Assembly (NCBI GenBank): GCA_964234715.1
Contig: OZ174283.1
Reading direction: 5' to 3' (one strand)
DNA: 64,000 bases
Source of the DNA: Podarcis melisellensis
Lineage: Eukaryota
A program made the position numbers and the translations under genes. Shown in pieces: positions 1 to 64,000 of this stretch. Numbering within the stretch: position 1 is the stretch's first letter; every line of letters begins with the position of its first letter. Below the pieces are notes generated by a model, which had not been told where the DNA came from, ran no database searches, and saw only the letters and a program-made list of their open reading frames with translations.

Positions 1-889
1 CTTGTGGCGAAACACAAACTTGTAGTGCAGTCTTATGCTGGGTTTGTTCACAGTTGGCCCATTGTAGCCAATGGTGTTTACTCCCGCATGAGTGTTTGGA
101 TCACAGCCTTAAAGAAATAGGACGTTGCAACTTTACTTCCAGCTTTTGAACATGTGTGCCACCACTGAAATAGATAAATGGATATTTTCTGAGCAATTTT
201 TTTAAAAAAATATATGTTTAAACCATGGATTGTTCATTACATAAAGATATCAGTGGATCTACTTGGAGTTATGACTTAGTCAGATACTACTTTGAGAAAT
301 TTTGTCATTTTGGAATACTTTTAATATTTCTTTTCATGTCATTGAAAATTATTCCTACATATATTAATCCTGTTATCCTATCTTTGTTAACTGTTTTAGT
401 GTTTACACATTTTATTTCTTAATCATAAGTAATAGTTAATACTGGCTCTGTGTGTGTGTGTTTGCTTCAGTCTCACTAGTCTTTACATCTAGTGTAAAGT
501 GGACTGTGTTGTCCTAACAGGGAACACGAAGGATCATATAGAGGTTACAGTTGCACTGGACAAAAATCTAAAAAGTCATCCAGTGATTGCTTTAATGTAT
601 CTTGGTGTTGAGTTGTTATTGATGATGGTGGGCTTAGAATGGGGAAACCACTTACTGAGCATAAAGTGCGGTTCTTGTTGGACCCTGGACTAGCCATTTT
701 GTCTCAAGGTAATCATTATTGACGTAAACCCCCCAAAACGTATTTTCTATAGTTAAGTTTCTACCTCTATCTTCAGTACATTTTATTTTGTTTTATTGCC
801 ACAGCTAGTGGCTGATGCAAATAAAGATTCTTCTGATTCAAGGTGATCATGAGAACAGAAGTAGCATGTGCTGTGCTGAGCTTCTTGAT

Positions 890-1060
890 AAGAGCTGTTC
901 GACTGTGGAACAGAATCCCATGAGAGGTAGTGGACTCTCCTTCCTTGGAAGTTTTTAAGCAGAGGTTGGATCTGCCATATATGATTTAGTTGAGGTTCCT
1001 GGGCTAAAGGGGGTTGGACTAGATGACCCTAGGGACCCTTTCCAACTCCACAATTCTGTG
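890..1060 (+). mobile_element. CR1 LINE 3' end fragment
   Basis: tggactctccttccttggaagtttttaagcagaggttgga...gggttggactagatgacc...ttccaac...attctgtg tail. Confidence 0.8.
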
Positions 1061-4000
1061 TAGATTAAAAAAATGAAATAATGCCATCAGTTTGCACAGC
1101 ATAAGGCTTTTATTTTTTAAAGTAAAGTAAGCAAATAGATACTGAGGGCTTTCTGTTTATATCTTTGCATTTTTGGATGATGCCTACCATGGGAGATGGA
1201 TGTGTCTGAAATTCTTGTGCTAAAGCATTAAAGTCACATTGCAGTAGATTGCCTCATCTAAACACAGGGAACACCATTTACACAATTCTTTGTTTATTAT
1301 GACAGCTGTTAAAGCTCCAGATAAAAAACTGGTAAGCATCTGCCTTGGATAATTATGATTAAAGCTAATGATTTAACAGTGATGAAAGCAGAGACTCAAA
1401 GTGTAGCTAGCTTTGAAAAGGGGCCTTTTTAAAATCATTGGAACTGTGCACTTGTTTATGTTGGAAGTTTGCAACTTCCTACGTCTACTGCGCCTTGTTC
1501 TAGATGAGTAATGATTTTTCATCTGTGGCTGCTAATTCGTGTTAAGAGTTCAGATCATTCAGTATTTTTAAAGAAAATAGATTGTCTTCCTTTCTGTGCT
1601 CCAGTGACAAACCACTGTGCAGTTTTGTTGGCATTTGTTCTACAGATTGGTGATGGCGTTGGAAAGTAGAGGAGAAGCCATTTGCTCCGTTTTAAGACAT
1701 TGAGTATTTAAAAAGAGGTGATGCTGGTAGCTTTCGCAAATGATGTGTCATCTTGCATCAAACTGAGCCCTATTGTCAGGCCTCGCTGAACCTTCTTGCC
1801 TCCCACCTGCAGATTTTGCTGCAAGAAAAGCTAAAGTTGACTGGCTCTCTAATTGATATCTAGGTAACTGTAACATGAAAAATAAAGTTTAACATAACTT
1901 ATTGATGAATAAGCAATGTGACTTGGCCATCCTATGGAATTCAGATCAATTTATTCTCTAGTGACATGTTGATAAAGTGAGAATGACTGGAGAATTCGCG
2001 TTCTGGCATTTGATATCTGTGGGTTCTGGCAGATGCTACAAGGGTTCTGTGGAAACTGCCATGGTGTGAAATTGCAGAATCTGGTTGCTGTGTGCTAAGA
2101 TGGATGCAGAAATAGACCATAAGGATCCCTGACCTCTTTGCCCTACATCAGCTATTCTGGATGACAACGTCGCCCTTTGTATTTTTGCTAGTCTTGGAAT
2201 TACGTAGTTTGCTATCTGTGTCTGGGCCATCTTTGCTCAGGGACTGTGACAAAAAACAATTGCCAGAAATAGGCACTACAACATTATGTAATGCTCTGGC
2301 AAGTGCAATTTTATATTAATTTCAAATGATACAAGTTGCTGGAGCAGAAGGGGAGTCCATCTTAAATTCATTTGCTTTTTTGATTCCCCTCCCCCTTGAT
2401 TAACAGAGGGGTTTTTCCCTCACAGAAGTGACCATGGTACCCTTGGTTAAGTTTACTATAGAAACCTATAAAGATCAACAAAGCAACTGGGATATATGAC
2501 TGCAAAACTAAATCAGTTTGTTTGTGGACCATATTGAGCAATGTGCAGAGGATGTTTCAGCAGGAAGTCTAAAAATATTTGTTAAAGTTTTTCTCCAGAG
2601 AGACGCCTCAGAATGTCAGGAAAATGAAACATGTGTTTGCAGGGTACAGGTACTTGAAATATTGTCTGGCAAAAATCAGGTTTGGGATCTGCTTTGTGAG
2701 GAAAACGTAGATTTACAGCAGAAGTAGAGCGCCTGGGGCCCTTCACATGTTCTCTGTCCAGTGGTTAGACCAGATAGGAGTTTTATTCCAGCAATATCTG
2801 GCAGGCCACAGGTTGAGGGACCTGTGGCCCACTGGATGTTACTGGGCTGCCACTAGACTTCTGGAAGAATGTCATAAACTTTACTTCCCATGACGATTTA
2901 CGTAGCTTTAAGGCACTTAGGAAGAAATATGCATTAGAATGCAAAGCAAATTAGGACACAGCGACATGAAACAATGCTGTTAAATTAGACCTTACGTTTA
3001 GTGGAAGAATTCTGTACAAGAGTGTCCTGTGAAATAAAGAATCTTATTTGGAGATTGTTTCAGTAATTTAACTTGTGCAATAAATAATGTGTATTATCTG
3101 CTATAAAATATGGTGGACTCGTCAGTCGGCAGTGTTATAATGATTACAATGGTGAATAAGCTGTAAATAGTGGAATGCTGATTATGTAACTTTAGTAGAA
3201 CATGCAAGTGTGTTTTTCTGCTAAAATTAGTGAAATCCATAAACTGCCTTGAAGACCTGGCTTAGAAATGGCATGTAATCAATTACGCCCCCCTCCCCAC
3301 CCCTTTCTCTTTGCTTCTAGATGTTGCAGGGCAGTGTTTCAATGCTGTGTTTAGATGGTAAGCTGATTAGCCCTGTGCCAGGGGACTGGTGTAATGGGTT
3401 GCCATTCAGAGTGCACTGTGAAACCACACACACAAATTACCTCATCTCATTAGATGATCGAAACCTTGATTTGAGCGTTTCAAGATCATTTCATGAGCTC
3501 TATAGCAGGGAAGAGATACTAAAATTGTGATGGCTTCATTTACTTGAGCTTGTTAGATGTTTTCTTACAAGACAACAGCATAGGTTTAGTGACAAGTAGA
3601 GACGGTTTCGTGGAGGTGCTTGTTTGAAGAGTGAGGTTTTGATCTACATACCGTACAAGCTTAATGATTCCTAAAAGGCCAAATTTCTGAGAGTAATAAA
3701 TGCTGTGTTCATTGAAGGCAGGGTTGGGGACCCAGTGACCCAATAGAATCTGGAGGGGTGCAGACTCTCCATGCCAGCTATGGGGTTTATTAAATGTTAA
3801 GTATTGAGGTTACATTTACGTTTGCGGTTTCGTGTGTGATGTTTTTTCCTTTTCCCTGGTTGCTCTTTTTGCAAACTTGAAAGGATCTGAGCTCCCATGT
3901 AAAAGATCCAGAATTCATGTAGGTGCAAATAAGCACCTGCAGTTAGAGCACTTCAAATGGTAATGCTTTTGAGAAGCGTATTTCCCTGTTATTACTTGCC

Positions 4001-7000
4001 CCCAAGATACAACGTATATAGACAGGAATGCCACATGAACTCTCAGACCCCGCTTTCAGGAAGGTGATCTAAGAGAGTAATTTTTTTGGGGGGTGGGGGA
4101 GTCTCGTGCTGCCTTCTCTCTCTCTCTCTCCTTCCCCCACCTTACTTCCCATTGCTTTTATCCATGTTGTGTGTGTTTGCAATTAGTTCATTGCAATTAT
4201 CTTGTTTTGAGTGGAGACAGTACTACATAATAGTTCATATTTTAAAAAGAGATGATTTCATAGATTGGCTAGACAGACAGACCTCAACTAATGATTCCTA
4301 GGCATGGGCCAATTGCCTCAGCAATACCTAATCAAAATGGTCCTCTCCAGACTGGGTTTTCTTTGCAGTTGTACTCTGCAACATGTCATTGATGATACGA
4401 TACTGCTTTAGAGGTGGATTTATACTTGACCATCCACACCTCATCCTGTTTTATTAGTTCTTCTGCAATGCTTCGCCAGTGTCATTGCATTTTGGAGGGG
4501 GGGTAGTCATAAACCAGAACATGTGTGGTGTAAGAGTTACAGGATTTCAGCAGGAAGTTATGGGACATGAATTAATTGGAAACGAAGCATTATGTCTGCC
4601 CCAAAACATTTGGGTGGGCAAACACTATTGAATGCTCGCTGGGGTATTACCGCCTGATGCCAACTTGAACACCAATAATGAACGCACAATAAAAAGGATA
4701 TCTGAAGGTGCCTATTGTCACTGTAATTAATTGTTGAGTTCGCTTCCCAAACAGGGCAGAAACAGCCTTAAGGCAAGGTGGTATAAGCAAAACAAGCCAA
4801 ATATATGCTAAAATGAAGAAGCTGGCCTGTACCCGACCCCGCAGCATAATTAAATTATTGACACTGAAGCTGTTGCAATATTCAACCACTGCCACTCCAT
4901 GGTTCCATAGTACTTGTATTGAAGGAGCAAACCTTGTTGATGGGTTGTTTGCAATTTGAAGCAAAAGGCAGGAGTGGCGGACATGACTTTTAAGCGATTG
5001 GCATCGGTTGCTTCGGAATAGTAATGTCAAATTCATATAAGTGAGCTGTGCGAATGAGAAGGTAGCACAGTTGGCAGCAAGTGAAGACTTGTCTCACCAG
5101 GGTGGACTGCAAAGAATCTATTTTAACCTCTAAGCGGTTTTCTGTGGCTAAAGGGAGCACAGGAATGCAGCTTGGAATCCAGCATTTAAATTTAAAAATG
5201 TGTGTGTGTTGCTATCTGGAATATCTCTGATCCTCTCGGGCTGGCCAGATCTGAAACTGTGTTCTGCTGTGAGAAGATGCAGCACCTTAGCTGGGAAAGG
5301 CAAGCTTAAAGGCTGGCGGCATCTGTTTCTCCTTTCAGAGAAGCATGCAACTAAAGAAGTGTGAAGAAAGTGCTGGGTTTTCTTGCCAAAATTCACAAGC
5401 GTCAGGATTGAGACCATCTGCCAAATGTTGTGAGCAGCGGTTTTAAGAATAAATGATCAGAATGAGTCAAAAGTGTTGAGGCAACATATGTCTTTGTTTG
5501 GTGGGGGCTGAAATTTGTGCTGTGTAATGCTCGTTTTGGCAAAAGTGTTCAATGTTGTGAATGCTTGTATATTTATGTATTTGTTCATGTAGCAATTCTG
5601 TATACTAACAGAGAATTTGTTCTCCCAGTGTGGATCCTTTTGTAACCAAAATGGCGGCATCCATGCACAAGAATTAGATACTAGCCTGCTGGGAAGGGGA
5701 AGCTTGGGCAAGCTGCTCTCAGTGGGTCCCCACCTTAAGCAGCTCCATCTCCTACTTTGCCACTGGTAACTGCTAGCCTTTTGTTTGGCCTTTCCTTCTG
5801 TTCCCAGTGCACACAACCACCCAGAAAGAAAGTGCAAGGCAAGAATTGTATGCTGCTGTACCACCATATTTTATTCTGGAGAAGAAAGGTGAATAGAGCC
5901 TGGAGGTTCTGGGAGTCAAGAGTACCTGCAGTGTTGTGACGTTTAGCAGGTGCCCAACAGTGCTGATCCCCAACGCTGGCCTTGGGGAGTGCCAAGGTTT
6001 GCAGAAGGTTTACAAAAGCAAAAACTGGTAGGTGGGAACCTAAAAATAGACCCAGTGATCACAGAATGCTAACTTAGTGTTGTGGGAGAAATTGAGAATG
6101 AGGTGTGTGTGAGGAGACTGGATTGGACTATCCTGGAAAGAGCATGGCTGTATGGAAGCTGAATGAGGACACTCTGCCCTGCTGCCTCATTTGAACCTGG
6201 TATTAAAGTATATCTTCCAGTTATCCATACTTAACTGGTAATATACTAAGGCTTTTAAGTGTTGGGAAATACATTTGTATAATATGTTTGACATACCTTT
6301 TTTCAAATGGTTTGTTTTTTAAATAACTCATCTCTATAACCTACCATGGGGACTTTTTCAGGGGGTGGAAGGACAAGATATCCCTAATCTCACCTGGCAA
6401 CTGTTTCAGTGTGTGCAGTAAAGGCTTATGTTAGGTATGTTGGTACAAATTCCATTTTGTATATCTTTAAGGGCCTTTTAGGCTGCTTGTGATATGCACG
6501 TGTGGATGTTAGTACGAGATTGAAAGGGAACAGGAGTCCTTTCTGTTTGCTGGCCTTACAGAATCAGGAAATACAAAAAAAAATTCAAAAGTTACTTGTG
6601 GAAATGGCTTGAGGGTTGCATCTCCTTGTGCTGTGTTTTATGTAACACGCTTCTTCAGATCACTTAAAGGTGTCTTTCCTTGTGCCACTATATGTTTTCT
6701 TGACTAACTGGATTCCATGCACATCTGGACAGCAAAACAGATCACGATCAGGAACCAGGGAACTATGCAGCTAGTTCTGTGAGCTCTACACAGGCGAAAT
6801 AATCTTGAAGATGAGTTCAGGCAACTACCGGTCTTCAGGACTGTGAAAAATGTAAACCTAAATTTTGTTGCTATATTATGATGTTTTCACATGTGTACAT
6901 TTGTCCTAAGAAGCCCAGTCGACAAGCTATGTGTATAACTGGCAATGAGCCAAAACATTTAGCCTCAAGAAGCCCCCAAGCAATAAAAGCTAGATTTTAA

Positions 7001-10000
7001 AAAAATGCCATTGGGAGTTGCTTCTGAGGTAAATGTAAAGGCAAATGGGGGTAAGCTAAAGCAGCCAAACATGATGTGACAGAGCACTGACAACAACAAA
7101 GGAAACATGAAGGCATAGTTCTTCTGTGGCTCATAAATTAAACGTGGGCCTCTAATGCTGAACGGGAGAAAGGAGATGAATAAGAAGTGTTCAGGAATAC
7201 TTGTATATTTGGTGAGGGACTCATGTGCACTACTATTTTTAGTAGCATTCATGCACAGAGGTGTCCTTTATATCACAAGAAAGTGCAGTACACTTCCCTT
7301 CTCTTAGATTTACTGTTGCCAAATGGCAGAAAGCTCTGTATGTTGAAAGGCAGTTGGAACAGAAGCCAAGGACTGGAGTTGGAGTCTGGGTCAGGAGGTC
7401 CACATTTTAATCAAAGATGCCTTTTGTGTAACCGTTTTCATCCATGACAAGGCACCTGCAAGCTTCCCAGAACGGTAAATTTAGTTTATAAGGCATAGAA
7501 TTTCTTGGTAGATTGTGGAGTCCAGCAGAAGTTAGCACAACTGCAGCCCCCTTTGGGCATTATTCATTTGATGACGGTCTCATAGGTAAAGGGAGTCTGT
7601 GCCTTTGCCCCTGGCAGTGTATGGTTCCCTGCCCACCCCCCACGCCCCATAACCTACTTTGTGCATGGACGCCTTCTTAGGGGAAGATTGCACACATAGA
7701 ACTTCCTTCAGTCTTTCATGCATAGATGTTGGGAGTGTGGGGCCAGGGAACTACATAATACCAGGGGTCAGGCCGATGGGGTGGCAAAGTCACTGCCCCT
7801 TCTTTCTGTGAAGCCCTCTACATGCAAATGGCTGTGAGTAAGTGGTCTTTTCCCCCCCTTTTCTACCCAACATGATTAGTTCCTGCCTTCCTTCCTAACT
7901 TTCAGTGTACACTATTAATTTTTAACTCAGTTTTGTAAGTGCTAATCCAACACTAGAACCTTATTTCATGTTAACATTATTTGCCAGTTAAAGTAGCACC
8001 TAGTATCTCTTGTCTTGTGCTAAGTATCCTCTGGTTTTGTATGTCTCTTTAAAGGCATGTGGGGGAGAGCAGGATATCCTTTTTCAGTTATTCCTTGGCC
8101 TTATGGCAGCATAGGCTCCAGTCTCAGGATGGAAGTGAAAAGCGTGTTCTGAACTTCTCCAAGCACACTTTGGCTCACAGAACTAAAGAGGCTCTTAGCT
8201 GCTCTTTTGCCAGGTGTCAAATAAATGAATTTGACACTGGGAAACCTTAAAACTGAGCAAAGAGGGAGCTACATAAAGGAAAGGCAGTGCATGTTTCCGC
8301 CAGCCTTCTCTTGTGAGATTAAATAAATGAAAAGTGGAAAACAAGAAATGTACTTACTACAATTGTACCCTGATCCCCGTCCCCCCTCCAGGGAGTACAG
8401 AGTGGCTTACATATGGTTCTCTGTGGACTCTCTTCCCCACTTAGCTCCAGTAGCTGAACTGAACCACATCCATTCAGACCATCCTTTTTTCAGGAAATAA
8501 TTGCCAACATTTGCAAGCAGTTAAAACTTTCCTGCAGGACTGCATATGAAATATAAAACGTATGCTGTATGTAGAGATGTAGGGTTTTTTTAAAGCAATA
8601 ATTATAATAGAGAATCCATAGAAAGATACAAATCAACAGAATAAGAGTTTTGGCATTAAGCTTTATAGGTTTACTGTGCATGACAACTGCCCCTGTTCAC
8701 TGTCCTTCCCCCCCCCCCCTTCACAGCACAAAAATAGTATTTGGTATGCAAGGATAAAATCAGCTTTAGGCAGTTTGTTCACCAGTGAAATAAGTACCTC
8801 TTTCCTTTACATTAAATCATTCTGAATGCATACAATTGCTGTTATTTTCATTCTATTGTGTCTGCTTCCTGTTGGTCAAAGGTTATTAGAATAGGGTGGT
8901 GTATAACGAGATGGAAAGCTGACAGGAAGACTTAACGCTGTGCTTATTTTGGGGTAGACACAACTACTGAAATGGTCGGGATTTTGTGGCTGTGCTGAAA
9001 ACAAAATGAGGTACTTTTATTATCCAGTCTCAAGGTCCTTTTGTACATATGCACAGTCCTGTTTTTAAACTTGTTTCAATGGCAAATAAAAGCAACTCTA
9101 AAGTTACTTTATTTAATAGAAAAAAATGTATTTTAGAAAATTACGGTTAACTTTTCCTCCTAAGCAATTCTGTTTGGTTTAATGATATATATTTGGTCTT
9201 TTTTAAATAGTTACTGTTCAGACTTCAAGAACAGTCCTTTGTTGATAGTGTGTAATACAACTGCCTTGGAACCTGAAAGAACACTTTCAAAAAGTACAGT
9301 AATGTCCACCTTTTAATGTTTGTTGTTGAATAACAGTGTTCTTAAGAGCTAATCTAGATGACATTTATTGAGAAACAGCTGCTTGCCTAAGACATGTTAC
9401 ATGTGGAAATCAGAGTAGAGGATTCTTGTAACTTTGTTAAAATAAAACCGGTAGATTGTAATACTCATTGATCCACAAGAAAGTTGTTTTTTGTTGTGTG
9501 ACTTGAGGTTGTTTTGAATTGCCTACTCTCAAGGTCTCTAACTGCACAGTCATGAATTCATATGTAAGAGTGTGGCTTCATAACAAATTACTGTACTTTT
9601 TAAAGTAAATGTTCATTCATCGTACTGAAACGGAATGTGAAAGGAAGAAAAGACCAGTGGTAGAAGATAACATAGGAGGGGCTGTCTTTCTTAGCAATCC
9701 ATCTCTGCTGTATTGTTCGGTTGTTGTTGTTGTTGCTGCTGTTTAATATTTATAAAGTTCTTAAAGTTGCTAGGAGCTGTACAGAAAGTAAAAATGAACA
9801 CAAATCCTAGCAGGAGGTTTACAATTTAAAAAATTGACAGGAAAGTAAAAGGGGCTACAATGAAGTGATTAAGGCTGCAATCCTATACAGTTACCCTGGG
9901 ATTAAGTGCCATTGAAAACAGTGTTGCTTCTGAGTATACAGCATTGGTCTGTATAAATAACAAATTATGCTAATGCATGTGAATAATAAAAAAAAGCTTT

Positions 10001-11079
10001 GAAAAGCAGAAAGGTGTAAACTTGGATTAAACTTTTTAAAATGTAGTTTTTATCCCTTTGAGAGGTTGGAGGTTTATGTGATAGCTGCTGGTTTTCAAAG
10101 CAAAACCTGACCACAGACTGGTTTTAGTGCATTTGTTCTTCATATCTAAGTTTGTGCATTTAAGATGTGGGGTATTTTGGTTTTTCCTTATGTTTTTTTT
10201 TATGAGTCCTGATGAGAGCAGATTACACCAAAGCTTGCACATTTTATTCAGAGAAAGGGGTTGAAACTTAGGAGAATGTAATGTAAATAGCTGTGAGTCG
10301 TAAAAAGACTTGGCACTGTTGGTAAAATGGATATATATGGAGCAATTCTATTCAGGGGCATTAATAAAGAGTTGAGTAATGAGGGGAGACACTTGAAAGA
10401 GCCCCCCCCCCAAGTTGTTGTAATATAAAAAAGGAAACCACTGGACAAAAACAACAGAATATATGGTGGCTTCTGAACTGCTGTTACAGCAATGCCACCA
10501 GAATGAACCACTGGAGGTTAATGTGGAATGGAACATGATATCAAACAATACATCTTTCCAATGTGTTCATCTGGTTATGAGAACAGTTGTAGAAGAGATA
10601 GAAAATGTTTCTTGAACAACAGAAAATAAACTTGAAGATGTATTCTATTGTTGAGCACAGGGAAACATAGCATGCAACTATAAAAAAGTCACAGGTAAGA
10701 CCAATTTGGGCATATTAGAAAACCATGATTTCCTGTTACATCTGAACCAGGCCAAAAGCACAGGTTTGCCTACCCTTGTTTTTGCAATAATGAGATGGGA
10801 TATTATGGGAGTGATATTCATATTGTGATTTTAAGTCAAAGGAATGTTCTGAAATCATTCCCATTATTAAAAATGGTCTGATTCTATGAGTAACCCATAA
10901 TACACTGAGAATCCCAGGGCAGCTTGGCATACCTGTATTTCTTCTTATTTACCATTCCCTTTAGTGTTGGGTGTTAAAAACTTTTGATTTAGGTCTGGGA
11001 GTGGATTGGGAACCAATGAAGATGGCAAAGCTTATTAATATTAATATCTAAAATGTATATAGTGCTTTCAAGTCCTTAA

Positions 11080-11285
11080 CATGCGTTAGCTAGTTGTAAT
11101 TTTTAGAACGACTCTATAAGGTTAGTATTATCTCCCATATTGTGCATGGGGTGTGGGAATTGAAGCTGAGAAAGAGTGACCTGCCAAATACAATCTAATG
11201 AGTTTTTGGAAGAGGTGGGATTTGAACCACAGACTTCAAGATTCACAGCTCAATTTCTTAGCCACTAAACTACACCAGCTCTCTA
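11080..11285 (-). mobile_element. MIR-like tRNA-derived SINE fragment
   Basis: gaagctgagaaagagtgacctgcc...gggatttgaacc...ttagccactaaactacacca. Confidence 0.6.
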
Positions 11286-11559
11286 GCTTGTTGAGCACCA
11301 CTGATGGGGCCAGGATTTCTCAGTCATCCTGACTGGTGTCACAGAAGTTAAACCTTACCTTTGCTACTGTTCAAGCTAATAACTTGAACATAGGGTTAAT
11401 GAGTAACTGTAGGTACATAGGAAGATTAGTTTAAAGTTATTGCATTATAATTTATCATACCATGTGGATACTAACAGCGATGGGAAACTGAGCTTGTGAA
11501 CACTCTAACTTGTACCTTAGAATCATGGAATAATAAAACTGTAGAGTTTGAAGCACATA

Positions 11560-11857
11560 CATGAACGTAAGAGGGGCCTTCATACTGCATCACACCAAAA
11601 GGCCTGTCTAGTCCAGCATCCTGCTTCCACAATTGCCGTGGGAATCCCAAGAGCAGGACATGAGGGAGATAGTGCTCAGTCCCAAGCACTTGTATTCAGA
11701 GACACATTCATTCTGATGGTAGTACATAGCTATGATGATCGGTAACTGTTGAAAGCTTTATCCTCCATAAATTTGTCTAATGCCTCTTTAAAACGAAGTT
11801 GATGGCCACCACCACATACTGTAGAAGTGGATTCCTAAGTTTTTAGCTGTGCAAAGG
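11560..11857 (-). mobile_element. CR1 LINE 3' fragment
   Basis: ctagtccagcatcctg...tttatcctccataaatttgtctaat...ggccaccacc. Interrupted at its right end by the Tc1-like element. Confidence 0.7.
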
Positions 11858-12304
11858 AGTACCTTGGTTCTCAGACGCCTTGGAACCCAAACACTGCAAA
11901 CCCAGAAGTAAGTGTTCCAGTTTGCGAACTTTTTTGGGAAGCCGAACATGCTCCGTTTTGAGTGTTACGCTGAGGTCTGTCTGTTTTTGCTATTTATTTT
12001 GCATTTTTGTTTTTGTGGCTTTTTTGTTTTGCTTTTGTGACTGTGTGCAACCCCGTTCGGCTGCTGATTGGTTGATTGTGTGACTGCAGTACATTGTTTA
12101 TTGCTTTAATTTTATGGATCAAAGGTCTCGTTAGATAGTAGCATTCATCTTAAATTGCTGTTTTAGGAGTTGTTTTTAAAAGTCTGGAACAGATTAATCC
12201 ATTTTCCCTTACTTTCTATGGGAAAGCGCGCCTTGGTTTTGGAACAATTTGGTTTTGGAATGGACTTCTGGAATGGATTAATTTTGAGAGTCGAGGTACC
12301 ACTG
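11858..12304. mobile_element. Tc1/mariner-type non-autonomous element
   Basis: Right TIR gaggtaccactg followed by TA. Left TIR partly eroded (gtaccttggttctc). Confidence 0.7.
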
Positions 12305-15300
12305 TACTTACTTTAGCGTGTTGTGCTTCTCACACAATCCTTGGATAACCCTGGCCACATGGCTACAACAGGTTGAGGTGGCCTTTAGAATAGTCTTTTA
12401 TTACATGAACAAAACTGTAATTAGACAGCAGCATTCTAGGAGTGTTTCTAATAAAGAATGCTATAACAGCGCTAAGTACCATGTGGTTGGTAAACCCTTA
12501 ATAGCGATAAAGTTCTTTGGGTTGCATAAAAAACTCCTAATTACTAAGCGTGTAACAACTGCAAAGCATAGCAAACTTTCTCTCTCTCTCTCTTTGTTCT
12601 TCTTGCCTTTCTGACTGTTTTTTTCCTATTATTTTTTCCAGTGTAATTGAACAAATTCCATTTCAGATTGCTAAGCACAAAGCGCTTCAATGCTGCTTTT
12701 CTGTTTTCAATGTTTTCTTTGTTTGTATAAGCAAGCTAAAGTTAGAACTGACCAACACAAAACTAGCAAATGGTGACAATAGATTGAAAACAGGAAATTT
12801 TGGCCGTGTGTGTGTGTATATTCTGAACAGATTATAAGGATGATAGCTGGTGGAGTGGAAACTTCCACTGAGACTGTTTTTTCCTTATTTTCCCCTGCTA
12901 GAAAAGATGAGGCTTCCTGGAAAACAAGCCTTATGAGGTGTGAGTGCAGAGTGTTTTTATATCTTGGTCAATATCTTAGTAAAGGTGCACTGGATATTTT
13001 CCACAGTTCATTCATATTTGTGAAAGATTTTGCAAAAGGCATTAAGAAATATGGAACTCCATTCATCTCAAATACTATTTTCACCATTCTCTAAGACCAA
13101 CCTGGCAACAACTTTCTATTGAATGCCTGAATAATAGTTGTATGTGGAGTCGAAGATGGGGCTGTCTCTACCTCCACATTGGCAAGGGGATGTCTATAGG
13201 GGGAGCTTGTTGTATGTTCATTGCCTCCTGCTCTTGCGCATGATGTGGAACCCTGGTTGTTTCAGTGGGGAGGATCCTGCATGCATACCACAGGGAGGCC
13301 AGGTGGTTACGTGGGGCCAGTGGTCACAGCCCCAGCCTTGCGCTGTGTAGGGAGTTAAAGCTCATGATTGAATTCCTGAATCAGGCTTCTGTTTATTGTG
13401 ATATTTGATACTATTGTCAAGTAGCACTCCATAAAACAAATGTGAGAATATTTAAAGCAAATTGCATTGAATTTTCACATTTAAAATGATACAAAGCAAC
13501 TATTTTAATTAAGGGAAAATAGGGAAAAAAACTCACCATTTGCTTGTTTAAAAGGCAAGGAAACAAGAGATTGAGGCTCATTCCAATACACATATACTTG
13601 GGGGTTAGCCACATTGAGTACAGGGAGGCCTTACTTTCGAGTAGTCGTGCATGCTACTGTGCTGTAAATTGTTTTGTTTGTAGCCCATTCCTCCTCAGAG
13701 CTTTTGTTCCTTTGTCTTCACTGATCAATATTCTGATCCTCAGTTTTAGGACTGGTGGTGTAACATCCCTACAATACCAAACACTATTTATGGTTTGGAT
13801 TAAGCTGTTTCATTTCTCTGTCTTGGAGGAAAAGTTAACATTTGCTTATTGTAGTAACACTTCTGTAAGCAAAGATCTGTTTAGCCTTTCTGAGCATGCT
13901 TTTCCAGTTTCACCATCAGGTGTCCCAGCTGCAAAACGTAAATGGATTTTTGTGAAGTATCTCTTCATAGGCGAATGAACATATAAACTTTGTAAGAACT
14001 CTGTTTGGGAACAACCCAAATGTTTTGGGTTTGGAAAGTACCTCCCAAAGCTGTACTGCTTAACTTCTGTTGTGTAGCATGGGCTTCTGAAGCACTTCTC
14101 AGTAAGGCAATGTAGAGCTTCCACCAGGCAGCCAACACTAAAATGTTAAAAATAGAACATGCTTCAAGAATGCCAGATATTTTCAGATAACAAAGAGTGA
14201 TTTATGTGGGCTCCCTTTTCAGTTTGACAAAACATAGAAGGGCCTTTGTACTATGATTAGCACGCGTGCTGATGTCAGTTCTCTTGTCTAGCTTCAAGCT
14301 TTATTCTGCTGCTAAATTGTGCTTTTGTGCTATAATCCAGAGAAGCTTTGTGTCTGCCTTATTAGTGTGTAGTTTGTGGAATTGCTTTTGTTTCTGAGGA
14401 TAGTCTGTGCCAGTTTCAGTGTGAGTGACTCATTATGCAACTGAAATAAACATTCCCATTTTCACAATGTGGAAAAAGAAATCTTCTGGGGAGATAAGGG
14501 GAGGGGGGCACAGAAGCAGGTGTTAATGGTCACTGTTTCAGATACTTGGTACTTTGTGGCTTGCCAGGCTAAAAAGAATTATCAGTTTATGAAACTGGTT
14601 CCAGTGAGAGTTGTATTTTACCCTCCATGTTGAATTGGGTCTCTGTTAGCACTGAAATACAGAGGCGATTTCAACTCATGAATGTGCAGAATTAGGAAGT
14701 AAACTTCCAAATTACCTTCATTCGGTGTGTTGCAACCACATCATTAAACAAATTGCAGCTCAGTTTTGTGTAGCATTTTTTACACTACCCAAAGAACTTG
14801 ATCATTATTAAGGGTATACCAACCACATAGGACTTACAACATTCTTTATTAGATCACTCCTGTCTTATTAACAGTTTTGTTCATGTATTTGAAGGGTGTG
14901 GAGGGGGAAAGCAAACTCAGGCCCCTCCACGTAAAAATGACCTCCCCAATCAGATCTGGGAGTGGGGCAGGTGACAACCTCTGGGTCAGGAGGGACGGGA
15001 CTGTTCCTTCTGCACTGGGACAGCATTGGAATCCTCACAGAAGGCTGTTTGATGGAGTGACCCTCCTCCTTTGCTGTTGTTAGTGGCAGTTTTGGTTTCT
15101 TGGTCTCAGTAGACAGCAACCCCTCCCTGGATGTACTCTCTACCCAGATCAGATATTTTTTCTGCCTGTAGGCATCTCCCCCCTCCTCTCCACCCCCCAA
15201 AAGCCACATAATTGGAAGTTAAACAAGTGTTTGGATTATAAACTGTGCAAATATGAGTTGTACTGGAACTTCTTCTTCAAAGCTGTTTAAAAGAGGCTGT

Positions 15301-17356
15301 GCCAAGTTGCCATCTCTGGTCCAAGCAAACTGAAGAATTGCCGGGGCGACACAGGAGTCTTATTCTAGTCTAGCAGCAGCACAATGAGAGCTCCAATGAT
15401 AGTATGTGGTCATGTAAATTATAGTATAGAAGAGGAAGAATTTTCATTCTTGTTTTCATTCAGAATTCAGAATTTTGCACTTTGTATTGCAATTGTGAGT
15501 TTAGATAGCATGCTACTTAGATCTGCCAGTTACCTATTGGGATTATTGTTACCAAGCCTACACATGTCCTGGTTTATGTTACATGAACACATGTGTTTAA
15601 AAGTGCAACCATTAAGGTATGATATTTGAAATCTTTGTTCCAAAGTTTGCTATATGTCACAGAGGTTATTGCACTGTACTTACACTTTTAATCACTTGGG
15701 GAAATTAGCAAATACTGTACAACTCAGTCCCAGTTTGGAGTTAAACACAATAATATGTACTTATTTGTGTGCCAAAATTGTGGTGAGTGAGTAATTTGAT
15801 TTGTGGTTTGAAGCACCAAATGCACTATTACAGAATTGCAAGATGGGTTGGTTGTTGAAAAACTATATGCAGGCTATCCAAACCCACATGGCCTGAACCA
15901 GTAGCTGACACTTAGGTTGCTACTATCTTAGAGACAGCAAAAGATGGAGGCAGGGAGTCTAATGGCTGCTGTTGTGTAAGAAGTGAGAAGCATTGTCAGG
16001 GATGTTGCAGTGTGCAGAGGAGGCCAAGGCATGCCAAGAGGATGAACGATCAAATGCAAATGACCTGGGCTTGGACCATGGGAGGGCAGAAAGATGGCAA
16101 GATTTAAGACATGAAGCAGGTGGAGAGAAGTGAGAGGAATAAAATGCCAAATACTATTTGTCACAGAGAAAGAAGGGGAGGCTTTCTTGAGGTCCCAAGC
16201 ATGCACTCTGATGTCCTTGGAATGCTCAGACAAATAGGATTTTAAAATACTGTACAATGTTGTCCAGAAAGCACGTGAAACTTCCTGAGGGAAGCAGTCA
16301 CTCTTAAGACAAAAGACAGTTACATTAGGGACAAAGCAAGATGGAGGGGAACATTGGGAGCTAATTAACACAGTTGCTGAGTCATTACCAAGCTTATCAA
16401 TGCAAGTTTCCTGCTGCATAGTGGCAGGGATGTCAAGAAGGGTCTTTGTCCAACCTGGTGACTGAGGACTTTTGTGGGGAGAGATGGAGGCATTTCCCAT
16501 TCAAAGTTAGACTTACTGTAAATTTCGACTTAATTCAATTACCAGACGTAGGTGCTTGCTGGAAGGTGTCCTAGAAGTGATTAATGTTATTTGAATCTTT
16601 GTTGCTGAGATATTGGGGGGGGGGAGGGGGCAGCAATTAGGCTTTCATGATTGATTGTGCATACCAGTTCTTGCAGGGAAATTCTCCTGTGCAGCAGCTA
16701 CTGTAGAGATATTTGGTAGAAGCCACTAGAGCTCCCCATGATGGGACTAAACTTGAACTGCCACAGTTTCCTCTTATTGTCTTGCAATGGCACTGCACTG
16801 ATTGTCCACAGTACTCACGTACCGCTCAACCAAACTATGGCTTGGTGTGACAAGTGAACACAGAGGGGAAATTGTGGCCCTTGCCTGGATCTACACCAAC
16901 TGTGCTATCAGGAGCTAAGTCATCGTTTGGCTTAGAGTTGGCTGCACACCTGACCCCCATGGTTTGTATGCTCAAGACATGGTTTGTTTTTGGCTTACCC
17001 ATATGATTGCTCATTGATGGTTAGCTGTGGATTCGCTTAGCATTACATGTGAACTGGATCGATGTCTCGGGGCATGTGCAGAGTTCCAGTCGAACTGAGT
17101 TTCTTAGTAACAGATTGCACTCTGGACCAACCATGTGTCTCCTTTTCCTTCTTAGGCCGCTGCTGTCCCTTTTAGTGGAGGTTTAGTGAACTAAATAATA
17201 ATTCATGATATTTCAGATTTCCAGAACTTTGGTCTAAGATACAATTTTACAGCTTCGAATATTTTACAAAACTGTTTATTGTTTCCAGCGCTGGCCGAGT
17301 AATGCACTGGTATAAAATATGAATTGCCTGAATCTTTTCTGCCTTCCCTTCTCTAG

Positions 17357-17651
17357 GCATGGAAGAGGAGATGGTTTGTGCTCCGCAGTGGTCGACTGAC
17401 AGGGGATCCAGATGTGTTGGAATACTACAAAAATGACCATGCCAAGAAACCAATTCGTATCATTGACTTGAACTTGTGTCAACAAGTGGATGCTGGATTG
17501 ACATTTAACAAAAAAGAATTTGAAAACAGCTATATTTTTGACATCAACACAATAGACAGAGTCTTCTACTTGGTTGCCGACAGTGAAGAGGAGATGAATA
17601 AGTGGGTTCAATGTATTTGTGAAATCTGTGGGTTCAACGCTACTGAAGAAG
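17357..17651 (+). CDS. GAB1: GAB1 coding exon 2 (PH domain)
   Basis: ctctag|GCA...GAA G|gtagg, 295 nt. Translates [98 protein letters not shown], the GAB1 PH domain. Confidence 0.98.
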
Positions 17652-20084
17652 GTAGGATTCCTCCCTTGGTTCCCCCTTCCCTCAGCATTTAATCTGTATT
17701 CTTTTCCCCTAGGAACCCCAAAGCACTCTATGAGACAATTGCAAGGCAGTGCAGATGTCTGCTGTGCCGTGTTTGCTTGTTTTAAAAAACTGCACAGTGT
17801 TTGGAAGTTTGCAAATATTGGGTCATCATGTAGACACAGTCAGCAACTGAAGAGTTGTGTTTTGAATTCTTTACACCATATAGAGCCACATTTTTGTATG
17901 CTTCTCTAGAAGGCATTGCCTTTTTGGAGGCAAAAGAGAAAGGTTCTGTATTTGATTTTATAGGCTTGAATATTTTTAGGACAGTATTTGCATAGTGGCT
18001 AGTTACGAGTTTTTATAATTTGTCTGGCTGTAGATTTAAACATATATATTTGTGGTTGTAATAAGCTAGCTGAACAGCTAAAGCTTGATTGCAGCTTGAG
18101 CAGTGGGGTTGACTTGCCAGACTGTGGTTAAGTGGAACAGCGGCCAAAGAAAAGCAGATCTTTTAGTACACAGCAATAAAATAATAATAATTAATGGAAC
18201 CTGACTTAGTATTTGTTACCTACCATTGCAAAATTCCCCAAGGATCTCAACAGCTACCCCCTGCTATTAGTTCATAGACACGAAAAAGAATTTATTCACT
18301 GACTATTCTGACTTTCCCAGCATGTCTTGAACTATGTAATGGCACTTTTAACATGAGGAATGTCTAGCTGACTTGTATTAACGCACCATCAATGTCTCCA
18401 AGATGTCGCATTGCCCCCATTTTCACCATTAATGCTTGGAAGCTAAGATAGAAGGGTTCTGCTGGTGCACTGAGATTTCTGTTTCCCCTTCTACTCCTAT
18501 GTTCCCTTAAAATCTGCTCTGGTGTGTCCTCTGGAGCTAATTTTAAAGACCTGTGGGGAGCTGTAGGGGAGAGGGACTTATGGTTATGCTCTCTCCAGAC
18601 TAACCACAAGGTGTGATCAGGAACAACCCTTGGCTATAGCTCGTGGTTAGTGAGGACAGAGCTTAACCATGAGTTCCAGTTTGTACAACACATTAAGTCA
18701 AACCTTGGCTTAGGTCAAATGGCCACAGGCAGCAAAAAGGGAGATGCAAAGCACCTGTCAGCTGATTTCTAGGAGCCTATACATCCACACCAAGTCAACA
18801 TCTTGCCCAAGACCTTGCAACTATACTGTGGTTAAGGTGAGATTTTAGCCCAAGTCTTCCTAGTATGATTCTGAAATGTGAAGAAGGCTTTTCAAAATTG
18901 TTTCCTGATTTTTGTAAGGTTTCTGCAGGAAAGGCAAGAAATGCTCTTTGAATCCTTCAGCAAGAGATAGATTTGCACATCTAAAAATCTGAGAAGTGAA
19001 CATGCAATTTTTAGATGTGCAAATCTCTCTCTTGCTGAAAGATTCAAACAGCATTAATGTGATTGTTTTGAAAGATCCTATGAACACACATTTTCAATGT
19101 GGAGGAGCATTTGAAACTGGCATCATCCACACATGTCTTGAGGAAGTAGAGTCCGTTCTGCCACCTCATTCCTACTCCTAGTTCACTGCGTGTGTAGACT
19201 CTGCCTCTTTATTAACTTACAGGATACAAAGTGATATTGAATGTAGGATAAAAGAGGTGTAGGAAGTTGCCTGTACAAATGTTCACAATGTTGTACAAAA
19301 TAACGTGTGGGCTTTTAATCAAAATAGATGCATGTGATTCAGATGTACTCCCTGCTTTGGATGATGTGCTCTAAATTTGCATGGTTTACAGCTTGCAGAC
19401 AAAACTCCTTTTGTCCTATGCTCCTTTGTAAGCTAATCACTTAACGTCCATTGCCATTGTATCTGCACATTTCTACTTGGTATCAATTTGAATTGCATTC
19501 GGATTGTTTTGCTTCTGTACAGATGTCCTAAGTGACTCATCCCTGAAAACGAGTTGCAGTGCAAGACAATCACTGCAAGACAATTTTGTTTGTAGCTGAT
19601 TCATCACTTTCCATGGCCTCTTCCCATGTTCTGTGAAGTGTGCCTCCATCTCTGTGTCTGAATCTGACATTGCTTAAGGTCTTATCATTGTGGAGGGGTG
19701 GAGCTGGTATCTAAAACATGTTCACCCTGCCTTTAAAGTATTTATTATTTCTCAAAAGGTTGGTGGTAATTTTCTGCTCATATGTAAGGCTGGATATTGG
19801 GAAAGATCCAGTTTATGTGTATTGTACAGTATGCTACACCAACATAGGGGGCGTTTAAGAAGCACACATATGTTATATTGTTGTTGGTGGCAACTAAGTA
19901 CAGGGAGAGAAATGAATATTTTGCTATTCTGAAAGGTCTTTGGGGGTTATTTGCTGTGGCTTTCTGATGTTAGAATTTAGCATGCAGCTTCACCAAGGGA
20001 CACATTTGAAACAGTAAGCAGTCAGACACAACTCTTGACTCATGATAGTGGTTGGGTCCAGCCGTTCTCACCTCAAGACAGGTA

Positions 20085-20190
20085 ATCTGTATCCCCCAGC
20101 GCAAGGCAAGTAGTTAAACTATGGAATTCATTACCACAAGATGTGCTGATGGCCACCAATTTACACTGCTTTAAAAACAGGATTAGACCC
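20085..20190 (+). mobile_element. CR1 fragment
   Basis: gtagttaaactatggaattcattaccacaagatgtgctgatggccaccaat...ggattagac. Confidence 0.65.
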
Positions 20191-20683
20191 TTCTCCCAAC
20201 TGGTAAGAAGAAGAGTGGAAGAAAGAAGCAGCTGCCTACTGAAGCTGGCAAGATGATGAGTAGGGCATACACATTTCCCCCAACTGGCCTGAATTTCTGA
20301 CGGGAGAGACCATTGAAAGTGGGGTGCTTACATGGCTTGGCTTGCCATGCCGTGCTCTTGCTCTGAATGGAGCTTTGGATCAACCCACTGGCAGGAAAAG
20401 GGGTGTTTCAAGGAACAGGCCACCACTCCTTCCAACATAGGGCACTTGCTGCATCCACCCCAGTATGGGGATATTAACAGCAGGCTACATTAAAGACTTG
20501 TAATGTCATTTCCCCCCCCCCCCCGTTAGTAATGTAGCATTTATTCAAATGCAAATCACATTAATTGACTGAGCATCTCATGATTAATTGATTTTTCAAA
20601 GGCTTCAGTTGGGCTTGGCTCTGATTTAAAGAGACTTAAATGCAATTAAGCAAGGATTGAATGCTGCTGCATGCTTTTTGTAG

Positions 20684-20897
20684 ATGCTGTGAAGCTACCT
20701 GGCAGTTCTCTACAGGCGCCTGCCGAATTGCCCTCGGCTGTCAACACTTCCCTGCCATCTGTGCAAGCAGAACCATCCCTACCTCCTCCATACCAGCTAA
20801 TTAACATCCCACCATCAGAGTCTGCCTCAAGTCAAGAAGATCCACAAGACTACCTGTTACTAATTAACTGTCAGAGCAAGAAGCCTGAACCCACAAG
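20684..20897 (+). CDS. GAB1: GAB1 coding exon 3
   Basis: ttgtag|AT...ACA AG|gtaaat, phase 1 to 2. (D)[16 protein letters not shown]...PPPYQLIN...[21 protein letters not shown](R). Confidence 0.96.
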
Positions 20898-21699
20898 GTA
20901 AATGTTAACTTCCTCCCCCATAAAAGTGCTTATGGTGACAAATCCGACATTGGCTGCTGCTGTTGCAGTTTGAACATGTCTTGCAAAAGCCTATCTCCTC
21001 CACTTGCAATGGCATTTGATGCTCATCAGGCTTGGACAGACTTAGTGTTGCTATCTAACCACTGACAGTGACAATGTATTGATTTTACTATATTATTTGG
21101 TCCTTTAAAAACCGGTCACAAAACATGGCCCCTGTCTGACAAATGAATAAAGTGCGTATGTAAACCCATTTATTTCAGTGGGTTTATTGTGCACTTAATT
21201 TACTCCCTACGGCACACCATGGTCAAGGTGCTACAAACCTTCGGATTACTTGCCTATCTTAACATTGGTACACTTTTTGGAAAAAACAACAAATTTTATC
21301 CATGATTTTTCCAAGAACTAGGCTGCTTTTTGTTCAAAATGGTTTGTGTTGCTGACCTCTCTCAATTTTTATCATGCACTTGTAAACCAGCTCATACATA
21401 ATCTCGGAAGAAGGGGAGGAGTATTTACTGCTGGAGGATTTTGAAAGTAAAAAGATTCCCTTGCCGTGAGTGTAATGTGAATTGTTTGGGATCTTGTGTT
21501 TAGACTTTAACCTCAAAGCTATAACTTGCTTGAATCAATTTCAGTGTGCGTGTGTTGCACGTTGTGCTGTGAAATTTTAATAAGCAATGCAAATAATAAC
21601 CACCTGGAGGATCCAAGCACACAAAAAGGATTGTGTTTCGGTGTGCGAAGCTGTCTGTGCTTTTGTGGACATTTTTTTTTTAGGGGGGTGCTTTTAAAA

Positions 21700-21786
21700 A
21701 TTCAGAGAAGAATCCTTGGAGGTGTTTTTGTATATTATGTTGGAAACTGCCCAGAGTGGCTGGGGCAACCCAGTCAGATGAGCAGG

Positions 21787-21830
<44 letters not shown>
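21700..21830 (+). mobile_element. L2-type LINE 3' tail with (TTA)n microsatellite
   Basis: gcccagagtggctggggcaacccagtcagatg, the same 3' end as the L2 at 54975-55482, followed by (TAT)n. Confidence 0.65.
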
Positions 21831-22744
21831 TTACTACGCATAACTGAAGAATGCTGTGGCTGCCCTACATTCTTTGTATTCTGCTCTTTTTTCTTTCCCC
21901 CCGACGAAAATCCAACAGTTGCCTTCCCAGCCCAGCCCCAAATGACAGGTAGCCATGCTATTCATACCGTGCCAGTTAGCATGTCATAGTAAGCCGTAGT
22001 TAATGCTCCACTGCGGGCTTTGAGGTGGCTTGCATATTGCTCCTACCCATTAGCATGTCAGAGAAACACGACCCCTGGCTTAATGTTACTTCCACATGGG
22101 GACTGTGGTTTTTCTGTGCCAAACCAATTATGATTGCTAAGCCAATTAAAAAGCCATGGCTCCACATCACGGTTTGTTTGGAATGAAGCAAATCACAATT
22201 CCTAGTTTGGAAGTAACACTAACCCAGGGGGCGTGGTTGAGCTCCAGGCAGGAGGTGATGCTCATCATACTAGGGGAGGAGTGAAGCAGGAACCCAGTCA
22301 CATGTTTGAGGGGAAACATTAAGTATGGTACACTGCATGGCTGGCTAACCTGTGACCCTCCTGATGTCATTGGACTCCTAGCTCTTATCAGCTCCAACCA
22401 GCATGGCCTCATTAAAGGATGGTGTAAGTTGTAGTCCACCAACTCTTGGAGTGCCAAGAGTTAGCATCCCTGTGATGTGCCAATGCAGCCCTGTGTTAAC
22501 AAATTCAAGCATTTCATGCCTCAGCCTCCTTTAAGTATACAGGCTTTTTCACTTTTAATTCCCTGCTATGTGAGCAAGATAGGTTTGCTGATTTTAGAAC
22601 ATAAACATCTTCTCTCTGTGTGTTGTATAGTGGTTTTATGAATGGCCACAAAATGCAATCAATACTGCATGTAGCAGCAGGTTACAATTTGCAAATCGTC
22701 TCAGTTCCTGTCTCATCTTAATAGGGTTTCCCCTTATTATAGCA

Positions 22745-22913
22745 CAGTGGCGTAGCCTGGGTTGTCAGCACCCGGGGCAAGGCAAGTAATTTGCACCCCC
22801 TAACCCGTGGATTTGCGTCCCCTAACCCGTGGATTTGAGCCCCCTAACCCTAACCCCCAGATGTTGCCCCCGGTGCGGCCAGCCCCCCCTGCACCCCCCA
22901 CGCTACGCCACTG
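22745..22913. mobile_element. hAT-type MITE
   Basis: TIR cagtggcgtagc/gctacgccactg. Perfect 8-bp TSD TTATAGCA at 22737 and 22914. Confidence 0.9.
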
Positions 22914-23677
22914 TTATAGCACGAAGTTTGCTTGCTTTAAAAAGCAAACAGTATTTAAATAAAAAGGATGAAACTTAAACTCTCAAACCGAAATTGAAAA
23001 TCTCACAGTTGAAATAACTGATGAGTATACCTCAAAATTGAAAAAAAATAATCTTGTTCAGTTATTTAGGGTGTATATTGTGACTAAAAATAGTACCTAA
23101 CATTTATTTATCTATTCAATTTATATCCCGCCGTTTATCCCAAAGGAGCCCAGGGTGGTGAGTTTAAGACTCAACCAACATGTTCCAAATTATCCTCACA
23201 TTTTGACTGTAACCAGCTTTGCAAATATTAATTTAGGAAATGGTCACCTGATTTATTTTCAACCTGTGTGATTTTTTGTCCTCCACCCCAACTGCCCTTG
23301 TAATACCCTTCCCACCTAAAATGTACAAGACAGATAGGAACTGAGACTTTAGCAGTGTCCAGTGCAGAAATATAGAGGATCATTGTGTAGCTATTCTTTG
23401 GATCCAAACATTAGAATGAGATTGACATGTATGCATATGCAGCCTTTGTGATTTCACCCTTTTTAACACAATAAGAAACTTCCCCTTCTAGTATAAAGAG
23501 TCCATATGTTATAGGTGCATGGATGTGATTCACATAAAATCAAACTATTAGTTATAGTTTACAGTTGTGATTCACTGTTTTCATCTGATTATTTTGCAAA
23601 ATGTGCAAAAGTTCCTGTAATAAACTTGGGATATGCCAAGAAATTACTTTCTTTTTTTAAAAAAATCTTGCATTTAG

Positions 23678-24279
23678 GTCACAGTCTGACACAGCAAAAA
23701 CTGCCTCTTCAGAAACAGACTGCAATGATAATGTGCCTTCCCATAAAACATCTGTACAGTCGCTGAACAAGCATGCAGTGAATGGGTTTTTTCAACAGCA
23801 AAGTGTCTATGACTCTCCCCCGCCGAGAGCTGCCTCCGTATCTGTGGATGGCAGCCTTTATAATTTGCCAAGGAGTTATTCGCATGATGTTTTACCGAAG
23901 CCATCTCCTTCTGGGACTGATGCAGATGGAGAGCAACATGTTTTCAGTGTTCCATCTGCAGCATCTTCTCTTGATGCACAACTGAAGGCTTTCTCCATTA
24001 GTTATGACATTCCCCCAACACCTGGAAGTACGTACCAGATTCCACGAACTTTCCCAGAAGGAACATTGGCTCAGAGTTCGAAGCTAGAGACTATTCCAGA
24101 TGTCCCTCCACCTCGGCCACCAAAACCTCACCATCCTTCGGACCGCTCACCTGTGGAGGTGTGCAATATCTCCCGCACTTCCTCAGATACTGATAGCAGC
24201 TACTGCATCCCTACCGGCGGAATGCCCCCATCGCGCAGCAACACAATTTCCACCATGGATTTGAATATATTTCGTAAAG
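23678..24279 (+). CDS. GAB1: GAB1 coding exon 4 (YxxP cluster, PPRPPKP SH3-binding motif)
   Basis: atttag|G TCA...AAA G|gttagt, 602 nt. [13 protein letters not shown]...[28 protein letters not shown]...DLNIFRK. Confidence 0.97.
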
Positions 24280-24829
24280 GTTAGTGTTCTTCCATCTGGC
24301 TATGCTTTAACACAAATGTTCCTTGAGGTGCTCCCAAAATTCAGCCTCTCTAAAAAAAGAGCAAGATCTGCCCTGGAAATCTTGGTTCTTGGGGGGAAAC
24401 TACACATTTCACTTCAGCTGTGAGAAATCACACCTCAGTTCCCACTTACTGATTCTCAGTATTCTCTTGAGAGAGGGAAATTTGCATTGAGGAGAGGGGC
24501 AGGAAAGGTGTATTTAACGTTTCTATTCGTAGTTGCTTTCTACGTGGTGCTTCCCCAGCTGCTTATACACTTTGCAGTGTTCCAGACCTGGGTTTATCTT
24601 GAAAATACGGGCTTTGAACTCTGCAGCGATAAAAACAGCTGGAAGCAGGGATATTCTAGGGGGAAAGCTACTTGCAGGATTCTTTTCTTCATTGCAAATT
24701 ACCTCTGAGATTGCTTTGCAATGGTTGAGGCCTGTTGACTCAGGCTATGTTTTCCTTTGGCAGATAGTTAAGTGGACTCACAAGCTCTCATTTTGGCTTC
24801 CAAGTGTTTGTTTGTTTGTTTGTTTGTAT

Positions 24830-25025
24830 TCAGATCCCACCTTTTTTCTAAGGAGTTCAAGGTGGTGTGCATTGTTCTCTCCCTCCACAACAACCCTGTG
24901 AGGTAGGTTAGGCTGAGAGGCAGTGACGAGCCCAAGGTCACTCCCTGAGCTTCATGGCTGAGTGAGGATTTGAACCCTAATTTCTCACTTCCTAGTCCAA
25001 CTTTCTAACCACACCACCACACTGG
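24830..25025 (-). mobile_element. MIR-like SINE
   Basis: cacaacaaccctgtgaggtaggttaggctgagag...ggatttgaaccc...ctaaccac. Confidence 0.75.
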
Positions 25026-25035
25026 CTTACTTAAT

Positions 25036-25421
25036 GCAGAGAGAGTGGACAGCACTGTGGTCTAAACCACTGAGTCTCTTGGGCTTGCCAATCGGAAGGT
25101 TGGCGGTTTGAATCCGCACAATGGAGTGAGCTCCCACAACTTTGTCCCAGCTTCTGCCAACCTAGCAGTTCGAAAGCACACCAGTACAAGTAGATAAATA
25201 GGTACTGCTGCAGCGGGAAGGTAAATGGCATTTCCGTGCTCTCTGGTTTCTGTCATGGTGTTCCGTTGCGCCAGAAGCGGTTTAGTCATGCTAGTCACGT
25301 GACCTGGAAAGCTGTCTGTGGACAAGCGCTAACTCCCTTGGCCTGAAATGAGATGAGCACCACACCCCATAGTCATCTTTTACTGGACTTAATCATCCAG
25401 GTGTCCTTTACCTTTACCTTT
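25036..25421 (+). mobile_element. Sauria SINE, full length
   Basis: tRNA-like head (tggtctaaaccactgag...ggtttgaatcc), cctagcagttcgaaagcac core, (ACCTTT)n tail. 10-bp TSD CTTACTTAAT at 25026 and 25422. Confidence 0.88.
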
Positions 25422-25659
25422 CTTACTTAATCTGAATCACCAGAAATTCATTTTTATTTTTTTACAAAGATGATTTCCAGCCAGGGGAAACTTTTCATAT
25501 AGGTAATTACTTCATTTTCCTTGTAAATCAGTGAAGATCTTAAATATAGGGGATTGTTTGGGAGCTGAGAAGCAGGAACCTGTGAGCAGAAATCTCTTTG
25601 TGCAAGAATCAAGACAGTGCAACTCTGAATTCATGTTACAAATATGCTGGTGTATGATG

Positions 25660-25885
25660 TGTCCATGTGGTGTAATGGTTAGAGTTTTGGACTATGAGCT
25701 CTGAGAGGTTTGAATCCCCACTCAGCCAATGAAGCTCACAGAGTGACCTTGGGCCAGGCACAGTCCCTCAGCCCAACCTACATCACAGGGTTGTTGTGAG
25801 GGTAAAATGGGAAGGAGAACCATGTACAGCATCTTGAGCTCCTTGGAAGGTGGTATGCAAATGCAACAAACAAATAAAAAATAAA
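25660..25885 (+). mobile_element. MIR-like SINE
   Basis: tggtgtaatggttagag...ggtttgaatcccc...gtgaccttgggc...cacagggttgttgtgagg, A-rich tail. Confidence 0.75.
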
Positions 25886-27243
25886 AGATGTGCTACATTA
25901 ACTGCTAAGATACACTATATAATAAATTGAAGATATATAGACTGTGATTATTGTTATAGCTCCCTGTTGTTGTTTTTTTAGGATCTGTTTCAAAAAAAGT
26001 TGGTTGACGTAATAGACCTCAAAAACTCTTGATCTACTTTGTACTTAACCTGAACAGATTTTTTAAAACAATATTTACTGAGTTTGCAGAAGTTAGTGGA
26101 TGTTGACATTATGCTTTGTGGATGTCTGGAATCAATCACAGGTACCTAATAAGATGGCCTCCACAATTTTAAAATAAACTTTCCCAACCTTATATAAACT
26201 GAAGTTGTCTAATGGCACACCCGTAACTCATTATATATAGCTCTTACATTTTCCCTTCATTTCTGCTTGCCTTGCATTTTTCTTGTCTTTATCCAGTTTA
26301 ATAATCTACTCCAAAGAGTTTACTGTGTGATCTGCAAAGTACCATGTGCAAGGATCACACCTTATAAATAACACATATGGATGCCCTCAACCATTTCCCA
26401 GCTCTATAAAGGCGCTTGAGAGCTTCGGCGATGGCCTGGCTTTCTGAAGCAATTAAGATTTTAATTAAAATTTACTTGGTGTGGTTTTGTGTAAAATTCA
26501 AATTCTGGATACATATTCAGACAGTGCACAAAGCCAAACTGTGGGAGTGGTATGGGGCTAAGAATGCCAGGGGTGAAAAGTGAGTTTAAAGAATTAAGAA
26601 GGGGAACAAGGGGAATCCAGAAGGTGGCACTTAGAACAATTGTTAGCAATGTAAAGTGGGGTGGGTGGGTGGGAGGCAGGCAGAGTCACCTGTGAAGAAA
26701 TGGGGCCAGGAGAGAGTAAGGGGAGGTTTCCATATGTTGTCCAATAAGACACACATGTATTGACCAATCACTAGTCAACATGGTTTTTCATAATGAAGAT
26801 GTTCAGTTTTGTATCACTTTGTCTGGGCTGTGCATTTCAGAATGGTTGTGTGTGAAATGTTGCCTATCCTGGTATTTCTATTTCTTAAAAAACAAAGCCT
26901 ACTGTAATCTGTGGTGAATGGTGGTAAGAAATGTAATACTACTACAACAGGTATTTGCTTTCTAGGTTGTTGTTTTTTAATACATACTCTATTGTAAGAT
27001 CTCCCTCTTTTTAAAATTTCTCCTCACTTTCTTCTCCTTCATGTGGTCTGGGTGCTTTCGTCACTTCCAGATTTTAGGATTGGTAGTGCCTTGCATTCAG
27101 ACTGCATAACCAGACATAGACAGCAGCAAGATAGCATCCAGGAAATTTCCCCCCTTGTGCTATTTGCAGCTAATGGTGTGTGTTATGCCACCAGGTGTAA
27201 AAAGGAGGGGAAAACAATGCTTTCTTTCTTCCCCTTTCTTTAG

Positions 27244-27329
27244 ATATGGGTTCTCAAGATTGCTATTTTATTCCACGGACATTTCCGAATGACAGATCAA
27301 GCTCATTGGAAGGTTTTCATAACCACTTT
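27244..27329 (+). CDS. GAB1: GAB1 coding exon 5
   Basis: ctttag|AT...CAC TTT|gtaagt, 86 nt. (D)[28 protein letters not shown]. Not in the ORF track; read by hand. Confidence 0.95.
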
Positions 27330-27814
27330 GTAAGTATGTTTTGATTTTCAACATTAGCACAAGGCATATCTGCTTATGTATACTCTGATACGGATGGAGG
27401 CAGGGCTGTGAAATCCTTCTACACAGAATGCTTTGTTCTTAATATGATAAGTGGGCTAGCTCATAGTGTTGTGTGAGACAACAGGGGAGGTAATTGAGTC
27501 TTGGGAGGGAGGGGAGGTAAGTGATGGGGATAGCGGTTAAGAACATGGGAGGCTGCAAAGCTCACACACCTGATTAAAAACATGTAGAGTGTGGCAGTCA
27601 GTTACAAGACAGAGACAAAATGTAGATCCTGGCTGGAGCTTGTACAATGCAAATGGGGTGAAGCAATTCCATAGAACCTGCAAAAGGGGAGAAAAAGACA
27701 CACAAATGTTTTGAGGCCGGTCAGGTGTTGTGCAATATATGTACGCTAAATTTCTGTTCACCTGTTCAGAATGTTGTTTAATTTCTTGCTGTCGGAATCA
27801 TTTTTGTTTCCCAG

Positions 27815-28121
27815 AAAAACAAAAGCCTGTTGACTGTAGGAAGCGTTTCAAGTGAAGAATTGGATGAAAACTATGTCCCCATGAACCCAAACTCTCCCCC
27901 GCGGCAGCATTCTAGCAGTTTTACTGAACCTTTCCAGGAAATGACGAACTATGTGCCGATGACTCCTGGCACTTTTGACTTTTCCCTCTTTGGAATGCAA
28001 GTCCCTCCGCCAGCACACATGGGGTTTAGGTCGAGTCCCAAGACCCCTCCCAGGCGGCCTGTGCCTGTTGCTGAATGTGAACCACCACCAGTGGATAGGA
28101 ACCTCAAGCCCGACAGGAAAG
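27815..28121 (+). CDS. GAB1: GAB1 coding exon 6 (two YVPM PI3K sites, MET-binding site, GRB2 site)
   Basis: cccag|AAA...AAA G|gtaagg, 307 nt. [25 protein letters not shown]...NYVPMTPG...[13 protein letters not shown]...[13 protein letters not shown]. Confidence 0.98.
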
Positions 28122-28406
28122 GTAAGGAAGGGGCATGCACTGCCAAGCACTCTTGAGTGTTTCATGATCCTCGTTTTGTCCTTCCACCTATCCATCTTGT
28201 TCCACAGAATAAAATCCTGCTTGAAATTGAAGCAGCAATATTAACAGTTTACAATTTCCTTTAAAACACACAGACCTCGACAGTGAATATATTTACGGTT
28301 GTTTTGATTAATCACTAGATTGTACTGCTACTTCTCATCATATGTGGAAAAAACTGTGACTGGATCAGAACCTGCGCTTTCATTTGTGTTTAGAATCCAC
28401 TTAAAC

Positions 28407-28542
28407 CAGGCTTCTTCAAACTTGGCCCTCCAGATGTTTTTGGCCTACAACTCCCATGATCCCTAGCTAGCAGGACCAGTGGTCAGGGATAATGGGAATT
28501 GTAGTCTCAAAACATCTGGAGGGCCAAGGCTGAGGAAGCCTG
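28407..28542. mobile_element. Palindromic hAT-type MITE, copy 1
   Basis: TIR caggcttc..gaagcctg. 8-bp TSD acttaaac/acttatac. Confidence 0.85.
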
Positions 28543-28693
28543 ACTTATACTTTTATATATATATTTTTGGTAAGGCTAGCAAAAGTACACATTCAGATGA
28601 TATGGATATACGGTATAATAGCTGCGATTCTTACATTCCATACATAATACAGATGCTGCTGCTTTAAAAATAGCATTTACAAAAACCTTAGTA

Positions 28694-28829
28694 CAGGCTT
28701 CCTGTAACTCAGCCCTCCAGATGTTTTGAGACTACAATTCCCATCACCCCTGACTACTGTTCCTGCTAGCTAGGGATCATGGGAGTTGTAGGCCAAAAAC
28801 ATCTGCAGGGCCGAGGTTGAGGAAGCCTG
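28694..28829. mobile_element. Palindromic hAT-type MITE, copy 2, inverted relative to copy 1
   Basis: Same TIRs. TSD ccttagta/ccttagca. Confidence 0.85.
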
Positions 28830-30905
28830 CCTTAGCAGGTAGGCATATGTTAAGTATTAGCAGTTTTTCATTCTTTTTCATTCACATAAAATCCATAATT
28901 CACAATTACAAAGCTGACGATCAGATTTTCTGTACTGTCTATTTAAATGTATGAGTTTCTATGCGCATATGCCTTTCTGAAGGGTCAAATACTTAGCTGT
29001 CTGCATTTGGCATCATGAATCTTCCTCTCCCAGTTAACAGCTCTTTCCATAAATGAGGAAGAGACCTTCTGGAAGGCTGTACCAGAAGCTACCTAACCTA
29101 GCAGCACTGGCCAGCGTAATGTATTGTGAAATAATGGCTGCATTCACGCATCACACTACTTTAGCATAATGTGGACCAGGAGGAATGTGTTGTATGCAGC
29201 GTCTGGCTTGCACCCTCTCACCTTTCTCCATGTGGCTGGAAGCAGCAGTGCAGAGGCTTCTGCTTCTGCTTAATCACATCCAGACCAACAAACTGTGATG
29301 AACATTAACTGTATGGTTGGTTTCTATTCACACCATAACTGATTGAAATTGGGTTTTTAAAACTAATCATATTTACTGGTAACAGCAACATTCAGCTAAC
29401 ATGGCAAACTGTGATTAAAGTAAAAGCCTAAGCAGAAGCTTCTAAACACCAACACCTGACCTGCATGTTGAGGGAAATGATTAAGGGAAGTATATGAACC
29501 CAAGGCTCACTGTGGCTCATTCACAGGGGAAAAGGCCATACAGAGACAATCAAGTTTTAATTTTAAAAAAACTAAAAGGCACCAAATGTTTAAGCATATA
29601 TGTGTCAGAAATAAATGTCATTTCAAGAATGTTTTTGACAGCACTGTGTCTATTGAATTATGCATTGGGGTAATTATGCTTTCTGCTGCTTAAACCTCTC
29701 AAAGCTTGCATGTGTTGGTGATGGTATGTTGCAAGCAGCATTGCTAGCAAATTGGATTTCAGCTTGGGGAAAATCCCTGTTACCTCTCAGCACTACTGGA
29801 TGGCATTCGTCTCAAATCTATTAGTTAAATGGAACAAAAACAAAAACAAACCGTATTGAATTGGTTGGTAATAAAGAATGAAAAAGAACGGTGCTTGCAG
29901 TTAGAGGGGATGGATGAGATCAAAGTTCTCAGAAAGATCTTGTTTGAAATGTGCATTTCCTTTCTTGCTCAGCATTGTTGCCATCTATCCTGCTATCGGC
30001 CTTTTCCTTCAGTAGAGCTATATTGAGATGCTGTAATATAGATCATTGTTAAGCTGTAAGCCAATAGTACAGAAAACTATTTGATGGCAAAATGCAGGCT
30101 AAAAAACACCATGCTTTGAAGTTGGAATATAATCTAGAAATCAGAATATGTTTGTTAGTACATAAGGATGAAGATAGCTCATCTAGACAGGCATTCTGTT
30201 CTCATAGGGGCCAGTCAGATGCCTTTGGGGAAGTCCACAAGAAGGACATGAGCACAGTACTATTTTCCCAGTCATGTTCCTCAGCAACTGGTATTCAGAG
30301 GTATAGGGCCTCTGATGCTGGAGGTAGAAGAATGAGGTCTTCCCCCCATCCACTGAATTTGATACTTTTGCATTTATAAATTGAACGTATAGAGAAAAGA
30401 CAGTTGTTGCATGCCGACTTGGAAAAGATAACGGCACTTCTATAACTTTATATATGAATATACATGCATATATGTCCCCCCCTTTATATAAGGCAAAACA
30501 GAAAATAAATTTCACTTTCAAGTTTGGTTCTTGGGTTTGTCCTGTGCTCCTGTCTTTGAAGCTGTGTTAAAACAAGGATGTAACATTGCTTTTTTTTAGT
30601 TTATATACCTGTGTCTGTCAAGATAGTAACATAGCATTTCATATGCAGTGATACAGGGTGAGCACTGCTAGGAAACTTTTAAGTTGCTTAACTAATGACA
30701 GCTGTCTAGTATTCTGCCCTAGAGATATCTAGGTTGGATCTTTAAAGTGCCTCTTACTTGGATATCAAGAGACGCTTAAGGAATTCCTTAATTAAGGAAG
30801 TTCGTGGAAGGAAAGCTCCTTTCTCATTCTCCTTCTTGCATCAACCTGCACCCCTGAAAGGCCTCTGTGGATGACTGGTAGTTATCCTCAGCAGTGGGAA
30901 ATAGG

Positions 30906-30906
<1 letters not shown>

Positions 30907-30985
<79 letters not shown>
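30907..30985. repeat. Compound (TG)n(AG)n microsatellite
   Basis: Directly visible. Confidence 0.97.
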
Positions 30986-30989
<4 letters not shown>

Positions 30990-32699
30990 ACAGAACTTTC
31001 CTTCCATTACTTTCTTTAGGTCAACTTACCTTAGGGTCCAATACTATAGGTTAACTCCTGACTTTTACCCTGTTTATAAATAACTCTTTCCTGTGGCTGG
31101 TAAACAGCATTGCTTTTTCTGTGTATTAAATAATCTAATAGTAGGTAACTAAATTGAAAGTCTCTTTGATAGGGTTTTGTTTTATTTATTTAAAATGTAT
31201 ATTCAGTTCTGTAGCCCTCAAGATGACGTGACAATTTTAGGTTACTGTAGTAGAGTAGACTAGAATAGAATTGTAACCCACAAACTGTTGAAGCCAGATG
31301 TACATAGATATTAACATGGTTCAGTGTGACTAATGAACTGTTCCCCACTTGAATGACTTGTGACCTCAAGACAATATAAGGGATATAAAGAAGAGCTAAC
31401 AAAGTCTTCTACATTTTTTAAACTTTTATTTTATTTATGGTTGCATTTCAAATAATAATGATCTGCAAGGCTGTTAACAAGGAAATTTAAATGGCAATGC
31501 ATATAATCAATCAACAAAAAAATGCATTAAAAGCTATGGTTTGATACAGTTCAGCACAATAAGATACAGTAAGTACACTAAGACAAGCACAAGTTTGTGA
31601 ATGTGTCTTCACCAAAAGGAAGTCATGTCTATTGTTAACAGCTAAAATGGGATGTCCTCTGTAAACCAATGCTGCATCTTGGGGATTAGAAATTATGCCT
31701 GGATTTGGTTTTGTTTGGTTTTAAATTGCAGTAATCCACAGTTTTACAGATACCTATTTAAAGAAAACTGTGATTGGCGCAGTTACTTTCTTGCTCCAAA
31801 ACAAGTTTTATTTGTAATTAGCAAGGAGAAAACTTAACCAGAAACCGATGTTCAGATGACAAATAATGGCTTTGCTAAGGGCAGGGCAGCACAGGAGGAA
31901 AAAAGGCCAGAGAGCAGTAAAGTGGCTGTGTATGGGCACTCTAGGAGCCCATACATTTGCATGGTCCCAGAAGGCCATAGTTTGTCGTAGTGATGTGTGA
32001 GCCAGGCCAATCAATGCATCAGAAACAGGTGTTGTGTTTTGTTTTTTACAGCATATTAATGTTAAAAATTGGGGGGTCAGGAATAGGAATAGGAGGCAGG
32101 TTTAGCTCCATACCATTGGTATATAGCAGAGTTCACTCTCCCCAGAGTTCATCCCTCCCCCCCCCCCCAATCTTTAGTGGCAGACATACACTCATTTGGG
32201 GCAAAATTAAATTATTTGCACAGTCTCTCTGTTTCACCCTGAGACTGGCAGTCATCCCACAGTGGCAGAATCAGTACCTGTGCGCAGAACATGTGATATG
32301 CATTCACCAGGAGGTTTCCACCACCATCGGTTGAGCATGTGCACTGCACATCTAGTAGTAATGCATGTCTGATCATCACATGCTGTTTTCATGCATTTTT
32401 CTATGTGGAATTTTGTTTCATAAAGTGATTCTAAGCTTAGCATGCTAAGGAGATGGCCTGCAGTGAAGAACATGAACATATGAGGTCCCATTGGCTGCTG
32501 CAGCCGGGGAACAGCTTCATTTGGATTTGAAGACTGATTTTGCTGGAAAGTAATCGTGGTCTTTTCCAATATAATGATCTAATAATCATTCTCCTACAAG
32601 ACAGTGGAGACATGCACATGGTGGTAGTCCAGCACATGATGGTAGTCCAGATCATATTGTAGGCCTTGCAAAAAGCCTACAATATAGAAATCCGACATA

Positions 32700-33330
32700 A
32701 TCCAAGGGGAAGGAAGTCCATAGCCATGGGGCCACCACAGAGAAGGGCATCTCCCTTGTGGCCACCCATCTTACCAACCTAGGAGACAGGCATGCCAGGG
32801 TAAGCCTGAAAAGCAGTTCTTAAAATGTGAGCAGGATAACATTGGTACAGGCAGTCCAATAAACAACAAGGGCTCAAATCATTGCGGGTTTTCAGGGTCA
32901 AAAAACTAGACTGATCCCAGAAGTGCATCAGTATCCAGTGCAGCACGGTATTGTAGCCAATGGGGTTAATCCGAAGCGTGATTATTGCTCTTTGAAAACT
33001 TTCCACACTACCCCAAAATCTGCTTTATGGCATAAAGAGCAGTATTTAAGGCAACACAGAGAAGATACTTTCCTACAGGAATTAGCATGAACTTGCCATT
33101 ACAGATTGTGACCCACAGTTGACCCTTCACATACATTTTGGATGTGCATTTTTGGCCAGTTCTGGACCAGCTGAAGTTTCCGAACCATCTTTGAAGGTGG
33201 TGCCATGTAGAGTGCATTGCGGCAGTCTGGAGTGACCAGAGTGTGGACTGCTGCTGTAAGGTCAGCTCCTCCAGATAGAGGTGCACTTGGCATACCAGCA
33301 GAAGGCGGTGAAAAGTGGTCCTGGTCACTG
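32700..33330 (-). mobile_element. Degenerate L2 LINE fragments
   Basis: Minus-frame remnants HTLVTPDCRNALY...RKLQLVQN. Confidence 0.6.
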
Positions 33331-33715
33331 ATGCCCCCTGCACTTCCTCAGTCAGCTCCAAATCTAGGAGCACTCTCAAACTGTGTGCATGGCCTTTCAG
33401 AGAGTATGCCAACACCACCTGTGAACCTCCTTCCTGTAATTAAGGAGACCCATCAGTTGATGGCATTCTACCATCTCTTCTTACATTGTCTCTTCCATGC
33501 ATGTTTCCATCATGCATTCTGAATGTTGTGCCTATGCACTAGCATGTGCTTTTGCCACACTGCAGGACTCTTTCCACCAGCTGCTTGCTTTTGCTTCTAA
33601 GCCTCACCTTTCTGCAAGGGGCTTGGCAATTTGTTTATAGGGGGTCCATTTTTTCCAGTTATTTTTTTTTTTAAAAAAAACTATATTAAGAGAGACTCTT
33701 CTTTTTACCAATTAG

Positions 33716-33805
33716 GTCAGAGCCCTAAAATTTTAAGACCTAAGCCACATGGTTTAGAGCGAACAGATTCCCAAACCATAGGTGAATTTACTACAAGAAG
33801 AAAGG
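33716..33805 (+). CDS. GAB1: GAB1 90-nt cassette exon 7 (long isoform)
   Basis: attag|GT CAG...AAG G|gtatgt, 90 nt, symmetric phase 1. (G)QSPKILRPKPHGLERTDSQTIGEFTTRRK matches the 30-aa insert of the long mammalian isoform. Confidence 0.93.
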
Positions 33806-35021
33806 GTATGTACTTCAGCACTGCATGGTATCTGGGGCTGTGTATGAAAATGTTTTCTAAAAGGGAAACTCTTATAAAAACATGGTCGTCGCTACTCTTA
33901 TCTCAATTTATTGGTCCGCTTATTTGTTAGCCGCAATATTTCCTGCTTAAGAAAAGGCATTCTTAGCACACAGAAAATGGATTATGCTGTACATAAAAGC
34001 ATCGTTCCTTCAGTCAGCAATTAGCCCTGCCTGCTTAATGATTGGATAACTGTTTGTTTTCAAATATATTTCCAGCCTGCAGGTTATTTTAACTAACGTT
34101 TTCTAATGTGAAATGCTTGAAGGTGCAGATAGTGTGACTATTGGGATGCAGCTACTGGGATCTTTATAGGACTGCTTTAGTATTACAATACTTTTTAAAA
34201 AAAAACAAAAAACCCCGAAATATATACAACGAGCACTGAAAATCTGAGATAGGCTAGTGTTTACTGCATTGCCTCATTGGAGAGGGAGGTTTTAAATAAT
34301 GCTAGAAAAGTAGCGTGTTACAATGGCCAAATCACCATTTAGCACATACCTTAGCTGTGGATCTCACTGTCATATGAATGAAGCAGTTTTTCCACTCCTA
34401 GTATGTATCTACTACTAAAGGTCTTCAGCTGTCAACTGTCGCTGCCATCAATCAGCAGACAAGTTGCTGCTCATATTGCTTTCAAAAAATATTGGTGCCT
34501 TTGGAGACTTTGCAGCTGTGTGGAGCTCCATTTGAGATAGGCAATGTTCCTGCAGCCCCAGAATCTGGAATATGTGACAAAGAACAGTCCCTTTAGGTAT
34601 ATGCAGAATGGAGACCATTACTTACGATGTATATGTCATAGCACTTACATTTTCATGGACTTGCTCCTACGTATGTTTGTGTAGGCACAATTATTTAAAA
34701 TTCCTGTGAAGTTCATTGATGTGAAAATATAAAGTATACATTTGCATGTTTATACTTTCAAATGATTCAGAGGACTTGTTAAAAGTGCTTCACAGTAATG
34801 ATGTTCCCCATCACCACATGAACACTTTAGAATCTGTCTGAGGGTTTTAAGACGCTTTTAAATACAATCTGCTACTTCAGACTGCTCTGAAAACCAAGTG
34901 CCTTGAAAGCTTGTGAATGGTGCAGTCCCCTCCTCTGTTTGGGCATTTGCAAAACAGACCCCTGTTATCTAGTCTCATAAATACTGAAAAGTGCTTAAGG
35001 CTGTACAGCTACATAAACATA

Positions 35022-35265
35022 CAGTGGTACCTCTGGTTGCAAACGGGATCCGTTCCGGAGTCCCGTTCGCAACATGAAAAGAGCGCAACCCGCAGTGGCG
35101 CGTCTGTGCATGCGTGGGTTGCGATTTGCCGCTTCTGCACATGCAAGTGATGTCATTTTGCGCATCTGCGCATGTGCGAGCGGCGAAACCTGGAAGTAAC
35201 CTTTTCCGGTACTTCTGGGTTGCCACAGGACGTAACCTGAAAGAACGTAACATGAGGTATGACTG
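35022..35265. mobile_element. Tc1/mariner MITE
   Basis: TA|cagtggtacctc...gaggtatgactg|TA. Confidence 0.82.
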
Positions 35266-35312
35266 TAGTTATGAATAAGTCCCATTGAAGTCAGTGGTTC
35301 TTACTTATAATA

Positions 35313-35561
35313 CAGTCATACCTTGGAAGTTGAACAGAATTCGTTTCAGAAGTCCGTTCGACTTCCAAAACATTCAGAAACCAAAGCTTGCCTTCTGACT
35401 GACTGCAGGAAGTTCCTGTAGCTAATCAGAAGCCGCAGAAGCCCCATCGGATGTTCGGCTTCCAAAAATAGTTCGCAAACTGGAACAGTCACTTCCGGGT
35501 TTGCAGCATTCGTGAGCCAGATGTTTGAGAACTAAGCTGTTCAAAAACCAAGGTACGACTG
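35313..35561. mobile_element. Tc1/mariner MITE
   Basis: TA|cagtcataccttgg...ccaaggtacgactg|TA. Confidence 0.82.
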
Positions 35562-36954
35562 TAATAATAATAATTTTATTATTTATACCCCTGCCACTCT
35601 GGCTGGCTTACAACATATCTAAAAATATAATAAAAACATCAGTCCTTTAAAACTTCTCTAAACAGGGCAGTGTACTTATGAGTACATACTTATTAGGTCT
35701 GTCAGAAACACCATATGCAGATAATTTACTGTATGTGACTGACCTAAATGCTTAAAACTGTTCTTTAATCCTAAATAAAGTAGCCTGCAGACACACTGCA
35801 ATGAGTCCTAGAAAGGTGGGATCAATTTCTGGGAGGGGGGGGGATTATTGCAGGATAAGGCTGGGGGTATAGGGTGATGTGCAACTAACATGCTCAGAGT
35901 ACACACTGAAATAGATTTCAATGGGGCTTCTCTGAGAATGACAAACATTGAATATTACCCATAGCTATTCATTTTGTAAAATAGCAGTTATGCAATTTTA
36001 ATATGGACTGTTTTCAATTGCTAAGAAGCATTGCCCCGTTCCCCAAACTAGCAGAGCCTTAAGATAACTACATAATCATGCTACATCAAGATATAACTCT
36101 GCTTGGTTATACACTCCAGTGACGCCACCCTTAAAGATCTCAGGCCATGAAACGGTGTATAAATTTGTAAAGTAAATAAATATGCAGAAAGGCAATGTTT
36201 GCATTGACATTTCATTTTAAACCATGGCTTAGCCCTATATACATAAGCAGGAAGGATCTGCTATAAATCTCAGGCTTGTACATTCCCCATCTCTTTCTCT
36301 TCCTGCATGGTTGGGTGAAGGACTTTGGCAGCATTTAGAATCCTGGCTTGTTGTATCTTATGAAACAGAGATCATGGTTTGAAACAACTTCTAGTGTGTT
36401 TCAAAACAAGATGTTTTGAAGTTGGGTTGTTTTGAAATTGACAAAAGTTTTAAATGGTTTAAAATAAACCATTAAATAAATAAGAGTTTATTTTAAACCA
36501 TGATCTCTGGATCATAAGTCTGGATTCATGGAAAGTAAAACTAAATTCTACTGAACTTCTGCTACACAAGAGTGGAAGGGTGAGCATTCAAGGCTCAAAG
36601 CTACTTCTTCCTATTAATGCGCATTAATGAAACCTATTAAATCCTGCATGTGTAAGAGAAGACAAACAGACCTGAAGAGCTTACATTGGTGCAAAGAAAA
36701 GCCCTTTTCTTCCTAGTTTCTGTAGCAAAGCAGTTTGTGTACAAAACAGCAACTATGCTGTTTATATGAGAGTTTGACTCAGTTTAGATTCTTAATGACT
36801 CACTGTGGTCACAAGAGCCTAAAAAGGTGAAATTGGAGGCACTTCATAGAGTAGATTCGTACATTAATGTTTCTAAATGTAGTAATTCTTAGCTGTTGCA
36901 TCATTCAATTAGCAGTAGCCATTAGTTAGTGTTTGATAGTAAACTAAAACTGTT

Positions 36955-37037
36955 TTATTGTTGTTAGCCGCCCTGAGCCCGGCTTCGGCTGGGGAGGGCG
37001 GGATATAAATAAAATTTATTTATTATTATTATTATTA
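36955..37037 (+). mobile_element. Short LINE 3' end with (TTA)n tail
   Basis: ttgttagccgccctgagcccggcttcggctggggagggcgggatataaataaa plus (TTA)n. Confidence 0.65.
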
Positions 37038-37223
37038 AAAGGATATATATAAAACTCAAGTATTTGAAGAAGCTCTCTAATTTTAACACATTCCTATTCC
37101 GAATTATTTCCTCACCGACCTTAAAATAATGGGAATTGCAATAATATTGTAAGAATTCCTTTTGAGGAACTGTAGTTCTTTCCTAGTACATTATTTTAAA
37201 AACTTGTTTGCTTCTTTATATAG

Positions 37224-37317
37224 TAAAACCAGCACCACTAGAAATAAAACCTCTCCCTGAATGGGAAGAATTGCCAGCTCCAGTTAGATCACCGATCACC
37301 AGAAGTTTTACACGAGA
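37224..37317 (+). CDS. GAB1: GAB1 coding exon 8
   Basis: tatag|TA AAA...CGA GA|gtaagt, 94 nt. (V)[30 protein letters not shown](D). Confidence 0.96.
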
Positions 37318-37923
37318 GTAAGTCTTCTCACCCTTTTAAGAAATTAAATATTTGTTTTTGTGGATGTGTGTGTGTATTATACAAGTAAACCTTTGGTGTG
37401 AAAAGAAGCATTTCACCCCACTTCTATGTATGCTTACTTATAAACAACTCTCACAGTGTTGAGATTGTGTGTTTTGGGTTGGTGTGTTTTTGCAGCGTAA
37501 GACTACGCATGTTCAGAATTACTTCTTAACATGTTCAATGCAGCATATACCCTAGTGCAGCGATGGAGAACCTGTTTTCCTACCAAGGTCCACATTTTCT
37601 TGGTTCTTGGCATCCTGTCTCACAACCTGAAACACACAAATATATGTCACATTGTCAACAATGGGATTTTTTAATTACACTTCGATACTGCTGTAATGAT
37701 TATCATCTCTCAATCTCTCAATCTGTTCCTCTGTTTGGTTATTACTAAGGTTTTTATTGTATTTTATGTAAGCTTCATTGAACTTTTATTTCTTTTTAAA
37801 AAAAGGTGTGGTGGGGAAGTATAAATATTATAAACATTTTAAACAAATATAATAATACAACTGCAAAGCATACATAAGATGGTTCCAGTTTTACTTTTTA
37901 AAACCAATGTCTCTTTATTTTAG

Positions 37924-38047
37924 TTCCTCCAGGTTTCCTTTGTCTCCCCGACCAGATTCAGTCCATAGCACAACTTCCAGCAGTGATTCACATGACAGTG
38001 AAGAGAATTATGTACCCATGAATCCAAATCAGTCCAGTGATGATCCA
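37924..38047 (+). CDS. GAB1: GAB1 coding exon 9 (third YVPM site)
   Basis: tttag|T TCC...GAT CCA|gtatgt, 124 nt. [41 protein letters not shown]. Confidence 0.96.
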
Positions 38048-38184
38048 GTATGTAGTTTTCATTTTAAGTACTCTCTTTACTGTGCAGCTGTTTCTAAAAT
38101 GATGTCACAGACCTCATCTGCACTATACATTTGAAGTGGTATCATACCACTCATCACAACTTTTTTTTTGGGGGGGGGAGGAGG

Positions 38185-38652
38185 CACTATACTACATGCT
38201 CTGATAACTTCCATATTGGATTATTCTAATGCACTCTACATTGGGCCACCCTTGAAGATGACTCAGAAACTTCAATTGGTCCAAAATGAAGTGGCCAGAT
38301 TGCTAGCTAGGGTTCTTCTCAGAGAAGTGGCTTTGTTTGCTGGTTCATTTCTGGGCCCAATTCAAGGTGCTCATGTTAGTGTTTAAAGCCCTAAATGATG
38401 TAGGGCCCAAATGCCTGAAAGACCCTCTCCTCCCCTACATACCATCTTGGGAGGTAAGATCGGCAGAGGGTGTCCTCTTGGTTGTTCCACTGCCCTCAGA
38501 AGCTCAGGGTAGGCAGTGGCCCAGGAGAGGACATTCTCTGTGGCAGCCCCTAAGTTGTGGAACTCCCTTTCCACAGAAGTGTGTCTGGCACCTTCCTTAT
38601 ATAGCTTTTGGCGAATGCTGAAGATGCACCTTTTTACCCTGACATTTGACGC
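38185..38652 (+). mobile_element. L2 LINE ORF2 3' fragment
   Basis: HALITSILDYSNALYIG...KLQLVQN..ARLL; AQFKVLMLVFKALN; FSVAAPKLWNSL. Confidence 0.85.
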
Positions 38653-38917
38653 NNNNNNNNNNNNNNNNNNNNNNNNNNNNNNNNNNNNNNNNNNNNNNNN
38701 NNNNNNNNNNNNNNNNNNNNNNNNNNNNNNNNNNNNNNNNNNNNNNNNNNNNNNNNNNNNNNNNNNNNNNNNNNNNNNNNNNNNNNNNNNNNNNNNNNNN
38801 NNNNNNNNNNNNNNNNNNNNNNNNNNNNNNNNNNNNNNNNNNNNNNNNNNNNNNNNNNNNNNNNNNNNNNNNNNNNNNNNNNNNNNNNNNNNNNNNNNNN
38901 NNNNNNNNNNNNNNNNN
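38653..38917. other. Assembly gap (265 N)
   Basis: Run of N. Confidence 1.
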
Positions 38918-39367
38918 CTGTAATTATTAGTTGTTTTAAACTGTTTTAAATATTGTGTAATATTGCATTAATATTAGTGTTGTATTTTAACTGTTGTAAC
39001 CTGCCCTGGGACCTTAGGGGCAGGGGTAATAAATTGTAGTAGTAGTAATAATAGCTCTCTATACCCTTAGCAAACTACAGTTCCCATAACTTTTTGAGAT
39101 GAATCCATGACCTTCTGAGGTATGATACTGCTATAAAATATATAGCACAGATAGAGCTTTGTTAGTATGGGACACAGGTAGTTAAACGGTTCAAGGATGA
39201 CATTTTTGTTACCTTATTTTCAGATTTGCTTATATTCAGGGCTGTGTTACAAGGCATGTTGCAAAATGTGATGTGTCTAGACAGTTTCTCACATGCTGTG
39301 CAGTGAGCACTACATTCCATTAAAGTTGTCACCATTGCTGACTTAAACATTTTAATTATAATTTCAG

Positions 39368-39487
39368 GTTCTGTTTGGGAGCAGCAGTCTCGATGGGGGA
39401 AGTAGTCCTATGGTAAAACCTAAAGATAAGCAAGTGGAATATTTAGATCTGGATTTAGATTCTGGAAAATCTACCCCACCTCGCAAG
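39368..39487 (+). CDS. GAB1: GAB1 coding exon 10 (YLDL SHP2 site)
   Basis: tttcag|GTT...CGC AAG|gtaaac, 120 nt. [40 protein letters not shown]. Confidence 0.96.
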
Positions 39488-39544
39488 GTAAACAAAACTG
39501 AGTGGTTTATTAGTGACAATATAGGTGCCTTTCTGGGGTTAACA

Positions 39545-39789
39545 TAGCAGCCGGCACAGCGATTTCTTCAAGTAGCTCTTTATTTTGTAAGCTGGAATAG
39601 AACTGACTGCAAACAGCTCAGCCGGCCTGCTTTTATAGGCAGCCGGCTGTCAACATTGTAACAACCACAGCCCAGAGTTCCCGCCTAAAATAACTGCTGC
39701 GGACCTGAGTGAAAACTATCTACAGACCTGAGTGAAAACTATATACAGTATCCCCCTGTTGGCCCAGGGTGAAACTACACTACATAACA
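39545..39789 (-). repeat. 3' LTR, truncated by about 20 bp at its U5 terminus
   Basis: 245 bp identical by eye to 44137-44381. Preceded on - by the polypurine tract GGTGGGGAGGGG (39790-39801). Confidence 0.95.
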
Positions 39790-39902
39790 CCCCTCCCCAC
39801 CGAGATAAGGCGTTAGTTACAATCGTAATGGTTTCCTTATATACAGCACTACGCGTAATGGTTCAATTAGGCACAAAAGCATATCGGTTACATTTACCAT
39901 AC

Positions 39903-40717
39903 TTAGACCAACAGTGATACATGTCCAACAACATAGTCCTTTAAATAAGTTGGGCGCTTGGAAACTCTGCCAGACCGCCGGGGACTGGTAGCCAAGTCCG
40001 GAGGGCCACACAGTTCTCGCTGAGGCTGTGGTGCGACCCTAGGTGGCGTTGGAACCAACTCCCCTGGATCCGCTGCTGTGGGTGGAGCCTCCGCAAGTGG
40101 AGTGGTCTGAGTCTGTTCTGAAGCGGCTTGGTTCGGCTCCACGCTGGTAGTTTGCGAGGGAGGTGTAGGTGGGGCCTCGCCATCTGTACGTGTCTCTTCT
40201 GGAGCTGCAAGCGCAGTTGGGGGCACCTCGGTAGTGTCCAAGTTCCCAACCCTGCGCCTAAGCTGGTCTATGTGCCGTCGCCACAAGCGTCCATCTTCGA
40301 GTGCCACCTGGTACGAGCGAGGTCCAGTGACTCCCACTACTGTGGCTGGCACCCAAGGAATGTCCCCCACATAGTTCCGGGCAAAGACCTGGTTTCCTGG
40401 GACAAATGACCGTGGCGCGTTGGCACAGCCTGGGGGTTCAGCCACGGTAAAGTCCGGGTGTAGCCGGTCGAGCGGTGACCTGAGGCGGCGGCCCATAAGC
40501 AGTTCAGCAGGACTCCTCCCTGTGGCCGCATGAGGGGTGATGTGTTGCACGAACAAGTATTCGGCGACCCGCTCATGCCAGTCTCCCCGGTCCAGGCGCG
40601 CCAGTGCCTCTTTTGCCGAGCGCACCATTCTTTCCGCTTGCCCGTTGCTGGATGGATGAAAGGGTGCCGTTAGGGCATGGCGGATGCCCAGTCCCAAAAG
40701 ATACCGCTCAAAGGTGG
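39903..40717 (-). pseudogene. Out-of-frame C-terminal half of integrase
   Basis: FERYLLGLGIRHALTAPFHPSSNGQAERMV (catalytic Glu), PHAATGRSPAELLMGR, GPRSY module, PRRSGRVSKRPTYLKDY tail. Confidence 0.9.
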
Positions 40718-43700
40718 AGTGGTGGAGGGCATCAGGGCGACCTCCAGCCATTTGGAATAGGCGTCCACCACTACCATAAAGGTCCGGCCGTGAAAGGGGC
40801 CAGCCAGATCGATGTGCACCCTCGACCAGGGTGTCTTTGGCATCTCCCAGGTGTGTCCCTTAGCTGCCGGTGGTGCAGGCCTCGACTCTTGGCACGCTTG
40901 ACAGGCGGACACCCAGGCAGTGATGGCATCGTCCATATTAGGCCACCAGACGTAACACCGAGCCAATGCCTTCATTTTGACAATTCCCGGGTGGCCAACG
41001 TGCAGAGCCTCCAGGACGCGCTGACGGAGTCCCTGGGGAATCACGACGCGGTCTCCCCACAGCAGACAGCCGCGATGAGCTGAGAGTTCATGTTGTCTGG
41101 TTGCGAAGGGCTGGAACTCCGATGCAAAAGGCCCTTGTGGCCACCCCCTCCACACCCAGTTGAGCACCCGGCTGATGGTGTGATCCTGGGCAGACGCGGA
41201 GGCCACAGTGGTAGCTGATACAGGCACTGCCGGAAGATCCTCAATCAGAAGGAGCGATGAAGCTGGAGCCGGGTCTTCCACAAATGCTGGAAGAGGGCAA
41301 CGGCTGAGGGCGTCGGCATGGCCCATCGATTTCCCCGGGCGATGGATGAGCCGGTAGTGGTAGGCAGCCAGGAAAACAGTCCATCGCAGCATGCGTGGCG
41401 AGAGGACCGGTGGAGTTGGACGATCACCGGCGAGGAGGCCCAGGAGTGGCTTGTGGTCAGTGATGAGGTCAAAAGTCCTGCCATAGAGGTATTCATGGAA
41501 CCTCTTCACTCCAGCCACAAGTGCCAATGCCTCCTTGTCGAGCTGGCTGTAATTCCGTTCCGTCGGAGATAGTGTCCTGGAAAAGTAGGCGAGCAGTGCT
41601 TCTCTTCCATCTGGAAAACGGTGACTAAGGACAGCACCAATGCCAAAAGGTGAGGCGTCGCAGGCAAGGACCAGCGGCCTGGATTCACTGTACTGTACCA
41701 GCACACTGTCTGAAGAAAGGAGAGCCTTGACCGCGTTGAAGGCCGCCGTCTCCCGATGACCCCAGGCCCAAGGCGTCTTAGTGCTAAGGAGTCGGTGAAG
41801 AGGCTCAGCCACTGTGGCTTTGTGGGGCAGGAACATGTTATAAAAGTTCAGCAGCCCCAGGAATGCCTGCAACTCCGTTTTGTTCTTTGGGGTGGGGGCC
41901 TGCTGGATAGCGCGGATCTTGGATGTGGTTGGGTGAAGGCCGGAGGCATCGATAAGATAGCCCAGGAACTCTACCTGTGGAACGGCGATCTGGCACTTCT
42001 CCCTCTTTACCTTGAGCCTGGCCTCTTGGAACCTGGTCAGCACGGCACGGAGGCGCTCGAACAGCTGCTGGTGTGAGTCTGCAGACACCAAGACGTCATC
42101 AAAATATGGTACCACGCCCGGAAGCCCTTGCAGGAGACGCTCCATAAGGCTTTGGAAGATGCCAGGAGCCACACTCACCCCAAACTGCAACCGGCGGCAA
42201 CGGAATGCCCCCCGGTGGGTGACGATCGTCTGGGCTTCAGCAGTGGCATCATCAACTGGCAGTTGTTGATATGCTTGGGCAAGGTCCAGCTTAGCGAAGA
42301 CCTTACCCTCACCCAGGGAATGCAGCAGGTGTTGGACAACAGGAACCGGATAAGCGTGCTGCTGAAGTGCCTTGTTGATCGTGCACTTGTAGTCAGCGCA
42401 GATTCTCACCGACCCATCTGGCTTGACAGGCGTGACGATGGGGGTTTCCCACTTGGCGTGGTCAACCGGCTCCAAAACTCCTTGGGCAATCAGTTTGTCC
42501 AGTTGTTCGTCCACCTTAGCCTTGAGAGCAAAGGGAACCCGGCGTGGCTTTAGCTTGATGGGGGCGACTTGTGGATCAAGGCTAAAGGAGATGGGCGTAC
42601 CTGTATATTGCCCCAAGGTGCCGTCAAAAACCTCGGCAAAGTCTTTGACCAGACCCTCAGTCTCTGCGTTAGAGATGCAGTTGATGCCGGTGACTTCCAG
42701 GCCGAGGGCATCAAACCAGTCTAGCCCTAGGAGGCTTGGCCGCTGACCTTCGACCACCACCAACCGGAGCAGGCCCGAAAAATCCTTGAAGGCGATCCGG
42801 AACCGGCCAACGCCTACCACGGGAATGTCGTTTCCCTGGTAGTCTCTCAGGTGTACGCGGTGAGAGTTGAGTTGCCTCTTGGACACTCTGGGTACCAGTC
42901 TTTTGATGGTGCTCCATGACACGATGGACAGGGCAGACCCGGTGTCGATCTCCATGTCACATGGAGCTCCTTCAATGAGCACCGTGACGTTCAGCTTGCG
43001 TCGCGTAGGCGAGTCGGTTTGGCCAATCGTGGTTCCAGACGGGCAGCGGCAGTTGGTGAGAGCGAAACAACTTTCCTTGGCAGACTGGAGTGAAGACTTG
43101 GACTTGCGAGTCGATGAAGGGGGGGTGTCAGACGGAGCCGATCGGCAGACCTTAGCGATGTGGCCCCTTCTGGAACACTTCCTACAGATGGCGTCTCTGA
43201 ATCGACACTTGGCACGGGAATGGTTGCCTCCGCAGCCGGCACATTCCGGTTGGCCCTTGGACTTCTGTTGGAACTTCCTGCGCTCCCGCTTTGTCTGGTG
43301 CACGTCATCGTCTTCACTGGAGGATGCCTCATCACTGCTGGCCTCTTCATGATGCACCGGAACTGGCTCCCTAGCAAGACGCGGGCTGCTGGACTTGCGG
43401 ATCTCCTGAGCGGAGCGTTCAGCAGCTTCTGAGGCCACAGCCTCCTCAATGGCTTTCTGTAGCGTGAGGTCTGGCTTGGCTAGGAGACGCCGTTGCAGAT
43501 GGATGTCCCGGACCCCGCAGACGATTCGATCCATCAGGGCATCGTCTAAGTCTCGGAACTCACAATGCATTGCAGCCTGGCGCAGGGCGGTGGTGTAGCT
43601 GTTGATTGACTCCCCCTCTGCCTGGTTCCGGTGGTAGAACGCATGGCGGGCAGCAATCTTGGACGGCTTTGGTGCATAGTGGTTGCGGAGCTTCTCTTGG

Positions 43701-43921
43701 ATCGTGTCCCATGGTGTTGCCTGGACTGCTTCAGGCGCAACCAATGCTCGGGCCGTCTCAAACACCTCAGGCCCACAGAGGCTGAGGAATAGGCCCCGCT
43801 TCCGATCCTTTGATACTGCTGTCAGCTCGTTGGCTTGGAGGTAGCAGTCGAACCGAGCGAGGTAGGAGTCCCATGATTCAGAGGCTGGCGCAAACGGCAG
43901 TAGAGGCACAAGTGAAGCCAT
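40670..43921 (-). CDS. Gag-Pol polyprotein (Gag, PR, RT, RNase H, N-part of integrase), frameshifted in the integrase core
   Basis: CAGCGGNHSRAKC and CRKCSRRGHIAKVC knuckles, IDTGSA protease, CADYK/LDLAQAY/YFDD RT, ACDAS RNase H, HVGHPG..CQAC zinc domain, HIDLAGP first catalytic Asp. Confidence 0.95.
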   Translation of the reverse strand: MASLVPLLPFAPASESWDSYLARFDCYLQANELTAVSKDRKRGLFLSLCGPEVFETARALVAPEAVQATPWDTIQEKLRNHYAPKPSKIAARHAFYHRNQAEGESINSYTTALRQAAMHCEFRDLDDALMDRIVCGVRDIHLQRRLLAKPDLTLQKAIEEAVASEAAERSAQEIRKSSSPRLAREPVPVHHEEASSDEASSSEDDDVHQTKRERRKFQQKSKGQPECAGCGGNHSRAKCRFRDAICRKCSRRGHIAKVCRSAPSDTPPSSTRKSKSSLQSAKESCFALTNCRCPSGTTIGQTDSPTRRKLNVTVLIEGAPCDMEIDTGSALSIVSWSTIKRLVPRVSKRQLNSHRVHLRDYQGNDIPVVGVGRFRIAFKDFSGLLRLVVVEGQRPSLLGLDWFDALGLEVTGINCISNAETEGLVKDFAEVFDGTLGQYTGTPISFSLDPQVAPIKLKPRRVPFALKAKVDEQLDKLIAQGVLEPVDHAKWETPIVTPVKPDGSVRICADYKCTINKALQQHAYPVPVVQHLLHSLGEGKVFAKLDLAQAYQQLPVDDATAEAQTIVTHRGAFRCRRLQFGVSVAPGIFQSLMERLLQGLPGVVPYFDDVLVSADSHQQLFERLRAVLTRFQEARLKVKREKCQIAVPQVEFLGYLIDASGLHPTTSKIRAIQQAPTPKNKTELQAFLGLLNFYNMFLPHKATVAEPLHRLLSTKTPWAWGHRETAAFNAVKALLSSDSVLVQYSESRPLVLACDASPFGIGAVLSHRFPDGREALLAYFSRTLSPTERNYSQLDKEALALVAGVKRFHEYLYGRTFDLITDHKPLLGLLAGDRPTPPVLSPRMLRWTVFLAAYHYRLIHRPGKSMGHADALSRCPLPAFVEDPAPASSLLLIEDLPAVPVSATTVASASAQDHTISRVLNWVWRGWPQGPFASEFQPFATRQHELSAHRGCLLWGDRVVIPQGLRQRVLEALHVGHPGIVKMKALARCYVWWPNMDDAITAWVSACQACQESRPAPPAAKGHTWEMPKTPWSRVHIDLAGPFHGRTFMVVVDAYSKWLEVALMPSTTPPLSGIFWDWASAMP

Positions 43922-44097
43922 GATTCCGATGCCGGCGTGAAGGGCGATGGATGGAACACAGTGCTCTAGCCAGAACAGTCAGCTCTGAATTGGTTCTGCC
44001 CAGTGATTTCGCTCAGTGATTTCGCTCTGTGATTCAGCTCAGTGATTCAGCTCAGTTCAGAGGCTGGCCGCATCTGGCTGTGCTCTGATGTCCATCC

Positions 44098-44115
44098 ATC
44101 CCACCTTCGTCGCCA
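44098..44115 (-). promoter_or_regulatory. Primer-binding site, complementary to tRNA-Ser(GCT) 3' end
   Basis: - strand TGGCGACGAAGGTGGGAT, 1 nt from the LTR. The + strand ATCCCACCTTCGTCGCCA corresponds to the vertebrate tRNA-Ser(GCT) 3' 18 nt as recalled. Confidence 0.85.
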
Positions 44116-44116
44116 G

Positions 44117-44381
44117 TATTAAGTTGTGGGTTGACATAGCAGCCGGCACAGCGATTTCTTCAAGTAGCTCTTTATTTTGTAAGCTGGAATAGAACTGACT
44201 GCAAACAGCTCAGCCGGCCTGCTTTTATAGGCAGCCGGCTGTCAACATTGTAACAACCACAGCCCAGAGTTCCCGCCTAAAATAACTGCTGCGGACCTGA
44301 GTGAAAACTATCTACAGACCTGAGTGAAAACTATATACAGTATCCCCCTGTTGGCCCAGGGTGAAACTACACTACATAACA
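44117..44381 (-). repeat. 5' LTR (265 bp)
   Basis: On +: tattaagttg...cataaca. On -: TATAAAA box and AATAAA signal. Internal tandem duplication gacctgagtgaaaactat(c/a)taca. Adjacent to the PBS. Confidence 0.95.
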
Positions 44382-44942
44382 GACAATATAGGTGCCTTTC
44401 TGGGGTTAACAAGACATATTGCTAGAGGTTCACTGGCATACTGGCAGAAATGTTTCACCAGTATAGATTTTCTTCCAGCATTGTCAGACTGTCAGAACAG
44501 GGGAAAATGAGACACATGGAGTGTGGTTGTGCATACACCATATAACACAGCCCTTGCCATGCCTTCAGAATTGGCAGACTATACTGAATCAGTGAAATGA
44601 GCTACTATAGTTCATTACCTCCCATTATAGTCATTGGGAGTGAAAAACTCTTCTCAGCTGGGCAATGAATCTGGCAGTCATTGTGTCAGGGAATTTTCTT
44701 TCTCCATCAAGATACAGGTAAATTTTTGTTTATTAAATTGTCCCAGGACAACTACTTATTTTTAGGAGAAAATGCTGTATTTAATATTTGCTTTTTCATT
44801 CCTCATTACCACATCACAATTAATACAGCTTTAAGAACTAAATGACTTTTATCATCAGCCTCACTAATTAAAATTGGCTTCTGTCTATTAATACTAAACC
44901 AGCTTTATCTATCAGTTAAAACTTGCCACCAGTAATCTAGCA

Positions 44943-45102
44943 CAGGGTTTCCCAAATTTAGGCCTCAAGCTGTTTTTGGACTACTGTTCCCATCATCCTT
45001 GACCACTGGTCCTGCTAGCTAGGGATGATGGGAGTTGTAGTCCAAAAACAGCTGGAGACTCAATTTTGGGAAACCCTGGAGACTCAGTTTTGGGAAACCC
45101 TG
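44943..45102. mobile_element. Palindromic hAT-type MITE related to 28407/28694, with a terminal tandem duplication
   Basis: cagggtttcccaaa...cctgctagctaggg...ggagactca(a/g)ttttgggaaaccctg present twice. Confidence 0.75.
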
Positions 45103-45628
45103 TGGAAAACCATGGAATCTTTAATGTCACCTGCCATTATATTGCTACACTTAGGCTTTTCTTGCAGCCAGTATTCAACATACTGTACCATGTTTGAGGA
45201 TAGGTGAGATGAATAGGTGTTGTTTTAATAAAAATGGTACAGTGCAAATAATTATATTCACTGATACATTTGTCTTACATTTTGGGGGGACGAGAGTTTC
45301 AATGAGTTGCCCATTGGACACTCTCACTTGAAAAAGTGGGGGAAGGAAATATGTGCAGATTCTTCCTTACCCCTGCAGCCCCCTGAAGAGCTGTTCTCAA
45401 GAGCTGGGGGTCTCCCTGGAACAGTGTGGTTGATGGTTGGAGGATTTGCCAGGGCAGGGGGTGGATTGGCCAAAACTGCCCCCTCCTTTCCTTGCTGGGA
45501 GACCCTGCTGAATCTTAGTCCCTTCTGCAAAGAAGTCTTATCTTTTCATGAAAAGGATGCTCTGAAGCCAAACCATAGACTTGTTTTAGCTTATCTTGTT
45601 CTTACCCTTTTCTTCATTTCGTCTCCAG

Positions 45629-45787
45629 AAAAAGAGCAGCGGTTCAGGCAGCAGTGTGGCGGATGAAAGAGTGGATTATGTTGTAGTTGACCAGCAGAAA
45701 ACACTAGCGCTGAAGAGTACGCGGGAAGCTTGGACAGACGGGAGGCAATCCACAGAATCTGAAACGCTAACTAAAAGTGTAAAATGA
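45629..45787 (+). CDS. GAB1: GAB1 last coding exon (YVVV SHP2 site, stop)
   Basis: ctccag|AAA...AAA TGA, 159 nt. [52 protein letters not shown]. Confidence 0.97.
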
Positions 45788-47540
45788 AAGAAAAAAAAGA
45801 GAATCCTCTTGTCATCCTCCTCAAATTTATAAAAAGAGCTGCAGTTATGCCATTAACTGATGGAAGAGTACTGGACAATTCTTGAATGATTCCCCGCCCC
45901 CCCCCCCCAAGTTATATGAAAATCAAGGTGATACCATGAGATAAAACAGTAACCTGTGGCATCTGGGTAGATCATACAATGTAAAATAATGTGTAAAATA
46001 GTATTGCTTAGGTCCCAGAGAGGTTTTGGCCTGAAGTTAACACATTTGTAGTATTACAATGTCTTATGCACTTTCCCCCCGTTAAAATGTTGGTTCAGCT
46101 TTCCCCGGCTAATGTACTTCTAACACCTTTTTCTCCCAACACTACTATATTTTATAGCATTCTAGAAAGTAAGCTACTTATGATATAGAAATCAAGGTCT
46201 GAAGTGCGTTTTAACAGCTCAAAAATGAATTAATAAGAAATAGTTTCACAATTTTAATCTACTTGAAATGTCAAGAGATGATTTGTTAAATACCTATGTT
46301 TTATATTTAATACATGCGAAGAATATTTGGAAGGCTACAGGTTACCTTCCTAACAGACATGGCTGTGACTTAATAATAGTCATTATTGGTTTTAGGATCT
46401 ACCCTTCTGTCTTATGCAATATCATACCAATACTGGAGCTCCTGTTGTAGTTTCATTCGTGACAGTGTTCATATTCAGTGAGCAAAGATTCTGCAGGGAG
46501 GGATCTTTTGTACTGAAGAATTAAACTTCGCATAGTCCTGCAAATCACTGATGGGGTGCAGTAATGAGTAACCTTACACTTCATTTGCAAACCATTACTT
46601 TTACATTATTTACAGAAGGTAGGCTCTCTTGAGATCAGGTACGTACATAGCACTGTGGTGCTAACACACTTATCAGGTTTAAACAACAAGTTTTAAGTTT
46701 TCTACTTCTACCAAGCCTTAATATTGGTTTTCAGTATGAAAATTAAAGAGACAGTTTGACATTCACTGTTTGTAGTACTAGAAAATACTGTGATTTTTTT
46801 AAAAGTAGAATTCAGACTATGAGCGTTATTCACCATATTCACTGTAGACCTGTTGAAATCAATGGACTTAATGTCCAGTGAGCTCAGTGGTTCAACTCTG
46901 ACTTGGTAGGATATAATCCTAGGTCTTGATACCATAGTGCTCTTTTAATGATCCTTATTATGCCTAGTTTCCTGCTTGGCCTTATATTTAAATTCCTATG
47001 CAATTGATATCTCTTAACATTTTGTGTTGTTGTTTTTAAAGAAAGGTGGTATGTTGAAGTGATCTCATTCCCTCTCTTCTTTTTTGATAAAGTTCTTTCC
47101 CCAGGTACAGAGTCCATATTGAGTACTTTGTTCTATTAATTCTCTACCCCTCCTTCAAATAGCAGCCTCTCCTAAATTAGAAACCAGATTTAGTTGCAAG
47201 GAAGAAAATGTACACCTTAATCAATCCATTAATCTTGTTATAATGGCAAATTACTAATTCATTCTCACACGGATGCATTAAAGAAAATTCTTCTCCATAC
47301 CTCTTGAGTTACAAATGAACATAGAAATACATTAGTATTGTTTTAATGAATGCTGGCCTTAATACTGTGCCTAATTTCCTGTTGTCACCCCCTCAATAGT
47401 ATGTAAATTGTCTTTATTCCTAACATGGTTTCTTTTTAAATTAGAAATATTTTGATGTTTTCAATATTTTTTTTTTGTAAAATAAAAACTAAACATGTTT
47501 CATTCTGAGATGAATTTTAAATAAATTCAAGTTGTTCTGG
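45788..47540 (+). other. GAB1: GAB1 3'UTR (probable extent) with candidate polyA signals
   Basis: AT-rich and free of obvious repeats after the stop. AATAAA at 47481 and about 47520, followed by GT-rich sequence. The true end is not provable from sequence alone. Confidence 0.55.
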
Positions 47541-47920
47541 TTAACACGTGTGCAGTTGTCTGAAACTCACAAAACAGCAATGTATTTACAAAGCTCTTGA
47601 GTTGCCAATTTCCGGTGCCTTTGAATGTAGATTATTAACCCAGCCTAGAAGTTGTGAACTATCTCAAAAAGATGATAGCAACCATGGCAGCATTTTATCC
47701 AGTCTTCTTGTCCTGCTAGCATTTTTTTCTGTTATTTTCTACTTTGTCTCTATTTTCTCAGCAATCTTTACAGCTTTAAAAAGACAAGCCCATTCATCAC
47801 TTGGATAGGCCACCACCTCATTTTTCTTACTGATTAGGTGGGAGAAGGAAAGATTGAATTGAGGAAACAGCAGCAGCACTTCCGTTTTGCTGCCAGGGAA
47901 AGTACATTTTTAAAACAAGG

Positions 47921-48178
47921 CGTTAAGTTGTGGGTGAACATATCAGACCACACAGCGATTCTTCAAACAGCTCTTGTTTATTCACAGGCCAGAACAGAAC
48001 TGAACTGAAGGGTTCAGCCAGCCTGCTTATATAGAGCTCCACTAGAACGCAACAGTAACCATTTTCTGTAACTATCCAATCACTGAACGTCACTTTCGAT
48101 CCCTTATTTGCATATGTGGACCTGATCTATCTACAGTATCCCCCTGCTGGCCCAGGGTGAGAACTTCAGTACATAACA
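47921..48178 (-). mobile_element. Solo LTR related to the Gypsy LTRs
   Basis: cgttaagttgtggg...cagtatccccctgctggcccagggtga...acataaca. Perfect 5-bp TSD CAAGG at 47916-47920 and 48179-48183. Confidence 0.9.
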
Positions 48179-48393
48179 CAAGGCTTGCCCATATCTTGGC
48201 TTAATGTGGATTGTGAAGCATTTATTTCTTCTTGAATCCATCCACTCCTACCCCCACATCCATGTAGTGTTCTCTGTCTACTGCCATCCCACACTTTATC
48301 CTCCCAAAATCTGAGGATTCCCTACGCAGTTAATGTAGCTCTCCTATTCAGATTTTCAAAGTTTAGGGCTTCACAGTCCACATCAAATCTAGG

Positions 48394-48549
48394 CATAGCT
48401 GTCAACTTTCAGATTTGAAAATAAGGGATCAGCAGCCTCACCTGTCCCAGGGACAGTCTATGGGATATCTAACAATCCAGGATAGCAGCGGGAAACAGCG
48501 CTGGAATAAGGGAATTTCCCACACACAAAAAGAAAGGTTGGCAGCTATG
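48394..48549. mobile_element. hAT-type MITE
   Basis: TIR catagctgtcaac/gttggcagctatg. TSD aatctagg/aatcaagg. Confidence 0.8.
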
Positions 48550-48644
48550 AATCAAGGTATGGTCAGGCCCTTAGTTAGGTAAATGCAATGAGAGTTCTTT
48601 TTAATAATTAGAATTTTTGAGCAAGAATTTACAGACCGTATAAA

Positions 48645-48863
48645 CAGTGGTGTCCAAACTTTTTTCAAAGAGAGTCAGATGTGATGAAGTGAAGGGCCGT
48701 GAGGGCCGACGAATGGGCCATCCAAAGTTGTTAACCTATTTTAGGATTGAAGTTGTTGAGCTTTTTTAGGATTTTACTCCCGGAAATAAACTGCCAAAAG
48801 GGGCCGGATTAAACCGGCCGGTGGGCCAGATTAGGCCCCCGAAATGGACTTTGGACATGCCTG
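48645..48863. mobile_element. hAT-type MITE
   Basis: cagtggtgtccaaac...tttggacatgcctg, flanked by gtataaa on both sides. Confidence 0.7.
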
Positions 48864-49403
48864 GTATAAAGGATAGTGCACTGAAAGGCATCACTTGTCC
48901 AAGCTTTTCCAAGCATTTTTCTTTAACTGGGCCAATCTGGATTCTACACAACCATGTAGATTTTTTGTAGGAGCAGAAAGCATTTCTTCTCATGCATAGC
49001 AATTTCTACCATTGTGTCTCTGCCTACCAGCTGTATCCCACTGTCACATTCCACACAGTTCCAAGCGGTTCCCCCAACCTCAAGAAGGGAACAGGTTGCA
49101 GTGGAACAGAGCAGCCAGGAAAGCCCCATAATGGGCCTTATTGGGGTTATAAACTATGGTACTACCTAAGTGGAACTTTTTATTTTTGCTGATGGGCCTG
49201 GAGTACAGAGTGCCTTGCATTCCCAGTAATAGCAATGCTTTCAAACGATGACAGTGATGTAAATTATGAACTAAATTAGCACTTCCTCAACTACACCCAC
49301 ACACAATATTTCGTTTGAGGATTCGTGGAGACCCAATTCCCTTTTATATTGTCAGTGTAAACACAAGAAGATTTATAATAGGAAGAGGAACTTTGTGTAC
49401 ATA

Positions 49404-49558
49404 CCGTATTTTTCCATCTATAAGATGCCCCCATGTATAAGACTATTTTGGGAGACTCAGATTTAAGAAAATGGGGGAGATGTATCCGTGCATAAGATGC
49501 CTCCTAATTTTTGACATTATTTTTAGGGGGGGCTAGTCTTATACACAGAAAATAGGGT
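49404..49558. mobile_element. Tc1/mariner (TA-flanked) MITE
   Basis: ccgtatttttccatctataagatg...cttatacacagaaaataggg. Related inverted copy at 62258-62421. Confidence 0.7.
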
Positions 49559-50834
49559 AATTTCGATTGCATGCAAAGGAGAATACGTAGCTTAGCTCTT
49601 ACCGTGATTTGTATTGCTGATACTATATACGCCAACCTCAAATTCAAAATAAAAAAAATAGGGAAGCTACTGTTGAAAACAAATTTATAGCTTTGATGCC
49701 AAACAAATATATTGGGTTGTTAATGGTATAAAGGTGTATTGTTTATCCATGGGGTGTGACTACAGTTTTAACATTTTACAAGGCAACTGGGACACATACT
49801 GAAACTTCCACAAGACTTAATTCAACATGCATATCAGTTGAAAAGAATTAACTCTCACTGGCATTAACATGGAACTATATATTTCTGTGAATCTGCTCAC
49901 CTTTCCTGCATACTCAGAACCTATAATGTATGTAACACTAAACTAAGCAATGGGTTAGTATGGTAGCAGCAGGACAGAGAGAAGCAGCAAAGTGGCTATG
50001 ATTTTCTCTCTGGGGACCTGTACACTTGCTTGTTTTCACTTAGCCACACCACTACTGCCCATTGTATTACAGTAGTGTGTTCTGGTTAGCATTTATCAAG
50101 CTGTCTTATAAGGAGGTAGCAAAACAGAAATAGTAATTATATCAGATTATATATTTCATTGAGCCAACCAGTTGTTTACAACTTTACCGGTGAAACTGAA
50201 TATGTTACATGGCTAGCCTGGTGGCTGCTCTCAAAACGGAGAAAATGAGTAGCAGATTATGTAAAGCCAAGAACATAGATCAAAACGAATTAGATTTGCA
50301 AATACTACACATTTGGATCTGCGACATTGTTGTTGAAATATGAGATCCTAGTAATTTCTCTTGGCAAGACCTAACAGCCTACTATTTAGTTCTTATTTCA
50401 GTCGGTCCCTGAAGAGATGTTCCAAATACATCCACAAAGCCATGATTGGTGGTGAGCTCCCTCTTGTGTATGGCAGTGGAAGGAGGCCTCCTCCAATATC
50501 CCTGTAGATCAGAGCTTTCCACACTTTTCATGTTCGTGACACACATGACACAGTACACACACTCCATTTGACTGGGAATGCCCATCAACTTTGTGGGGGC
50601 CCAATCTCCTCAAATATTCTATTGTGTGGGCCAAAGCTCCCACGGCCCCTAGGAGTTGGCTACCATGTCCACCAGTATTTCCTCTCCTTTGTGGATCATC
50701 CATTCTTGAAATGGATAACTATCAGCAATTTAGCCAATGAAACATAATGTATAGGTTATGAGATCTTCCAAGAGGGTTCAGCCCATCACAAAAGTGAGGC
50801 TTCATGCTTCTTTGAGGGTTAACTGGCTAGTATG

Positions 50835-51147
50835 ACCTATCCATTCTTAAGGAAATCATCCTTGACTTCTCACTGGAAGGACAGATTGTGAAGCTGAGGC
50901 TCCAATACGTTGGCCACCTCATGAGAAGAGAAGACTCCCTGGAAAAGACCCTGATGTTGGGAAAGATTGAGGGCACAAGGAGAAGGGGACGGCAGAGGAT
51001 GAGATGGTTGGACAGTGTTCTCGAAGCTACCAGCATGAGTTTGACCAAACTGCGGGAGGCAGTGGAAGACAGGAGTGCCTGGTGTGCTCTGGTCCATGGG
51101 GTCACGAAGAGTCAGACACGACTAAACGACTAAACAACAACGACAAT
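50835..51147 (+). mobile_element. BovB (RTE) LINE 3' end
   Basis: KLRLQYVGHLMRREDSLEKTLMLGKIEGTRRRGRQRMRWLD...VHGVTKSQTRLND, (CAA)n tail. Confidence 0.92.
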
Positions 51148-52545
51148 GCTTTTAGGTACAAAAACTTGCAAGGCCCTTGATTAACCATGCATCTTGCAAA
51201 TTTCTGAACCTGAAAGAATGTTAAAAGGTGTGCAAATATCCCTTCTCTAAGTAGATTTGAAGGCATAGGTATTCAGCCAGTGGTGGCATAGAACAAGTTG
51301 CTGTCCTCAATTATGGCTGGATGATTTCTACAAACTGCAGTGATTTGGCAGGGCCGAGGGAAGTGTGGGAGGCACGATTTAGGGGTAAAGTGGGCTGGCA
51401 GGGGGTGGGATACCATCAGGATTAAGCAGCCCATTAGACTATTTTGAGCCAGAGTAAAAGTTAAAATAGCACATTCCTGACTGCCGCAGTATAAAAATCT
51501 CTGTTAAGGAAGGAACCATCCAGTAGCCAAGCCCACCCTGCCTATAATATCAAACTCAAATTCCCCAAATAAACCACTCTTTGAAAAACTTCAACAACAA
51601 AAAATCAACAGCAATAACACCTGTTTTTAAAAGTATTCTGTTGCTTTTTCACATGTAACAAACATAATTTAAAATACAATAAACAATAGCAGCTAGTCTG
51701 TCATTTATTGGAACAAAAGGAGTAACAGAACCCATTTATAATGTCTATTAGAGACTCGTATCCAACAGGTCTCTCCAGATGTTTTGATGGGTCTGGGCAG
51801 TGATGTAGAAGGATAAAGGACTCATCTTGCCTCTAGTCACTCTGATCGGGCACATCAGTTTCTCAGCCAAGGCAGTGGACCACATCTGAGCATACTATGC
51901 TTCTATTGCAGAATGCCAACCTTTAGCTATTTCTAAATGAACAACTACCAGCAAAAATGTCAGCATCTCCTGAGGAGATAAATGTTGATTTGATTCATCT
52001 ATTCTTCCCAGCAGGGCTAACAAGGGAGTTGGAGATACCTGGGTTGTTTTGACATCTTTCTCAATTACCTTCTGATGCTCGCTGACCTTGGATTCTGTTT
52101 CTGTAGTACTCACAGTTTGCAAGTTGCTTATTAAGTTTTACTTCAGAGTCTTCCATTTCTCTCTAGATCATTCTTTGATTTCCCCTGACTTACTGAATGT
52201 AATTAAAATTATTTAACTTGAAAGTGCAGTTTGATATGTTTGGCAAAAGCAATTACTTTTAAAACTTATTTTATTTTCCAGCATAGTGAACATCTGCCTG
52301 ACAGGATGCAGCTAATTTTAGAGGCTACTCTGTTGCGAGGATGGCAGCAAATGAATCTTACTTCTCTGCCACCACAAAGTCAGCGCAGCGCCAGCCAGCA
52401 AAGCTTTTTTGAGTGGTTAGGGGCTTATCATATCTGAACCAAGAACAAATCCTTGGAGGCCTACTGTGACCAACACTTTGTTGAAAGTTGCTGACATCAA
52501 TTCTAATTTAGGTTGGTTCTACACTAAGACTGTGAACACACCATA

Positions 52546-53448
52546 CAGTGGTGCCCCGCAAGCCGAACGCCTCGCAAGACGAAAAACCCGCTAGACGAAA
52601 GGGTTTTCCGTTTTGGAGGCGCTTCGCAAGACGAATTTCCCTATGGGCTTGCTTCGCAAGAAGAAAGCCCATAGGGAAATCTCCGGGGACCTCTTTTAAA
52701 TGCTAGCGGTGGGGAGCAAAGCCTTTCCCCCCCCTCCGGCCTTCAGAAGAGGTCCAGGAAGGCCGGCGGGGGCCGAAAGGCTTTGCTCCCCACCGCCAGC
52801 ATTTTAAAAGCAGTCGGGGATAGCAGGGAAGCGCTTCCCGCTATCCCGGATGGCTTTTGAAGGCAGGCGGGGGGGGAGAGCAAAGACTTTTGCCCCCCGC
52901 CCGCCTTCAGAAGAGGTCCTGGACCTCTTCTGAAGGCTGGCGGGGGGCAAAAGTCTTTGTCCCCCCTGCCTGCCTTCCCGGGGGCTTTTAAATCGCCCCG
53001 GGACAGCGGAGAATTCCTCCGCTGTCCCAGGGCAATTTTAAAATGCTGGCGGGCGGCAGTGAAGGCTTCGCTGCCGCCCGCCAGCATTTTAAAATCGCCC
53101 CGGGACAGCGGAGAAGTCTCCGCTGTCCCGGGGGCTTTTAAAATGCTGGGGGACGGCGGCGCTGCCGCCCGCCAGCATTTTAAAATCGCCCCGGGACAGC
53201 GGAGAAGTCTCCGCTCTCCCGGGAAGGCAGGCGGGGGGGGGGGGAGCAAAGACTTTTGCCCCCCGCCGGCCTTCAGAAGAGGTCGGGGGACAGACTGTCC
53301 CCAGACCTGGTCTGAAGGCGGTTTCCATAGGAACGCATTGATTGATTTTCAATGCATTCCTATGGGAAACCGTGCTTCGCAAGACGAAAAACTCGCAAGA
53401 CGAAAAGACTTGCGGAACGAATTAATTTCGTCTTGCGAGGCACCACTG
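52546..53448. mobile_element. Young Tc1/mariner non-autonomous element with GC-rich internal repeats
   Basis: TA|cagtggtgccccgcaag...cttgcgaggcaccactg|TA. Repeated gcaagacgaa subterminal motifs and internal direct and inverted modules. Confidence 0.88.
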
Positions 53449-54067
53449 TACATTTAAAGCACATGACTTCCTCCAAAGAATCCTGGGAACTGTAGTTTGT
53501 TAAATGTGCTGGGAGTTGTGGTACTGTGAAAGGTAAACTGTGCCATCGAGGAAATGGTTTTTGAAGGGAATAATGTGATTTAAATGAATGGTGCATACAA
53601 ATCCAAAGGCTGCCTACATGTTACCAGCTTAAAAGGCAACTAGTCATTCTTTTTATCAAAGCTGGTTTGGGGGAAATGTGTCAAAATACAGTATTTCATT
53701 AGAAACAACAGGATAGATCTGGCAGGTCGCTAAAGTTATGTATACACCACTTCCCAAACCTGCAGTGGGAGCACACAGGATGCAGAGTAAAAGGGAGTGT
53801 GTGCACAGCCTAGGTTTTCTCAGCATTACTAAATATTCTCTCTTCCATTTTAAGCTCTAAGTGGAATTAAAGCAACGGTTCTACACTGCAGTTAACATTG
53901 TAATTTATCTCCATTCACACCCAGCAATGCAAATGGTGTTAAGGGAAAATGGGGGTTGTGCATGTAGGGCAGACCCTTCAAGTGTCCCTAATTTCCAGGA
54001 ACAGGCCCTGATGTAGAGAAGCCGTCCTGGTTTCTGATTTGATCCTGGAATGTCCCACTTTACCTTA

Positions 54068-54330
54068 AAGGTAAAGGGTAAAGGGACCCCTGACCGTTAG
54101 GTCCAGTTGTGACCGACTCTGGGGTTGCGGCGCTCATCTCGCTTTATTGGCTTTATTGTACAGCTTCCGGGTCATGTGGCCAGCATGACTAAGCCGCTTC
54201 TGGCAAACCAGAGCAGCACACGGAAATGCCGTTTACCTTCCTGCCAGAGTGCTACCTATTTATCTACTTGCACTTTGATGTGCTTTCGAACTGCTAGGTT
54301 GGCAGGAGCAAGGACTGAGCAACGGGAGCT
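54068..54330 (-). mobile_element. 5'-truncated Sauria SINE nested in a MITE (about 53969-54420)
   Basis: aaggtaaagggtaaaggg tail, gtgctttcgaactgctagg core. 12-bp TSD CACTTTACCTTA at 54056 and 54331. Confidence 0.85.
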
Positions 54331-54974
54331 CACTTTACCTTAGGACGTCCCTATTTTCATCAGAGAAATGTTGGGAGGTATAGTAGGATGTTCTTTTCCA
54401 ACGGAGAAATGTTGGAGCTAGAGTAGGGGGGCGCATGCATGTGTATCATTTGAAGGGATGGGTAAGGAAAAGAGTGCAGGAAGTGAAATTGACAACTATA
54501 TGAAGCTAGTAACAGCTGTCATCAGAGGATCTGAAGTGTCATCAATATATGGATGATACCAAACTCTATCTCTCTGTCCATATGAATTAAGAGAGGTGGT
54601 TGAGGTGTATTGCTTATTGGCAGTAGTGGGCTAGATGTGGACCAAGAATTTGAAGCTGAATCATAAATCGACAAAGGTGTTTTGTGTCCCAACTTCTCAT
54701 ATCTGGGAGGTGAGATGTGACCTGCTCACCTTCTCTGTCTCTAGCCCAGTGGGAGAGCACCAGCAAACAATGTAAGCGAACAGAATGGCAGTTGCCCCTG
54801 GCTGCTTGCTCATCTGTTCTTTCTCTCTCTGAGCTGTGATGGAGACTAGGCCCAAAAGCAGAGGGATAATTAGTGGGTGATCACAAGGAGGAGAGAGGCC
54901 ACTGGGGGATTTTATCCAATGACCCCCCCCCAAAAAAAAATCAAGCTGGCGCAGGTGATTTTTGTTAATATGGG

Positions 54975-55482
54975 AGGGAAACTCGGAAACTACAGCTAAT
55001 CCAGAATGCGGCAGCTAGACTGGTGACTGGGAGTTGCCGCCGAGACCACATAACACCGGTCTTGAAAGACCTACGTTGGCTCCCAGTATGTTTCCGAGCA
55101 CAATTTAAAGTGACATTTAAAGCCCTAAACAGCCTCGGCCCAGTATACCTGAAAGAGCATCTCCACCCCCATCGTTCAACCAGGACACTGAGCTCCAGCG
55201 CCGAGGGCCTTCTGGCAGTTCCCTCACTGCGAGAAGCAAAGTTACAGGGAACCAGGAAGAGGGCCTTCTTGATAGTGGCGCCCACTCTGTGAGACGCCCT
55301 CATCAGATGTCAAAGAAATTAACAACTATCTGACATTTAGAAGATATCGGAAGGCAGCCCTGTTTAGGGAAGTTTTTAATGACTGATGTTTTAAGGTATT
55401 TTTAATTGTTGGAAGCTGCCCAGAGTGACTGGGGAAACCCAGCCAGATGGGCGGGGTATAAATTATAATGATGATGATGATG
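54975..55482 (+). mobile_element. L2 LINE 3' end
   Basis: KLQLIQNAAARLVTG...DHITPVLKDLRWLPV...RAFLIVAPTL, 3' tail gcccagagtgactgggg...(TGA)n. Confidence 0.88.
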
Positions 55483-55490
55483 AACATTTC

Positions 55491-55822
55491 CATACCCGCC
55501 TACATTTTTCCAATGAAAATAGGGACATCCCATTCCATAATGATAATTTTACTATTTATATCCCACACATCTTATTGGGTTGCCCCATCATTCTGGGCAG
55601 CTTCCAACATATGTAAAAACATAATAAAACATTAAACATTTTTTTAAAAAACCTTCCTTATACAGTACAGGATTGCCTTCAGACAGCTTGGCGGTTGGAT
55701 AACTCTATACCCTCCAACATTTCTCCAATGAAAATTGGGACATTCCAGGATCAAATCAGAAACCGTGGTGGCTTCTCTAAATCAAGGACATCCCTGGAAA
55801 ATAGAGACACTTGAAGTGTCTG
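55491..55822. mobile_element. MITE, inverted relative to the copy at 53969-54420
   Basis: ggacattccaggatcaaatcagaaacc...gacacttgaagtgtctg is the reverse complement of 53970-54055. Confidence 0.65.
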
Positions 55823-55889
55823 CATTTCTGTGACTGTGTATTCTAGCCAATGTAGGCTTTACAACTGCCATAGAGAAAACAGCAGTATT

Positions 55890-56800
55890 TAGAGGTGTTC
55901 GACCAGTGCTTGGAAGCAGAGATGGGTTGGATGAAGGTCAGTAAACAGAAGCTGAATCCTGAAAAGACAAGATCTTATGTTCTCAAGTTCTCATGCCTGG
56001 GAGGTGGGTGCAAATCCACTACTTGGGCTGCTCTTGGATTCAACACTGTCCCTGGAGGCTCAGGTGGCCTGAATGGCTAGGAGTGCCTTTTCCCAGCTCC
56101 AACTGGTCTGCCAGTTGCAGCCTATTTTGGACAGAAATTACTTGGCTGCTATATGGAGACTCAGGAAAAGCCACAGAGGCCTGTTCTTGTCCTGTTTTTT
56201 TGTCATTTTGCTTCTGTAAAAAACTGCCTGCTTTAGAATTTAGGAGGGTGAGCCACAAACATGTGAAGCCCAGATAACGTTGCTTGGCAATTTTCAGGAA
56301 AACCTCCCTCTGCCAGGCATCTCTCCCCTTCAAGGTCTCCAGGCAGTGTGTCCTGTTTCGATTAGCGCAAGGAATCTCGAAAGAGGGAAAGGAAGGGGGG
56401 ATGCTTATAAAAAGTATGAACAAAGGCTATTTGGGGCGGATTCACCATCACACTCAGCTGAATAAACAAGTGATGATGGGAGACCAAGGCAGCTTGGGCC
56501 TGGTTAGCAGACCCCAACGGCTATACTCCATTCTTTGGTAACTTCGAGACTGGATAGTTGCAATGTCCTCTATAGGGGGCTACCCTTGAAGATGACTTGG
56601 AAACGTCCAACTGATCCAAAATACAGCGGCCATATTACTGGCTGGGATCCTATTTAAATTTCATATAAGCTGTTTTAAAACAGCTACACTAGTTCCCAGT
56701 TCATTTCCAGGTCCAATTCAAGGTGCCCCAAATGGCTCAGGCCCCAAATATTTGAAAGGCCACCTCTTTCCCTACAGAGACTCTTGGGTGTTAAAATTAG
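55890..56800 (+). mobile_element. Degenerate L2 fragments
   Basis: WMKVSKQKLNPEKT; ctgatccaaaatacagcggcc...ccaattcaaggtg remnants. Confidence 0.6.
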
Positions 56801-57639
56801 CAGAAGTGGGCCTCTTGATAATTTGGCAGCTATCTATGCTCCTATTCATTGGAAAACACATGAAATGATCAGCCCCAATTGTTTAAAGCACTGGTCTTTA
56901 AGTTGAACTGGTGATGTGGGGCTCACTGTCATTCACATCTTTCTCTAAAGTGGGTGATGAGAGTGGTGTTACTTTTTTGTTTTGTTTAGTAATTGTTTTT
57001 AAAGAGGGAAGGTGCCTACTTGACCCAAAAAAGGACAGGTGATCTGTAACTTTAATAATTTAGAAAAGGGAATTTCATCTTGTCCTGCTTTCCCCATCTT
57101 TGCATGACTAGAGAAAAAAAAATGGTCGTGATTTTATAAAACCCCAAAATCGCACCCCATGTTGCAAACTCTAGTTAAATGTATGATCAGGATTATATTG
57201 TTTTAAGGCAGCAGCTCCCAAGATATTTTGGGACTCCAGCTCCCCTTAGCCATAACCACAGGCCAGGATGAAGGGAGTTGGAATCCCACATAAACTGAAA
57301 AACCCCTTTATCTAAATAAGAAATGCACTGCCTCGCCACGCTTCCTGTCTTTAAAAACGAACAAACTCCGGCAGGCTTTCGCTTTCTTTGGCGGGTAATG
57401 TTTTTAATGTGGCGCACTTGATAAATCTGCTGTCCCCGTTTCGCTTCCACATCGGGTCGGGTTGTGGTTTTATATTGTTGTTTCTCATCCTCAAGTTGTT
57501 ATATTTTAGTTATCTGAGAGATGCGCAACAGCAGCAGGCCGGAGGTTCGCAAATAAAATAAAGCAATACAAGTATTTTATTTTATTTTTTTTAAAAAATG
57601 GCAGGCACCCAAACAGACTCTGGCACGTGCCTTCAACAT

Positions 57640-59000
57640 CATGTGTGAAAACGTCCTAATGTGCGTGTCCAAGCCTCATCCCGCCTTCCGGCCCGCTCCC
57701 TACGCGCGAAAAGAACGAACGCGGGCCCTCCCCGCTACTCAAATGACGCAAACACAGTCCCCGCCCTTCCCTCGTTGATTCCGGAATCGCGCTCACACAC
57801 GCGCGCGCGGCCCCAAATCCCTCCTCCTCCGCCCTCACGCCAAAATAATCGCGGAGGCAGCGTCCCGTGCCGCCTCCTCTCTCGTCTCTTAGCCAATCAG
57901 AGTCCGTGTGCTCCGAGCGCCGGCGTCTCGGCTCCCCTTCCTCTCCTCCGCCTGCCCGCCCTCGAGAGGCTGTCTCGCGAGACTCGAGAGCCGGCTCTGT
58001 TCCTGGTTGGTGGGATCGCGCTGAGAAAGCCGGGGCGGCAGCGGCGAGAGGGGGCCGTGGGAGAAGAAGAAGAAGAACTAGAAGAATAAAAGAAGAAGGA
58101 CCGGCCCGAGTCGCGCGGAGCGAAACTAGCGGCGAGACCCGTCCTCATATATACATATATTGAAGCGGCGGAGTTTTCGAGCCAGGCCTCCTCTTGTGTG
58201 TGGACGGGGGTTTCCATTATGTCTGCGGCGGGGCAGGAGAACGAGAACGCCGGCTCCCTGCCTGCCGGCGCTTCGGTTCCCGTCGCGGAGAACGCGGGGG
58301 CGGGCGCCGCCGAGGGGCCGCCCGGAGGAGACGCCGAAGGAGCGGTGAGGAAACGAAAAGGGAAACGGCGCCTGGATGAGGGGGGGAGGGGGGCAGCGGC
58401 GAAGGTGTGAAGCTCCTCGTCGCCGGTTCTTGCCCGGTCGGTGGGGAGGCTCTTCGCTCGCCCTATCCGGCGGTGGGGGGGGGGGCAGGTGTCGCGGCGC
58501 CGGTCCAGTGCCGCCCCCTCAACGCGCTTCTACTTCGACCGGAGCGTCGGTTGTAGCCGCCGCGTCTCTCTCGTCGGCGGTGCCTCAGAGCGGCCGGGTT
58601 GGGCCCCAGCCGAGCCGCGTGGGGCTGAGACAATAGCGAAGAGGAGGAGGAGAGAGAGGAGGCGGAGGAGGAGCGGCTCTTCTCAGAAGCGCCTCGGGAA
58701 GCCCCGCCAACGTGCGTTGGGTCTTCGCCTCAGGAGCGCCTCCCGCCCTCGCTTTCCCCCTCTGAGGAAGGCGGGCGCGTTGGTTGGCACCTCCAGCGAC
58801 GAGACTCCTTCCTTCCTTTCTCCCGGAGGCGGGATCCTCCGCTGCTTCTTTGCCGTGGCAAGCGGCCCGACAAAGCAAGCAACTGAGGGGGAGGAAGGGG
58901 GCGCACAGATCCCTCCAAGGGAAGCAGCCTCCCTCTCCGCACACACCGCGATCCCTTCAAACGGCCCAATCCTTAAAGGTGTTCTTTGTCGGAAGCGAGT
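57640..59000 (+). promoter_or_regulatory. SMARCA5: CpG island / SMARCA5 promoter
   Basis: Very high GC and CpG content. TGACGCAA 57744, GC box about 57759, CCAAT box 57891-57900, TCTCGCGAGA 57973-57982, upstream E2F-like TTTGGCGG 57387. Confidence 0.88.
58219..58344 (+). CDS. SMARCA5: SMARCA5 (SNF2H) coding exon 1
   Basis: ccattATGt start. MSAAGQENENAG...PPGGDAEGA, then a phase-0 donor GCG|gtgagg in frame with exon 2. The N-terminus is low-complexity, so the donor is inferred. Confidence 0.78.
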
Positions 59001-59839
59001 CTCAAACAAGTGAAATCAGGATGAACTACGCACGAAAGTTACCCTACTTGCAAACTGGGTCGATTAGTGAATTCGTTGCTTCCAATGCGTGCACGCAGTT
59101 TGAAGGGTTGTTTTGGTTCTGTGCTGGAGATACGACACAAAAGGCCTGCTTGGTTTTTTTAGGTTGTTATAGGTCTTTCATGCTTGTGTGTCTGGTACAA
59201 AGCCAGAGTGGTTGGCCTTCCATTAGGATACTTTGATATAACAAGTGGTCCATCCGGCCCGGGTCAGATGTTCTCAGGTGGAATGGATAACGATAGATAT
59301 TTTGTGCCCACGAAAAGAATGAAAAGTCATTTGTATGCGTTTACCCCACCACTAATGGTGATGTTGCATACATTTTCTTTTGTTTGGTACCATGTTGTAT
59401 TATCATTTGTGCACCTGTTTCTAGTTTATATACATTTTCCTAATATGGGGAAATATGGGACTGTTAAAAACCTGATCCTACTGTTTTCAAAAGGACTTAC
59501 TTCCTGGTACTTGCAGCCTCATAGTTTTGTCTTCGGTGTTTTTCTGTTCTGTTGTGTAATCTTGCCTTATATAACTATATTGGCGGTTAATATACAGCAA
59601 CAGCTAATAGACTAAAAGTTCTACTCATACAGACAAACACAAGGGCTGCAAGTTGTTGAACCACCTGATTTAAACAAGGGGGGCGGGATAATAACAATAG
59701 GTAGTAGGTGCCTTGTATGGTTGTGAAGCTGATCATTTTACCTTTCTTAACATGTTGAGGGATCAAGTGGGGATGTTAGTGTTAATGATTAGGGTCCTTC
59801 ACCTGCTGCGGCTCAGGAATTTGTTTTAAGTTCCATAGC

Positions 59840-60480
59840 CATGGGAATAGGACAGAACCCTGAAGAACATCACTAACTAACAGCCAAGGTTCAAACAGGA
59901 ATCCCTCAGCGCCACCTTCTAGGTTTGCCCCTCCAGAAAGGAACAGAGCCATTGTAAAATAGTGCCCCCAAGTCCCATCTCAGAAAGGTGACTCAGAAGG
60001 ATACCATGATTGATGGTGTAAAAGCCACTGAAAGGTCCAGCAGAACCAACAGGGACATACTCCTCCTGTATAGTTTCTTGCATGTCATCCATGAAGGCAA
60101 CCAAAGCTGTTTCTGTCCCATAACCAGGCCTGAAACCAGTTTGAAATGCTCCAAGATAATCTGTTGAATCTCAGAACCACTAGAGTTCAGATACCACAAC
60201 ACACTCCAGTATCTTGCCCTGAAAGGGAATATTGAGAACAGGCAGCTGATTATCCAATATGGTGGAATTCATGGAGGGCTTTTTCCATAGAGGTTTTATA
60301 ACTGCCTCCTTTGGGCATGCTGGAACCCTTCCTTGTTGTAAGGAGGCATTTACCCTCTCTTTACCCACTCAGCCATTCTCCCACTGGCCTTTTTAATGAG
60401 CCAGGAAGGCCAAGGATCTAGCTCTCACATTGCCAATAATCCTGTCCACATCATTGGGCTGTACAAATCGAAAAGTATCC
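59840..60480 (-). mobile_element. L2 LINE reverse-transcriptase fragment
   Basis: KEAVIKPLWKKPS..PVLNIPF.GKILE; LVLLDLSVAF; INHGILLSHLSEMGLGGTILQWLCSFLEG. Confidence 0.85.
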
Positions 60481-62257
60481 ATGCTCACCCTGGTTAAATA
60501 CATATGTCATAGGAATATAGTATGCTTCATAGTGGAGGTGCTGCTATATGCCTCCTTGATGAGAGAGAGTGGTTCCTACAGTCCCTGTCTGCTCCTAAAG
60601 GGTAGTCCTCAGTAGATCCAACTGATTTTAATAACGTCACTCTAGTGTCAATTCTTCCTTTAGATATTGAAATGTGTAGTTTCTCTCAAATGCCAGGATT
60701 TCTTTGCATGATACTGAACTAGATCTGGTTTTATAGGAGAAATGGATGGGAAAAGTCATCCCTGTTGACTCTTACAGATCTCCTCAGTGTCTTTCTTCTT
60801 CTTCAAATATATAACTATGATAACTTTTCCAGGTTGGAGTCTTAAAGTGATTGGAGCAAGAGGTGGTCTGGGTTCTACCCCATGGTTGCTGGCTTGTGGG
60901 TTGTGCAAATGTTCCATTTTATTTCCTGTGTTACAAAACATGAAATTGTTGGGTACAGTGATATCAGTATGCTGCTAGTAACCAACTCTAGCTGTCATTG
61001 TTTAATCCTGGGAATGCAATTGAAGATTGGATGAACAAACTGAAACTTAATCCTGACAGGATCTGGATTTGGAACAGTTTGTTTGTTTGTTTATAATGCC
61101 ATCCTTCATCTGAAGATGACAGACGGGACAGTTTACAAGACAGGGAATTTTAAGATTGTTTGTAACTTAAATGACTTAAAAGCGAGGCATTATTCAAGCT
61201 TAAATCCATTGCTACATCTTACCTCCTCAATATTACTCCCCAAAAAATATTGACTGGGGCCACAGTTCAGTGGAAAATGCCTGGCATGCTAGATGTCCCA
61301 GATCCAATCTCTGGCATCAATCGGGGGAATGCAGGTAGCAGAGCTGTGAAGAAACACACGTGTGCACATAAACACGCACAGAGCACCTGGAGGGCTGTTG
61401 CCCGCAGGAGTAAACCTACTTAGCATAGTTAGTGTGCAATCTGTGTGGGATGGGATTACACTGCCCCTAAAAACTCAGCTTCATGGCTGGTGTAACAACA
61501 GTGACCAATAGCATTCTTATTACCGTACAAACTTGGGTATGCCCACTGGCTCCTTTTCTGGCCATGACAATTCATGTGTGATGATAATCCACTTGGATTG
61601 CCATAAAGTGCTTCATGCAGGACTGTATTTGAAGACTTCATTGAAACTATATCGTCCAATTTAAAAACAAATGCACTGGAGAACTGGTAGTCAGTAAATT
61701 AGCTTTTAAATAAAATGAACTCTTATTAATTATTTTCTTTGACTAAAATTTCCTTGTGACCTGATAAATTTTCCTCTTAAAGTGATATGTATTGTTTTCT
61801 TTTCTGCCTTCCTTCTCCCCCCCCACCCCCAGGTTATAATTTGCGTTCACTAAATAGGCCATAGGGAAAGAAAATGTTTATATAGGTTCCGATAGCTATA
61901 TAATAAATTTCACATTGCACTGGAAATACATTGTGTTATAAAGCTCCCTTACTGTCTTTCTTTCCCATCATACTTGTTACCATGTTACTATAGTACCTGT
62001 ATTGAGTGGAGAATTAAATGCTGAAACGTACTATCTACAATATTCTTCATCTATCAATTTAAAAGTTACAAAATGTCTACTGAAACTTTCTGCAATGAAT
62101 AATGGAAAAAATATTTAGATTAACAATTTTCAGTAGAAGACCCAGTATGATCAGCAATTTGATGGTTATATAATTCTAAATTGGGAGAAAGGAATAAACA
62201 TTGGACAGTCAACATTCTTAAAAGGTACATGAGATCAAGACAACAAATGTTAATATA

Positions 62258-62421
62258 CCATATTTTTCTGTGTATAAGACTAGGTGTCCCCCCCAAAAAA
62301 TAATGTCAAAAATCAGTGGGCGTCTTATACACGGATAATGCAGAGGGTGGACTGGCGATTGGTTGTTGTCCCCAAAATGTTGTCTTATACATGGGGGCAT
62401 CTTATAGATGGAAAAATATGG
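62258..62421. mobile_element. Tc1/mariner (TA-flanked) MITE
   Basis: TA|ccatatttttctgtgtataagac...cttatagatggaaaaatatgg|TA. Confidence 0.75.
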
Positions 62422-62637
62422 TAGTTTGTCATCTCTGTTATTAGATTGGGTAGGCAATAGATCAGAAGTGATATCATAACTGTATAACCATGCCAAAAAG
62501 ACAAAATAGTGGATATATGCAGCTTGTCATGAGAAACACCACTTTGGGTTACCTGCTTCTTAAATACTTGATACATTTGTGAAGTTTTGAGGTGCAGAAA
62601 GAAAACAAAGTATCTCTTTTTAATTTTTATGTTCCAG

Positions 62638-62712
62638 GATGTGGTTGATGACGAATCTCCAGGAATACAAAAAGAGAACCAAGAACCAGATCCTACATAT
62701 GAAGAGAAAATG
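62638..62712 (+). CDS. SMARCA5: SMARCA5 coding exon 2
   Basis: ttccag|GAT...ATG|gtttgt, 75 nt. [25 protein letters not shown] resembles human [25 protein letters not shown], and GAB1-SMARCA5 synteny is conserved. Confidence 0.92.
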
Positions 62713-64000
62713 GTTTGTAGTTTTATACTAATAAGTATTGTTTAGATGGTTTAGAAGATTGATAAAGATGTTAATCTCTTCTTGTCTGAGATTTCACATC
62801 ACAATGCAAATAAGATTGCAGAAAATATTGTTTATCTTACTCACTTGCCTTTGTGTGCCACAGATCTCTTCTGTTTCTCATTTGTACCTCTTGCTTCTCC
62901 ATGGCCTCCCCCACCTTGCACCATTCATAGACTCAATGTGGTAGGGACAGTTGTGCTAATAACAAGAAGATGCTTCCACAAGTCGAGTGCAATTACATCC
63001 TGGTCCCCCTTCTTATGAACTAGGAATTAGAATTTCCCATAAGGGGAAAAGGACAGTTGTGAAACATGTGACCTGGCACCTAGGTAGGTGATAGTTTTTG
63101 AAGGGCACTGATGTCTCCACCTGGGTTTCTCAATACCTATTACCTTAAGAATAAAAGGCTCTGAAAGAATGGAGAGAGCCAGGTGGGACCACTGCTGATG
63201 CTTAGAGACTAAATAGCTGCTTTTATGTCAGGCTTGGACATCCTTTCCTTTCCTGTCTGCTTTCTCCTGTCCTCCCACCCTGTCTTGTCAGAAGGGTTGA
63301 AAGACAACTTGCATGACAGGGACTTGCGATATTTGCTGTCTTCTGTGCGTATCTGCCTGAGAAACAGAGAGGTAACAGTCAGACACTTGAGTATCCTGCC
63401 ATGTTTCTAAACTTGCAAACACTGTAGGATATCCAGACAGCTTTCATGTTATCCTCTATTATTCTGCCAGCGGAGAGTCAGAAAAGAAGAAAGTATGTAG
63501 TCTTCTAGTCTTAAAGAACCAGTTGCTATGTTCTCCATTTGCATACCTGTTTCATCTCATGGTCTAAGCAGTTAATATTTGATGTGTAGAAATATCTGCT
63601 ACCTGTTTTCTCCTGACTGGAGGAGGCATTCTTTCTTTGGAACAAGAATTATAAAATGCATACGTATAATGTACCTGGCACAGAAATGAAGTAAAATAAT
63701 TATTTATGAAATGAAGTGAAAAATTTCAGATAATGACTAGCATTCCTACTAGCAGTGTGGTTGCACATTTTTAACTACAGGAAAGAACACACATAGCATC
63801 TCAAGCCTTCAGCAGTTAGATTAAATGTTCATTTACATCTTTTCAGTTAATGGTGCATGTGAGAACTCAGTAGATATTAGTGTTTTTAAAAAACAAACCT
63901 CTGAACTTTGCTCAGCTACTCTTCAACCTTGGAGGGTTAATTAAAGATAAAATTTGCATCTCTCCCTCCCCCCCAGTAGAAACATTGACAACATGTTAGC

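Follow-up and report, generated by a model that had tools for sequence, protein, structure and literature searches.

Aberrant proviruses of ASLV and HIV-1, as described in PMC5041404, have one normal end and one truncated end, with short homology and a long host duplication, and host polymerases have been proposed to finish such integrations. Among XMRV integrations obtained with unmutated virus, 1 of 15 (clone C-3) is reported to carry a 273-bp duplication together with the loss of 5 bp from an LTR end (PMC2857682). In the germline, loci of HERV-K (HML-2) show long target duplications of 13-450 bp (PMC4422153, PMC5488345), which PMC4422153 ascribes to inefficient integration with help from the host.

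We compared these systems with a 4.8-kb Gypsy element in an intron of GAB1 in the lizard Podarcis melisellensis, located in a window of 64,000 nt (contig OZ174283.1), the whole stretch of DNA that was analysed. Similar to the ASLV and HIV-1 cases, the GAB1-intron copy combines the same end pattern with short homology and a duplication longer than a TSD (PMC5041404). Those cases were induced in cell culture, by mutation of an end, by a drug or by a weak integrase (PMC5041404), whereas the lizard case is a germline Gypsy copy with the end type normal for its family and a short 30-bp duplication. With XMRV C-3 it shares end loss plus a long duplication in a spontaneous case among normal integrations; C-3, however, is a gammaretroviral integration in a cell line that lost its U3 end, and the sections of PMC2857682 describing it do not mention microhomology. 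The HERV-K loci are likewise germline fossils with long flanking repeats (PMC4422153, PMC5488345), but they belong to a retrovirus rather than a Gypsy element, are mostly solo LTRs, and come with no analysis of junction microhomology in the searched text of PMC5488345. The features of the lizard locus are as follows:

39368..39487, + strand: GAB1 exon with AG/GT borders; 39/39 amino acids equal Podarcis muralis GAB1 residues 600-638
39515..39544, + strand: 30-bp host duplication, left copy; it opens with GACAA, the 5 bp that occupy the place of a normal TSD, and TAT follows, as at the LTR start
39536..39544, + strand: junction microhomology, host GGGTTAACA against LTR GGGTTGACA (8/9), with the host base at the mismatch
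39545..39789, - strand: 3' LTR, shortened by 20 nt at its U5 terminus; the remainder agrees with the 5' LTR at 245/245 positions
39790..39798, - strand: polypurine tract adjoining the 3' LTR
39903..40712, - strand: downstream section of the presumed integrase coding region (ORF 39903-40859), in a different frame from the main ORF
40712..40718, - strand: position of an internal 94-bp deletion specific to this copy, which shifts the frame in the integrase region
40670..43978, - strand: single gag-pol reading frame with gag, protease-like, RT, RNase H and integrase zinc-finger regions in Ty3/Gypsy order
44098..44115, - strand: primer-binding site (18 nt) that matches serine tRNA genes of this genome at their 3' end, with 1 spacer base to the LTR
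44117..44381, - strand: complete 5' LTR of 265 bp with TG...TA termini on the element strand and a precise U3 junction at 44381/44382
44382..44411, + strand: right copy of the 30-bp host duplication, adjoining the precise U3 end

The assignment to Gypsy made in the initial annotation holds, given the order of Pfam domains in pol (RVT_1 500-655, RT_RNaseH 720-854, Integrase_H2C2 961-1015) and Ty3 Gag-Pol as the closest solved relative of gag-pol (E 5e-70). Reverse transcriptase, RNase H and integrase follow one another as in Ty3/Gypsy elements, and two LTRs, a tRNA primer-binding site and a polypurine tract complete the structure. Searched alone, ORF 39903-40859 had no Pfam match; we presume it to be integrase from its location behind the zinc-binding domain and from known motifs. 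The 94-bp deletion, which had been overlooked, leaves a distance between integrase-region anchors of 43, against 136-137 in 87 of 87 other measured copies, and the sequence joined by it was absent from every other family copy retrieved.

A candidate affiliation is the Mag clade, for which Table 3 of PMC3601003 lists the Mag C LTR motifs TGTNATRT and AYANAACA. The LTR is short, its start TGTTATGT fits the first motif, and CA-type copies end in ACTTAACA, which agrees with the second at 7/8 positions, although motifs this short are weak evidence. The TA end departs from the Mag C motif (PMC3601003).

The element lies antisense to GAB1, and its target site begins 27 nt into the intron that follows the exon; another exon further upstream has 100% identity to Podarcis GAB1. 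The initial annotation had described a perfect 30-bp direct repeat around the element, a precise U3 end, a U5 end of the 3' LTR shortened by about 20 bases and a join at a partial match between target and LTR, and the observation is confirmed. The two copies of the repeat (39515-39544 and 44382-44411) are 100% identical and cannot be extended, with neighbours T/T on the left and A/A on the right. The U3 boundary at 44381 is the same in all family copies, and the host-side LTR lacks its first 20 nt while being identical over the other 245. No short 4-6-bp TSD is present, unlike in most of the family. A dispersed repeat was rejected as the source of the 30-mer: its first 24 bases, with up to 2 mismatches allowed, occur at exactly 2 sites in the 1.57-Gb genome, both at this locus.

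Conceivably, the 30-mer stood in tandem before insertion and the element landed between the copies, a pseudo-TSD that PMC5488345 discusses as one model for HERV-K. We give this next to no chance here. The apparent empty allele, readable only as far as 39540, leaves some room for it, but the repeat contains no 5-bp TSD and abuts the precise U3 end exactly, its two copies are identical, and both the 20-nt loss and the microhomology would have to be coincidences.

At the U5 join, GGGTTAACA and GGGTTGACA agree at 8 of 9 positions, a level reached by 147 of 962,208 random pairs of host and LTR 9-mers (frequency 1.5e-4). An unusually LTR-like target was rejected as an explanation: an 8/9 match can be found within 50 nt in 13 of 112 normal flanks too. 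Missed earlier was that the host reads TAT after GACAA, as the LTR start does. The left junction can alternatively be read as a normal 5-bp TSD, GACAA, followed by the replacement of 20 nt of LTR by 25 nt of host sequence.

Read evidence came from three runs of the matching sample (X19-X21, X19 being near-identical to this DNA) and one run of another individual (X1). Record 9 of X19 (695 nt, depth 46.8) spans 38950-39571 with zero differences from the assembly and extends 49 nt beyond the point where a normal junction would diverge; it passes 39544 by only 27 nt, against a bridging threshold of 31 nt. It has single-copy depth and no break where an empty allele would branch. An assembly or polishing artefact, in which the matches TAT and GGGTT.ACA let empty-haplotype reads replace the end of the LTR, is extremely unlikely because this assembly-independent, read-derived contig carries the odd junction unchanged. 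The double homology would permit such a merge, and the junction is visible in only one of the three matching-sample runs, with X20 and X21 lacking cover at ~39450-39514; this hole was used as evidence neither for nor against the junction. It starts at a GATC site beside the conserved exon and may be due to library type or to a human-match filter.

In X1, record 5 fits 39063-39540 and then continues for ~600 letters that do not fit; there is no extra depth from 39515 onward, in contrast to X19-X21. We infer that this record looks like an empty site, with the fit ending at 39540 rather than 39544 and the letters of the loose end unseen, and the insertion site therefore appears polymorphic. Polymorphism would supply empty templates for a different history, in which a normal insertion was later altered in a heterozygote by aborted gene conversion from the empty homologue: once the left junction had broken, repair would copy 25 nt beyond the TSD and re-anneal to the LTR by microhomology, leaving the same letters. 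We consider this improbable. It needs a break exactly at the junction, the matching sample has a single unbranched junction, and there was little time for it because the insertion is, judged by sequence divergence, very young (LTRs identical at 245/245; nearest family copies 0.3% apart).

The initial annotation further proposed that a CA-to-TA change had left integrase with a poor substrate at the U5 end, and that the one-ended event was the consequence. As it had noted, the U5 copy beside the primer-binding site ends in TA on the element strand. The related solo LTR (~47921-48178) begins with CGTTAAG and is flanked on each side by CAAGG. Its view that G is the ancestral base fits the CA end of older relatives and of the longest-branch rows of the tree. 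TA, however, is the majority form of this young family, and TA-type members mostly insert normally: both ends and a short TSD were found in 71/80 TA-type insertions (66 of them exactly 5/5) and in 49/52 CA-type insertions, 120/132 in total (Fisher p = 0.36; 0.54 without solo LTRs). The TA end is thus not a defective att site, and the expectation of atypical TSDs in TA copies failed, an outcome that the initial annotation had named as a refutation. Left out of these counts were L040 (same flanks as L041), L067 (an unclassifiable hybrid), L042, L060 and L087 (U3 side open), and L091-L092 and L179-L212, which had been picked with different anchors and belong mostly to older subfamilies.

As a sufficient cause, the TA end is refuted by this survey, whose low power leaves room for a small excess risk. 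Speaking for some role, TA is the type of both copies with long host duplications among the 132 insertions (the GAB1-intron copy and L147), and TA-type copies lose the U5 side a little more often (9/80) than CA-type copies do (3/52; 12/132 overall). The two U5 copies agree in 84/88 two-LTR copies, so the lost end of the GAB1-intron copy was probably TA as well. Yet losses on the canonical U3 side also occur (L060, L087, L180, L192), and TA lineages have multiplied, as in a supported 9-copy clade of the gag-leader tree that is entirely TA. Taken together, we regard the TA end as a very unlikely cause. A single origin of TA is not supported by the same tree, on which TA and CA change 12 times, at least 3 of these forced by well-supported branches (bootstrap not settled); the multiple changes suggest recombination between copies. 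Plant LTR retrotransposons with non-TGCA ends, including the TGTA motif, are 89% Copia and likewise amplify with TG...TA ends and 5-bp TSDs (bioRxiv 10.1101/137141), whereas the lizard family is a vertebrate Gypsy in which TA and CA ends coexist, mixed across lineages.

Other damaged copies bear on how the junction arose. L147 (C15, ~13.68 Mb) has a precise U3 end, a loss of 1,299 nt on the U5 side and a perfect host duplication of 1,667 bp, all from the assembly without a read check, and its junction has no microhomology. The host gap can be measured only where the host is itself a repeat, that is in 4 of 12 truncated copies (the other 8, and 9 further copies, do not allow it), and in 4/4 the break lies within 5 bp of the target (L034 +5, L087 +1, L077 -5, L038 -5), which suggests loss at integration time. 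L077 keeps the full 5-bp TSD and TATT before a 3-kb loss, and L076 and L065 keep 3-4 nt of the TSD at the broken side. In a search for long duplications at 11 other truncated copies, none of the right flanks had a match in another 10 kb of left flank. L137 was rejected as an aberrant copy, being a normal insertion interrupted later.

We give about an even chance to the explanation that integrase joined the U3 end only and that host repair joined the other end at the 9-base near-match. On this view, integrase would first join the U3 end at GACAA in the target. Repair synthesis would then start from the host 3' end left free at the nick and run for 30 nt along the intact strand, after which the new end (GGGTTAACA) would pair with U5, still unjoined, at 12-20 nt from its terminus and extend into the element. 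Pairing so far inside would cost U5 20 nt, and the mismatch would retain the host base. What failed would be one integration complex, by chance and independently of the TA terminus.

One-ended joining requires a single template switch, and it is favoured by the 1,667-bp duplication of L147, which is not easily explained by two-ended joining. Against it, the reading of GACAA followed by TAT must be treated as chance, with at least 3 bases matching the LTR start after the TSD in 5/112 normal flanks, and L077, by its structure, shows that copies of this family can be joined at both ends and damaged at the U5 junction afterwards.

The rival two-ended route is somewhat unlikely. Both ends would be joined 5 bp apart (TSD GACAA), and the junction would then be rewritten from a template during gap repair: the gap-filling strand on the U5 side would enter the LTR (TAT), switch junctions via the shared 8 nt GACAATAT, copy 22 nt of target and switch back at GGGTT.ACA, so that 25 nt of host sequence replace 20 nt of LTR. 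This would be a templated insertion of the polymerase-theta kind. It would account for the homologies that bound the replaced tract on either side (TAT and 8/9), for a TAT-type match that is rare after normal TSDs, for an insertion and a loss that are both short, and it accords with the damage beginning at the TSD in L077, L076 and L065. But it needs two switches and leaves L147's duplication unaccounted for, 2/112 normal insertions carry both junction features (LTR-start match and 8/9 match) and stayed normal, and our literature search found no account of such a route for LTR elements.

The description of the locus as a one-ended fossil therefore stands in part. Its anatomy, with one precise integrase-type junction and a truncated end at short homology beside a long duplication, matches published aberrant integrations; one-ended joining itself is unproven because two-ended joining with templated rewriting yields the same letters. 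Of the first interpretation, the aberrant-integration structure survives and the TA cause does not (survey p = 0.36).

The GAB1-intron copy adds a tidy Gypsy case to a mechanism that is not new; germline fossils of such events are already published for HERV-K (PMC4422153, PMC5488345). A bolder proposal, which we hold to be distinctly doubtful, is that about 1 in 10 insertions in the family has one end rebuilt by host repair and that this locus records two-ended joining with a double template switch; no earlier description of such a switch between junctions in gap repair was found in our literature search. If that proposal were true, the hundreds of near-identical copies, in which TA and CA ends segregate, would make this family a natural experiment in which germline integration errors could be counted by end type. 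Tools that demand TG...CA ends and a 4-6-bp TSD miss such copies. The family's integrase tolerates the CA-to-TA change at the U5 end well, and in this vertebrate Gypsy family the outcome of faulty integration known from retroviruses appears to scar the germline as well, often enough to be counted (2 long duplications and 12 U5-side losses in 132 insertions).

The window comes from a lacertid lizard, as judged from an upstream GAB1 exon with 100% identity to both the Podarcis muralis and the P. lilfordi gene. The insertion is a 4.8-kb element lying antisense to GAB1, 27 nt into the intron that follows the exon at 39368-39487. The features on which the following analysis draws are these:

39368-39487, GAB1 exon, assigned by its match to GAB1 residues 600-638
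39515-39544 and 44382-44411, 30-bp host repeat
39545-39789, minus strand, host-side 3' LTR
40712-40718, frameshifting 94-bp deletion in the integrase region, private to the window copy
44117-44381, minus strand, PBS-side 5' LTR

One gag-pol frame runs through the element, and in it RT, RNase H and an integrase zinc finger follow one another as in Gypsy elements. The element also has a polypurine tract and an 18-nt PBS that matches serine tRNA genes found in this genome. Its PBS-side LTR measures 265 bp; the 245 nt of the host-side LTR are identical to it and lack 20 nt of U5. At the 94-bp deletion, all 87 other measured copies are longer. Elsewhere in this part of GAB1, at 47921-48178, lies a related but older solo LTR whose TSD is CAAGG.

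Both flanks of the element carry the 30-bp host repeat, which has no other occurrence in the genome. The odd junction has host GGGTTAACA in place of LTR GGGTTGACA (8/9 match); an equally good 9-mer match occurred in 147 of 962,208 random host-by-LTR pairs. Sequence comparison thus confirmed the anatomy described in the initial annotation, namely the 30-bp repeat, the 20-nt U5 loss and the 8/9 join. Judged from these letters, one-ended joining with a single switch would be the simplest route, and we put its chances at about even. The U3 end would have been joined by integrase at GACAA, the first 5 bp of the 30-mer; synthesis from the 3' end of the nicked host strand would then have copied 30 nt of the intact strand, and the 8/9 match would have let the extended end pair with the still unjoined U5 end. 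Such a route would explain why 30 bp of host are duplicated, why 20 nt of U5 are lost and why the mismatch carries the host base. It is rather unlikely that two-ended joining instead gave a normal 5-bp TSD and that the junction was then rewritten by two switches via GACAATAT and GGGTT.ACA. In favour of this rival stands its TAT match, seen in only 5 of 112 normal flanks; against it, 2 of these 112 show both features and nevertheless remained normal. An aborted conversion from an empty homologue, later in time, would yield identical letters and seems improbable. Sequence alone does not separate single switch, two switches and later conversion.

Read evidence came as contigs, not raw reads, from 4 of the 24 sequencing runs listed (X1, X19, X20 and X21). 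X19 is near-identical to the window DNA and is perhaps its source. Its 695-nt contig (depth 46.8) spans 38950-39571 without a difference, extends 49 nt beyond the divergence point expected for a normal junction and stops where 31-letter words are no longer unique to the junction. The animal looks homozygous for the insertion, because this contig is unbroken at 39544, the expected branch point of the empty allele, beyond which it reaches only 27 nt. Against this, the two other runs of that sample, X20 and X21, have zero cover at about 39450-39514. In X1, from another individual of the same organism, a contig fits 39063-39540 and continues for ~600 non-fitting letters. A depth rise from 39515 on is present in X19-X21 and absent in X1. 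We infer an empty site in X1 from the depth and from the point where the fit stops, 4 nt short of 39544, rather than from the letters beyond it.

The family is young and large, with 257 exact U3 ends and a median divergence from the window copy of 0.8% over 89 long matches (nearest, 0.3%). We examined 137 loci (125 via a U3 anchor, 11 others and the window) and set aside 5 (one duplicate, one hybrid and three open on the U3 side). At U5, 80 of the 132 classified loci end in TA and 52 in CA. Insertions complete at both ends and flanked by a short TSD (5 bp with <=2 mismatches; nine loci assigned by hand where the pattern missed) made up 71/80 TA and 49/52 CA copies; the U5 side was absent from 9 TA versus 3 CA copies (Fisher p = 0.36, or 0.54 without solo LTRs). 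In a gag-leader tree of 91 copies, TA and CA types were intermixed, TA lineages have multiplied and both rows that fall outside its midpoint root were CA. The canonical U3 side was also lost in some copies (loci L060, L087, L180 and L192). Given this normal insertion of both types, the multiplied TA lineages and the U3-side losses, the odd insertion in the window is not caused by its TA end, contrary to what the initial annotation had proposed from the CA-to-TA change. Normal integration of TA-ended members is an outcome that this annotation had itself named as refuting its proposal; the counts are compatible with a small additional risk for TA ends.

This single young Gypsy family contains both TG...TA and TG...CA ends, with TA in most of the sampled copies; among 88 two-LTR copies, 4 have U5 ends that disagree with each other. 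Several very young copies (6 of 103 pattern-scored) show a 5-bp TSD with one or two mismatches, often at its edge, which may be gap-repair errors. The PBS occurs in two variants (59 and 46 matches), and the tRNA-like genes whose 3' end it matches form a separate set in the genome for each variant, as recopying of the site from the primer would predict.

Several other copies are damaged at an end. In the assembly sequence, L147/L173 (G000:C15:13678700-13684100) is a further and larger example like the window copy: its U3 end is precise, 1,299 nt are missing from its U5 side, and the duplicated host stretch is 1,667 bp long with perfect identity. L077 (3093-5004, minus strand) keeps a full 5-bp TSD and the first 4-6 nt of U5, including TATT, before ~3 kb is lost, so that damage begins directly at the U5 junction. 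L038 (4247-5031; G000:C1, about 16.826 Mb) is a 0.8-kb copy with U3 ends at both sides and a clean 5-bp TSD; one of the two is an inverted U3 end of 18 nt, attached to gag sequence through a short match. Because the break lies <=5 bp from the target in all 4 truncated copies measurable via host repeats, the data suggest that end losses arise at integration; later deletion is possible for the other 8 of the 12. The TA-type L087 (G000:C5, about 91.869 Mb) sits inside an older related LTR, with its U3 side lost and ~1 bp of target missing. L181, L182, L185, L197, L198 and L209 carry a short, internally deleted relative with one shared internal break and a different U5 end; copies with both LTRs measure about 1.3-1.4 kb, and the group is likely a non-autonomous subfamily. 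L040 and L041 (G000:C1, 22.52 and 22.58 Mb) show the same insertion and flanks twice, 60 kb apart, as a segmental duplication or haplotype duplicate, one with a further insertion in its LTR.

A paper from 2000 in the reference list of PMC2857682 reportedly, by its title, concerns reduced duplication fidelity near LTR-like targets. The literature searched, with most subscription papers and repeat databases outside it, yielded no junctions of this type from vertebrate Gypsy elements and no report of this family's TA ends. bioRxiv 10.1101/137141 describes TG...TA ends in plants, and its supplementary motif table may include Gypsy cases; by motif alone, the LTRs resemble those of Mag C (PMC3601003). 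Aberrant HIV and ASLV proviruses, attributed to host polymerases, combine one normal and one truncated end with short homology and long duplications (PMC5041404), one such case was found among 15 XMRV integrations (PMC2857682), and germline HERV-K loci carry 13-450-bp repeats (PMC4422153 and PMC5488345). The aberrant-integration pattern of the initial annotation thus stands, its TA-end cause does not, and the window insertion works like known aberrant integration, a likeness that stops short of strict membership in the one-ended class.
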